DNA from: Diplonema japonicum
Taxonomy: Eukaryota; Protista; Euglenozoa: Diplonemea
Length of the DNA: 64,000 nucleotides
NCBI GenBank assembly: GCA_964019335.1
Contig: OZ025653.1
Location: 248,001 to 312,000 of the forward strand
Direction of reading: 5' to 3'
In this document: one piece after another, positions 1 through 64,000 of the stretch
Layout of the letters: each line of letters starts with the position of its first letter
How positions within the stretch are numbered: the stretch's first letter is position 1
Program-made: the position numbers and the translations under genes
The notes under the pieces: generated by a model
Database searches by the model: none
Told to the model about the DNA's origin: nothing
The model's input: only the letters and a program-made list of their open reading frames with translations

Positions 1-317
1 CCACTCTCCTGTCCCTCTTTTTAAATTTCTTTCTTTTGTTCCCCGCCCCACAAACGACGGTTTAAAAAGCTATTTTTTTCCAAAAAAAAAAATACTTGTG
101 AGGGGTCGAACCCGGTTTAAAAAAACTTTTTTTTTCTTCTTTTTTTTTTGCACGCAACTACCTAATAAAGAGATTGCTGTTAACCAAGAAATCAAAAATC
201 ACTCGGATCAAAAGATTTCACTCCTCAAGAATAATCATATTGTTTTTTGTTTTTTTGTTTTTTTGTTTTTTTTTTTTTTTTTTTTTTTTTTGTTTGTGCA
301 TCACTATTTTCAGGTTA

Positions 318-352
<35 letters not shown>

Positions 353-2410
353 ATTGCCTTTTAACCCGAAGCAAGTGTTGCCGTAAGAGAAAAAAAAAAA
401 AAAAAATATCATTATTAATTTCGCGTGCAAAATGTTGTTTTTTTTTTCCCCTTAATTCTTCCTTTTTTTTTTGCTTGAAAAAGAATGTAAATATATCAAC
501 GCAATTAAATAAAAAATTAAATGTATGAATTAGAATAGATTTTTTGCCCTCTTACTTGTTGGGATTTAAAAGGGAAAAAGTGGGCGGCCTTGTGTGACTT
601 AACAAGACTACAAAGAAATAAGGGGGCAAAATAAAAAGGGGGGAAAAAAAACTTTAATTTTTTAATAAAAAAGCAGAGGGGTAAAACATTATTTCTTTTT
701 TTTTTTTTGCAAGCCGCGTTATAAAAGTAATTCCGCGATTTGAGGATCTCTTTCTTCTTTCTTTCTTTTTTCTTTTTTACCCCGTGGGTGACACCCCCCC
801 CCCCCCCCCCCCTACCCCAAAAGACATCGCATTTATCTCAATTGTACTCTTTTTTCTTTAGAGATATATATATATATATATTTTTTTTTTAAAAAAAATA
901 AAAAGGCCAAATCCAAACTAAAGGTGGCCTATCAGGGCAGGAACAAAGGAGTCACGTTATTTTTCTGATTTCTTTTTGCAACCCCTTCGCCTTTTACATA
1001 ATGACCCATGAACACTGTCGAAAATTCAAGGTATATAACGACCCTCTTACCACCAACTGACAATTTCAACCCCCCGTTTCCGTTTTAAGAAAAATCGGAA
1101 CTTCAGTTCAGTTTTGTGCTCATTATTGGTCGGTAAGAAAATAGCTATTTCTCCCTTTTTTTTTTCCTTTTTTTTTTTCTTCTTTTTTTTCCCCCTCTTT
1201 TTCCCATCATGCATTTCCAAAAAAAAGAAAGGGGAAAAAGAAAGTCATGTTGTAAAAAAAAAAAAAAAAAAGATGAATTTTCAGTTTCTTTTTTCTTTCG
1301 AATAAAAAAGAATTTACGGAGGGGGAGGAAGAAAAAAAAAAGGAAATTGAAGGCTATAACAAGAACACCATGGATGAGGAGAGGGAGAAAAGAAAGAAAA
1401 GAGGGAAGGGAGGAAGGATGGAAGGAAGAAGAGAAAAGAAAGAATAGAAGAAAGTAAAGGGAAAAAAAAACTATAGCTCTCAATCAAGAGGGCAGGTGCA
1501 CCAACCGGCGTTTTTTTTTCTTTCTTTTTTTTCGCTTGCTTTCTTTCATTTATTTTTTTGTTTGCTGAACAGTTTAGATCTAAAAAAAAAAAAAATCTCA
1601 CTTCTGACTGTCTTGAAGAAGAGTAGCCAAAGTTGAAAATATAAGCTTTCTTCATGTTTTTTATTTTATTTTTTATTTTAGTTCATTTTTGCTTGATTTT
1701 CTTTTTTGAAACTCCTGTTTAACAGAAAGAAAAATCGCTTCGAATTTCCTTTTTTTTTTTTTAAATTGCATTTTCTTTTTTTTTTGATAAAAAAAAATAT
1801 TTTTCTTTCTAAACAGGAGACTACCTTTTGGAGAAAAGGGTAAAAAAAATCTTTTTTGAGGCTCGCAATATCTTTTTTTTTTTTTTTTTCCTTCTTGCAA
1901 CTTGTATTATTTCTCTCCCGCCCCCCACCTCCCCCCCCCTTTCCCCCTCTGTACCTCAACTCAAAGAAAAATGCACATTTCTTTAAAAAAAGAGGAAAAC
2001 TTCTTCATTACACAAGGTTCCTCCTCTGTGTCAATATTCAATTGAAAAGACAAATAAAAAAATAGGGAAAAAAAAAGCAGTGGGAGAGGGAAAAGAAGAG
2101 TTATTCTCTTTTCTTTTTTTTGAATAAAAACGTGCATTTCTCCAGGAGGCAGAGAGGATGAGGGGGAAGGGAAGGGGGGTTTGTTTGGCCTAACAAAACA
2201 CGAAAAATCCTGCCAATATTTCTTCCCTTTTTTTCTCTTTTTTTTTTCTTTTTTTTTTTTGTAAACAAAGTCAAAAAAGACTCGTTTCTTGAAGGCGAAG
2301 AAAAAAAAAAAAAAAAAAAAAGAGGGAGGAGTATCATTTTCCTTTTCTTTTTTTGCGTGCAAGAGGATTTTTTTTTTTTTTTTTTGTAAAGAATAAAAAA
2401 AAAGTCTTTC
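1..2410. repeat. Low-complexity poly(A)/poly(T)/poly(C) intergenic DNA
   Basis: Long homopolymer runs; ORFs here are F/K-run artefacts with no recognisable motifs. Confidence 0.85.
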
Positions 2411-2420
2411 ATTCCTTGTT

Positions 2421-2936
2421 CTAATACATCGATTTGATTGCAGTAAGGACCTGCTTAACGGACTCTAGAGGGAGGATCTCGCCATCCTCTGGAGTAGGCT
2501 CCGAAGAGGCAGATGACTCGGATGGTGAAGGGGGTGGGAGGTACGTCGTCACTGTTGGCGTAGCAAGCACAGGCGCCACGCGTACACGAGGCACGGGTGC
2601 GGTAGTGGTAGTGGTAGTGATGGTGGGAGTTGCTGTGACCAATGAAGTGGCTGGGACCAGCCATGAGACCAAAGTCAGTGCTGATGCAGCCACCCACCCC
2701 CTTGCTCCTTGGTTGTTCATCGATTGCACCAAAACGTATCCGCCTTCAGCAGGCCTGGTGACCATGACAGTTTCACCCCTTTGGAGACACCATGCACTGA
2801 AGGGGGCACCCTGCCCTGCCTGAATCCTCAAACGGACAGCCTGGCCCACTACCCACACGGCGATGCTGCCACACCCAGCGCACTGGCACCCGTTGCACCA
2901 CCGCTTGCAGTTGCTGCACTTGTTGGCGGAATGCAT
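2421..2936 (-). CDS. Hypothetical protein: Cys-rich N-terminus, SH3-like domain, Thr/Pro/Ser-rich tail
   Basis: GC-rich island with ATG. CSNCKRWCNGCQCAGC, then LQRGETVMV...GYVLVQS...RGWVAASAL, which resembles the SH3 beta-strand pattern. Confidence 0.6.
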   Translation of the reverse strand: MHSANKCSNCKRWCNGCQCAGCGSIAVWVVGQAVRLRIQAGQGAPFSAWCLQRGETVMVTRPAEGGYVLVQSMNNQGARGWVAASALTLVSWLVPATSLVTATPTITTTTTTAPVPRVRVAPVLATPTVTTYLPPPSPSESSASSEPTPEDGEILPLESVKQVLTAIKSMY

Positions 2937-3344
2937 TTTTTTTTTTTTTTTTTTTTTTTGTAAAAACGAAAGAACGCTGGTGTGATTAAACGAAAGTTAC
3001 GGACCCTAAAAAGTGAAAAAAAAAATCATTTTAAACGAAAACAGGGTGGGGGAAGGGAGGGGACTTTTCATAAAGTTGAGAAGGGGGGGGGGGAGGGGCG
3101 CGGAGGGTTCTTCCCCTCACCCCAATACACCGCCATCTCTCTTTCTCTTTTCTCATGTTATATTACTAAAAAACAAAAGAACAATAAAAAAAAACACTAA
3201 AACAAAACAAAAAAAGGGTGGTGGTATGGCCGTGTGGAGACAGGGAAGGTAAATAGAATATAATTATGTATCCCGGGTAGAAGAGAAGCTTTTTCTTTTT
3301 TCTTTTTTTTTTCTCACCATCACAATCAGACCTTCTTTCATCCC

Positions 3345-4385
3345 TCAGCACCTGTGTGCCGTAGCAATGCTGTTGGCTGTGGTGTTCATGAGCATGCCTC
3401 CTATGACACCATACAGCGCAAGGGCTTCTGAGAAGATAAGCATGAGGACAGTGGCTGTGAATATAGAGGCGGTTCGCGCCAGGGCACGGTTGCAGGTCCC
3501 ACCTATAGTGCCTATGCAACTACCTGCTATTAGACAAGAGCCGCCCACTGCTAAACCAGAACAAAGATGCGACAGACCGGCCGCCAATGGGTAGCTAGAC
3601 TTGTACGTGGCCACCGAAAGTGAGATAGTGACACCTGTAATAAGCCCATAGATGGACAGCAGCTCTGCCATGATAACTGGCAGCATGCCCCGTAGTGCTT
3701 GTGCTTTGTTGTTCATAGCAAGATGTGCCATGCCTTCCCCTGCCCTGGCTATCCCCATCCCAGCCCCGCAGCACGACAGCCCCAGTGCAGCTGTGCCCCC
3801 CAAGTACCCAAACAGCACCCCTAATGGTGCGCACCGCGTCCACTTCTCGATCTCGTGTGAGAAGGGAGCTTTCGTCACGTTCGCACGCACCACATGCGTT
3901 GTGTGCCCCACAGCCACCTCTTTCACTATTTCTTCGTTCTTCTCCTCAGGCCGCTTCTTCTTCACAAGCTTCGTAGTATTCACAAGCAGTGATGGTTTGA
4001 CTTTCTTTTCCTTTTTTCTCTTAACTATCCCTGCTGCGTGTGCTGTAGGTGCTGGAACGTAGATGTCAGGTGCGACGGGTGCCGACAGGAGCACGTCCTC
4101 CTCGATGGCGGTGTTATGCCGCCATGCTGGGTCTTCCTCTCCCGCCGTGGACAGGAAGGCGATCCCCACCACCTGATACATCACTATAAGCCCTACAAGG
4201 ACCACCTTCCAGTTCAACTTCGTCCCGTTCCCCTGCGGCTTCTTCTCTTTCTTGCTCCCGTTCGACACACTCCGCGACCGTGTGCCAGCATCCTCGACGT
4301 CGATGGCGATGCTGTCGTTGGCACCGCTAGGCGACCCGCCCAGCCTCTCCGACAGTGTTGCCCGCTTTGGGGAATGGAACTGCAT
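3345..4385 (-). CDS. V-type ATPase proteolipid subunit c-like protein with a ~180-aa N-terminal extension
   Basis: Four-TM proteolipid motifs FGYLG..AAL..SC.GAG.G, PVIMAELLSIYGL, HLCSGLAVG and LIFSEALALYG. The extension carries an extra hydrophobic helix. Confidence 0.88.
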   Translation of the reverse strand: MQFHSPKRATLSERLGGSPSGANDSIAIDVEDAGTRSRSVSNGSKKEKKPQGNGTKLNWKVVLVGLIVMYQVVGIAFLSTAGEEDPAWRHNTAIEEDVLLSAPVAPDIYVPAPTAHAAGIVKRKKEKKVKPSLLVNTTKLVKKKRPEEKNEEIVKEVAVGHTTHVVRANVTKAPFSHEIEKWTRCAPLGVLFGYLGGTAALGLSCCGAGMGIARAGEGMAHLAMNNKAQALRGMLPVIMAELLSIYGLITGVTISLSVATYKSSYPLAAGLSHLCSGLAVGGSCLIAGSCIGTIGGTCNRALARTASIFTATVLMLIFSEALALYGVIGGMLMNTTANSIATAHRC

Positions 4386-4511
4386 TCATGTGCCCCCTCC
4401 CCCTCCTTACGGCCCCTGTGGTGCGGAATCTTTTTTTTTTTTGCGTGGGAAAAAAAAGGAGGGGGGGTGGGAAAGGCATTCGAAGATGAGTGAAAGGGTG
4501 GCTGTTGAAGA

Positions 4512-5174
4512 CTAAAGGTCTTCGAGGTCCACGAGCTCATCGTGGAGCATGCAGCTGGTTTTTGTGGGGCAGGTTCCGCACGTGTGGCCGCATGGCATTT
4601 CGGGGTCTTTTTCGATGATGCCTTTCAGGGACGGGGAGATATCGTACCACGTGGCAGTGAGCTCATGGACAGGGGTGTTGAGCTCTGTTGACAGCGTAGC
4701 CCATGCCTCGTTTGTTGTGCCGTGCAGACTGACGTGTTTGATGATGGCTTGTTGCTTGTCGGTGAAGCCCGACAGTCCGTTGGTGGCGCACTGCACTTCT
4801 TCCTTGCAGGCAGGTTCCACGATGACCCCTTCATGCAGGATAGTGCCGTCAGCTAGCACCCCTCCGTTGACCTTGTGGTGCACCCCAGCAGCTGCCATCA
4901 CCTGGTCAACTGACGCCTTTCGTTCCCCTTCAATCATGGCCACGAAATTGTCCAGAAAACTCTTCTGCGAATCGCTCTTTGCACTTTCTCTGGCCTTCTT
5001 CATGCACTCCAACGCCTCTTCCTTCCTCCCAAGCTGATACATCGTATGTCCCTTCCCCACAAGCAGCACGTCCTTCGCATCATCGTCGGACGCTGCTTCC
5101 ATTTTCGCATCGAAAAGTCTCCCTACTCCTTCAACATCTCCCTCCTTCAGGCACTTCTCAATCTCCGGATCCAT
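4512..5174 (-). CDS. Hypothetical protein with TPR-like N-terminus and C-terminal CX3CX2CX5C motif
   Basis: KGHTMYQLGRKEEALECMKKA is TPR-like; the protein ends CGHTCGTCPTKTSC...DLEDL. Confidence 0.7.
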   Translation of the reverse strand: MDPEIEKCLKEGDVEGVGRLFDAKMEAASDDDAKDVLLVGKGHTMYQLGRKEEALECMKKARESAKSDSQKSFLDNFVAMIEGERKASVDQVMAAAGVHHKVNGGVLADGTILHEGVIVEPACKEEVQCATNGLSGFTDKQQAIIKHVSLHGTTNEAWATLSTELNTPVHELTATWYDISPSLKGIIEKDPEMPCGHTCGTCPTKTSCMLHDELVDLEDL

Positions 5175-5463
5175 GCCTGCAGATGGTTTGAATCAGAAAC
5201 ACTATGCACGTGTATCAATATTAAACAGGGGACAGGTTTTCTTTTTCTTTTCTTCTTTTTTTTATTTTTTTCTTTATTGTTTTCTTTATTTTTTTCTCAT
5301 CCTTCTTCTTTTGAGTTAAAGACACTTGGCAGGGGGTGTGGGGTGGCATCTCTGCCTCATGCGCCGTCCATTTCCTCCCCCCTCCCCCCTCCCCCCGAAC
5401 AATCTTTCGTTACTTTCTGAACAAGAATCAAAAATGAGTGGTCTGATCATTTCCTGTACTGCT

Positions 5464-7641
5464 TCACGGCTCACTGTTGACGGTCTTGTCCAGCAGTTCG
5501 AGGAGGTTGGTAGCAACTTCGATGAACTCGAGTGTTGCAGGAGACTGGTCTTGGATGGGGACGGTTTGGGCCTCACTGAGGAGGCCGAGGGCAGCGTCCT
5601 TAAGGGGCTGTGTTGCGGAGATGAGGGAATTGTCAGTGAGGTTGTAGTACAGCTTGAGGAGGGTGGCGAGCTGGTCGTAGTCATTGGGGGGGGTGACTGT
5701 TAGAAGCTCGGAGAGACGCGGCATCAGGTCGTACCGCGTGAAGAAGTTCACAAACTCTGCGTCGGAAGAGAAGTTCAGCAGCACTCCTGTGACAGCCAGC
5801 ACCACCTGTCTGTCGCTGTGGTCCAACAGTATCGAGCATGCCTCATCGACCCTTGTCTCCACCATCCACGACCGCATGTCCTGCGACCGCGAGAAGTTCC
5901 CGAAGGCTCTCGCCACCTCCGTCACAGCGTCGATGTTGTCGAACAGCAGCAACATAGCGCACGCATCGGCAATCTCCATCTGCCGCTCCAACACGAGGTT
6001 CCCCTCATCTGTGTAGAACGACAGGTTCGTGATGCAGCACACTGCATTCAACACCAGCTCCTCAGACTTCTCGATCTTCTTCCTCTGCACAAGCTTCACC
6101 AGGTTGTCCACAAGCAGCGGCTCCGACGACAGTCGCGGTCCGATCTCAGGTGAGATCGCCAAATTGGCGACCACCCGCAGCAGCTTCGTGAGGATGTCGT
6201 CCAGCTGCTCGACCTCTGCCTCCACGTCTACCCCGTTGATGCACTCTTCCGACAAAGGACGCGGCTTCGCAGGCGAGCCAGCATCCTCCTCAACCTCTGC
6301 CGGCCAGCCGGCCTCGCTGCATGCCTTACTCATGATGACCTCATCTCTTTCGCAGTATATGTTGAACAGCCTGAAGAGCACCTCGAGAACTTCCTCGTTG
6401 CTGCCCAACACCCTTCGTGTCTCTTCGTTCACCTGCACCAGATTCCCTAGGATGTAAAGCAGCCGCAGAGATATCGCAAGGTTCTCGTGGTACAAATCAA
6501 GTGCCGAGACCAGATGTGTTAGATTCCCTGTATTCCTCTCGAGCACCAGCTTGCAGTCCTCTGTGTGCGATAGTTTAGCGATGATTCGGGCTGCGTTCAA
6601 GACCACGTGATGGAAGCTCTTGAGGCTGTTGAACACGGCAGGGTACAACACAGAGACGGTGCCGAGCTTCGTGAACAAATGTGCGTGGCTGGAGGGCAGC
6701 GTGAGATTCCTCAGGCAGCCTGTTGCCTGGATAAGGAAGTCGATCCTCTGCCTCAGGGTAATGTCGGACTGGTTCTCTGCGATAGAGCGTATCTGTTCCC
6801 TGCACACTGTGGTCAGGATCCTAATGGCACCAAGGGTGCCGAGGCTCTTTTGAACCTCTTCTTCGGTTTCCGAGATGTTTTTGATGACACCAGCGGCGAG
6901 GGTTGCAGGACCGATGTTCCAAGACCCGTCTAGAATGCTGAGGAGACACTCTGTGATGCCCTCAGAGCGGAAGACAAGGTCGTTCTGCTTCACCTTGGAC
7001 GAAGAGTAGAGGACGGAGATGGCAGTCTCGACGGAGGGGTCGCCTTGCAGAGAGCATTTGAGGAGGACGCGCGAGGCACGCAGCTTAGAGGTGGTGTCGG
7101 TGACAAGGTCGGACAGGCAGAACTTCATTATTTTCGAGACGAGGTACACAACTGTAGGGTGGCGGGACAGCGCCTCCTGCTGCGTGGTCGAGACCAAGGA
7201 GTCGGTGATGGTGTTAACCTTTGCGAGTGCCTCCAGGTTGGTCTCCACAGCATGCGTGGGGTCCACGAGCTCTGCCATCGCGTTTAGGTCGACGTACCTT
7301 TGATCCTCGTCGTGTGAAGGGGGTGGCACAGGCGCGGCCTGCTCCTTCTGGATGTCCAGCACTTCAGGCGTTCCTTGAAATATATCATCCTTTGCAAGCT
7401 TTGCCTTTACTTGTGCTTCATGCACAGAAGGAGTGCTCTCACGCTTCCCATCCCACCCGTCCTTTTCCAACGGTGCTAGTATCACAGGCGTACCCTGCCT
7501 CGACCCAGCTCCTTTCATGTAAAACCCCCTGTCTGCATCACATGGCGTTACAGGCCTTGTGGGGTTCATCAGCGACGCTCGCGCCTCTTTGATAACTCGC
7601 TGCACTCTGCTTTCCCGGAAGGGACGGGTTGGCAGTGCCAT
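5464..7641 (-). CDS. ARMC2: Armadillo repeat protein, ARMC2-like
   Basis: N-terminal VIKEARASL...RPVTP; ARM repeats ATGCLRNL, KLLRVVANLAISPEIG, EELVLNAVCCITNLSFY, EVARAFGNFSR. Likely ATG at 7641. Confidence 0.75.
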   Translation of the reverse strand: MALPTRPFRESRVQRVIKEARASLMNPTRPVTPCDADRGFYMKGAGSRQGTPVILAPLEKDGWDGKRESTPSVHEAQVKAKLAKDDIFQGTPEVLDIQKEQAAPVPPPSHDEDQRYVDLNAMAELVDPTHAVETNLEALAKVNTITDSLVSTTQQEALSRHPTVVYLVSKIMKFCLSDLVTDTTSKLRASRVLLKCSLQGDPSVETAISVLYSSSKVKQNDLVFRSEGITECLLSILDGSWNIGPATLAAGVIKNISETEEEVQKSLGTLGAIRILTTVCREQIRSIAENQSDITLRQRIDFLIQATGCLRNLTLPSSHAHLFTKLGTVSVLYPAVFNSLKSFHHVVLNAARIIAKLSHTEDCKLVLERNTGNLTHLVSALDLYHENLAISLRLLYILGNLVQVNEETRRVLGSNEEVLEVLFRLFNIYCERDEVIMSKACSEAGWPAEVEEDAGSPAKPRPLSEECINGVDVEAEVEQLDDILTKLLRVVANLAISPEIGPRLSSEPLLVDNLVKLVQRKKIEKSEELVLNAVCCITNLSFYTDEGNLVLERQMEIADACAMLLLFDNIDAVTEVARAFGNFSRSQDMRSWMVETRVDEACSILLDHSDRQVVLAVTGVLLNFSSDAEFVNFFTRYDLMPRLSELLTVTPPNDYDQLATLLKLYYNLTDNSLISATQPLKDAALGLLSEAQTVPIQDQSPATLEFIEVATNLLELLDKTVNSEP

Positions 7642-7763
7642 CTTGGACTCCCTCACCCACCACTTGTATTTGCGGTTTTGCGGTTGGGTGCACAAGAAAT
7701 AAAAAGGGGAAAAACACATGTGTAAGAAAAAAAAATAGGGGGGGTTATGGTGTTGGGTAGGCC

Positions 7764-8012
7764 CTACGGCATCCCTGCGTGAACAAGACCCCCGTCGTAG
7801 GCAGTGCTCCCCGTGAAGTTGTCGTAGGCCTTGTTGTGTAGCGTGCAGCACTGTGGGGGTTTTTAGTTGCTTTTTTTTCCCCCTCTCATTGTCCTCAATA
7901 GACATACCGCGCTGATCGGCGAGGCAGTGGCAGCTCCGTTGTCAAGTGCGAAACCGACCTTCGCCTTCGACGGCTTGGTGGCACCGTTAAGCTGGGGCTG
8001 CGGGACAGGCAT
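7764..8012 (-). CDS. Small spliced ORF (~63 aa), exons 8012-7908 and 7850-7764
   Basis: A GTATGT...CACAG intron at 7907-7851 joins MPVPQ...SPISA to CCTLHNKAYDNFTGSTAYDGGLVHAGMP* in frame. Confidence 0.5.
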
Positions 8013-8238
8013 ATTTTTTTTTATTTGTTTTTTTTTTTCTTTTTTTTTGTGTAGTGTAGGGCCTGCTTCTGAAGTAACACGAGGGCGTGAACGAAAGGGG
8101 GGGGGGGGGGGGATCGATAACAAAACCACCCCATTACGTGTAACAAGGTAATCGCACCGGAGACAGGTCCTTCACCGTCTTTATTTAAGAATGTTTCGGT
8201 TTTAGAGGAAGAAGAAAAGGTCCTGCTTTCAAAATCGA

Positions 8239-8493
8239 TTACAAGACGAAGGCCTTTTGGCCCTCCTTCCAACAGTTCCCCTTACCATCACAGCCTCTGA
8301 AAGACGGAATTCCGTGCACCCCCAAGGACTTGCACAACTTCCTCTGCCGATCGCAATCCACAAAGGTCACATTTTTAGGGAGGCCTGTGGGCACCATGTG
8401 CCCCCCCATCTTCTCTACTACACTCCGCGTGTGCTTGCACCATGGTGTTCCTAGCACCACCTTTCCTTTCAAATATCTCTTCTCTGCTGCCAT
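8239..8493 (-). CDS. Small thioredoxin-fold protein with a CxxT site
   Basis: VLGTPWCKHT...TFVDCD...LCKSLGVHGIPSF follows the Trx-fold pattern (WCxx, VDCD, cis-Pro GIP). Confidence 0.65.
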   Translation of the reverse strand: MAAEKRYLKGKVVLGTPWCKHTRSVVEKMGGHMVPTGLPKNVTFVDCDRQRKLCKSLGVHGIPSFRGCDGKGNCWKEGQKAFVL

Positions 8494-8786
8494 GAAGTGT
8501 AAAAATACCTATTCTCTTGTAAGGGTTTGTTTCCTTTTGTGTTTGCAAGGGAAAATGAGGAGGGGACAATATTTTTAAACAATGGGATAGTTGGTCAAAA
8601 AAAAGCAAAAAAAAAAAGGGGGTAAGGGGACAAAAAAAAAGTTAGGCAACAAAATATATGGTAACAATTTGTCCGCTCGAGGGAAAAAAAAAAAAGCAAA
8701 ACAAAGAAAAGGAAACTTGGCACAAAAGTGCAGGATTAAAAATCATAGTCAACCATCGTTATTCTGGCTGGAGAAAAGGAGCCCCT

Positions 8787-10121
8787 TCAGCTCGAGTCAA
8801 AGGCAGTGTCCCACCCGTTCAAGGCTAGCAGCTCATTCAACTGTTTCACCGCCCTGCCTGCAGCATCTTCCCCTTCAGTCTTTCCTGGCGGTGTTGTGAT
8901 GTATATGGTAACACGTGTGGAAGGTGCACCCTTGTCATCTTGCTCCTCAGCAGCTTCTACGTGAACCTTCTCCTCACCTTCCAAAGAGAAGCTCCACAAC
9001 TGTGACACTTTTGACAGTGCAGCAGGCAATGTATGGGAGTCGGTGACCAAGGAGTGCGAAGTAGTGGTCCCGATTATGTCAGGAAATCTCTCCATGATGC
9101 TGTCCAGCGTCTCGCCTTTGCCAGACAGTAGCATGCTCATGAACGCCAGTACAGCTTCGATGCCATCTGTGTACGACGGGGTGCACTGTGCTCCATTCAT
9201 GTGCTCCACGAAAAGCCTCTCCTCCATCCGTGGCACAGGGCCGCCCGAGGCAGACCTCCGGTCCCCACCAGTGCCGTCCTGACCGCACGACGCTACGATA
9301 GTGTACTTGGAGAGGTCGTCCTTTGTGGAGCACTTACCTTTCTCTTCCCAGGGTGTTTCGTTCAGTAATTCCACGTTCGCAGGCTCTGCCAAGCCCAGCC
9401 TGTTGACGAAGATCTCTCTTGCGTAAGGCCCTGCGACGCCGTGCTCACAGTCAAAGAGGAGCTTCATGCCCGCCATGCCTTGCTGGCTTCGCATGTTGGA
9501 GAGCTTGAAGCGCTGTTCCATTTCGTTCGCAAAGACGCACACAGCATCGTGCCGTTTGATCTTTCCTTCATACTCAGCAGCATGCATGTCTTTGACCAGC
9601 ACGCAGACGTCGTGAGGAGTGGCTGCTGCGCACGTACCATCTGGGAGCAGGATCAGGCGCTCTGCACTGTAAAGGTACACGCCGCCCAGTGTCTTCGCGA
9701 TGCTGCTGTCCATGGCAGCACGTGTTGCGTAGTAACCGTCAGGGACCAAGACCTTGAGCCCATTGGCTACAAGACACTTCGCTAGTGTTTTGAGCTTCTT
9801 TCTGTTCACTTTTCTACCGTCGCAACCCACCACCACCTCGCAGCCTTGCCCTTCTGCCTTCCTTTCCGTAAATAGCATGGCAGTCCCTTGACACCATCCT
9901 TCCCAAGCACCCGCCGCATCTTCTATACTCGAAATCTCCCCCAACTGGCTCTCAGGTGGATATCTGCACCGCTTCTCAGCAAGGAAGCCAGTCACATAGC
10001 TCACCGGGTCCTCTGGCATCTCCTTGCAGCAGCTCTCAAGTATCTCGTCCATGAGCGCAGGGACCCCCTTCCCGTTTAGGTAATCGACGTACCTTTGCTC
10101 CTCTTGTTTTGTGAACGCCAT
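8787..10121 (-). CDS. RIIa/Dpy-30-like D/D domain fused to a degenerate phosphoglucomutase-like domain
   Basis: YLNGKGVPALMDEILESCCKEMPEDPVSYV (D/D helix pair). PGM remnants VVGCDGR, FDCEHGVAGPYAREIF and DGIEAVLAFMSML; the TASHNP motif is absent. Confidence 0.75.
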   Translation of the reverse strand: MAFTKQEEQRYVDYLNGKGVPALMDEILESCCKEMPEDPVSYVTGFLAEKRCRYPPESQLGEISSIEDAAGAWEGWCQGTAMLFTERKAEGQGCEVVVGCDGRKVNRKKLKTLAKCLVANGLKVLVPDGYYATRAAMDSSIAKTLGGVYLYSAERLILLPDGTCAAATPHDVCVLVKDMHAAEYEGKIKRHDAVCVFANEMEQRFKLSNMRSQQGMAGMKLLFDCEHGVAGPYAREIFVNRLGLAEPANVELLNETPWEEKGKCSTKDDLSKYTIVASCGQDGTGGDRRSASGGPVPRMEERLFVEHMNGAQCTPSYTDGIEAVLAFMSMLLSGKGETLDSIMERFPDIIGTTTSHSLVTDSHTLPAALSKVSQLWSFSLEGEEKVHVEAAEEQDDKGAPSTRVTIYITTPPGKTEGEDAAGRAVKQLNELLALNGWDTAFDSS

Positions 10122-10879
10122 TTGTTCTTTGTTTTTTCTCGCCTGCTTTCGGGGTGTAGAAGGGATGGAATAAGAAAAAAAAGGGGAGTAGAAATATTAG
10201 GAAAACGAAAACTTGTTATGTAAGAAAAAGAATTCTTGTCCTTGCCAACAAATACATAGCTGGGTAGCGGGGGGGGGGGGGGGGGAGAGGAAAAGACTTT
10301 CCCTTGGACGGGGGAAGAGATGTTAGCAACAACCCACCTTTAAAAAGAAAAAGAAAAAAAGAGTAACCATCTACAATGGGGGGAGGAGGTTGTTGAAAAC
10401 GCTCACCAAGGTATAGAGAAGAGTCAGAAATAAAAGGTGTTGTCATGCTGGTTTTATTTTCTAGCTGCACCTTTTCTTTTTAGGGAGGGTGATAGTTCTA
10501 TCTTATACAAAGAGGAACTGGCCACTGTTTACATTTTTCGTTTTTTTTGTATGAGTTGATGAAACTGGAAACGACGCCCTTTAGTTTAAATTCGTTCTTG
10601 CAAAAAGAAAAGAAAACCGATCACTATGTGTGAACAACGACCTACGAAAGGGGAAAAATTAGAAAACAAAATTATGTCTTTTCTCAGCTTTCTCAGCTCA
10701 GATAGCCAACTCGTTACTTTGCAGCGCATTCTTCATTCACATTGCTACCCACTGCCAACGTAGCCGGGGGTTGCGTGGCCATCCAAATTACCTGCTTACA
10801 CTCACAATTGGGAGGCCGCCCTCCGGGTATATTTTACTTTTTTCTCACTTTTCTTTTTTATGTTATCTTTTTTTTTTAA

Positions 10880-11949
10880 CCCATAAAGGACCGGAGCTGA
10901 ATATTCAGCTAAAAATCTTTTTTTTACATTCTGCTAAGGCATTTTTAGTGCTCTGCATGCCCACTCTTTAAAGAGGGGCCTTATTGCGCGACTTTTTTTA
11001 TACTGAACCCTATATCGCCCGTAAATTTTTGCATCCAAACTGCAAGGGGAGAAAAAAAATAGTGGCACAGACATTGTTTTTTTTACACCCCATAAGGAGT
11101 AGTGCCGAAAGTACTTCTGAAGAAGGGTCAGTGCCACCGGATGATGGGGATATCCCGGATATGGAATGGGATGACAAAATCGAGAAGGTGGGGAGGAAAA
11201 TATTTCGCAAGGTGCCAGGTCCAAGTGTACCAGTAGTGGGTCTCAACGGGCTGGAGGTTTTTCCTTTGTTTTTGATAGGGCGGCCCTCCAGCAGGGGGTT
11301 TGTCCTGTACTGGTCCTGCGGCTCTAAAAGGCTATCGTGGGGTGGGCAGCAAGCCATTCGAGTGGTATAGAGGCCTTTGGATACTTACAGGGTTCACAAT
11401 CAAGACAGATATCAAGGTCTACTGGGCACAGGATGAACTCACAGATACCCCATATTCACAATATTTCAGAACGGTAATGGAAAGAAACAGGCTCCTAAAA
11501 ATAATGCGCTAAATGCGGTTTGGGTTGCCCCCTGGTGGAGGAGAAGGAGACAGAATGGCTAACGGGCGCAATCTTATAAATCTTGTGGTTCTTTCTTGGT
11601 CATCCCTGTATGTACCTAAGCGAAACCTTGCTGTGGATGAACCATCATACGCTGTAGAAGCCGTGTCGGGTTCATTGTTTATGAGCCGAAGAAGAGGAAG
11701 CGTTATGGGTTCAAAATGCAAATCAGACACCGGTTACACTCTAAACACGATTGTTTGTACCGGCGCGGGCACCCGGGGGAAAGAGGCAGAGCTGCTCACC
11801 GAATATCAGCACCAGAATTACTGGATTGTCTTTGACAACTGCTTTCGCTTGTCCCATTGTTGATACGGATTTACAATGCGGATTTCCACTGCATGGGGAT
11901 TAAAGTTCAAAATCGACTTTTTAGACAAAAAATAGCGGTCCTTTATGGG
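10880..11949 (+). mobile_element. Internally deleted piggyBac-family DNA transposon
   Basis: Perfect 14-bp TIRs CCCATAAAGGACCG (10880-10893, 11936-11949) with TTAA on both sides. Broken transposase fragments YWAQDELTDTP..F..VMERNR, LYVPKRNLAVDE, SDTGYTLN, WIVFDNCF. Confidence 0.92.
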
Positions 11950-12264
11950 TTAAAAAAAAAAACCCTCTGTGTACAGCCCAAATCAAAAAACAAACTTTTT
12001 TCCGAAAGCAGGGGAGACGAAAAAAAAAAAAGAAGAAATAAAAAACGCCTTTTAGCTTATAAAAAAGGTTATGCAAAGACAGTTCTTTGTACCGGCTCCG
12101 ACGCATCGCGATGGTTCGGAGGGGGGTGGAGGGAACAGATCCAATTGGCAGGTATTCACAGGGCACGTTTGCACCTTGACACCACCTGCTGGTTTAGAGA
12201 TGTGTTGTTACTTTGAGATATATAAAAAAGAAAAAAGAAAAATTGTGTTGATTTTTTGTTGTTG

Positions 12265-13356
12265 TTATAGAACAGTTTCTTGGCGACCGACGTGACCAGT
12301 GCGCTGGCAAACAGGCACGGCTTCGTCATCGTCACCAAGAGTACAGTATCCCTCGAGGGAGGCTAGATATCTCTTCACGGAGGGGCAGATCGAGGCAGCA
12401 AAGGCCATCTGCACAGTATGATACACAACCACAGGCATGATCAGGGCCCCACTGTGGTTGGAAATAATAGCGAGGATGGCGATGGCCATGCCCTCGGTCT
12501 TTTGTGAAGCAACGAACATAAGTGCAACCCGCCTCTTGGGGCTGAATGGAGAAGCATAGTACCATGCGCCTACGAAGGCACATATATGTACCACGGTAAC
12601 CCACACGACCATCAATGACACGGAAACAGCTGTGATGCTGTCCGGCTCTGCGTGGAACCCTTCACAGAAGATGAAGTACAGCACCACAACCAAGATTATG
12701 TCGAAGACAAACCTTGCCCATTTCACCATAACAGGGATCAGCTCCGCGTTGTGCTGGATCACAGCAAACTGTATCGCGAGCCCGGCTATCAACGGGAGGA
12801 CAAGCTGCCAGCCGAGCTTAAATGCTTCTTTCAGAATGGACATAGAAGAGTGCCCGCCGAGGAAGAGGTGTGCCACAACTGGCGATACCAACGGTCCTAA
12901 CAGGTTCCCCAGAGCTGCGTTGCACACGGCTACTGACTCGTCGCCGCCCGCTTGTCTTGTGAACATGACACATGTGAAGGCGGTGGTCGGCATGCACAAT
13001 GCCGCCATCACGCCTTTCGAAAAGTCTGTGGACAAAATATCGAGCATCTGATCCCATTTCCAATAGTACACGAGGATGTAGTAGCTGAACGGCATCACCA
13101 GCAGGCTGTACGACTGGCACATGATGTGGAAGGAAACGGCGCGGGTCCCGTTCGCCAGCTGGTCAGCCGGCAGCACCATCCCGATTGTCAAGAAAATCGC
13201 CACAATGCACGTTGGTATCACAATCTCATAATGCAACGGACCTCCCTTGGCACCATACGACGGCTCGATCAGCGCTAGCCCGCTGGTGGCGATCACGATC
13301 ATCAGCGCGTGCTGCTGCCGGATGAGTTCCACACATTTCTTTTGGAAGTCCTCCAT
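12265..13356 (-). CDS. Sodium/bile-acid symporter family protein (SLC10A7-like)
   Basis: About 10 TM helices; CMPTT...VMFTRQAGGDESVAVCNAALGNLLGPLVSP, ASQKT, YHTVQ. ATG at 13356 directly follows CACAG. Confidence 0.88.
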   Translation of the reverse strand: MEDFQKKCVELIRQQHALMIVIATSGLALIEPSYGAKGGPLHYEIVIPTCIVAIFLTIGMVLPADQLANGTRAVSFHIMCQSYSLLVMPFSYYILVYYWKWDQMLDILSTDFSKGVMAALCMPTTAFTCVMFTRQAGGDESVAVCNAALGNLLGPLVSPVVAHLFLGGHSSMSILKEAFKLGWQLVLPLIAGLAIQFAVIQHNAELIPVMVKWARFVFDIILVVVLYFIFCEGFHAEPDSITAVSVSLMVVWVTVVHICAFVGAWYYASPFSPKRRVALMFVASQKTEGMAIAILAIISNHSGALIMPVVVYHTVQMAFAASICPSVKRYLASLEGYCTLGDDDEAVPVCQRTGHVGRQETVL

Positions 13357-13437
13357 CTGTGAGAGCACTAATGACAGCACATAAAATGTAAAGATAAAAA
13401 GCACGTGAAACAAAGCACATCTAACAATGATCTGTGA

Positions 13438-14868
13438 CTACGCTTCTATCATGTTCCGCACCTTGAGCTGGATGTCCTCGACAAGCTGCGTGGCGTCATC
13501 GTGTTGTTGTTGTTGCGACATACCTTGCTCATCTCCTCGTCCTCGAGAGGTAGTGACTTCACAATGTTCACACCCCCAAGCGTCACAAAGTACTGCTGCC
13601 CTTCGGTGTAGTTCAGCAGGTTCCACACAGTGCGCAGTGTACATTTCGTTGCCTCCTTCTCTCTGTTCATTCTCAGCCTTGTTACAAGCGTCGCCATCGT
13701 AGACTCGTCCAGCAGGATTGGGTCCTCGTGCGACGACAGCGTCATTAGAAGCGCACTCAGCGCGGAATCTACCTCCTCGCTGACACCTTTGTTGAGACCG
13801 ATCACAGCCACCTGTTTTGTGTTACTACCACTTGCCATCATACCTTTGCGAAATCCCCTTTCGTCAATGCCGTTGTTGAGGCGTCGTGCGTGTCGCCTTC
13901 GAGAAGTGTCGCCACCACCGAAGCACTGTTCACAAGCATCTGATCTCTCAACTCGTTTTCCTCACCTGCAGATGTTGTCATTAATGGAGAGAAAAAAAGA
14001 GCATACTCTTCGACGCAGCGGCCTCTTCCAGCTGCTTCACCATTTTGTTCATCGCCGGTGGCACCAGTGCCCTGGCCATCGAAGGCAGGGACTTATGGTT
14101 GTGCGCAATAAGCGCCAGTCCGTGCCACACCTTTTCATGGATTTGTGGCACCTCGTGCTCGGCAGCCTTCATGAGAACATTTACGGTGGTGATGGGGTCC
14201 TTCTCGTACACGTAGTCAGCCTGTGTGTTGTCGTCCACAGGAGCGTTCAGAAGGCGGAGCAGCAAGGCCAGACCCGTGTCCTGTATGTCCAGGGACTCAG
14301 GGTACGTGGAGAGCATCGCTATCGAGAGATTGACGGCCTCGCTTGTGATGGCCTCTCGCGCGTTGGCTTTGTTGTACATAGTAAGCATGAGGAGGGCGTG
14401 CAGGCCGCGTGCGCAGATCTTCTCATTTTGCCGACCATGTTTGTGGAGTACTTGTGCTGCCAGGGACACAGCGCCGTCCATTCCGAGGAGTGCCTGGTTG
14501 GAGCCCTCGGAGTTGTCGGTAAGAGTGAGCCAGCACATGTTGATCATGATCTTCAGCGTGCTGTCTATGATCATCGTGTCGTCCATGTTCTCTTGCAGAA
14601 CACGCGTCATAGCCTCAGGCCCTGTAACCAGGTTCCCCGACTCGTCCTTCCACCCTTTTGCAATTGACTCGCTGGCGTTATCATCAGTGTCGTATCTTGC
14701 CAGCGCCTTCATCCCTGCCTGGTGGACTTCCACCTCATGAGGGTGGTTGTACATTGCCTTGAAGGCTTCTGTTACCGTTGCCTCTCCGTTGAGCTTGTTC
14801 AGTTGCTCAATCACACTCCCCATGCTGCTCATCCTCCTGACCCCCCTCCATGATCGCAAGACGTTCAT
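13438..14868 (-). CDS. ARM/helical-repeat protein with probable mitochondrial presequence (3 introns)
   Basis: GT-AG introns 14006-13966, 13843-13812 and 13523-13486 join the ORF pieces in frame; N-terminus MNVLRSWRGVRRMSS. Confidence 0.7.
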
Positions 14869-15190
14869 CGTGATGGCCTGTTACCGTGCTTTGGAAGCGG
14901 GAACAAAGAAGACACAAAGACCAACCAAACGAAAAGTGTTGAGTGTCGAAGAAAAAAAAAGTTGTAAGCGGCTGCAGGCTGCATGTTATAAAACATTAGA
15001 CCGCCTAAGTTTGGCAAATAAAAAAAAGGGAAAAAAAAGACAGTTTCTTTTTAAAACTTTTTTTCTCTCTTTCTTGGTGAACTCTCGGCGAGACTGTCAC
15101 TTACCTAAACAGTATAAGAAGAAGGGAAAAAATGTTAATATGAGAGAATAAAAAAAAGGAAAGGATTCCTTTTCCGTTTCTTTTACGCTT

Positions 15191-16425
15191 TTACTCCAGA
15201 CGTTTGGCGGGGATGGTGTACGTCAGGCCGTAGTAGTCGCTGAGGCCGGGGTTGCTTTCAACTTTCCAAATGAACGCATCGAGAACATAATGAGTGACCT
15301 GGTTTGTGTTTAAGGGGCGGGGGTAACATAAAAAAATGTTGCAACGCGACAAACCTGAGGTAATGAAAGGAGTGCGGTGAAGAAAGACTTCCCCATAGGC
15401 GTAACCTCGAAGGTGAACACGTCCTGGAAATAATCCCGCCAGATGAAGGCTTCCCAGATAACCTTTATTGGTTTCTTTTACTTTTATTAACCCCTTTTTC
15501 ACAATACCTCTTCGACAACTGCAATCGCCACAAAAAAGAGAAGATAAAAAGGCCACCTGCCAGGTAGGGTGCACCACTGCATGAATCGTTCCGCGTCAGT
15601 AGGCGGTGTCTGCAGCCTCCATTTGTTCCTCGTGGTGTAGTACACAATCATGTATGAGGGAGCAGCATGGAACATATTCATAAAGAATACACCGATGAGC
15701 TTGTGCGGGCAGAGGACTCCGACAACCCATGTTACCCAGCAGAATGCCATTGTCATGCATTTTGCAGTGTGATCAACGCCTTGCTTGGCCAGGGAGATCT
15801 GTCTGAAGGTGTACCACGCGGCGACAACCACCCAAACGGCCACAGAAATGCTCTGAAACTCACGAGGAAATCGTACAAGGAAATAATCCTCGCGAAGGAA
15901 CCAGTCGAATGACCTCGAAGGGTCGGAATGCCAGTACACAATGGGGCACATTGCACCGGTTAAGTGAGTCAGTCTGTCGGCCACCCTTCCCGTTGTTTCC
16001 CCGGCGCGTGCCCTGTACAGACACAAGAACCCCCACTGCTGACGCACAAAGTGGAATATCGCGATGTACCCTATTACAGTCCAACAAATTGCCTCAGATA
16101 TTTTGAAGTGAACAAGGAAAATCGACAGGAAAACAAGCAGAGGCGAAGCTGTGTACAAGAACCACCTTCTCCTGAACTCTTCTGTGTCCAGGTAGCACCT
16201 AAACAGTGTTGTCCACACGTGGCCTACATCACAGAACACAACCACAATAAGATACGCCCACAGAGGCATCGCGTCCAAGTCAACGTATTTATACACAAAA
16301 GGTGCCCCACAGACCCCCGCTACAATAGGCATGATATGTGCCCAGAAGTCTGCGTTTTTAGAGAATATCCATTGCTTCTCGACCCTCGTCACGTCCTCCA
16401 TCTTCACCTGCCTGATGTGTCGCAT
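15191..16425 (-). CDS. Multi-pass membrane protein with conserved His motifs, bacterial-like uncharacterised family (2 introns)
   Basis: DVGHVWTTLFRCYLD, FHFVRQQWGF, FHAAPSY, LPQVTHYVLDAFIWK; introns 15507-15463 and 15354-15299. Confidence 0.75.
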
Positions 16426-16485
16426 TATGCAATCCGGTGCAGTACCTCGACACTGAGATTAAATAAAGAAATGTAAACCCCCCGC

Positions 16486-18292
16486 TTAAGATGGGTTAGC
16501 CGGGGGTGGGGGCATGGGCACAGGGATCGACGTCCCTGTGAAAGTCTTGACCAGGCACTCGGTGGCGACGGAGTAGTATGCACGGTAATACCTATTAAAA
16601 AAAAAATGGAGTCATTTAATGAAGAAAATAAGAAACATACCGTTCATAGTACTGGCACAGCCTGCTGTGGTGGGCTTCGACGGCTTCCTGTTGGACATTG
16701 GCAGGTGACGGTGAGGCAGGCATAGGGGAAGGGATCTGGTAATTGTAGTATTGCGGCTGAACCTGGTAGTGCTGGGGATACTGATGGTAGTGTTGCGGCT
16801 GGGAGTAGGCGGCCGGGGTGACGGTGCTGTGAACTTGTTGCAGGTGCTCTGTTTGTGGCGTTGGCATCACATGCGATTCGCTTGTTGCAGGAAGCGGGGT
16901 GGACGCGGGCTGTGCATCGCTCTCGTCACTGTCGTCCGAAGACTCAGATTCTACTCGCTCTCTTTTCCTTTTTACTTGTCGCCGAGCACTCCTTGGCACT
17001 GCTGTAGCCACTCCCTCCTTCCTGTTCGACTCGTAGCTGTCGAACATCTCCACGTCTTCCTTGTCAGTGAGGACGCCCTGCATGTAGTCGGTCTTGATGT
17101 CGCCCAGGTCATCAGGCAGCAGTTTGAACGAACTGTCTGCATTCACCTCGCTGCGGCAGTGTCTGATCTTCTGAAGTTCCATCTTGTTGATGATGCTAAT
17201 GGCCAGCCCTAAGCTTCCGTACCTTCCCGTTCTCCCAATGCGGTGCATGTACGTCTCCCCATTGGCAGGCACGTCTGTGCTGATGACAACATTGACCTTC
17301 GTCATGTCGATGCCACGCGCTGTGAGGTCGGACGACACCAGCACACGGATGTTAAAGCTTGCAAACCGCTTGATGATGGACGATCGCTCGCTCTGCTCGA
17401 GACGCGAGGACATGCAGTCTGCAGCGATGCCGGCCTCGCATAGCGATCGTGCCAACTCACGCATGGCGTCGAAATCATTGCAGAACACGATACACTGAGT
17501 GAACGGGACGCTGTTCACAATGCGCAGAATCTCATCCCTCTTCGTCTTCTCCTCATCTTCCTTTTTAACGCTGATGAGCTTGTAGTACTCCTCCACACCT
17601 CTCAGGCTTGTCTTCTCATCATCGATGCTCAAAATGCGTGGTGTCCGCATGTAAGTCTTCAGGATCTCCATAAGGCTCTCCGTGTAGGTTGCTGAAAAGG
17701 TGCACACTTGCTTCCTCTCGGGGAGAGCTTTGTAGATGCTGTTGACGTCTGCGAGGGTGTCTTGCCCCCCGAGCAGGGCGTCCACCTCATCAAGGAAGAA
17801 CATCTTGATCTTTCCAGTGTACAGGAGACTCGAGTCACAAATCAGGTCCTTGATGCGGCCTGCGGACCCCACGACCACCTGGCAGTTCTTCAGACTGGAC
17901 TTGTCTTCTATCTTGGAGGTGCCACCAATGAAGGTGTGGCATGACAGCTTAGGCATCCCCGACCCTACCTTTTTGATGACGGATGCAATCTGCAAAGCGA
18001 TCTCGCGTGTTGCAGTGATGGTCACAGACTGCGGCAGTGCGCTGCTGGTGTCGACTCCCGACAGCGTTAACACCGCGAAGATGAGAGTTTTGCCTGTACC
18101 TGCTTTGCCTTTCACGATGAGGTCAACACCCAGTAGCCCGATGGGGATTGACTTTAACTGGATCGGGGTGGGGCGTTGATAGCCCGCAGTAGCTAGTCCA
18201 TTGCAAATGTCTTTCCTAATACTCAGCTGGCTGAACTCCGTCCCCTGTGTTTCGTCTGTGATGACATCTGCGGTCCTTATTCTGTCCGCCAT
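16486..18292 (-). CDS. DDX20: DEAD-box RNA helicase, DDX20/Gemin3-like (1 intron)
   Basis: PTPIQLKSIPIG, GTGKT, TREIA, DEVD, SAT, ARGID, HRIGRTGRYG. Intron 16640-16592 gives C-terminal QYYERYYRAYY, similar to the Gemin3 tail. Confidence 0.75.
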
Positions 18293-18432
18293 GTTACCTG
18301 TGTGCATGTATGTGCTGTTCGTTAATATAACAATAAATGCGAACGGTTACTCAGTCCTACGGCCACTCCGACTCGCTTTCCGCATATGCTGCTCAAGACT
18401 CTCTCGTAAGCTTTGGTTCCTGCGCAATGTGT

Positions 18433-19824
18433 TCAGGGCTTAACAGATTTGACATACTTGACGTGGGCAATGCTAGACTCTACCAGGGCCCGTTCCCTCC
18501 CCACGTCCCCTTCGCTGAAGACATCTTGCAAGCAGGCAACTATGTCCTTCTCCCTTTCCCTGAAGCAGTAGTGCAGCAACCTACCTTGGAAAAGCTTTGT
18601 TTTAGAAATGCCACCTAGATATGTGAGAGATGTTGCATTGATTTGCATACTTGTTTCGGAGACCTCCTGTAAGAACTTGTCGAAGTCGGCAGCAGGTGCC
18701 TTGGCTGCCATGCGCAGCAGCTGATTGCATGTTAACAAGTTTGTCAATGGCGCCGTCTTTTCGGTGAAACGGAGAATGCTTCTGGCGATACTCAGGTGCT
18801 CGGCATTGTCGGGTCGATCATAGTGCATGAAGTCACGTCTCATGTACTGCTGGGTGGGGTTCTTGAAGGCCTCGCAGGTGACAGGCGTGGAGATGTTCTT
18901 CGCGACAATCGTGCTAGAACGGTGGTTACTAGGGTCGCCGCACACGGGGCATGGCATTCCCTTCCCGTTGGAGTACCACATGGCGGTGAGCGCTGCTGCC
19001 TTGCCATCGCCCCATTTCATTATGTAATTCGGGAAATTAATATCATTAGAAATTGCCGCTGTGAGGAGGAGCCGGTAAGGTAGGTTGCGTTCGACATAAC
19101 CCTGCCGAGCTTGCTCTGTGAGCAAGGCGTCGGCTTCGGGAAGATGCTCACCGTTGATGAAGATACGGGCTGCCAAGTCAAGAGACTCACGGGAAAGGAC
19201 AACACCCATAACATCAAGATCACGGAGAAGAGAACGGGTGATCTCAACAGGGATCGCCAAGCACCACACAGGGAAGTCGTTCAGGTTAAGTTTCTTAAGA
19301 CGGAGGTCGGCACCAAGTCGGGAGATAGAAAAGAGAAAACGAAGAAGACTCTTAACAAACAGACTGTCAAGTGGCACATTGTCAGCAGACATCCAGGACT
19401 GCAGGAGCCGCAGCCTCTTCACATTCAATTGAACGGAGTCATCGCTGGAAAGCGTCGCGCTAACGGCATCAGGCGATGCATTGACGTGATTAAGGGTGTC
19501 CCGGTACTGTCTTTCAAGGACACTCAGCATAACGCCAGCTACATGAACGTCGATCTTCATCCCCCACGAGCGGAAGTACGCCATTGCAGTGAAGACGCTC
19601 CCAGGGCACGCGGTTGCCTTCGTTTTCTCTGTTTCAATGCTTCGCAGCACTGCTTCTTTGAAGCCCTTCACAGGCGGCAGTCTTTCGCCAATCACATTTT
19701 TCAGAGTGCCTTTCAGATCTCCATTCCTCAACTCTTGCATGCTGCCATACAGAGTCTTACCCCCTTTGAACGAGCCTGCCCATGTGTGCAGTTTTATGAC
19801 TGCACGAACCCCTGGGGTTCCCAT
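18433..19824 (-). CDS. Hypothetical helical protein (463 aa)
   Basis: Long ATG-initiated ORF on the gene strand with coding-like composition; no firm motif. Confidence 0.65.
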   Translation of the reverse strand: MGTPGVRAVIKLHTWAGSFKGGKTLYGSMQELRNGDLKGTLKNVIGERLPPVKGFKEAVLRSIETEKTKATACPGSVFTAMAYFRSWGMKIDVHVAGVMLSVLERQYRDTLNHVNASPDAVSATLSSDDSVQLNVKRLRLLQSWMSADNVPLDSLFVKSLLRFLFSISRLGADLRLKKLNLNDFPVWCLAIPVEITRSLLRDLDVMGVVLSRESLDLAARIFINGEHLPEADALLTEQARQGYVERNLPYRLLLTAAISNDINFPNYIMKWGDGKAAALTAMWYSNGKGMPCPVCGDPSNHRSSTIVAKNISTPVTCEAFKNPTQQYMRRDFMHYDRPDNAEHLSIARSILRFTEKTAPLTNLLTCNQLLRMAAKAPAADFDKFLQEVSETSMQINATSLTYLGGISKTKLFQGRLLHYCFREREKDIVACLQDVFSEGDVGRERALVESSIAHVKYVKSVKP

Positions 19825-20399
19825 CTAAGTACGGGGGGTGGGATTTAATTCAACGCGAAACGAAAAAACGAAATTCACGAAATGAAGGGAAAAAATTGTA
19901 GTTAGCAGCCACCGGCGTGAAGGGAAAGGAGAGAGAAAAAAAAAGGGGGAAAGAAAGAGGAAAACAAGGGCTCAAAAAAACAACAAAAGGGCGCCACACA
20001 AAAAAAAAAAGGCAGGGGGAGAAGATAAGCGGCCCCCCCTTTTTTTTTCTTTTGTTGCTCTTTTACCCTGTTTTTTTTTTAATTCTTCCTTTGTCCTTTC
20101 CCCCATTATTTTTTTTTCTCTCTTCTATTTCGCATTGTTCTTTAATTCTTCCTTGTTACCTTTCCCCCTCGCTTTTTTTTTTCTTTTTTTTTTTGGTCTC
20201 CCCACTCGAGGGATGAGATAAGACAACAAAAGGCACGGTAAAAATACCAACCATGAGTTGTAAAGAGAAAAAAAAAAAGAGGGAGGGGGTGAGGGGAGGG
20301 TAGATTGATACACAGTGATCTAGGAGGAAATTGATGAATCTCCAAAACGGTATGTTTTCTTTACTTTCAATAATAAATAATAATAAAAAAAGGGTGGAG

Positions 20400-20514
20400 T
20401 GCTAACTAGACCCCTAAGTTTTGGAAATCAAAAAAGCTAAATCTTCAGAAACTACTATGCTCCCCGCATTTATGAAACCTTGAGCTTTTCCCAAACTTAG
20501 GGGTCTAGTTAGCA
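20400..20514. repeat. ~115-bp palindromic element (MITE-like or hairpin)
   Basis: TGCTAACTAGACCCCTAAGTTT at 20400 is the exact reverse complement of the segment ending at 20514; imperfect pairing continues inward. Confidence 0.8.
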
Positions 20515-20552
20515 GTTTCTCTCTAACAAAAAAAAAAATAGTATAGCCATTT

Positions 20553-20930
20553 TTAACGGTGCACTAGCGCCTTAGGGTTGTAGCACCATTCGTTCCCGTC
20601 AGCAAAGCGGACTTTAACTCCTTGTCGCCATTCTCCTACACCAGTTTCAATCGCCATGCAGTCCCAACCACATCTCTGTGTAATAAGTATTTTTTTTTTT
20701 TTTCTTTCTTCTTCTCTCGAGCATACCGAAGCGGGGCACGGATTCTTTCCGTAAAATGGGTATGAATGCAAGGCGTGCACTGCAGCAGGACACGGCATCA
20801 CCCGGACCATCATCCCTGGCCGCACCTCCCCAAGCTTAATCGGTTCAACCTTCCTACTTTTCTCCGGCCTGGGAATTTGAAAATCGTCCTCACGAGGCCT
20901 TTTATACCCCATCATCATCATCATTGTCAT
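20553..20930 (-). CDS. Small protein with Mind-bomb-repeat/SH3-like domain (1 intron)
   Basis: GMMVRV...VKVRFADGNEWCYNPKALV resembles the Mib repeat W-x-[YF]-NP motif; intron 20726-20676. Confidence 0.55.
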   Translation of the reverse strand: MTMMMMMGYKRPREDDFQIPRPEKSRKVEPIKLGEVRPGMMVRVMPCPAAVHALHSYPFYGKNPCPASVCSREEERKKKKILITQRCGWDCMAIETGVGEWRQGVKVRFADGNEWCYNPKALVHR

Positions 20931-21338
20931 TCTTTTTTTTTTTTTTCTTTTTTTTTTCCCCGGTGTAAACAAGGCCTTCAGAATTTCTTTTCTTTTCAGG
21001 GAAATGGAGGAAAAAAAAAAAAAAAAAAAAAAAAGAACAAACTTTTTTGTTTCCTTTTTTTTATTATTATTTCCCCCCCCTCTCCCAACGTCCGCTTCTT
21101 GCATTCACAGTTTGAAACGTTTCGGTTGCAGGTATCAGATGCCTTTGCGTAGATGGGTCTTTTCAAGCTCGAGAATTAAAAATAAAAAAATTAAAAATAA
21201 AACAAACCCGTGTAAAGCAACGACCACGACCCTGTAAAAAAGCCTTTTGTGGTTAAAAACCTTTGAAGACACTCTGGATCCAAAAAAAAAACTTTTAAAA
21301 AAAAAACCCCCCCCCGTAGTATTCACCCTTTTTGTGTT

Positions 21339-21566
21339 TTAAACAACGTTGTCGCCGCTTATCACCTTTTCGCTGACATAACCAGTGAAATTGACGCCCT
21401 CGTGGCAAATCTCCGCGGCTTCCTTCACCTGTGGGATGCATGCCCTGAATGCGTTCAGAAAGATGTAGAGGTATGCACAGAAGCTTGCGATAGGCCAGCT
21501 GATGAAGAACCAAATCAGCAGCCAAAGGACCTGATTGGCTCTTTTCGGGAGCTCGAGTAGTGCCAT
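21339..21566 (-). CDS. Small membrane protein (75 aa)
   Basis: MALLELP...LWLLIWFFISWPIASFCAYLYIFLNAFRACIP; GC-balanced island with ATG and stop. Confidence 0.65.
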   Translation of the reverse strand: MALLELPKRANQVLWLLIWFFISWPIASFCAYLYIFLNAFRACIPQVKEAAEICHEGVNFTGYVSEKVISGDNVV

Positions 21567-21972
21567 GGTTTTTTTTTTTTTTTTTTTTTTTTCCTCTTTT
21601 TTTTTTTTTACCCCCGGATAAAAGGAAAAACCTTCGAGAAAAAGTAAATACAAAAAAAAACAAAAACAAAAACTTTTTTTTTTGTTAGGCTTGATAAACA
21701 CTTTTTTTCATTTTCCACGTTCCGGGGAGTGAGAAGGGTCTACAAATCGCAGAATAAAAAAAAAAAAGAGATAAAGGAGGCCAGTTTTGGTGGCGCCCTG
21801 CACAAGCACTACCGGCTTGATTGCAAGGAGAGCAAAAAAACAAAAAACATAAAAGAGAGAAACCGGCAGGCATAATATAAAAGTAATGAGAGGGGGGGGG
21901 AGGAACGGGATGAAAACTGGTAGAATCAAGCACGGTAAAGATTTCTTTTCTTTTCTTTTTTTTTTTTTTGCA

Positions 21973-24900
21973 TCATTTCTTTTGCATCATTTCGCACCTC
22001 ACGGTTGCCCCCGGATCATAGAGGCCTACCACCAGATAAAGAGGCACTTTTGCACCATCGAAATCAGATATTCTAGATATGGTGTGGGTTTGTTTCTTAA
22101 GTTTCCCAGAAACGGTCCCAACCGAGAAGCAGATCTCTTTGCTAGTGACCTGCGCCTTAACTATGCAATCGTCTGTCGGCCATTCGCTGTTCATATTGGA
22201 CTTGTTTTCTCCAACAAGAGTCCCGTGGTTACTGTAGACCATTGACCCTTTGGTTCTGAATATCGGGGTGTTAAGGTCCTTAGTGGCCTCGCTAGAGAAG
22301 CCCACGTAGCACCCGTTGGTCTTACCATTGAATGTAAGGGTTAATTCGTACTCATCGTCTGGCTGGATCAGAAGCCCTCTTGCGTTCTTGAATTGTTTCT
22401 GTCCGCCAGATGTCAGCGTGCCGTCGTCGGATTTCTCTAGACCCTCCCCTACGGTCCAGTCACGGAACAACACAGCTTCCTGTTCTTCGCTGTCCTTCTT
22501 GGAACTTACTTTTGATGTAAACGTTGCCTTGCACCCGTCGGTGTACAACCCCACCAAAGGGTGCACAACTGGAGGTAGGTTTCCGAATTTTTCTGGTATC
22601 TCCGTGCCATCGATAGCAAATGCTAGTGTTCTGCTGTCCATATCCAATGTGCAGGTTACAACTGGACTTCCTGAAAAGGACGGGTGTTCGAAGTTTTCAC
22701 TTCCGTGGGAGGCCTTTCCGTGGTTGCTTATGACCCACGTCGTTGGCTTTCTGTACAGCGTTGAGTTCAGAACACAGTCTTCCGTGCACACCCCAACGGT
22801 GGAACCATTTACACCACCGTCAATCGTGACGTTCCACACGTGCACCCCTTGTGAGATGGGGCCTCGCATGGCTGCTGCGTAAGAGTTTCTCGTCATTTTG
22901 AGGGTGTCACCCGACACGTCCATGTCTGGGGACTTTTTAATCCACCCCTTTTCCTCCTCTACCGTGTATGGCTTGCACTCTATGATACCGTGGCCATTGG
23001 ACACAAAAGGTACAATACCAGTAGGTGCGTCTATCGTTTCCACACGCAGCACCTTGCCGTTCACACCAAACATGACTTGGTTCTTGCCGATGTCCACGAA
23101 CACGCAGACAAGCATGTTTGAGGGAAGCTTGCGCCGCTCACCTTCGATGTCGTGCTGCAGGCCATCTTCGTCTGACACAATTTTCACCGGTGTGCACACC
23201 AAACCTTTCCCTCCTGCATGGATGAACCCTATTGTCGTCTCTCTTCTGTTTTTGGTATCCTCCGGAATCGGCGTGAATGACCACATGCGTTTCAAATCAG
23301 TATTGTGAGGTATCTTGTGCCCACTGCAATCGCCGATAACAATGTGCCGTCCGAGTTCGTCAAAGGGGTTCTTTGCAAAGCTTGGTATTGGAAAGCTTAC
23401 GTTTCTAAGCTGGCTAAAAGCCGGAGTAGAGATTTTCATGAACTCCAGTGTAATGAAGTATTTCCACCCTGACCACGGGCACTCGCTGCCTTCACTGAAC
23501 GTCCTTGAGTCTTGGACACTCATCACGCCCTTTTCTTTGGCCTCCTTGAGGCAGGACATCTTCCATTCCACATCCTGCGAAGACTTACTCAGTTGTGGGT
23601 TTCCGGTGAGCACGACATGTTGTGATTCAACACTTGAATCGCTGAAGGGTTTGCCCTTTTTGAGCAGACGCTCTTTGAACTCCTCCGGCTTCTCGTCTGT
23701 CTCGGAGACCTCTAATGAAAGGCGTATAAGGTAGCCGTTGCTCTTTGACAACCCATTCCTTAGTGCGTCTGCGTTAACCGACACCTGCTGGTAAGTGGTC
23801 TTCGCGTCTGCATCCAAGGGCCCACGTACCACCTCCACCCCCGAATCTTGATCCCATAGGCTGTTGTCATACACAAGATTCCTCCCACCTACGACAGTGA
23901 CTCCCGTTGTAGTTTCAATATCTTCCTCATCTGGAAGCAAGGTGACCTCGCCACCTTTATCTGTAAAGCAAACCATTAGCTGTGCCTCTTCCATTTCGTG
24001 GCTCAGTTCCTGTGTCTTGTTGCCCGCCTGCAACTTTACCTTTTTGGTGTCCATATTTAAGGTCACCACAACCAGACCCGATCCCACTTCGAAGAAAACA
24101 GCTGCGTCCTTCGTTAGCTTTGTAATGTCCACCACAAGGTGTACCTTGCTGCTTCCAATCCCAATCTCCATGCCCCCTGTCACATTGAGCTTCCATCTGA
24201 CCTGCCCTTTCGTCACGACTGTCTCTCCGAGCACCAAGCCACGGATGTTTGCAGGTACGTTGTGGGCGGCCAGCTTTGCTGAAAAGCCTTCGACCTTTAT
24301 GGGGATGTGGTGTCGACCCCAGAACACCTGCTCTTCCTCCACTTCCACCTTCCCAGCCTCCGTCATTGCAGGGGGTGCGTAGGGGCCTTGCATGAACCTT
24401 GCTAGCCCGTGTCCCAACAGCTCCGGTGCTGTCACAGACAGAGCCTTCGGCATTGCCATGTGGATGTAGGCATCAAGGCCCACTCCAATTGTCTCGATGC
24501 TGTTTGCATCACATATGTGCAGCGCGCCAGCAATGTCAGGGTCTGTGAGAGGGGTACCACCAGGGGTGACAACAAACATGTACTTTTTCTTCCCCTTCAT
24601 TTCATTCAGTAGCGACGCCGTTAGCTTCAAAGGGTCACCCAGGTCACCTGATGCGTCGCCAGTGCCCTTCAACCTCGCCATGGCACTGACGAATGCGTGC
24701 ACAGAGTAATTGTCCCACTCACCTGATGTGTGCACACATGTGGTCTCCGACCCGTGGTACAGGACGACGGTGGGGTCCAGATCGACAGCTGCGATACTGC
24801 TGCGAAGGTGAGCGAAGAGCCGTACGAAGGTCCCTACGCGTGAGTCGGAGATGCATGCAGCATCGAAGGCGATGGCAACGCTGTACGAGCGTCGCCCACC

Positions 24901-27900
24901 AGCGCTCCTGCGTGCAAACACTTTGTTGTAAGTGAAGTTCGTCGTCATGGCCTTGATCAAACCAGGGATGTGAAGCTCCACGCCGCTGCTGGCTGCCTCT
25001 GCTCTCGTGAACACGTTATGCGGAAGAAGTGAGGACAAGGCATCAAGGCTGGACTCCAGAGGTGCGTAGGAGAACACGTTGCAAAGCTCGTGAGTTGGAT
25101 CGATGACGTTCTTAATGGCACCTCGTAGGTCATCACACTGTGACTGTGCAGTGCTTAACAATCCATCTGCAAGCTTTGTGGCAACCATCTTGACTGGGGG
25201 CATGCCCTCTGATGTTGCTGCGATTTGCTCTTTCGGGTACTCCAGCTCCGCCACTATTTTGCTGACGGTTGAGGTGGGGATCTCAAAGTCGTGAATCACA
25301 GCAAGTTTTGCTTCTGTGTTCTTTGACCGTCTGTTGACCAACCGCCGCAGCCTGCTCACACCCTGGCTGGCATCGTGAAGGACGCGTTCCAAGAAGGGCC
25401 TCAAAGTTTGGTCATCCCAGCAAACCATCTCCGCTAGTGTCAAACCAATCTCCAGCGTCTTCGTCTTAGGGTTCATATTCAGGCTATCGACTTTAAGCAA
25501 GCAGAACGGCGGCAGCAGGACCTCTTCCTCTTCAGCGTAGGCGCTGATGAACTTCATTTCAAGCCCACGTTTAACTTCCTTTATCGTGAACGCTACCTTC
25601 TTCCCGTCACCAAAGCAGAACTCGTCCACACGCCTTCTGCTTGTGCTCGTGGCAGCGGGCCAGCCTTGCAGCTTGCCGGCCTCCCAAGACTTGAAGGCCT
25701 CCATGGTCGGCGTGTCGACGTTCAACCCGCGGTACACAGTCGTTGAGTCGATGTCTTCACACAACGTGAGGAGCAAGCAGATGAATTTAATCCACTGCTT
25801 GATGACCAACCTTGCCTCCAGCTTCACATTTTCATCTTTCGATATTGCCTGTCGCATCGCTTTGTTGATGATCGAGTACAACGTGGGGTTACGTGTATTC
25901 CCCACACGTGCCTTGTAGTCCCTGAAGGGCTTATTGTCTTCTTTCGTTCCCGCAGGGCTCCACTTTGGGACGTTTTCGTACCCCATAGCACTATCAATGT
26001 CAGGCCCCTCCATCGTGTAGAGTCTCATACACAGCATGTGTACGGGAGTCAAGTGCTCATAGCACTTCTTGTACAACATGCACTGATGGTCGACGAGATT
26101 AAACAGCGCTGCACTTTTCCGTGTGTTCTCCGGTGATTTCAGATTATCCAATAGCTCTTCGACCACGCCCTTGCCGGACTCGTTTGACCACATTTGCGAC
26201 AGCTCGTTTGCCAGGCTAAGCAGTTCTTTTTTGTCCCAGGCCTCGAAGTCTTCGTTCTGCGACCGTTCGATCATTTTTTCCTGCTTCAGGTTTGCGAGGC
26301 AGGCATCCTGCAGCTTCTTGATGTTACCAGGAATAGGGATCTTGTCGACACCCCCATTGATGCCTTGGCTTTCGTCCATATTCCCCGTGACTTTTGCGTC
26401 ATCATCAGCACTGTCGTCGTCGTACGAGTCATAGTCCATGTAGTCATAGCCCGTGTCCATCTCGTCTTCTTCTTTTACTGGAAGCGGCGGCGGCGGCGGT
26501 GTCGGTGGCTTCGGCGGTTCCTTGTCTCTCGCTGGTGTGCTGCTCTTACGCTTCGGTCTCCAGTTCAACACATAAGCCTCGGCCAATATCTCACGCAGGT
26601 TGTGTCTCAAAGCCGCCTCCGACTTCGGGAGCAGCTGGGAGTAGGTGCTGAGAAGATTTGAACACAGCAAGAACACCGAGCTGTGCGTCGTTGAGTACGA
26701 CGCGATGTCATCTTTCCACCTCTCCAAGCAGTGTTGCAGCACGCGCACGCACACATCAGAAGAGATCACCTGCGCCCGTTTGTGGAAGCACGAAAAAACG
26801 TATTGCCAGAAGCGGATGTCTGCGGAATCCGGATCCAAACAGCTGAACAGCACGTTAGGAAGGCCACTGTTGTCGACAAGGCTCCTAAAGGTACCAGATC
26901 CTGCTTCCACCTCTGTATCAGCCCCAAACGGCTTCACAGCCAACCTGACTACCCTGTTCAGGAAAGCGGTCGACAGCTTTGCTGCATGCTTGCGTGTCGG
27001 GTTTGCCGTAAAAAACATCCTGAAGTTCTTGTGGATCCCATTCTCCTTCGTGGCCTTCACTTCATCATCACCACGCTCTGTCAAAGTGAACGTCGCGTCA
27101 GCCTCCAGTAGGGAGTTCAGCCGCTCAATGGCTGCAGGTTGTGCCCAGTCTATGTTGTCCAACAGCACCCAGTCACCCTCTTGCATGGCATGTATGAGCT
27201 GCGACTCGGCAAAATGGAAGCTCGTTACCTCAATCTTTTTGTGTAGCTCCTCCAGCCTCTTAGCACTCGGCCCCCAGATCGTTCCCTGCAGAGCTGCACA
27301 CACCTCGAGTGTAGAAGTTACGAGCCTCGTTCTATACCCCTTACCCCTTGAGAGCATATCAAGATGCTTTAGCAGCACGTCTCGCAGCTGAGCTACCTTG
27401 TCCTCGTGGGCTTTCCTTTTTTCTTTCTCTTCTTCCCCTTCTTCGGCAGGAGATTCGGGTATCTTCGCGGAGATAAAAGCAGCTGCAATCCTACTCGCTT
27501 CGCAGCCCAGCGACTCATACAGGTCGTACGGTGTGCTTTCAGTGAGCCCGTTCCACGGCACCCACATCCCAAGGAGTTCACTTATCTCTGTGTTCGGTGT
27601 GATTGGAATGATGCGCAGCCTCTGCCCGCATATCCTTGCGAGCTCCCTAACAAGTGCTGTCTTTCCTGATGCCGTCGGGCCCTCCAGAAGTACCGCGAGA
27701 GAAGAACCCGATGCGGATGCTAGTGCAGACAGCCTGTGCCTGAGTTCCCCTGAAGGAGGGAGCGGTGCGCAGTTGCTCTCATGCGATGAGCGGAGCATTC
27801 CTGCTTGCCCAAACATCACGACACCTCCGTGTCCCAGGGCAACAATGCTGGGCGCAGGGTTCATGTGAGCCTTCATGCTCTTCGCCATGTTTGCCAGCAC

Positions 27901-30900
27901 CTCCGACACTGTCGCCCTATCTTGCGGGGAGGGATATCGCCACTTGTAGATCACCTCGATCACTTGCACGAAGAATTCTTTTATCTTGTCGATTTGGACC
28001 CCTTCAGGCTTCAACTTCAGTGCTGCGTTGCTGTTCTTCCCCAATCTCGCCTCCAGTAGCAGGATCACTTTCTCTAGTGTTCTTAGGTTCACGATGCTTG
28101 TGTATGTCTCCCTGTCCACCCCTAGCTTCCCTTGCTGCAATAAGTTCGTGACGCTACTGTGCACATATGCAAGCTGTTTAAAGAGCTCGTTCTCCAACTC
28201 CTGGTTCCCTTCGAGGTCCAGAGTCGAGCAGAACTTGTGCCGCGCGATGTGGAGCCCCTCACTGCATTCCAGGTCGTGCAGTGTCAGCACAGTGAAGAGA
28301 TCCTTCACCGAGGGCGGCAAGTGGGAGCGTCCACCCCCGACTTTTGCAGGGTTCACGGCAGCAAAAAATCGGATGTGTTTCAGGGTGCACTTCTCGCGGG
28401 TTCCTGGTATGATTCTCTCGTCGGCACCCTCCTCGAGCAGGGGGCTCAGGACTTGTTGCACTTCGGGCGGCGCTAAGTTTAGCTCGTCGAGAAGTATCCA
28501 GTATTCGAGGTTCTCCTTTGCCTTCCTTAATGCGGCCCCAAGCTGGCCCTCACGTCTCTTGAACACACGCACACCGCCCTCCATTGTAGGGATTGGAGCT
28601 CCAAACAAATGCGCTGTTGTCGTCCCCGCACTGAACTGCACACGCACAAACTCGCATCCTAATAGCTTTGCTGTGCTCTCGACGATAAAGCTCTTCCCGA
28701 TCCCAGGGACTCCCTCTAGCAGCATGGGTATACGCAGCGTGCTCGCTGCAAACACGCTTGAGAGGTTTTTCAGCATCGATGAGATGGGCACCATGGAAGT
28801 CCTCTGCAACCGCTTCGCTACATTTGCGGGGTCAAAGCATCTTGCGACACCCAGGACCTGCCCTGCATGAATCTCCAGTACGTTGTCACCTTCGCGCAGC
28901 TTAACGTAGTCACTCATTGTGCTGTGCTGTGGTAGGTCATCCGCGGGGAGCAACCTCAACGACCGCTCCGCCACCCCTGCATCCCATGCAAGTGGTTCGA
29001 GATCTCTGGGGCTTAGTACTAGTTGAAACAAATGCTTCGCACCGAGCACGAACGCACCGAACTCATCAATTCCTGCCAGCTGCGGGTATTGTGCTACGAA
29101 CTTAGCTAATCTCAGCATCTTTCTTAACGTTGTATTAGGTAGGACTTTCATTATGCTCTTTGCCAGAAGCTCTGCAGCTGCCAGCCCACCAAGCAGACTT
29201 TTAAGCACCTCTGTGTGGAATGTGCTAGTTGCAGTGACATACGTTGCGTGTCGTCCTCGCTGTAAGAGAAGCACCTAATCGCAGTAAAAGAGCGGAACAC
29301 AGAGGGAAGACTGTAAGCAACAGGGCATGTCGCTGTCAGAACTAATGGAACCTTCGTTTTCAGGGGGACACTGGCACCTGTGCTTTTGTGATGATGCATG
29401 TATGTATGTCATATACCTGGTGGCGCAAAAATGCCCAAGGGGAGCTCTCTGTTATGGAAGACGTCGCGCAGTGAGATGAACAACTGCGGGTCAGGCAGGT
29501 TCGCCGCCTTCAAAAGAATACCGCACCCCTGTTTTGCTGCGTCCGAAAGGGGGCCATCTTTCACGGCGAATACGGTCGAGCCTTTCTCCCCTTCCAGCTT
29601 GTTAGCAACGGCTTTTAATCGACACAGGGTTTCTGCCCAGCCGTCTAGCCCTCCCTCCTTCTTGCTGTTCCTCTCCGCCAGCAACGCCTCCTCGTCAGCT
29701 ACTGCTTTCACGTAGTCAGACTGCGAAAAGGGGTGGATGCTGCCCACCAAGTCGCCCTCCTCCGTAGAACACGTGAGGTGTATTGTCTCAATGTCCTTGC
29801 CGATGATGGCACAAAATACTTTCGCAGCTAGACTCTTACAGCTAGTGGGGCCAACCAGTAGAGCAGGCTCGTCGGCGGCGCACATATGTGCAATCAACAC
29901 GATGACGTCCTTTATCAGCTGCACAGAAGTCCCCGCCAAAGGGTGCCGCGACATCGCACCCTCGAACACACACCGCAGGCCCCCGGTGGTAAAACTCACT
30001 TTTCCATCCGCTTCGGTGATACTGCCGCCTTCGTTGGCAGCCAGTGACAGGGCACCAGATTCTTCGGTACTAAGAAGACCTAGCTCACTAAAGCTGCTGC
30101 ACAAACTTCCAAGAGTGCTTGATCTCTCCTTCTTCGACTTTGCTGAAGACAATAATGAGGCTGTGTAGCACAGGCACCACCGGAACTCAAAGGACGCATC
30201 TGCCCGTGTCGCCTCCAGCCTGTCCATCCGGTGTAGCACTTTCTTCAAATATCTCACGTTCATAGGCAAGCCACGTTCAGGGAAGAGAACTATTGCGTCG
30301 GCCACCTTCTCGCGGCTGCTGCCACCCAGGAGAGCGAGGTAATCTGCCTTTTTCGGCATCGGTAGTGTTATCTTGACGAACTTAGAAGCAAACTTACTCG
30401 CCATCTTCTCAGCCTCACTCGAGGCACACTCACCTACTATGCAAAAACCAGAAGCGGCGGGCAGGGGTGTGTCTTCTCCTGGTCTGGACAGCATCCCTGT
30501 GTCAATGAGTGCCATGAGCTGTGACTGCACTGCCCCGGGAAGCAGATCCAAGCCCGCAATTGTGAAAATCTTTCCCTCTTTAAGCGCACGGAGCAAGGGG
30601 CCATCTACTTCATTGATGGAAATCTGAGCCTTCTCTGAGCTCCTGGGCAGGATAGTACCCAGCCATTCACTCAGTGAAGAGCGCGGGGTTGCTATCACTG
30701 TCTCGATTTCACGCAGAAGCAGTTCGCTGATGTTCCAGTGGTAGTCATCAATGACGACAACAGGGATGCCCTGGTGAAGGCACCACGTGATGCGTTGCGA
30801 GACAGGGCCTAGAGAGGGCGCCGAAGACTCCAGCTTCCCTGAGACGTCGAGAATAGCTCGCATGGACGGGGAGCCCCGAGACCTGATGGCAGCCACGTAG

Positions 30901-33900
30901 TCTCCAGTAGGACTCCCGCCGAACCAAGAAGTCATTTCGATGAACAGAGACAGGGCCTTCCGGAAGTGCGACAAGTCACAGACCGAGTTCGAAGACACTG
31001 CAAACCGTCGTGCACACTGCATGGCACGCACAACGCTGTACACGCCGTGGGCACCACCAGCCATGCTGGAGCACATCCGTGCCGCCGCACTGACGTCGTC
31101 CTTTTTCGTGGACGGCTGATTCAGGGAAAGCACTACTGAGGACCCTTTCGAGTACAGGCCCACGAATGGTACGAGCGGCCGCTCCTTGTTGATGGCACCC
31201 TTGATGCCAAGGGAGCCCTGCTGCACTCCATTCTTGAAAAACTGGACCACCTCTTGACTGCAGTGTACCTTCACTGTAATCTTATCCCCTTGGCTGTACG
31301 GCTCTCCTATCACGCCTTTGTTCTCGCCGTCTTCCCCGTGTGCCACTTTACCGTTGCTGCAATACACCCACACGAATTCGCACTTTTCCACTTCCCTGTC
31401 CATGTCCAGTGCTTCATTGTCTAGAGCAACGCCTATAGTTGTATTGTCAATGGGACAGTCCCCCACTATTACGTCCCACTCGTGCGACGCCGTCAGGGGC
31501 ATATCCACTATCGCATTGGAGTACTTATCCTTCGACCGCGTGACGCGAACCCTTCCACTGGGGTATGTGTATGCAGAGGTGCCTTTCCTGCTCCAGTGAG
31601 TGTCATTGGGGGCAAACAGGAGGTTACTGCATAGCAGTCGAAGTTCTTCTTCCAACACCTCCTTTTCCACTTTGTCGAGGGTCAGGATCGTGAAGCGGTT
31701 CGCAAAAGCGGGTGATAACGAGCCAAGCTGCGTGAAGTCGGCTGAGGCGAGCACTCTAAACCCTTCCTTAATTGTGATTTCCTGTTCCAGGTTCGGGCCC
31801 CTTTCCGCAACATAAAGTTCGGGCTGTTCTTCCAGCACCGAGTTCAGCCGTTCGAGCACGGTAGCTGAAGCTGATGGCAAATCGTCGAGCACGAGCCACT
31901 TTCCGGAAAGTGCTGCAGAAGTAACTGGGCCATCTACCCACTTTGAGACTGACCCCCCTTTGCCTTTCGCATCAGGTACCTGCTGCCCGAGGAGGTTCCC
32001 GACAACTGTCTCATTGTTCACGTTGCACAAGTAGTGGCTGCGTGTTCGCAAGGCGGCATAGCTGAGCAGGAGAGACGACGTTCCAATCCCCGATTTACCC
32101 ACCAGCAGCACGGGTCTGCCTAGGTCCATCACAAAGTCAAGCTGCCTGTAAACCCCGAGGAACCTGTCCGTCACGACAATTGGATGCTTCGGAGTGCTTG
32201 CATTCTCGTCCTGGTGAGACCACACACGGTCCCCAACATTAGGAAGATTTCCTCCTGACTTCCCCAGGCACTGCGCAATTGCTAACGGGACGTCCACAAC
32301 TGCTGGAGCTTTTGTCGTTTTGGCTGATTTCACCTGTTCAATAATCTTACTCACGTGGGACCTGCCCTTTCTCGTGTGGAACCTCACACCGTACGTACAC
32401 CATGCCGTCGCTACGTACCTACTCAGCACTGAAAGGGTCTTTGCCTCCACATCAGCGTGCTCCTCATTCACCCCTGCTGTCATTAGCTTCACGGAGTTGA
32501 TAATGTCACGGATGCTAAAAACTGTAAGCGGTGTCGCGATGGACGTCTTCTTATGACTGTTAACGAAATGCACCACCTTTAAATGTGTACCCACTATAAG
32601 CTTTCCAATGTCGATCCATGATGCGGGTATGTCCCCTAACACCTCCGCTAGCTTTGAACATGCGATCTCCACCAGCTCATCGTCAGGGAGCTCCAGAAGC
32701 TTGACAGGGTGGAACCTTGACAGGAATGCAGCTGACAAGCTCTGTCGTTTTCCTTTGAAGAGCCCGCTGCAGGGGTTCTGTGTGATTATGAGGCGGAAGC
32801 CTGGGTGGCGACGTACTTCTCGAGCTGCACGCGCGGGGTTCGAAGGGTCAGGGAGCATCAAGAGTCCAGTGTCGAGTGCGGTTTCCAGGGTAGCAAGCAC
32901 TTCTTCCTGCGCCAAGTTGCACTCATCTAGCACGAGTAACGCGCCGTCTGTGAAGGCATCCGTGAACGGCGCATGTGAAAGCTCCAGCTTCCCCTTCGTG
33001 AGCTGCATCCTCCCGACGAGATCTTCGACAGTTGTGCTCGACGACAAGTTGAAGCGGATTGATCTCCTCCCCGAGCGTTTAGCCGCAGCTGCCACGCTTG
33101 CTGTTTTCCCGACCCCCGTGTCCCCCTCAATCAGCAGCGGCACATGCGACTGCAGCGCCTTACACAGAGTACCCACGTTCTGTGAAGTCGTCCGCGTGAA
33201 CACCATCCCTTTGGAGCTTTCTGTCTGCGGGATAATCTCCGATACACGCTTACCTCCGCTCACATCTGATGTTGATGTAGCTATCCTAAAGTCAGTTGTG
33301 TTTTCCTGAAGCTTTATGCGCATCGCTTGCACGTCATTTTTAAACACTAGTTCGGGGTGAAAGTTCGCACGTTTGCTAGCGGCTCCGTATGGTTGGTATT
33401 TGGATTCCCCCTGCGAGGGCGGGGCGTCGTCTGGCGGCAGGCCTATGGCAGCCCTAAAAAGTGGTATCCATGTTCCAGGGTCCGACGCAGACATTCGCAA
33501 GAATTTTCGAGCCTCACTAAAGAACGCCATGCGTACCTCGTTCGGGAAGTCAGATAGGAGCGGGGGAATCCGTGAAACAAGGTGTGGCTTGTCTGTTGCC
33601 CATGAAACGATCTCGGCGGCCATACGCACGCCATGCGGGCGATGCAGCACCGCCAACAGCACATCGGAGATATCTGTCTCCTGGATGAGTCCTCCGGGAA
33701 CAGGGAAACCGCATTCAATGGCCTCCTCAAGTGCTGCGACATAGTAAGGGGCGGTAGGTTTTACGGACCCCAGGGGGAGGGGATAGGACGGGAAACGATG
33801 AAGTTCACCGAGACGCACAATAGCTTGGTGGTTCTCTTTTTCAAGAGCTTCCACTTCTCGTTCGCTTTTCTGATCTTTTTTCTTGATCGCCTCCTGTTGC

Positions 33901-34058
33901 ACCAACCCAACTCTTCCTTTGTAGATCACTTTCACGTACGTCTCTTGGCCCAGCACTGTCAGCGGAGCGTCTCCTTCACATTCCTCGCAGCCCAGTTCCC
34001 CCCAGAATGTCACATCGCTTTCCAACTTTTCAGCCCGATAGGCATGCTTACTCGACAT
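21973..34058 (-). CDS. Giant (~4004 aa) midasin-like 6xAAA+ / SPRY / ADP-ribosyltransferase / VWA / multi-SPRY protein
   Basis: Exons 34058-29417, 29377-29243 and 29210-21973 sum to 12015 nt in frame via 39- and 32-nt GT-AG introns. Walker motifs GDTGVGKT/LDECN, GVPGIGKS/LDELN, GPTASGKT/LDN; ART motifs VYRG, TSTS, EEEEVLLPP; midasin-like pre-VWA segment; SPRY strands. Confidence 0.88.
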
Positions 34059-34593
34059 TCGACCTGAAGAGAGTAAACAGCTACACGACGATAAATATGA
34101 AAGAAGGAGAAGGTCATCAAACTGTGATAACAGCTTTTCTTTTTCTTAACGCCTCGTATCACTAAAAGCCGTCAAGCATCCCCCTCTATTGGAACACCCT
34201 CAAGGCCTGCAAAGGTCCTAAAGGGTGGCTTCTTCGGCGTTTCTTCGTGAATGACTTTAAAAAGAACCTTCTCAGCCGACCCCTTTTGGAAGAAATTCTC
34301 GAAAACCCCCCTTAAAACCCCCCTCCGAGACTGTGACAAGGGCTCGAACGATAGGGTGAAGAAATCCTTAAAATTAAAAAAAAAAAAAAAAAAAAAAAAC
34401 AAAGATGGGTTTCTCTTTCCCTCTGTTCAGCCCCGTTTCTCTTTTTTGCTTTCTTTGTTCTCCGCCGTTATAAAACGGGGTGATATAGCTGTGTACTTTA
34501 AAAAAAAGAAGGGAAAAAAAAAAAAGAACAACTTTAACAGAAATATAGTATTGACAAAGATGAAAGCCGTTGCGAAACAAGCAGCCCGTGTCC

Positions 34594-37500
34594 TCAACTC
34601 CTCCGTCTGGAAATTGCCATGTTGCCTCTGATGGGCTTTGTTGTTTGGGACGCTGCTGTATCTGAATTAGAAAAAGATTTGAAGGAACATACCGACTGGA
34701 GCGGCGGGGGGCGCTGGAGTTTGGCCTAGAGTACTCCTTTTCGGGCGGCTGGAGGAGTTGGGACGAACCTACAAGAGAGATGGTAAAGTGAGAACACAAC
34801 CATTGCATACCTGAGTCCTTAGCACATTGCTTATACCTAACGACCCTGCTCTCAGCCGTATTGGGGGGTGCGGCAAGGCAGCAGCCTGTGGTTGATGCCT
34901 GTCAAGCACCCCGCATACCCGCAATGAGCCTGTCGAAGAGTACCGCCGCGACGTGTGCCTTAGGGACCCAACAGCCACATTTTCAAGGGCGAGCTGTTTA
35001 CATTCACTTATGCCATAGGACCATACCTGTCGTGAGGGACGCTCTCTTCGCCCACTGTCACCCCTCCGCAGAGGCGTGCGCCCTTCGTTATCTGGCAGAG
35101 GGAACACCCTCCCGTTGGAGATGCGTTGCTGCAGTGATGACACCAACCCGCTCCTCGGTACCATTGGCTGCAGGTTCTTTTTCTTTTTACGTTTTGCCTT
35201 CTTCTTGCTAGGCTGCCGAGAAACAACCTTCTTCTCATCTACAACAGGTGCATCACTACCCGCGATGCCTGCGTCGCCTTCATCGTCGGTCTCGACATCT
35301 TCTTCTTCCTCCTCTTCTTCTTCTTCCTCAGGCCGTGTGTCGTTCTCCACCTCCATGTGCACGATGGGCGGCTGTATTTCCTCATCTTCTAGCTGTATCT
35401 CGGTTGCCTTCTCGACTTTCTTCTCAACTTCTTGTTCTTTGCCTGCAGTGGCTTCACCTGTTGCCTTTTCCTCTGCAGCTGTTGAGCTGCTGTCCGAGTC
35501 TGTGCTCTCGTCGGGGTCGATATCCGCCTCGGCAGAATGCCGTGCCCGCTCTCCTAGGAAGTCACGCGACACGATTGCTGTGTTTGGGAATAACGTGCTG
35601 ACGGGCACTGAAGCCCCGACGCTAGGGGAGCTCAACGGGGCGAGGTCGGAGGTGAAGCTGTAGGCCTCGGCGACATCCTCGTCGCCTTCAGGCAAAGCTT
35701 TTCGCTCTTCCTCGTAAATGGACTTCAACAGTTCATCATCCAGGTCGACCGCCCTCTGCAAGGCTGCATGCAAGTCCTCCTTCGCTCGTGCGGCTTTGCT
35801 TTCGAATTCTGCCCTTTCGTCCACGTCATTGTCTTCGTGGTACCCTGTGTCCAGCTCCACGGCCTCTTCCTCCGCAGCAGCGGCGTCGGCAACAGCAACA
35901 GGATCAGCAATGGCGTTTAAGTCACTCGCCCCGAGCTCGCCCTCAGAGCTTTCTGATTCCTCGATCTCCTCTTCTTCTTCACAGAACTCGGAACATTCAT
36001 TCTCGTGGCTGACATTGCTCGCCGTCTCCATTTCATCTATGAAGGCCTTCACTTCTTCCGCGATCGCTATGTAGTCTGCCTCCTCGCCCGCATCAGACAA
36101 CGCCTCTCTCTCTTCCGCTTCCAGCTGCCAAGTTTCTTCTTGGTCAGTCAGTCCCTTGGCTGACGATGGGCGCAGGCAGGACGAATGGCCATGTGCCCCA
36201 TCGTGTGCCTGTGGGTGTGGTGTGACGGACTTCTTCCTGTCGTCATCATTCTCCGTTTCTTGTGCTTCCGACTGGCGGCGGTCAGTTCTTGAGGCGTAGG
36301 AGGATATGCCGTATGTGTCGATGCAGCGCGGCATGTCGCCACTGTCGCGTCCTGACTGCATAGCGCAGAGTTCGGCCACCACAGACTGCACGAAAGCCTG
36401 GTTGGGGTTGATGTACTCATGCACAGCACGCAGCAGCATCATGCCTAACTCCTGGTACTGCACAATGGTGTAGTTCCCGTCGCCAACGGACGACGACCCC
36501 AAGAACGACGCCTCGATGGTGTACGAGAGTGGGATGCCAAGCTCAGCCCAATTCACGACCCTTGCCGTACCTTCCTTCTTTTTGGTGATGTGGAAGGTGC
36601 ACTCATCGTATGCAAACTCCGAGCAAAGCTTCGACATCATGAGCGGGAGGATCTTCTCGGAGTGGGGGTACTTTGGGGCAGACTTGAGCCTGTATCTCCT
36701 AGCGTTGCTGTTCCCGTATGCGAAGACGTTTTGCTTTCGGGAGTGGCCGTGGATGTCGAAGAAGAGGGAGACCTCACCCTTACTGAGGAGCTTGCGGATG
36801 TAGTTCTTGACGTGGTAGATGGTAGGGTGCAGCACCTCGTTAGGGGACTTCCAGCACCTGTTCAGGTCGTAGCCGTTTGTGTCGCATCGGTAGTTCCCAA
36901 TGGCCACGCCGTCGGGGTTCAGCATGGGGATGAAGACAAACCGGTACTGCTCGAGGAGGTCGATGCTCCAGACCTTATTGGAGGTCAGGAAGTCCAGCAT
37001 GCCCTTCACAACCCACGAGGCGTTGGTCTCACCGGGGTGGACCCGCCCGGACACAACAATGTACTTCTTCTCCGTTTTGTCCGCCGCGCCGCTTGTCTTT
37101 GTCTTCTTCGTCTTCTTTGAGATCTTTATGATATCACACCGCCTGCCCTGCACCGTGGTGCACAGCGCGTCACGTTTGAACTTGTAAAACGACTGTCTTT
37201 TGCTAGCTTCCTCGAGCGATCGAAGGTATATCTGCAAGTCTGTGTACGTGAACGGGTAGCAGTACGCCAGGTAGTACACATCTTTTGGGTCGTTTAAATC
37301 GAGGGTGAAGGACATGGCGTAGAGGTCGCAGGTCTGGTTGTTCCGCTCACGCTTGGGCAGGCGGGACCTGAAGTAGCAGACCTTGTTCCCTACAGAGGTC
37401 CATTTTTTGAGCTTTCTGGAGTAGAAGCAGGGGCGAAGGCCTTTGTTGTATAAGGACGAGGGCTTCACGAAATTGACGATATTGAAAGTGTACGTGGCAG

Positions 37501-37837
37501 GGTGTGCATTGGTGACACTGAAGTTAAACCATTGTGTTGACCCCCGTGCGTTGGCGTCGCTGGCGAGTTCTAAATCGTACTCGTGTGTGGCTATTTGGTA
37601 AGACCTCTCTAGATTGCCAGATTCAAACTCAGAAGAAAACAGCAGTGAAGAGGGTGAATCGCCCTGTGCCACTGGGTCTGTGGTCGAGTAGACTAACTTC
37701 TCCATTGAATTCCTTCTGTTGTGAAATTCCTTACTCCTTGTGTTGATCATCTCCTTCTGGGCCGCCCCTAGCCCGTCATTACCTTCGTCTGATTTCGGCA
37801 TCGTGAACCCCCCTAGCGTTTGCTTGGGGAAATACAT
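34594..37837 (-). CDS. Cytosolic carboxypeptidase (M14D, CCP/AGBL tubulin deglutamylase family) with long acidic tail
   Basis: FESGNL, QWFNF, YPFTY, RVHPGETNASW, NPDGV..GNYRC, DLNR, DIHGHS, YTIEAS. The last two small exons are inferred, so the 3' end is less certain. Confidence 0.9.
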
Positions 37838-37849
37838 TGTTTTTTACTT

Positions 37850-38287
37850 CTTTTTTTTCTTCTTTTCTTTTTATTTAACACATTTGTTTTTGAGGGTTTT
37901 TTTTTTTTTTTTTTTTTACTCCCCCCTTTTCTTTTGTGGTAAATATTTTCTTTTGTTGTTAAAATTGCGGGGGGGGGGGGGGGGAAGATATGAAAGAATG
38001 AAGAAAAGAAATGAAGGAAAAGAATGAAGGCACATTGCAACAGAAAAAAGAAAAAAATAAAGGTAAAGCGGAAGAGAAAAAAAAAAGAAGGCATATAAAT
38101 ATATTTGAAAGAATGAAGGCATTTTTTTTTTTTTTTTTTTGGAAGGGAAAGAGATGGAAAAGGAAAAAGAAAAAGAAAGAAAAAAGAAAATATAAGGGAT
38201 ACTGTATCGGTAGCAAGAAAGCGATGGAAAAAAAAAAAGGAAAAAAAAAAGTAACAAGGAAGGGCATTGGGGGATCTAAGAAAAAAA

Positions 38288-38319
<32 letters not shown>

Positions 38320-39250
38320 ACGATGATGAAGAGGGAGAGAGAAGCGTCAGTCCACCCCCGATTTTTCTATTTTTTTTTTTCCATTTTTATTTTTGGAGAG
38401 AAAGGGGGAAATAAAAAAATGGGGGCAGGAGGTGAGAGGAGAAAAGACCAAACGAAAAAGAAAGCGTCACATCGGAGGGCGTGCCTGGTCCCCATTACCT
38501 CGCATCCTTTTCTTTTGCTGAAGCCAAATGCGATCCATGTTAGTGCCTAGGTGGTTGGAAGGGGAGGTGTCGTTACGCACCTAGACATGGCCGAAGGTCT
38601 TGCTGCCCCTGAAAAGAAAAGAAAAAATTCAACAGCTTTTCTTTTTTCTTCTTTTCTTTAATTCTCCCAGCTCTTTACAAAGAGGGCGGCACCTAGTCAA
38701 CCAACAAAGCCACAGCAGCCAACGACTTCAGCACAAAGAAGAGAAAAAAGAACAGTTTTTCTAATTTCTTTTAATTTTTTTCTTTTTGACTTTGACCCCC
38801 CTACCTCCCCTCCTTTTCCCTGATTTCCTTTTTCTTCCTTTTTTTTTTTTTCTTTTCTTTCTTCTTATTTCGACACCCGGTTCCCTCTTTTTTTTCCCAA
38901 TGGAATGGAGGGAAAAAAAAAGGGAAAGAAAAAATCGTTTTTTTTTTTTAAAAATAAAATGAGAGGTATTTGTGGAATATCAAGACGGAGGCTGCCTATT
39001 ATATATATCAAAAAAAAAAAAAAAAAGAGACGAGTAAGAAAAAAAACAACAAAAAATGCTTCTGTCAAGCAAAGATATGAAAAAAAAGAAGGGGGAAAAA
39101 AAAAGAAAAGAACAAAGAAAACGCGTGCGGCGATTTTTCTTTTTGGTGTTTTTTTTTTCTTTTTTCTTTTTCTTCCTTTTTTAAAATTGTAAAAAAAAAG
39201 CAAAAAATAAAACCGCCGCTCCCATTTTCTTTTTTCTTTCTTGTTCTTTT
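37850..39250. repeat. Low-complexity A/T homopolymer spacer with embedded GC-balanced islands
   Basis: Poly(A)/poly(T) runs; ORFs are K/F artefacts. Confidence 0.7.
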
Positions 39251-39258
39251 TTTTTTTT

Positions 39259-40860
39259 TTAAACCTTCTTCTCATTTTCGGGCGAGTACTTAATCATGAC
39301 CAAATCTCTTACCTATGAAGATGTTTTTTTTTTTTTCTTTTTTCTTTTTCTCCCCACCCCAAAAAAGAAAAAATCAAACCTCCTTTATAATCTCAAGCGC
39401 AGCAGTTAAATCCTCCATGTTGTGCCCAGCAGAGATGCAAAAGCGCACCCTTGACTCAATGAGCGGCGTTGCGGGGTAGCCAACCACCACCACGGCAAGC
39501 CCTCTCTTAATGCACTCTCTGGAAAACGCAGGCATTTTGGCAGGGTTGTATAGAAGTGCTGGAATCACAGGCGAGGCATCTTTTTTTTTTTTTTTTTTTT
39601 TTTTCCTCTCTCCAAATTCATACCGTCACCATAAACAGTGAGACCAAGGTCAACCAGACCTTTTCTGAAGAATCTTGCGTTGGAAGCGATGCTAGCAAGG
39701 GCTTTTTTTCCATGGTCTGTACCATCTCGGCCCATGACGACCTCCAACGCGGACAGCGCCTGTTGCGCACACCCAGCAGGAAGTGACGAAGCACAAACCG
39801 CTCCACCTGTGTTCTCCCTAAGCATCCTTATAACATCCCTGTCGCCTGCAATGTACCCACCTATAGATCCAAAGGACTTAGTGTAAGTCCCCATAAGGAG
39901 GTCTACCTCTGACGAAGGAACGTTCATGTATTCGCAGACACCCCTTCCAGTGGCGCCTATGGCACCGATGGAGTGGGCCTCGTCGACGTATAGTAAGCAG
40001 TTGTACTTGTTTTTAATCTCAACTATCTTTTTGAGGTTCAGGATCTCACCCTCCATGGAGTAGATGCCCTCGACGACGATCATGATTTTGTTCCATGGTT
40101 TGTGTGTGCGGGGCTGGCCTTGCCAGATGGCCTTTTTGATAACCGCTTCGAGTTGTTGGAAATTGTTGTGTTTGAAAACCTTAATCTTGGCCTCCGATCC
40201 ACGCGCCCCTGCTACAAGCGACGCATGGTTAAGACAATCGGAAATGAGCAGGCAGCCTTTTCCAGCGATGACAGGTAGCGTTGTGGAGTTCGTCGCGAAC
40301 CCCATGCCGATTACAACCGCGTCTTCCTTCCCACAAAATTCTGCTGTTAATTTTTCAAGTTTCTGCAGTGGCGATGTCATGCCCGACTCTGCTGAAGCGC
40401 TTGCCGCACCGACGCCGTACCTTCTGATACTTTCTTTGACAGCGTCCAGTACAAATGGTGGGTTTTCGGCAAATCCCAAATAGTTGTAACTGCTTAGGTT
40501 GACGCAGGGTATCGTATTCCCGGTCAGTTTAAACGAAATGTTGTAGTCATCGCTGACGCGCTCCATGACGCCGAACCTCGCACCTGGTCTCGTGTTGATC
40601 GGCCTGTTCCAGCAGTCCCTGATCCTTGTGTACAGCCTCCTTGTGTAAAAGTCATCGAAATCCCTCAACAACGGGGCGTATCCCTTGCGTGTCGCCCTTG
40701 ATTTTGCAGGGAAAAACTGTCTGTACATTTCTCTCAGGTACCCCATCCCGATCAACACACCATATCCTAGGTACGTGGTGAACGAGATCCAGAAGGGGAT
40801 GTGGTTGTCCTCTTCGAAGGGGGAGTCGTTGGACTTCTTTTCTCCTGTTTTTTTGCTCAT
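39259..40860 (-). CDS. LCB2: Serine palmitoyltransferase catalytic subunit (LCB2/SPTLC2), 2 introns
   Basis: [54 protein letters not shown] (PLP Lys), [10 protein letters not shown]. Introns 39623-39580 and 39379-39313. Confidence 0.95.
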
Positions 40861-40980
40861 TTTTTCTCTATTTTCTTTTTTTTTTTTTTTTTCTTCCAGC
40901 CTGGGGTGTGTATTTTTTGAACAAGGTGGAGCCAAAGCACTTAGCAGGTGGCTAGAAAAAAAAAATCATAAGATGGATGT

Positions 40981-41016
<36 letters not shown>

Positions 41017-41030
41017 AAAGTCGTGTTTTA

Positions 41031-43887
41031 TTACAGCTTTGCGCGGATGCCAAGCTTCTCTGGTGAGAGAAGTGACTGGAGTCGTAGGAACCACGCAACA
41101 ACTTGCTGCTTGGTGCTGGGGTTCTCACTGTTTTTGATCGCTTTGCTGGTGTAACCCAACCAAAAGGTGACCTCTTTAATATCCGACAAGCTTGAAAACA
41201 CAGTCTCCAGTGCAGCACACACGTGTGTCAGCACGTCAGCGTTCAGACACTGCAACAAGTTCACAAGCGCATTGATGTACAATCGCCTCTTCTTCGAGAC
41301 CACTTGGTATGTCACCCCGGAGAAGCTCTCTTGCATGGTCATCGTCAACGTCAGCTGCTTCAAGGCCTCTGCTGTGTACAGTACAAGGCCCACGCCGCTA
41401 GGGTGCTCGTCGCTCGTAAACATCTTGCTCTCACCTTCACTCATGGCAGAAAGGTCAGTGTCCCACTCTTCCATCTTCTGGCAGATGGCCCTGATATTCA
41501 TCGTGAAGTGTTGCAGCAGCAAGATAGGTTGCGTTGCAAGCAGCTTCGGGTACATAGCAAGCTTCTTCCCACCACCAGGAACGGACCTCACAGGAAGACA
41601 CTCGTTCAAGTACATCGCGTACGACGTGGCTGCTGCTAGTGATGGTTCCTTCACGAGCTTCACGATCAGCGCATGTGCCGTCACCAGCACAGACTGCGGG
41701 GTGTCGTTCCTTAGGAACCTCAACAGGCGTGGAACCAAGCTGGAGTACTTCTTCACCGCGGGCTGCCGGATGCTTAAGCGCAGCAAGAACAGCTTGCTGC
41801 ACAGTGTGTAGATAGCATGCCTGTTGCCTTTCCGCATTGCATTGTCTGCCATGAAGACGCCCTCTATGATCTTCTCGGTGTACGGACGCGTCTTGTTCAG
41901 TACCGCGAGGTGACGCTGCAACGTGCCTTCCAACTTTCTGAAGGTCATTCTCTTCTCTATGGCTTTGAGGTACTGCTCTTGGAACACCTTGCTGTTCTTA
42001 CGTTCTCTGTCAACAGGCAACGGTGGCAACGATGTGAACGAGAATGCTGGGAAGTAACATTCATAAATCTCAACGCACATCTTAGACTTCTCGGGGAGTG
42101 TGGGGTCTTCCGTGTCGGAGGGCCTATCCGTGAGCGGCGCCGAGTGTGAGAGGAGCTTCAAGACATCATTGACTGAACCCATGAGCAGGGCAAGTACGTT
42201 CTTGTCCTCTCTGCTCTTCTTTTGCATTGCCTTGTGTATGCAATGCCCAACGAGTGCGTCGACTGCCTTTGCGTGCTCCCACAGGGACTGCAAGAACGCT
42301 GTGCTGCTGCTTATCTTCAGTGACTTGATGAGTTTCGTCATGCCGCCTGTGTACGGGGCTAGGATAGCGTGGTGGTTTTGGATGTGCTTCGAATTGATGA
42401 AAGCGACGTTCATGAGAGTCCTTTCCTTGTCTGCGAAGAGGAACTCGTCTGCCAGCACAATTCCCATGTAGACGCTTGTCACATTCTTAACAAGCTGCTT
42501 GTGGTGAGGTCCTGCGGTGTCGAGTTTTATCTTATTCAAAGTGGGGTACATCCTGCCGCAGGACAGCGTGTGTATGATCAGTCTCGCTCTCGTGTCCATC
42601 TCAGGGGTGAGCCCAGTGGTACCGAGATCAACCTGCAGAGCTGACTGAATAATGCGACCATACCTCAGTCTCCTTGAAAAAGTCAGCCACGGAGTCGCGA
42701 ATTGCGACTTCCGCGTTCTGTTCAAAGAGCTGGCTGTTCTGTGCCGCTGTCCCAAGCACACCTGCCTGCATAACAGTGCTGCTCGCCTTGTCTTCTCTCT
42801 GTTGTGTGTTGGCACGACACGCGAGACATACCGCATTCATCAACGACTTCACAATGCACGTCTTTAAAAGGGCTGTTCTTTGCCCGGTACCGAATACTCG
42901 CTCCAGGACTCCGTTCTGCGGTACGGGGTTCTCGATGAGGTCGGAGTACTCCTCGCTGACGATCTTCTGGAAGCTGTGCATCCCGTTCAGAACGATCATG
43001 AATGCTGTGAGACGGTGCAGGTCGAGGCTGCCCAGCCACACGTGTGACTCTAGTGCAGAAGTCGGGGGTGCCTTCTCCATGATCTCCTCTACTCTTGGTA
43101 CTGGACGCTGCTTCAGCTTCAGGGAGTCGGTCACAATGGTGATAACCAAGTCGTGCCAGTTACCTATGTCACCCTTCGACAAGTGCGCCACCACCTCAGC
43201 CACGCACTTTACAAAGGTCGGCAGCGTTTGTGCATGCGTCACATATTGCCTGAGGCCAGGCTCATTCATTGCCCGCTGCATCATTTGCAGCACCTTCTTA
43301 GGATTCGTCTCCACCTGCGCCACCAGCAATTGCCACTGCATCGTGAAGAGAGGCATAAAGGCCAGCTTATCCACTGCCAAGATGCCATTCACGGTTTCTG
43401 CCAACAACGACGAATCGGTGATAGTTTGCCCCTATAGTGGTGCGAATAGAAGAATGGCATACCGGGTACTGCGCAGAGTCGTGGACATTACTGGGCTTGA
43501 ACCCATGGTCAAGGAGGTGCACCAACACGATGCAAGCATAGCACGCTGCATTCAGTGTGGATCTCAGTTCAACAGAGCCGTTGCCCTCCATTACAACTCG
43601 TGCCCTTCGCAGTATGCTGTACAGTGCCTGCAAGGTCGGTAAGAAAGGAAGGAGGGTGCATACCTGATAAGCCGTCTTCGTGACGTACTGCCGCAACCTT
43701 GTAACTAGCAACTTAACATTATCAGACACAACCTGTGAGGTGTAGGTATGTCTACTCAGCCCTAAACTTATACCTTCAGTGGTGCCGTCTGCACTGCACC
43801 TTGCCAGTCACCCCTCCGCGCCTCCCATATCACTTGTCCCAGAGCGTCAACAACGACCTTTTCGGCAACCTTCGCTCGTTGGGCCAT
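41031..43887 (-). CDS. Large alpha-solenoid hypothetical protein (~900 aa, about 4 short introns)
   Basis: Short GTAT...AG introns join the ORFs 43768-44076 (3' part), 43367-43729, 42628-43407 and 41031-42836 in frame; Leu-rich and helical. Confidence 0.65.
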
Positions 43888-43970
43888 CTGCTCCTGTGTG
43901 GGTTTGCGAGAGAAAGGAAGATGGTGCGTGAGTTGGAACAACAGAAATACAAATAAGTTACAGGTGGTCG

Positions 43971-45044
43971 TCACTGCGGAGAAGAGGAGCTTTGGTGTAT
44001 TTGCAGTCGATGCAAGAGGAGGGAGTGGTGGCTTGGGAACTGAAAGGGGCAGTGCTCCACACCACATGGGTACCACTGCCCATGATTCTGCTCTTCTTTG
44101 TGTGATGCGAGCTCTTCAAAGCCGGTGCACACAGCGTGGCACACTTCGCACAGCGCGGGTTCCTGCTCTATTGAAGACATGATGCCCAATGTGCTCTCGG
44201 GCCGTTCTACCTCAGGGGATGGGCACGCTGTGTGCACCGTAGGTGACGTTTGCCGTGCGTGTATTACCGGGCTATGCGCGATGGGGCTGTGCGCCACGGG
44301 GATGTGGTGTGACACGAGGGTGTGGTGCGACACGATATCGCGCTGCGGTGATAAAGACGCAACAGGCGTTACGACCCTCTCTGCCTTTCGTATCACATTC
44401 TTGTCAGGTTCGACAAGGTACCCGCCGCTCGGAAGTTCCCACTGTGGGTGTAAGGTGTTTGTGAACGGGGTGAAATACCTGCACTTCCTGCGTTATTCTA
44501 TTGTGGAAGTATTCCTTCCCTGTGTTCGCATCGATATATCTGCACCAGACTCGCAGTGGGCTGTCCGGTTGGTATTTGTTGATCAGAAGAAACATCAACT
44601 GCTCCTCCTGACCTTCGTAGAGGTCCAGTATCAAGTCGACGGCGCAGATCCGTGATGGGTTGTGCCGCTCGTAGTATTTTATAATTTCATCCTTGTAGGG
44701 ATTGGTCCGCTTGATGCCGTACTGGGTGATGAGGGACTCGTACATCTGTGGGGGGGGGGGGGGGGTGAGAAATAAATACTGATTTGTGACGTGCATCATA
44801 CCGTTGGCTCTTTGCCTCTAAACTTTTCTAATATTTCGTCGACCAGTTGCAGCTTGCCCGGGTCCTTTGTGGTGAAGAACGCGACCAGGGCTTGCCTGTC
44901 CGCTTCTGGCTCTACAAGGGCCGCCCTTGTTACCTTATCAACAGGGCGTTCCAACTCCTCTCTCATTACTCTTCTTGCTGCGTGGAGTAGGTCACTCTCA
45001 GTCACGATATTTCTACCCACCACGTTATCCTCAAAACGTCTCAT
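43971..45044 (-). CDS. Protein with two helical repeats, a WW domain and two C2H2 zinc fingers (2 introns)
   Basis: Repeats FF..KDP.KL..VD.IL.KF.G.E and YY..HNP....VD.IL..Y.G.E; spliced WCRYIDANTGKEYFHNRITQEVQ|WELP; CEVC...H...H and CGVEHC...H...H. Confidence 0.75.
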
Positions 45045-45301
45045 AGTGGCTTTACATGAGCCTTTGAGTGGAGGGTCAAGAAGAAGGAGGGTGCAAGTGA
45101 ATAAAATTCTGAAGATAAAAAGAATACGAGACATGTGATTGGTATTGACGGTAAAAAAAGAAAAGTGGGGAGAAAGGGGGAATGATGATTGGAAAAAAAA
45201 AAGGGAAAAAAGAAGGGAAAAAAAAAGGGGGAGTGGAGTTAAATAAATGGATAAGTAAAGTAAAAAGAACGAAAGCAATAAGAAAATAAGGGGAAAAAAA
45301 A

Positions 45302-48189
45302 TCATTCGTCGTCTCCTTTGCCTCCTTTCCTTGTGATCTTTCTCCTCTTTGTTTTCGGGGCCTTGCGGGCGCCTTGTTCCTTCTCGAGGGGTGTAATGAT
45401 TTCTCCCGACTTTGTCTTCATCTTTGGGCGTATGTGCGATTGTACCCTTTCTGCCGTGTTCCCTAAAAGAAAAAGGTTGAGTTTTTTTTTTTTTTTTTTT
45501 TTCCCTCCAATTCTACATACAATCACTCCCAAGTGGCGTTTGCAGAGTTGCCTGGAACTGCTCAGGGTTCCTGAACGGGAAAGGAACCTTGCTGATTGCG
45601 TACTTGCTGTCGAGCGTATCCTCGTTCTCGTTGATGATGACATTCTTCAGCTTGGCGTCCTTCCTCTTTGCTCTGGAGATTGCAACCTTCTCTTCTCTTT
45701 GCACTTCCATGTCACGCTTACGTTTCTGTATTGGTGGTAAATTATTTATGTGATACATAGTGTATCCATACCTTTGCCTTTTCGTTGAGGGTCTCGTCCT
45801 GCCCGCCCCATTCCCCCCAACCAGGGAACGCTTGAGTGGCGTCTATGCCTTCTACGTCCTTTTGCACGTCTTCTTCTTTTTCTTTCTCGAAATCAGCTGT
45901 CAGGGTGTCAGCCGCGAAGGCCCTTGCCACAAGATAGTCCTGGTTCATGCTCAGGCCATCCGATGTTTCCAGCACCCCCTTCTTCTTCTTTTTCTTTTTC
46001 TTTTCCGGTTCTGTTGCTTGCTCCTCAACTGCCTCTTCAACCGCCTCCTCTTGCGGTTCCTCCTCCTCCGTGGCACGTCGTCGCTTCTTTGTCTTTGCTG
46101 CCTCGACAGGCGGCTCTTCCGGAGAAGCTGTCCTTGCTGCCTTCCTCCTGTTGTGGTGTGTTGTGTTTATGTTATGTCAACATCATACTTCGCAAGCTCC
46201 TTCTTGAGCTTCAGCCTTCGCGACCTCTCGTTTGTGAGACAGCTCTTCATGGGCACTGCCACCTCCAGCTCTGCTCCCGTTGCCACAGACGGTTCCATAA
46301 TGCGGACCTTCTTCACAGGCTTGCTCTCAACGTCTTCGCCTTTCGTGTCGTCGGTCACGTATGCTGTGCCTTTGTTCGCCTTCGCCTTGCTGCCCTTCAC
46401 GGGCTTCTCCTCTGCGTGGCCTGAAAAGCTCATTTTCCCTGCTTGCTTCATTTTGCTTGCTGTAGGTTTTTCTCCGGTTTCACTTTCACGGTTTTCGCCC
46501 CTGCAATGGTATAGTGTGATGGTGTCAGGGTAGCATACATGGGTTCCTCTCCTTCGCGGTAGCGGTCCACATCCTCCTCCAACTCGTCCACCATGCGCAA
46601 GAGCTCCTGATGTGGTTGTGAAGGGTTGTTGGTAGGTGGTATACCTCTTTGTTTTTTTCCTTGCTCCTCTGCATGAATTTCATGCCCCAAACGCCCTTCT
46701 TCTTCTCCTGCGGCTCGTCTTCGTTGATCTCCCCACGAAGCTTCCACAACGCAGACTTGCTGCCGTCCTCGTTCAGCAGCGTGTCGATCTGCTTCTCACC
46801 ATCGCTGGACAGGCTGTCCACGTCGCTTCCTTTGTTGATGTACTCAGCATCTTCAGCATCCTCGTCAATCTTTGTCATCAGCTTCTGGTGGATTCGGTTC
46901 TGGTTCGCAAGTGCCGCCTTCGTGTCTGGGTCCCACTTCGCCATGTCCTTCACGTGCTTGATCCACTGCGACTTGTTGCGGTGCTTCATGCTCAATCTTT
47001 CCTTTGCTCTCATCTTCAACATCTCTTCCTTCTTTTTCTTCAATGCGGCTTCGGGATCGACAAGCGCCAGCAGCTCCAGACGCTTGTCCTTGTCCTTCTC
47101 CTTCTCCCTCCTCACCATCCGCCTGTATGTCTTCGACTTGATCTTCTTGACACGTTTCTTCTTCTCATGTTCGTACGACAGGACGTTCTTCAGCTTCGAC
47201 AATGTGCCCGTTTGGTTCTCCCCCTCACCCACCAGTCCAAAGACATCGCCCTGCAGCTTCACGTAGTCTGAGGATGTCAACTCTTTCTGCTCTTCCCGCA
47301 GGCCGGAGTCTTGCAGCATCCCGCTGATTTCTTTTTCCAGGTCGGTCACGGGCTGGATTGTCTCACCGGCTTTTGATGTGGTAGGCTTTTGGATGGGGTC
47401 CACCTCGGGGAGGGGGAATTGGGAGAAGTCTTTTGCACGAGCAGCCCGGACGGTGTGATTCCATTTCGAGAGGTCGTTGGAAACACCTTCCTTGGTGATC
47501 CCCCGTTCGCGTTGGTTGATGATGACAGTATCTTCAGGAGCGGCAACGAGGTGCGAGTCGTTCTCACGGAGCTTTCGAAGCTTCTTACCAAGACGGGCAA
47601 CACCGTCAGATGAGTTGAGGGGGTTGACGAGATCGCTGAGGGAAGGCGCTGCGACGGTGGCGATGGAGCTGCGCTGGAACTCGTCTTCTGCCTTGGTCTC
47701 GACGACACGCGACGCTGACGATTTCTTCTTCTTGGCAGCTATTTTATCGTACTTCGTGTCGAGAAGCTCACTGAGTTTCACAACGTTGTTCTCCTCATCG
47801 TCAGACGAACTCTCGTCATCGCTGCCGACCTCTTCGTCCGAACCGTAGATCCGTTCATCATCAGACGAATCAGGTTGTTGTTGTTGCTGTTTTTTCCCTT
47901 TCTTCCCTCCTTTTACCAACTTTCCCGTTTTCTCCTTTTCGTTGACATCGCCGAACAGCTGCTTGAGCTCCTCGTCGCTGCTCCCGAAGGCCATGTCGTC
48001 ATCAATGCTCTCGTCGTCCTCGATTATCTGTTCGCTCATATCCTCTCCGCTGCTGAGCGACACGTCATCGCCCCTTCTTAGTCGTCTCGGTTTGCCATCG
48101 GTTTTCTTTCCTTTGCTTCCTTTGCCCCCCTTGCCGCCTTTGCCTCCTTTGCTGCCTTTCCTCCCGCCTTTCTTTACATTTACCGGCAT
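45302..48189 (-). CDS. UTP14: U3 snoRNP/SSU processome protein Utp14 (multi-exon)
   Basis: KKIKSKTYRR, RAKERLSMKHRNKSQW, GMKFMQR, FPGWGEWGG, VPFPF, GEIITPL spread over successive exons. Confidence 0.9.
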
Positions 48190-48513
48190 TTTTTTATTTT
48201 TCTTTTCCGTTTCCCTTATAATTAAAAAGACTTTTTGAACGAAGCTTGAGGGTTGAAAAAAAAACAAATATAACAACGACACTGGTAAAAAAGATTTCCT
48301 ACTACTTGTTCTATACCCCCCTTTTCTTACCTCAGGAGAAAAAGAATAGAAGAAAGAGTGGCCGAAAAAAAATGGGGGGGGGTGGTTAGTGAGAGAGAGA
48401 GGGAGAGAGCAAACTTACAAATATTCTTGAACGAAAGAGAGAATAAATATAAAAAAAAAGTGTGTAAGAAAAAAAAAAAAGAAATATCACGAAACATATT
48501 TTTTTTTTTAAAA

Positions 48514-49163
48514 CCATTAAACCCACATGTCATATATATGACATAAGAAAAAAAAAAGAAAAAATCTATAGGCCTTTTGGTCAAATTATGACCTTTCTTT
48601 CACTTTTCTGACGCCATTGCGCGATTTTTCCCACTTTGTTTGGCTAAATGCTGCCCTTTTTCAGCATTATTTTAAGAATTTGAGAGGTCGAAAATCCGGG
48701 GGAAAATGATTTTAGAATGAAGAATACTCGACTGGAGCAGAGGGCTGGTCATGAGTGATGAAGAATGCGAAGAAATGTCAGAAAATGGTAGTTCTGAGTC
48801 TAGTAGTGCTTGGGGGGAGGAAAGTGTGGAAGAATTGGAGGAAATGGGGTGGAAAGAGGCAGTGTAATCGAACCAGCAGACGACCCAACAGGGAAGAGCC
48901 CTCTCCAGCTTTTTTATTCGTTTTTTACACCATTTATTTTGCACTTTTTTCTACTCCTCTTCCCCCCCTTACCAAAAAGGGTGTTGGGTCAAAAATCATA
49001 GTTCAAAAGCCAGTTCAGGGGAACCCTGATACCTGAATGTCTCCAGAGGTCATTTCTCCATAAAAAGAACACTTTGTATGGTTAAATGCTGCCATTTTTT
49101 TGAATTCTTTGGAATCGCCTCAAAAATGGGCTTTTTTCGGTTTTTTGCCTGTGGGCTTAATGG
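48514..49163. mobile_element. piggyBac-like non-autonomous element (MITE), second family
   Basis: TIRs CCATTAAACCCACA / TGTGGGCTTAATGG (1 mismatch); TTAA on the right, TTAAAA on the left. Internal acidic ORF remnant (SDEECEEMSE...) resembles piggyBac transposase N-termini. Confidence 0.7.
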
Positions 49164-49384
49164 TTAAAAAAAAACCTTAGCTGCAAGTTTGTAAGGACTC
49201 CCCACCCCCCCTCCAGTTACCCCACTGAAAGAAAAAAAGAAAAAAAAAAGGCAAGGCGAAATAAGAGATGAAGGTAACGGCCGAAAAGAGAAATCTTATT
49301 GAAAAAAAGGGAAACCCAATTGAACGGAAGCAACCTTTTTTATATCAGTGAAAAAAGAAAAAAAAAAGAAAAGACCCAGAAGAT

Positions 49385-50646
49385 TCATTGCAGGGGGTGG
49401 CCGTTTATGAGGGACATGACCTTGACGGCATTCTCACGGGCGGTGACCATATCCTTGAACTGCAAAGAAGAAATAATGTATTTTGCGTACTTCTGCGCGT
49501 CCACCATGTGGTCAAGGGTAGGCTCGAAACCAACGACAGGCACAACAATGCCCGAGCCGCCCCCACCCCCACTTGCTTGCGCCATCTGGGCCTTCATCAT
49601 ATTCACCACTTGCTCATATTTCTGACATTGTCCCTGGGCCTGCTGTGTCTGTGTCTGGCTCATCACCAGCTGGTGCTTCAATTGCATCAGCTCATTTTCC
49701 AGTTCATCCACCCTCCGCTTGCTCAAGGATGCTTCTGCCTTTAATAACTCAACATTCTCGGGTGCAGGTACAGGTGCAGCAGGCTCCCCTACTCCACCAG
49801 CCAACTTACGCAGCCGTTCCTGTGTGTTGTTCCTTAACGTACTCCACGACATACCTCCATCAAGTCCATGCTGTCTGACTCTGGCAGGGTTGGCTGTGCA
49901 TCAGGAATTGCGCTGGATGTGGGTGCTTGAAGGGACGACATCAGTGCGTCAAGATCATCTAAAGGCGGTGGCGGCGGGGGGGCCAACGGTTCAGGTGTGG
50001 ACACCATTGGTGCCACAGGTGCAGGAGGCTCAAAAGCCACAGGGGGTTCGGGAAGCGGGGGGGCGAATGGCTGCGGTTCAACAGGCGCCATCGGGTCAAC
50101 ATGCTGACTGGGGGACTCCATGGGTGTGTCCTGAGTTTCGAGAGACGGGTTGGGCGACACATAAGGCACACCAGAGTCGAGCGCCTTCTTCACCTGCATG
50201 GCGGTGTACCGTGCGTAGTTGTACTTCTCTTGAACGTCTTCGTCCATGTCGCCGAACTGCTTGGTGCACTCCAGCAGGACACTGCTGGTTGTGAACATTG
50301 CAATGCACTGTTTGTCAGCCTGCCCAGAGCGCTCCCTGTCGTCTGCCCTCTTGAAGATCAAGTACGCGTTTCGCAACAGAACCTCCTTCCCATCCCCACC
50401 GCTGATGACAGGGTCTGCCTTCTCGGTCTCGAGGTGGTCCATCAGCTCCATTAGGAAGGCTGTCGCCTCGTCCTTCACCGTGGGGTCCAACGCACCCAGT
50501 AAGCCGATCCCAACCTGTGCTGCAAAGCTCTTGCACAGATAGGACACCTGTGGGTCCCGTGACCCGAAGTCCCTTGCCCTGATGAAGTATGGGACGAGCT
50601 TCTTGAAGGCAGCAGGGCACCTTGCTGCGATGTTGTTGTTGTCCAT
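49385..50646 (-). CDS. VTA1: ESCRT/Vps4 cofactor Vta1/LIP5 (1 intron)
   Basis: N-terminal MIT region (PYFIRARDF...DPQVSYLC...LMDHLETEK...FKRADDRER), Pro-rich linker, C-terminal VSL motif AQKYAKYIISSLQFKD. Confidence 0.9.
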
Positions 50647-51297
50647 TTTTTTTTTTGTCTTTTTTTTTCCACTGAATATACTGCAAACTGCAGAGAAAAC
50701 AGAAAGAAAAAAAAACATAAAACAAATAGCACAGTATACAAACGGTAGGGGGGCATCGAGCGTGGAGAGAGGAACGGGACAAACAAAGTAGGGTAAGGGG
50801 AGGGAAGGGGGGGGAGGAAGGGGAAACAAAGAATGAAAAAGGAAAAAAGAGGGGGGAAGAGGAGGAGAGAGCAACAGCACTTTCTCCTTTTATAATCTCT
50901 TTTTCCGCCCCATTCGTATGACCTCCATTCCTTCCTGCTTCTGTGCCCATCTAAACAAAAGATGGTGCACAGCTTTTTTTTTTTTTTTAAATTCTTTCTT
51001 TCCCCCCCTTTTTTTGTTTTTTTCTTCTTCTTCTTAATTACAATCTTCAAAAAGAAATAACCGGACAATAAAAAAAAAACACTGGAAGAAATGGAAAAAA
51101 AAAAGGGGGGGAGTAAAAAAAAAAAAAAATACCGCCTCTTATCTCTAACCCGTTTAGCACAACGGAAACTTGCTATTTTTTCAACATTTTTTTAAAAATC
51201 TTTCCAAAAGGATTCCCTCTAAAGCTGTTTTAGAGATATGAGGCGTAATACAACATAAAATAAAAAAATGGGTAGAGGGGGTACAACAAAAAAAGTC

Positions 51298-51548
51298 TCA
51301 ACGTCTTGAAGGAATAGCAGGATGCATCCTAAGAAGTAGATCGATAATGTCCCCTTCAGGACCAAAGCCAACATCGTAGTCTTTAAGAGTCTTGCGGGAG
51401 TTGAGTTCTCGGCCATGCACGACAAGCCGTTGATAAGGAACGGGTGTGCCCTCCTGCTCTTCAATCCTGTTCATGAAGTGCTCAATGGGCTCATCGTCCT
51501 CGGCGTAGATGCGCACCATGGACCCGTCGGCCCGTTGTATGTTTACCT

Positions 51549-51580
<32 letters not shown>

Positions 51581-52770
51581 CCCTCCCGCACATACCATGC
51601 CACTCACTACCTCGATCAACTCTTGCTTTTCTCTAAACTCCGGCCGGAGCATCAGTTGCAAGATATCGCCCCCATGAGTCTGCGGGTGACCGATCTTCAC
51701 CCCGTATTGCGACAGAGGGTTCCTGAGGTCCATTTCGAAGCCTCGCCCCAAAAGCCGCATCTGCTTGACATCCATGTCAGGTATCTTCTCCATAATCTTC
51801 CTCATAATGCTTGCCACGGTGTCGTTCTCGTCGCAAAAATGCAACACAAGGTACGAGCCCTCGTATGACACCACCAGTGTCGCAGCGTTGATCTTCTCCG
51901 CTTCTTGTCTTGCCTCCTCCTCCCTTCTCAACCTTTCCGCTTCCTCAGCTCTTCTCAGTTTCTCACTTTCAGTTGTCTCGTACCCTTCCTCATCAGGTTC
52001 CAAAGGCGGCGGCGGGGGGTCGAAGATGTCGATCAATGCTTGGAAGTCATGTAAATTCAGCAGGTCGGAGGGATCCTTCCCGATCTGGGGATGTTAGTAC
52101 AACTCATTTTTTTTTTTTCAGAACATACCGCACCGAGAGCGCCCCGCAATCTTTCGTCCCATTTATATTGTTGCTTCTTTGCTTTTTTTGCGTCGGACCC
52201 GCCGGGTCTACCCAGGTTGCCCCCACCCCTTCTCTTTGGCACCATTTTCAACATGCACGGGAGCTCCACTCCCGATACTGCTCCTGAGTAATCCATATCA
52301 AAAGCATAGAAAGCATGTGCTACAGCATCCATCCCAGGAAGCTCGCCGAGACATGCGCGAGGGGAACGGGGTGAGTTCGGCAGAGGGGCAGGCTCGATGT
52401 CTTCGTTCTTTTCGTGCCACAGCTCAAGGGGCATTGAACGCGTGGTTCTCCTGGGGCTGGTTTGGCAGATCTCGACTTCCTCCATGGCCTCTTGGAGGGG
52501 CAGAATGGACGCATATTCCTGCATCTTCCTCCGCGGCTTCTGAAAACCCTCAACCACGTCGCACATTGCACTGAACTGTGGGAAGCTGATCATGCTGCCA
52601 ACAGGCGTGCCTGACCTGCGCATGGCCATCACAACATCCTTCTCTGTCACAAGGGTGGCGATCGATTCGCATGCTTGAAAGGCATAGCGCAGATCAAACT
52701 GTGTGATGGCGCCTGTTCCATCGAGGTCGAAGGCGTTGAAGGCACCTTGTCTCTGGGCCTGTGTATCCAT
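51298..52770 (-). CDS. EF-hand protein with two C-terminal ubiquitin-like domains (2 introns)
   Basis: AFNAFDLDGTGAI and AFYAFDMDYSGAV; Ubl1 DTVASI...QMRLLGRG...LSQYGV; Ubl2 IEEQEGTPVPYQRLVVHGREL...TLKDYDV. Short GTATG introns near 52085-52127 and at 51595-51547. Confidence 0.75.
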
Positions 52771-52829
52771 TGTGGTGACCCCCCTCCTTTGGATTGTGTT
52801 CGAAAAAAAAAAATGAAGATTGAAAAGTA

Positions 52830-53591
52830 AAAAAAAAAAGCTTCGCCTCCGCCGCGTTCCATAGATTCACGTGCCTTTGTCCAACTCACAGGCACGTCGC
52901 GTTCTTCGACGATGTTTGGCTCGCTGAACTTCCCGCTGCTTTTTAACGCCTTGTCGATGAGGCGCTTGGTCCACCACTCGTTCTCGACATCGATGCCTCG
53001 GTTTTGCATCTCTTCGCACAGCAACGTGACGCACGCTGTGAGCAGCAGGCCGTCGGAGAGGACGTCCTTCTTCTTCATGAAGGCGTATGCGTACAGAACG
53101 GAGTTGAACACGTCGGGTGCCGCCGTGAGGTTTGTATCCTTCTCCCATTTCTGTATTATTTCCAAGCACGCCTTTGTGTGTCCCATCCCTAGTTCACACC
53201 GCATCGGTGCGCCCTCGGTCAGGAGATACATCATTTTTGTTGACGTGAAGGACGTCCCTTCGCTTTGTACGCACTTCTCGTAGATCTGATTGTATTTTTC
53301 AGCGTCCAATTCGTTCATGCATTTCACCAGTTCGAGCTCCATGGCCGTGTCGTTCAGCTTTGTGGTTTGCGGGTCCACCCCAGCCACCCAGTCCTTCAGC
53401 AGGGAATATCCTTCGTGTACTTGTTTGAACTTCTCTGCACACCCACCCCTATCCGGGTGGGTTGTCACCGCCAACCGTTTGTATCTCTTCTTCAGCGCTT
53501 CCTCCCCGACACCTTGGCCCAGATTGAATAGTTTCAAAGCCGCCTTCACGTCTTCCGAGATGCCATGCAGTACTATGCTGCGTTTCAGCAT
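52830..53591 (-). CDS. J-domain (DnaJ) protein, possibly mitochondrial; 3' end uncertain
   Basis: LKKRYKRLAVTTHPDRGG..EKFKQVHEGYSLL. The ORF runs into a poly-T tract, so the true stop is unclear. Confidence 0.8.
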
Positions 53592-53676
53592 ATTTTACTC
53601 CTTTTCTTTTCTCTTGAACATCCAGGAACGAGGGAAGAGGGGACAAAACAAAACAAGCTAGTAGTGAAAGGACTTT

Positions 53677-54420
53677 CTACCGAACTGCGGAAGCAGTGCG
53701 GTCTCGCCGCCGTCTGCGGATCTCTAAGGTAAACGGGGATGGGGACGGCATGTCGGTGGGCTGCGGAGGGGGGGGAGGGAGGCAGGGGACAGGGGTACCG
53801 GTGTTCTCGATGAGCTTAAGCCATTCCTTCTTACGTTTGGTCTCCTGTTTTCTGCGAATCTTCTGCGCAAGCTCAACTTCTTCAGCAGGCCGCTGGACAG
53901 GCTGAGGGGGCACCGACTTCTTCTGCTCGAGCGTGGTCTTCACAGAAGCAAGATACGTCTCAAGGTCGTCCAACTTCCTCCTGTACTCTGTGCCGAGGTC
54001 GGATCTCCCTGTCCGTAGCAGGCGCAGCAAAGAGGGTAGCTCTGCGAACCAATCTCTCTCCGAGAACGGAAGTGAGAACGAGGTAGACAACGACCTTACG
54101 GACGTTTCTAAAGCATCTAACTTTGCCCTTTCCACCACTACGTACTTCCCACATATTGCGTTGGACCTCAGCACCATCTCGTTTGTGACATTCCTCATGT
54201 CTTTCAGCTTTTCCCTCAGCTGCGCCACCCCTCCCTTCAAACCTGTGATTGACTGGCTCATGTCCTTAAGTGCCCCTAACTCGAACCCTTTTGAGCTCGG
54301 TTCTTTCTTTGCAGTTTTTTTCACCTGGGCCTGCACTTTCTTCCCCCCAGCGGGCAGCTTCGAGACGTGGTAACACCTTTCCGGAATTATCGCGGGAAGC
54401 GACGGTTCTAGACCCACCAT
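53677..54420 (-). CDS. Hypothetical coiled-coil protein with Pro-rich tail
   Basis: ATG-initiated 247-aa ORF on the gene strand with coding-like composition. Confidence 0.6.
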   Translation of the reverse strand: MVGLEPSLPAIIPERCYHVSKLPAGGKKVQAQVKKTAKKEPSSKGFELGALKDMSQSITGLKGGVAQLREKLKDMRNVTNEMVLRSNAICGKYVVVERAKLDALETSVRSLSTSFSLPFSERDWFAELPSLLRLLRTGRSDLGTEYRRKLDDLETYLASVKTTLEQKKSVPPQPVQRPAEEVELAQKIRRKQETKRKKEWLKLIENTGTPVPCLPPPPPQPTDMPSPSPFTLEIRRRRRDRTASAVR

Positions 54421-54654
54421 TTGTCCTCAACTCAACTCCTCACCCTCCCCCTTCCCCTCCTGTGTGCTTTTCTTTTGAGGATATGATTTTCTTTTTGGGG
54501 AATAAGGGCGTCTTTTCTCTTTTCTGCGTCATGCTTTTTGCATGACCCATGCAAAGCATCGATGGATAAAAAAGGGGGGAGAGGGGAGGGAAAAAAGAAT
54601 CGATTGACACGTTCGTTTCCAATCTGCATAGATGACCCCGAGAGAAATAATGTA

Positions 54655-54686
<32 letters not shown>

Positions 54687-54745
54687 CGATTTAAGAAAAA
54701 AAGAGAAAAGAGAATATCTGTTTTCCTTTTTTCCAAAAGCCCCTT

Positions 54746-55420
54746 TTACTGCGAGGCAATGAAGTTCTTGAGGTAGTGCTTACGGGCAACGTGTCCTTCC
54801 GACTTTTGTTGGTTATGTTATTGTTAATTAAAGAAAATGTTGGTACACACCTCTTCCCCCCTGTTGATGGGTGTCCAGATAGGGTCTCCGACGAAGAGGC
54901 GCATGGCCTTCGCGTGTTCCGTAGAGTCAAGGGTGAAGCGATGGTAAATCCCCTTGGGAAGGGTGATGCACTGTCCTGCTTTGCACAAAATGCGTACCCA
55001 TCTAGAGTCGTCCACGTTGCGTACGTCAAAGTAGCCAGAGCCCTCTATGATGTAACGAACCTCGTCATCGTCGTGGATGTGCTCGGTGAAGAAGTTCTTC
55101 AGCTTGTTGTCGAAATCTGGGAGCTTCTCCTTGTTGATGGTGATGATATCTGCGTAATTCATTCCCTGCTCCTTTCGGAACGCCGCCAGTTTCTCATCCT
55201 TCGGGGCACCCTCCTCCGGCTCCCACGGTACTTTTGCCACAGGGTATTCCACCTCCACAGGGAACGAGTAGTATTCCACACCAAGTTTCTTCAAAGTATC
55301 TAACCCCACCGCTTCGTTAGGCTCCATTCTGTTTTCCGCCTTCTGATCCTTTACGTCATCCTGCATGTACCATGCTTCGACACCCATCGTTTTTCTTTTC
55401 TTCTTCTCGGGTTCTGGCAT
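54746..55420 (-). CDS. ADI1: Acireductone dioxygenase (methionine salvage), 1 intron
   Basis: AWYM, FFTEHIHDDDEVRYIIEGSGYFDVR, LPKGIYHRFTLD, AMRLFVGDPIWTPINR; last exon SEGHVARKHYL...*. Confidence 0.95.
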
Positions 55421-55816
55421 TTGGAGATTTTGAATCGAATACCTTGTAAGGAATAAATAAAAAGAAAAAGCAACTTTTGAGAGGGGAAAGAAAAAAAAAA
55501 ACAATAATTGGGTGGGGTGGGGGTGGGTGGGTAAAACACGGTGGGAAAAAAAAAAAAGTAGAGGGGAAGAAACAAAAGAAAACTCAATTGGAGGGGACAC
55601 AATTGGAAGAAAGAAAAATGAAAGAGAAACAAAAAAAACACTGGCCCAACCCATTCGGAATGAATAAAAAAATTCAATAGGAATTGATAAAGTACAGGGG
55701 GGGGGGGGGGGGCAAAAGAGGTGAGAATACTATCTGGGGACACATAATAAAAATTTGAATCACAAACAATTTGACTGGTGTGTTCGTTATGATCAATTTA
55801 TGTTTCTGCGTAGTGT

Positions 55817-56743
55817 TTACGCGCTCTTGATGGTGGCGGGGTCGGTGAAGTGGAACTTCTTGGCGCCGGTGGCACCCAGGACGGTGTCGAAGATGGCGAA
55901 CTGCCCAGCGGTCAAGGTACCGATCATCACGCAACGGGCACCCAGACCAGTGAGGCACAGCTTCTTGAAACCAACCTCCCTCGCAAGGTTCAGGAGACGG
56001 CTGGTGATCGACCCGTCACCACCGGCACCCTTCTTGTTCACAAGCGACAACAAAGTGTCGGCAGGGTGCGAGACAATGGCAGCCGCCACACCAGCAATCA
56101 CACCAGACGCGAGCGACACGGTCAGCTTGGTCCCCTCAGACGCGGTCTTCACGTCGATGCTCGACATGGTGTAGATCTTCTCTGCGGCAGCACCCTGCAC
56201 AGCGAACTTAGTCATTGTGTAAGGGATCTGCTTGAAGCAGATGGGCCCGAACCCAGAGTAGAACCCCCTCATCACACCCTCGTCCTTGATGATCTTGGGG
56301 AAGGCGGACATGAGACCGCTTGCGTACTGGGGGTTGGCAACAAGCTTGATACGGGTCGCCTCAAGAGGGCACAGGAAGATGTCCGCGATGAACTCAGCCA
56401 CTGCCGCAGCACCGAGGTAGATGGGGAAACGGAACTTCCACGCGTCCTCCACACCGAGCTTCTCCGCCGCCTTGATCTTGAAGAACTCCACACCACCGAA
56501 CTTGAACCACCCCTGAACGAAGTACCCAACAGCGGTGGGCCCCAGACCGGTGGCAAGGGCACCCATACCCTCAGACGCCACGATCTGCTTGAAACCTCCG
56601 AGCATACCCCTGTTGTACTTGACGGGGTCAAGCTGCATACGCGTCTTCACGACATCGACAGGGCACAAGGCACCGTGGGTCACACTGCAGCAGATCCCTC
56701 CCGCAAGGGCACCCTTCGTGAAGTATGTCAGGTCGTAGCTCAT
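55817..56743 (-). CDS. Mitochondrial phosphate carrier (SLC25A3/Mir1 family)
   Basis: THGALCPVDVVKTRMQ, QGWFKFGGVEFFK, LCPLEATRIK, KQIPYTMTKF, SHPADTLLS, MIGTLTAGQF. Confidence 0.95.
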   Translation of the reverse strand: MSYDLTYFTKGALAGGICCSVTHGALCPVDVVKTRMQLDPVKYNRGMLGGFKQIVASEGMGALATGLGPTAVGYFVQGWFKFGGVEFFKIKAAEKLGVEDAWKFRFPIYLGAAAVAEFIADIFLCPLEATRIKLVANPQYASGLMSAFPKIIKDEGVMRGFYSGFGPICFKQIPYTMTKFAVQGAAAEKIYTMSSIDVKTASEGTKLTVSLASGVIAGVAAAIVSHPADTLLSLVNKKGAGGDGSITSRLLNLAREVGFKKLCLTGLGARCVMIGTLTAGQFAIFDTVLGATGAKKFHFTDPATIKSA

Positions 56744-56976
56744 TTTTTCTTTTTTGTGTTTTGTGAGTTGATGGCAGGTCCTGTGGGGTGTTGAAAAACT
56801 ACTTCACACTGAAATAAAGAAGGTGTACACCAACACCAACACCAATACAATTGTTTACGAGTTTTGGATCCAAAATCTTCGAAGAAGAACTTTGAACTGA
56901 AAAACTGATGATGAAGAAACGGAAGGGAAGGAACAAGCAAACTAGAAAACCCACTTGAACCCTTCCTTCTTTTTTT

Positions 56977-57149
56977 ATCTCGCCCGTCTTCATCAATGCC
57001 ATCCTCGCTGCCTACACCAGGCGATGCGTCGCTACATCCCCAGAAGTCCTACCCATCTCTACGCAGACGACCTATACCTCTTCTCTAGGATCTCGGAGAG
57101 GGCGGTCCAGAGTTCCATTCTCCTGCTTGACGAATCCCATGAAGGCTAA
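56977..57149 (+). pseudogene. Short frameshifted reverse-transcriptase fragment
   Basis: ISPVFINAILAA, then after a 1-nt shift LHQAMRRYIPRSPTHLYADDLYLFS; this fits the spacing of RT motifs B-C. Confidence 0.55.
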
Positions 57150-57572
57150 GGCATTGAGGCATATTTTTCTTCGGAAAATTCATCACCGTGGTACATCGCT
57201 TCTTTTCGTATTCGTATTGCGTTTTCGTTTCTTCCATATCATGTTCATCTTCTGCTCGTCCACACCCTCTTTTATTCCCTCGAGGGTTGGTCGTTCTCGG
57301 CACATCCGTCCTCTGCGGTATCTTTTGATACCACGTATACGAAAACAGAGAAAGTCAAAAAGGACCTTGTGTAGCGACGTGGGGTATATCGTTGTGGGCA
57401 TCTCCGTCGACGGCAGCTGTTGCGGTGGTGGTTCCTGCTGTAAGCTAGTGTCAACGGTGGAGGGGGACTCTTTCCCTTGTCTGCGTCCATTCGGAGGAAA
57501 GAAGGGCTGTGCTTGCTCCTTCGGGGGGGGTCCTTTCACATCCTCCACATATATATGCGAGATCCGGGTAGT

Positions 57573-57657
57573 TGAAATGATTTTAAGTTAGAGTAGAGAA
57601 GCGAAAAAATAGGTAACTGAAATGGTTTTAAGTTAGGATGAAGAAGCGAAGAAATAG
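57573..57657. repeat. Two ~45-bp imperfect tandem copies
   Basis: TGAAATG[A/G]TTTTAAGTTAG...AGAAGCGAA[A/G]AAATAG at 57573 and 57618. Confidence 0.8.
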
Positions 57658-57662
57658 ATCAA

Positions 57663-58098
57663 AAGGGGTGGGAAAGAATAAATACTGCATACGAAAACAG
57701 AGAGTCGAGTAAAAAAGGGAAAAGGTGACTGACATCCTCAAGAGGAGCCTCCCACGTACCAGGAATTAAGCAGAGGTTGCTTCCATGGCCCGTATCAGTC
57801 TATCGCCAGAAAGAATAATGAAAATAACATAACAAAGAGAAGGGGAGAAGAAACGGAAAAAGACGGCTTGGTCATCAGAGAATGTAAGGGGTGGAAAAGA
57901 ATAAATACTGCATACGAAAACAGAGAGTCGAATAAAAAAGGGAAAAAGTGACTGACATCCTCAAGAGGAGTCTCCCACGTACCAGGAATTAAGCAGAGGT
58001 TGCTTCCATGGCCCGTATCAGTCTATCGCCGGAAAGAATAATGAAAATAACGGAACGAAGTGAAGTAGGAAAAGAAAAAAGACGGCCTGGTCGCCAGG
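57663..58098. repeat. Two ~223-bp tandem copies
   Basis: Units start at 57663 and 57886 and share a nearly identical core GTGACTGACATCCTCAAGAGGAG...CGTATCAGTCTATCGCC. Confidence 0.92.
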
Positions 58099-58949
58099 AA
58101 GTGCTGGTTCAGACGCGTCGGCGGACGCAGTTTAACGTCATACCCGGGACCGAAAACATGTAGGGAATGGAAAAAGCAGAAAGGGTAGTAAAAAGATTAA
58201 AATTGGAAAGAAAATGGAAAGGGTGGAAACGAGATAATAGGGTGCGAGGTCTGTGAAACCTTGCATAGCCTATCGCCCTCGTAGCACGCCGGGCCGGCAC
58301 TCCTACATTGTGTAGGGTTGTTTCCGATTGTTCCTAATTGTAGGAATGCAGGACAGTCGACCACTGCGACTCGTTGTAATAGAGCGTCCCGGCCCCTACA
58401 AAGTCAGCGAGCAGGGCTGCCACGGTCGAGTAGGACTTGTCCCCGAACCCTTGGGTTTGCAGCAGAAAGCCCTGTTCCTGGAGGGATGCGTAGTGCCACG
58501 TCGAGCCGTGACAGACCAGTAGGCACGGGATCGCAACCCGTGTGTCGAGGGGGACCGCGACCAGGGGGGCCTGACCCAAGAAGTGAGTGCAGCCCTGGAC
58601 ATGCAATTGGGGTCAAAAATGGCCTCGCCCTTGGAAAGAAAGCCCAGATGCCGAAGCTCATCCAGGTCCTCAGGGCCGTCGACGCCTGCATCCTTGGTGA
58701 GCCTCCGAAGGGCGACGAGCCCAGTGATCCTGGTGTTCGGCCGCGTCGCGGCGAGATCTCGCTTGGCCGCGGGGAGTGCGAGACCGTCCTCGGGCTCCGG
58801 GCGTTTGTTCCTCTGTGTTCCTCTGAGATCCGGGTAGCATTCGTCAAGGTACCCTCAGCTCCGTTGGATAAGAGGGATGCTGCATTGAAGGGTTTTCATG
58901 ATTTCATTTGACTTTTCCACCCCACCCCCCCTACCCCACCAGCCTGTCA

Positions 58950-64000: not shown

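Follow-up and report, generated by a model that had tools for sequence, protein, structure and literature searches.

Two open reading frames are present on the minus strand of the window, a stretch of 64,000 nucleotides of diplonemid DNA: ORF1 (29409-34058, 1549 aa) and ORF2 (21973-29274, 2433 aa). Do they encode a single protein, and what would that protein do? An earlier note had joined the two frames through a 135-nt exon into one product of ~4004 residues, presented as an undescribed immune sensor-effector built on a midasin-derived ring. The gene model is as follows.

Exon 1, 29417..34058, minus strand: 4642 nt; N-terminal region, AAA1, AAA2, ring SPRY, AAA3 and first half of AAA4
Intron 1, 29378..29416, minus strand: 39 nt, GT..AG; holds the in-frame TGA that ends ORF1
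Exon 2, 29243..29377, minus strand: 135 nt; middle of the degenerate AAA4
Intron 2, 29211..29242, minus strand: 32 nt, GT..AG
Exon 3, 21973..29210, minus strand: end of AAA4, AAA5, AAA6, tether, ART, VWA and SPRY array

The coding part of exon 3 (29210..21976) comprises 7235 nt and is followed by a TGA stop codon (21973-21975); the spliced frame thus totals 4642 + 135 + 7235 = 12,012 nt, or 4004 codons. Similarity searches were run per exon, with the exons kept separate. Exon 1 was colinear with residues 7-1589 of homologue P0002. The exon 2 peptide aligned to P0005 (residues 1595-1609), P0003 (1503-1518) and P0008 (3082-3114), its match in homologues being located exactly between those of ORF1 and ORF2, and its segment VLTATCP...FRSF aligned to VLTVTCP or LVLTIT in P0005, P0003 and P0002. 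A 499-nt contig of the public run X7 contained both joints and skipped exactly the two predicted introns; in DNA contigs from X3 and X4 the locus was unspliced. No library type is recorded for X7, and we infer that it is RNA from its spliced, fragmentary and low-depth contigs. The in-frame TGA and the change of frame in the genomic sequence could also reflect two separate genes, or one gene broken by a stop codon and a frameshift. This is highly improbable, since the X7 contig drops exactly the 39 and 32 nt of the two GT..AG segments and restores a single frame, the junction falls inside an AAA module at which the homologues are colinear as single ORFs, and median intron lengths are reported as 37-42 nt in several diplonemid species (PMC12621601). 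Thus, the locus is confirmed to be one expressed, spliced gene.

The N-terminal part of the product contains the following features.

N-terminal region, 33219..34058, minus strand: ORF1 residues 1-280
AAA1, 32712..33140, minus strand: ORF1 307-449; AAA_5 77 bits; both Walker motifs intact (A, GDTGVGKT; B, LVLDE)
AAA2, 31692..32114, minus strand: ORF1 649-789; AAA_5 52 bits; Walker A lysine lost (GKSGIGTS), Walker B LVLDD
Ring-inserted SPRY in the AAA2/AAA3 gap, 31125..31595, minus strand: ORF1 822-978
AAA3, degenerate, without P-loop, 30414..30791, minus strand: ORF1 ~1090-1215
AAA4, first part, 29417..29876, minus strand: ORF1 ~1395-1547; AAA_5 18.6 bits
AAA5, 28294..28725, minus strand: ORF2 184-327; AAA_5 62 bits; both Walker motifs intact (A, GVPGIGKS; B, ILLDE)
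AAA6, 26953..27693, minus strand: ORF2 528-774; AAA_5 68 bits
Presumed tether, 26350..26562, minus strand: ORF2 ~905-975; Pro-rich then Asp/Glu/Tyr-rich, from the translation

The relationship of the six AAA modules to midasin was borne out. Among solved structures, midasins were the best matches for the two halves of the ring (3e-77 and 6e-84; NorQ/CbbQ, 1e-11). Within the genome, the closest relative of the ring was a paralogue on C16, followed by a separate, canonical midasin on contig C20 that has kept its linker. AAA3 gave a partial AAA_5 match (ORF1 1147-1215, 34.6 bits). AAA4 is a degenerate module that runs from exon 1 through exon 2 into exon 3, across both introns; its atypical GPTSCKS loop and the lack of a Walker B motif (ILLKAANLP) are kept across the family. 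AAA6 has an intact Walker A motif (GPTASGKT) and a Walker B motif, LLDN, in which the catalytic Glu is replaced. Complete Walker A and B motifs are therefore kept only in AAA1 and AAA5, and this pattern of active and degenerate sites is identical across homologues. Judging from these motifs, AAA1 and AAA5 look able to hydrolyze ATP, AAA6 to bind it only, and AAA2 to AAA4 to be structural. The SPRY domain inserted in the ring was detected by Pfam (31.1 bits, ORF1 859-978) and by a family HMM (143 bits). The SH3-like N terminus described earlier stays no more than a weak lead, as ORF1 1-280 had no Pfam match and its Atlas lead to bacterial SH3 clusters (0.80) was at chance level. The loss of the long midasin linker stands: the ring is followed only by the short Pro/acidic stretch, which had no Pfam match. 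Domain searches of the protein returned no match to a RING or E3 ligase.

The C-terminal head begins with an ADP-ribosyltransferase (ART) domain.

ART domain, 25315..26157, minus strand: ORF2 1040-1320; Pfam core 1128-1268
VWA domain, midasin MIDAS type, 24343..25035, minus strand: ORF2 1414-1644
SPRY-like beta domain after the VWA, 23950..24321, minus strand: ORF2 1652-1775
Region after the SPRY-like domain, 23275..23949, minus strand: ORF2 1776-2000; poorly conserved in homologues
Possible degenerate SPRY, 22975..23277, minus strand: ORF2 ~2000-2100
SPRY, 22516..22944, minus strand: ORF2 2111-2253; Pfam SPRY 53.7 bits
C-terminal SPRY, 22000..22458, minus strand: ORF2 2273-2425; family SPRY HMM 111.6 bits

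The Pfam ART score of the present copy (21.6 bits) is just under the cut-off of 22.3 bits, which is passed by the paralogue (29.8 bits) and by P0002 (26.0 bits). Comparison of the family profile with the PDB retrieved Vis (6.7e-14) and HopU1 (4.1e-12), and the structure model of the domain (pLDDT 86) matched Vis, C3 and HopU1 at 1e-10 in Foldseek. The key residues are R1182, S1210, E1249 and E1251 (ORF2 numbering; +1571 for the spliced protein). We are confident of the ART fold, in keeping with the earlier note, and read the domain as a predicted arginine-type (R-S-ExE) mono-ADP-ribosyltransferase. The domain could instead be a pseudo-enzyme or a module binding NAD+ or ADP-ribose, in which case the protein would be a plain remodelling ATPase, such as a ribosome or RNP assembly factor duplicated from midasin. 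The midasin-like ring and VWA would suit such a factor, as would the sub-cut-off Pfam score; AAA+ giants often bear degenerate domains, as AAA2 to AAA4 do here. We nevertheless regard this as quite improbable, because the fold, modelled with confidence, resembles that of active toxins, and because none of the ten family members aligned, at 32-42% identity, departs from the Arg, Ser-x-Ser and Glu-x-Glu set, indicating selection on catalysis. The same ART domain occurs at 27 or more other loci in the genome, in some cases fused to leucine-rich repeats (LRR, BspA type) or PDZ arrays, and the genome contains six ADP-ribosylglycohydrolase genes.

Representative database matches of the VWA region were VWA proteins, and its profile retrieved Mdn1 (1.6e-15) and Rea1 (3e-14) from the PDB. 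The VWA domain of the earlier note thus stands without its MIDAS metal site, the DxSxS and TDG residues being gone from the alignment of the whole family. Since these are the residues that Rea1 uses for ligand binding, the comparison with midasin may fail where substrate capture is concerned. The SPRY-like domain that follows matched the family SPRY profile (hhalign probability 79%, E = 1.7e-5, 121 columns) and had an Atlas lead to SPRY/Neuralized, at low AF2 confidence. An FBA-like domain had been placed downstream; this assignment gained no support, as ORF2 1776-2000 had no Pfam or hhalign match and was mostly coil (pLDDT <50). The three terminal SPRY domains proposed earlier were reduced to two plus a weaker candidate, a partial motif at ORF2 ~2050-2095 (Pfam, 13.6 bits, E = 0.074; hhalign, E = 0.004-0.005 over 39-40 columns) with beta strands at low confidence. 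The ~450 residues of ORF2 1655-2110 gave no usable structure model. The SPRY at ORF2 2111-2253 was modelled with a pLDDT of 80-90 and matched the SPRY domains of TRIM67, TRIM9, SPSB2 and RyR in Foldseek. The C-terminal SPRY was all-beta (pLDDT ~60-67), with a BLAST match to the SPRY of P0002. The whole protein thus contains three solid SPRY domains, one SPRY-like domain and one weak candidate.

The ART and VWA domains together matched P0001-P0008. Four of these proteins (P0002, a single Trinity transcript, P0003, P0005 and P0006) are full-length and colinear over the whole protein; full-length relatives were 34-42% identical over ART plus VWA and occurred only in diplonemids and ENA contigs. 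All family members with names are diplonemids (Euglenozoa). A literature search found no paper describing the architecture, in agreement with its being undescribed; it is not unique, as it belongs to a two-clade family of which one member carries the NCBI annotation "Midasin". The family tree contains two old paralogue clades, each with one copy from the genome together with diplonemid copies, and both clades are older than the split of the source organism from Diplonema and Flectonema.

The earlier note proposed a role in immunity. On such a reading, the SPRY array would sense proteins of a virus, an intracellular bacterium or prey, and the activated ring would let the ART mark or poison the invader or the infected cell. 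Conflict systems often contain SPRY and R-S-E ART domains. The number of C-terminal SPRY domains varies from 0 to 2 among orthologues, and the ring SPRY, present in P0002, P0005 and P0006, is absent from P0003. This variable SPRY content and the promiscuity of the ART family, with its LRR and PDZ fusions, keep the immune idea in play, as does the role of bacterial MoxR-vWA pairs in conflict systems (PMC7159879). Against it, the genome has only two copies of the architecture (the present gene and the C16 paralogue), with no paralogue bearing another effector; both clades are ancient; the nucleotide sites, active and degenerate, are identical family-wide; and the gene is surrounded by ordinary housekeeping genes that form a unidirectional cluster. 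Few copies, together with catalytic and degenerate sites kept over deep divergence, fit a conserved machine better than a fast-evolving sensor and speak against a gene caught in an arms race. We therefore consider the immune function rather unlikely, and give a conserved role in cellular remodelling or regulation slightly better than an even chance.

The 4004-residue product of this gene is probably a midasin paralogue acting as a tethered-head AAA+ machine. Its six dynein/midasin-type modules would form a ring, connected by the short Pro/acidic tether, in place of the midasin linker, to a head made of the ART, the VWA without metal site and SPRY protein-binding domains, with a further SPRY in the ring. 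In the working cycle that we consider most likely, the SPRY and VWA surfaces would catch a substrate protein. The ring, by turning over ATP, would move or gate the head, as in Rea1 with its MIDAS domain, and the ART would then ADP-ribosylate an arginine of the caught substrate or of the machine itself. Head docking on the ring, ATPase-ART coupling and the substrate are the parts of this model that we infer.

Like midasin (Rea1/MDN1), the best solved match to both ring halves, the protein has a single chain with six AAA_5 modules in tandem and an acidic stretch ahead of a C-terminal VWA, which includes the N-terminal element of the MIDAS domain (Mdn1/Rea1 MIDAS match, 1e-15 to 1e-14). Unlike midasin, it lacks the linker of ~2000 residues and the DxSxS/TDG metal site, has an ART that separates the acidic stretch from the VWA, bears SPRY domains in the ring and at the C terminus, and retains full Walker motifs in two modules only. 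Midasin lid models were below threshold in the present copy. The ART resembles the toxins and effectors Vis, HopU1, C3 and iota Ia/CdtA in its fold and its R, S-x-S and E-x-E set, and has the ExE motif of arginine-modifying bacterial toxins and effectors. The ART described here is not a secreted toxin: it lies within a giant intracellular protein of a eukaryote and belongs to a genome family of at least 27 loci. The confident C-terminal SPRY shares the SPRY/B30.2 fold of TRIM9/67, SPSB2 and the ryanodine receptor; here it is combined with an AAA+ ring and an ART rather than with a RING, B-box or SOCS box.

RNF213 (mysterin) is a giant protein with a partly degenerate, six-module dynein-like AAA ring and an E3 ubiquitin ligase effector. 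By this description, both proteins pair a partly degenerate six-AAA ring with an enzymatic effector in one chain, the effector here being a predicted mono-ADP-ribosyltransferase instead of an E3 ubiquitin ligase. The MoxR-vWA ternary systems described by Kaur et al. in 2020 combine AAA+ ATPases of the MoxR/dynein-midasin clade with a vWA partner and effectors, and the metal-binding aspartates are likewise missing from some of their vWA domains (PMC7159879). Those systems are prokaryotic and multi-gene, with single-module ATPases that hexamerize, whereas the protein described here is a single eukaryotic chain of six fused modules.

The gene lies on the minus strand as two open reading frames, ORF1 and ORF2, which are separated by 134 nt and differ in frame. 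Past the TGA codon of ORF1, the same frame encodes a peptide resembling the end of an AAA_5 domain and extends as far as the GTATGT donor at 29242, which led to the two-intron model listed below.

Open reading frames and two-intron model of the gene
29409-34058, minus strand, ORF1, 1549 aa
21973-29274, minus strand, ORF2, 2433 aa
34058..29417, minus strand, exon 1
29416..29378, minus strand, intron 1, 39 nt, GT..AG
29377..29243, minus strand, exon 2, 135 nt
29242..29211, minus strand, intron 2, 32 nt, GT..AG
29210..21976, minus strand, exon 3, followed by the TGA stop codon

The spliced frame totals 12,012 nt or 4004 codons, in exact agreement with the earlier note, which had assembled a protein of about 4004 aa from two open reading frames and a 135-nt exon. 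This model replaced that of a single intron of 157 to 161 nt, which was rejected because the donor at 29416 and the strong acceptor at 29260 are out of phase. Public sequencing runs were aligned to positions 28600-30100 (1.5 kb), across both introns, where the earlier note had called for RNA-seq. Run X7 afforded one 499-nt contig containing both predicted joints, from which exactly 32 nt (at 29210/29243) and 39 nt (at 29375/29415) were missing, with CT..AC borders on the plus strand corresponding to GT..AG on the strand of the gene. Runs X3 and X4 contained the genomic unspliced form at high depth. No library type is recorded for X7; we infer that it is RNA from its short low-depth contigs and from the presence of the spliced form. 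Of the 31-mers in positions 27000-31500 of the window, just 55-88% were present in runs X6, X8, and X9, labeled as the same organism, implying that strain-level variants of the gene exist. The 44 internal codons of exon 2 aligned to residues 1595-1609, 1503-1518, and 3082-3114 of the homologues P0005, P0003, and P0008, respectively, exactly between the matches to ORF1 and ORF2. Both micro-introns contain an A/C-rich tract ahead of the CAG acceptor. Their sizes fit those published for diplonemids, several of which have median intron lengths of 37-42 nt (PMC12621601), and such introns are thus normal for this lineage. Searches were performed exon by exon, the exons never being joined, and positions in the spliced protein are obtained, by arithmetic only, by adding 1571 to the ORF2 numbering used here.

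Five matches to Pfam AAA_5 were above the cut-off (ORF1 residues 307-449, 649-789, and 1147-1215; ORF2 residues 184-327 and 528-774). A sixth, degenerate module (AAA_5 at 18.6 bits plus conserved motifs) runs from ORF1 residue ~1395 via exon 2 into exon 3, so that both introns, 135 nt apart, are located within one module. The proposed succession of six AAA modules in a single chain was therefore retained. The nucleotide-binding motifs of the modules are as follows.

Walker motifs of the six AAA modules
AAA1: Walker A GDTGVGKT, Walker B LVLDE; intact
AAA2: Walker A GKSGIGTS, with loss of the Lys, Walker B LVLDD; degenerate
AAA3: no P-loop, degenerate Walker B; degenerate
AAA4: atypical Walker A GPTSCKS, no Walker B (ILLKAANLP); degenerate
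AAA5: Walker A GVPGIGKS, Walker B ILLDE; intact
AAA6: Walker A GPTASGKT, Walker B LLDN, with replacement of the catalytic Glu; putatively ATP binding

Homologues displaying just 30-45% identity share this pattern, the sole exception being the AAA2 Lys, which is kept in the other paralogue clade.

Comparison of the ring with solved structures placed midasins first (3e-77 for ORF1 and 6e-84 for ORF2), followed by NorQ/CbbQ (~1e-11). In the genome assembly of D. japonicum (62.5 Mb, 132 contigs), the best match after one paralogue was, for both halves of the ring, a gene on contig C20 (1e-15 to 1e-18). That gene consists of a 4329-codon frame containing seven AAA_5 stretches (421 bits) and strong midasin lids (AAA_lid_7 three times, 143.7 bits; AAA_lid_5, 80.7 bits), and its C-terminal part matches the Mdn1/Rea1 linker (3e-22). 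The genome has a separate canonical midasin in this gene on C20, a point that the earlier note had asked to be checked. A VWA8-like origin of the ring was considered for two genes on contigs C36 and C77 (1840- and 1870-codon frames with strong AAA_5 matches) and rejected in favor of midasin, since these genes matched the ring at ~2e-4 only, behind the gene on C20. No further locus matched the ring at an E value of ≤0.001. Together, the structural and genomic matches uphold the relation of the ring to midasin. BLAST matches between ring modules were not colinear, and no module-by-module equivalence with midasin is claimed. The midasin lids AAA_lid_7 and AAA_lid_5 did not exceed the Pfam cut-off in the gene (16 versus 22.7 bits); a midasin lid was above the cut-off in the orthologue P0002 (31.9 bits). 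Another giant AAA_5 protein is encoded at C22:225807-227525 by a 3616-codon frame with strong AAA_5 and weak AAA_lid_7 (32 bits) matches, and did not match the ring at an E value of ≤0.001. Outside the family, three proteins, P0044 (Bryopsis sp., GMH42204.1, 6477 aa), P0126, and P0138, contain two to three AAA_5 domains near the N terminus and a MIDAS-type VWA domain with an intact DxSxS motif near the C terminus. Their AAA region is closer to AAA5-6 of the gene (33% identity over 441 aa, 4e-46) than is the midasin on C20, and these proteins may form an unstudied AAA_5-VWA family.

The earlier note had also proposed that the long midasin linker was lost, and had seen a short tether rich in Pro and acidic residues. 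Indeed, the linker (about 1700-2000 residues) is absent, AAA6 and the ADP-ribosyltransferase (ART) domain being separated by ~250 residues without any family match. Within this gap, ORF2 residues ~905-975 are rich first in Pro and then in Asp, Glu, and Tyr.

For the ART domain, Pfam ART and ADPrib_exo_Tox matched ORF2 residues 1128-1268 just below the threshold (21.6 versus 22.3 bits); the Pfam ART score was 29.8 bits in the paralogue on contig C16 and 26.0 bits in P0002. Searched against the PDB as a single sequence, the domain matched HopU1 and SpvB, and a profile of ten family sequences matched Vis (6.7e-14), HopU1 (4.1e-12), and iota Ia/CdtA (3e-5). The AlphaFold model of this segment, an approach that the earlier note had advocated, had a pLDDT of 86.2 and was matched by Foldseek to Vis, C3 exoenzymes, and HopU1 at ~1e-10. 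Residues R1182, S1210 (in T-S-T-S), E1249, and E1251 (ORF2 numbering) were invariant in all ten family members, which belong to both clades described below. The E-x-E motif is the hallmark of the arginine-directed members of the R-S-E group of ARTs. Conservation of the Arg, Ser-x-Ser, and Glu-x-Glu residues in ten proteins suggests that the domain is catalytically competent and under selection, and that it would be active.

No Pfam match was obtained for ORF2 residues 1380-1660. An exhaustive representative search aligned residues 1414-1644 with many proteins in which Pfam calls a VWA domain, and the best solved matches of a profile of this region were the MIDAS domains of Mdn1 (1.6e-15), Rea1 (3e-14), and Chaetomium thermophilum Rea1 (9e-12), the match extending to the element ahead of the first strand. 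In the alignment, relatives outside the ART-bearing family retain the D-x-S-x-S-M, T/N-D-A, and T-D-G motifs. The serines of DxSxS are replaced in all ten ART-bearing members (FDAACIS in the gene), and the aspartate of T-D-G is lost in the gene (VTPG) and in most members, P0005 and P0006 having kept it. The VWA domain called in the earlier note is homologous to the MIDAS domain of midasin, but the DxSxS metal site is lost in the whole family. Judging from these replacements, whatever the VWA domain binds is probably not bound by the metal-ion mechanism of Rea1.

The regions assigned to SPRY domains differ in the strength of the matches.

SPRY domains of the gene
ORF1 822-978, minus strand, SPRY between AAA2 and AAA3, Pfam 31.1 bits; solid
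ORF2 1652-1775, minus strand, SPRY-like, directly after the VWA domain, 79% probability against the family SPRY profile; moderate
ORF2 ~2050-2095, minus strand, partial SPRY, C-terminal SPRY motif only; weak
ORF2 2111-2253, minus strand, SPRY, Pfam 53.7 bits, pLDDT 80-90; solid
ORF2 2273-2425, minus strand, SPRY, 111.6 bits with the family SPRY HMM; solid

The SPRY domain predicted within the ring was thus recovered, two of the three predicted at the C terminus are solid and the third is reduced to a partial motif, and the SPRY-like domain predicted after the VWA domain is moderately supported. The fold of ORF2 residues 2111-2253 matched those of TRIM67, TRIM9, SPSB2, and the ryanodine receptor SPRY domain. 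AlphaFold2 applied to the 779 C-terminal residues modeled the last two SPRY domains only. Two other assignments of the earlier note did not gain support. The region considered FBA-like (ORF2 residues 1776-2000) had no sequence match, is poorly conserved, and is without a model; for the first 280 residues, considered SH3-like, the resemblance to bacterial SH3 domains suggested by Atlas was at chance level only. Elsewhere in the genome, two to three SPRY domains occur in other giant frames of 3931-5912 codons (C6:123831-128966, C75:316658-317701, C18:107445-108302, and C60:422958-425057); by these predictions, the giant proteins of this organism commonly carry SPRY. Within the family, P0003 lacks the ring SPRY domain, P0005 and P0006 lack the C-terminal SPRY domains, and the second clade has none. 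This variation in SPRY number among orthologues favors the proposal that the protein is an immune sensor-effector.

An exhaustive search with the ART and VWA domains of the gene retrieved eight representatives containing both, at 34-42% identity, in a single colinear stretch in all of them except P0008. These relatives are from Flectonema neradi (4121 and 3715 aa), Lacrimia lanifica, Diplonema ambulator, and D. papillatum (5652 aa, annotated "Midasin"), with three ENA proteins encoded by contigs (P0001, P0003, and P0006). KAJ9451414.1 is the accession of the orthologue from D. papillatum. The architecture of P0002 is the same as that of the gene and is contained in one transcript-derived open reading frame. 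The genome of D. japonicum encodes one paralogue (C16:603248-613249), a 3334-codon frame comprising an AAA_5 ring, an ART domain, and a VWA domain, in which no SPRY domain was detected. A tree of AAA5-6 comprised two well-supported clades, one grouping the gene with P0001, P0002, P0003, P0005, and P0006, and the other grouping the C16 paralogue with the D. ambulator and D. papillatum proteins. Each clade contains a copy from this genome and copies from diplonemids, and the duplication is therefore old. Paralogues with swapped effectors, expected from an immune role, were not found, nor was copy number expansion: there are just two copies, both with ART. These observations, the age of the two clades, and the identity of active and dead nucleotide sites across the family argue against the immune reading.

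The genomic setting also argues against that reading, as the neighbors are housekeeping genes of ordinary eukaryotic types (cytosolic carboxypeptidase, DEAD-box helicase, aminotransferase, and Utp14). The window (positions 1-64000) corresponds to C6:248001-312000 of the assembly, and its minus strand carries nearly all of the open reading frames of more than 250 aa, with AT-richer spacers between them. This arrangement is that of a euglenozoan-type unidirectional gene cluster; such clusters have been described for D. papillatum (PMC10161547). The best relatives of the neighboring helicase were EukProt transcriptome proteins (69% and 63% identity), followed by those of Hemistasia (56%) and Diplonema papillatum (52%); those relatives of the gene that have a species name are all from diplonemids. 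Together with the gene clusters and micro-introns, these relatives mark the genome as diplonemid-like.

The same ART domain was found at at least 27 other loci in the genome. Among those inspected, two are fused to BspA-type LRR arrays and one to a five-fold PDZ array, one had an ART match only, and two had no Pfam match. In other diplonemids, the partners of the ART domain include CAP, EF-hand, and laminin-G-like domains. The genome also contains six ADP-ribosylglycohydrolase (PF03747) genes.

ART loci fused to LRR or PDZ arrays and PF03747 genes
C34:347600-357500, C98:15200-25100, and C19:534500-544400, array-fused ART loci (L007, L008, and L012)
C11:202927-203760, PF03747
C13:283787-284749, PF03747
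C29:328256-329347, PF03747
C1:276794-277750, PF03747
C30:47810-48778, PF03747
C20:369539-370633, PF03747

The six glycohydrolases are possible erasers for this large ART family. Together with the gene and the other ART loci, they suggest wide use of arginine ADP-ribosylation as a modification in this lineage. The repeated fusion of the ART family to repeat-type binding arrays is in keeping with the immune reading, for which the MoxR-vWA conflict systems known in bacteria provide a precedent (PMC7159879). On balance, we consider an immune sensor-effector role improbable.

As to how the protein might work, in our best reading the SPRY/VWA head would capture a protein, and the ring, in which AAA1 and AAA5 would provide the drive and AAA6 would sense nucleotide, would gate or position the ART domain, which would then ADP-ribosylate an arginine of the captured protein or of the machine itself. 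The coupling of the ring to the ART domain and the substrate are both presumed. We assign a low probability to the full scheme of an ATP-gated, target-directed ADP-ribosylating machine, in which the head would pick a self or foreign protein and ATP turnover by the ring would license the modification. Were the targets viral or bacterial, the machine would represent a previously undescribed form of cell-autonomous immunity in marine protists, among which diplonemids are some of the most abundant heterotrophs.

A full-text literature search retrieved no account of an ART domain fused to a midasin-like AAA+ ring, with or without SPRY domains, in line with the novelty attributed to the architecture in the earlier note. 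The sequences of the family are already public, unannotated or labeled "Midasin." We know of no described case of an AAA+ ring controlling a mono-ADP-ribosyltransferase, and the coupling of an AAA+ motor and protein ADP-ribosylation in one chain would be unusual.

Midasin is usually regarded as a single, essential, and highly conserved motor of ribosome assembly. Its MIDAS head folds back to dock on the ring, and its ATP turnover strips pre-ribosomes of bound factors. The gene is a midasin paralogue that dropped the linker and acquired an apparently active toxin-type ART, an arrangement kept in two lineages across diplonemids that offers a natural test of the rewiring of a midasin-type ring to a different output. 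The order of ring, acidic tether, and MIDAS-type VWA domain is the same in midasin and in the gene. Unlike midasin, the gene has a short tether, has gained ART and SPRY domains in the head, and has lost the metal site of the VWA domain.
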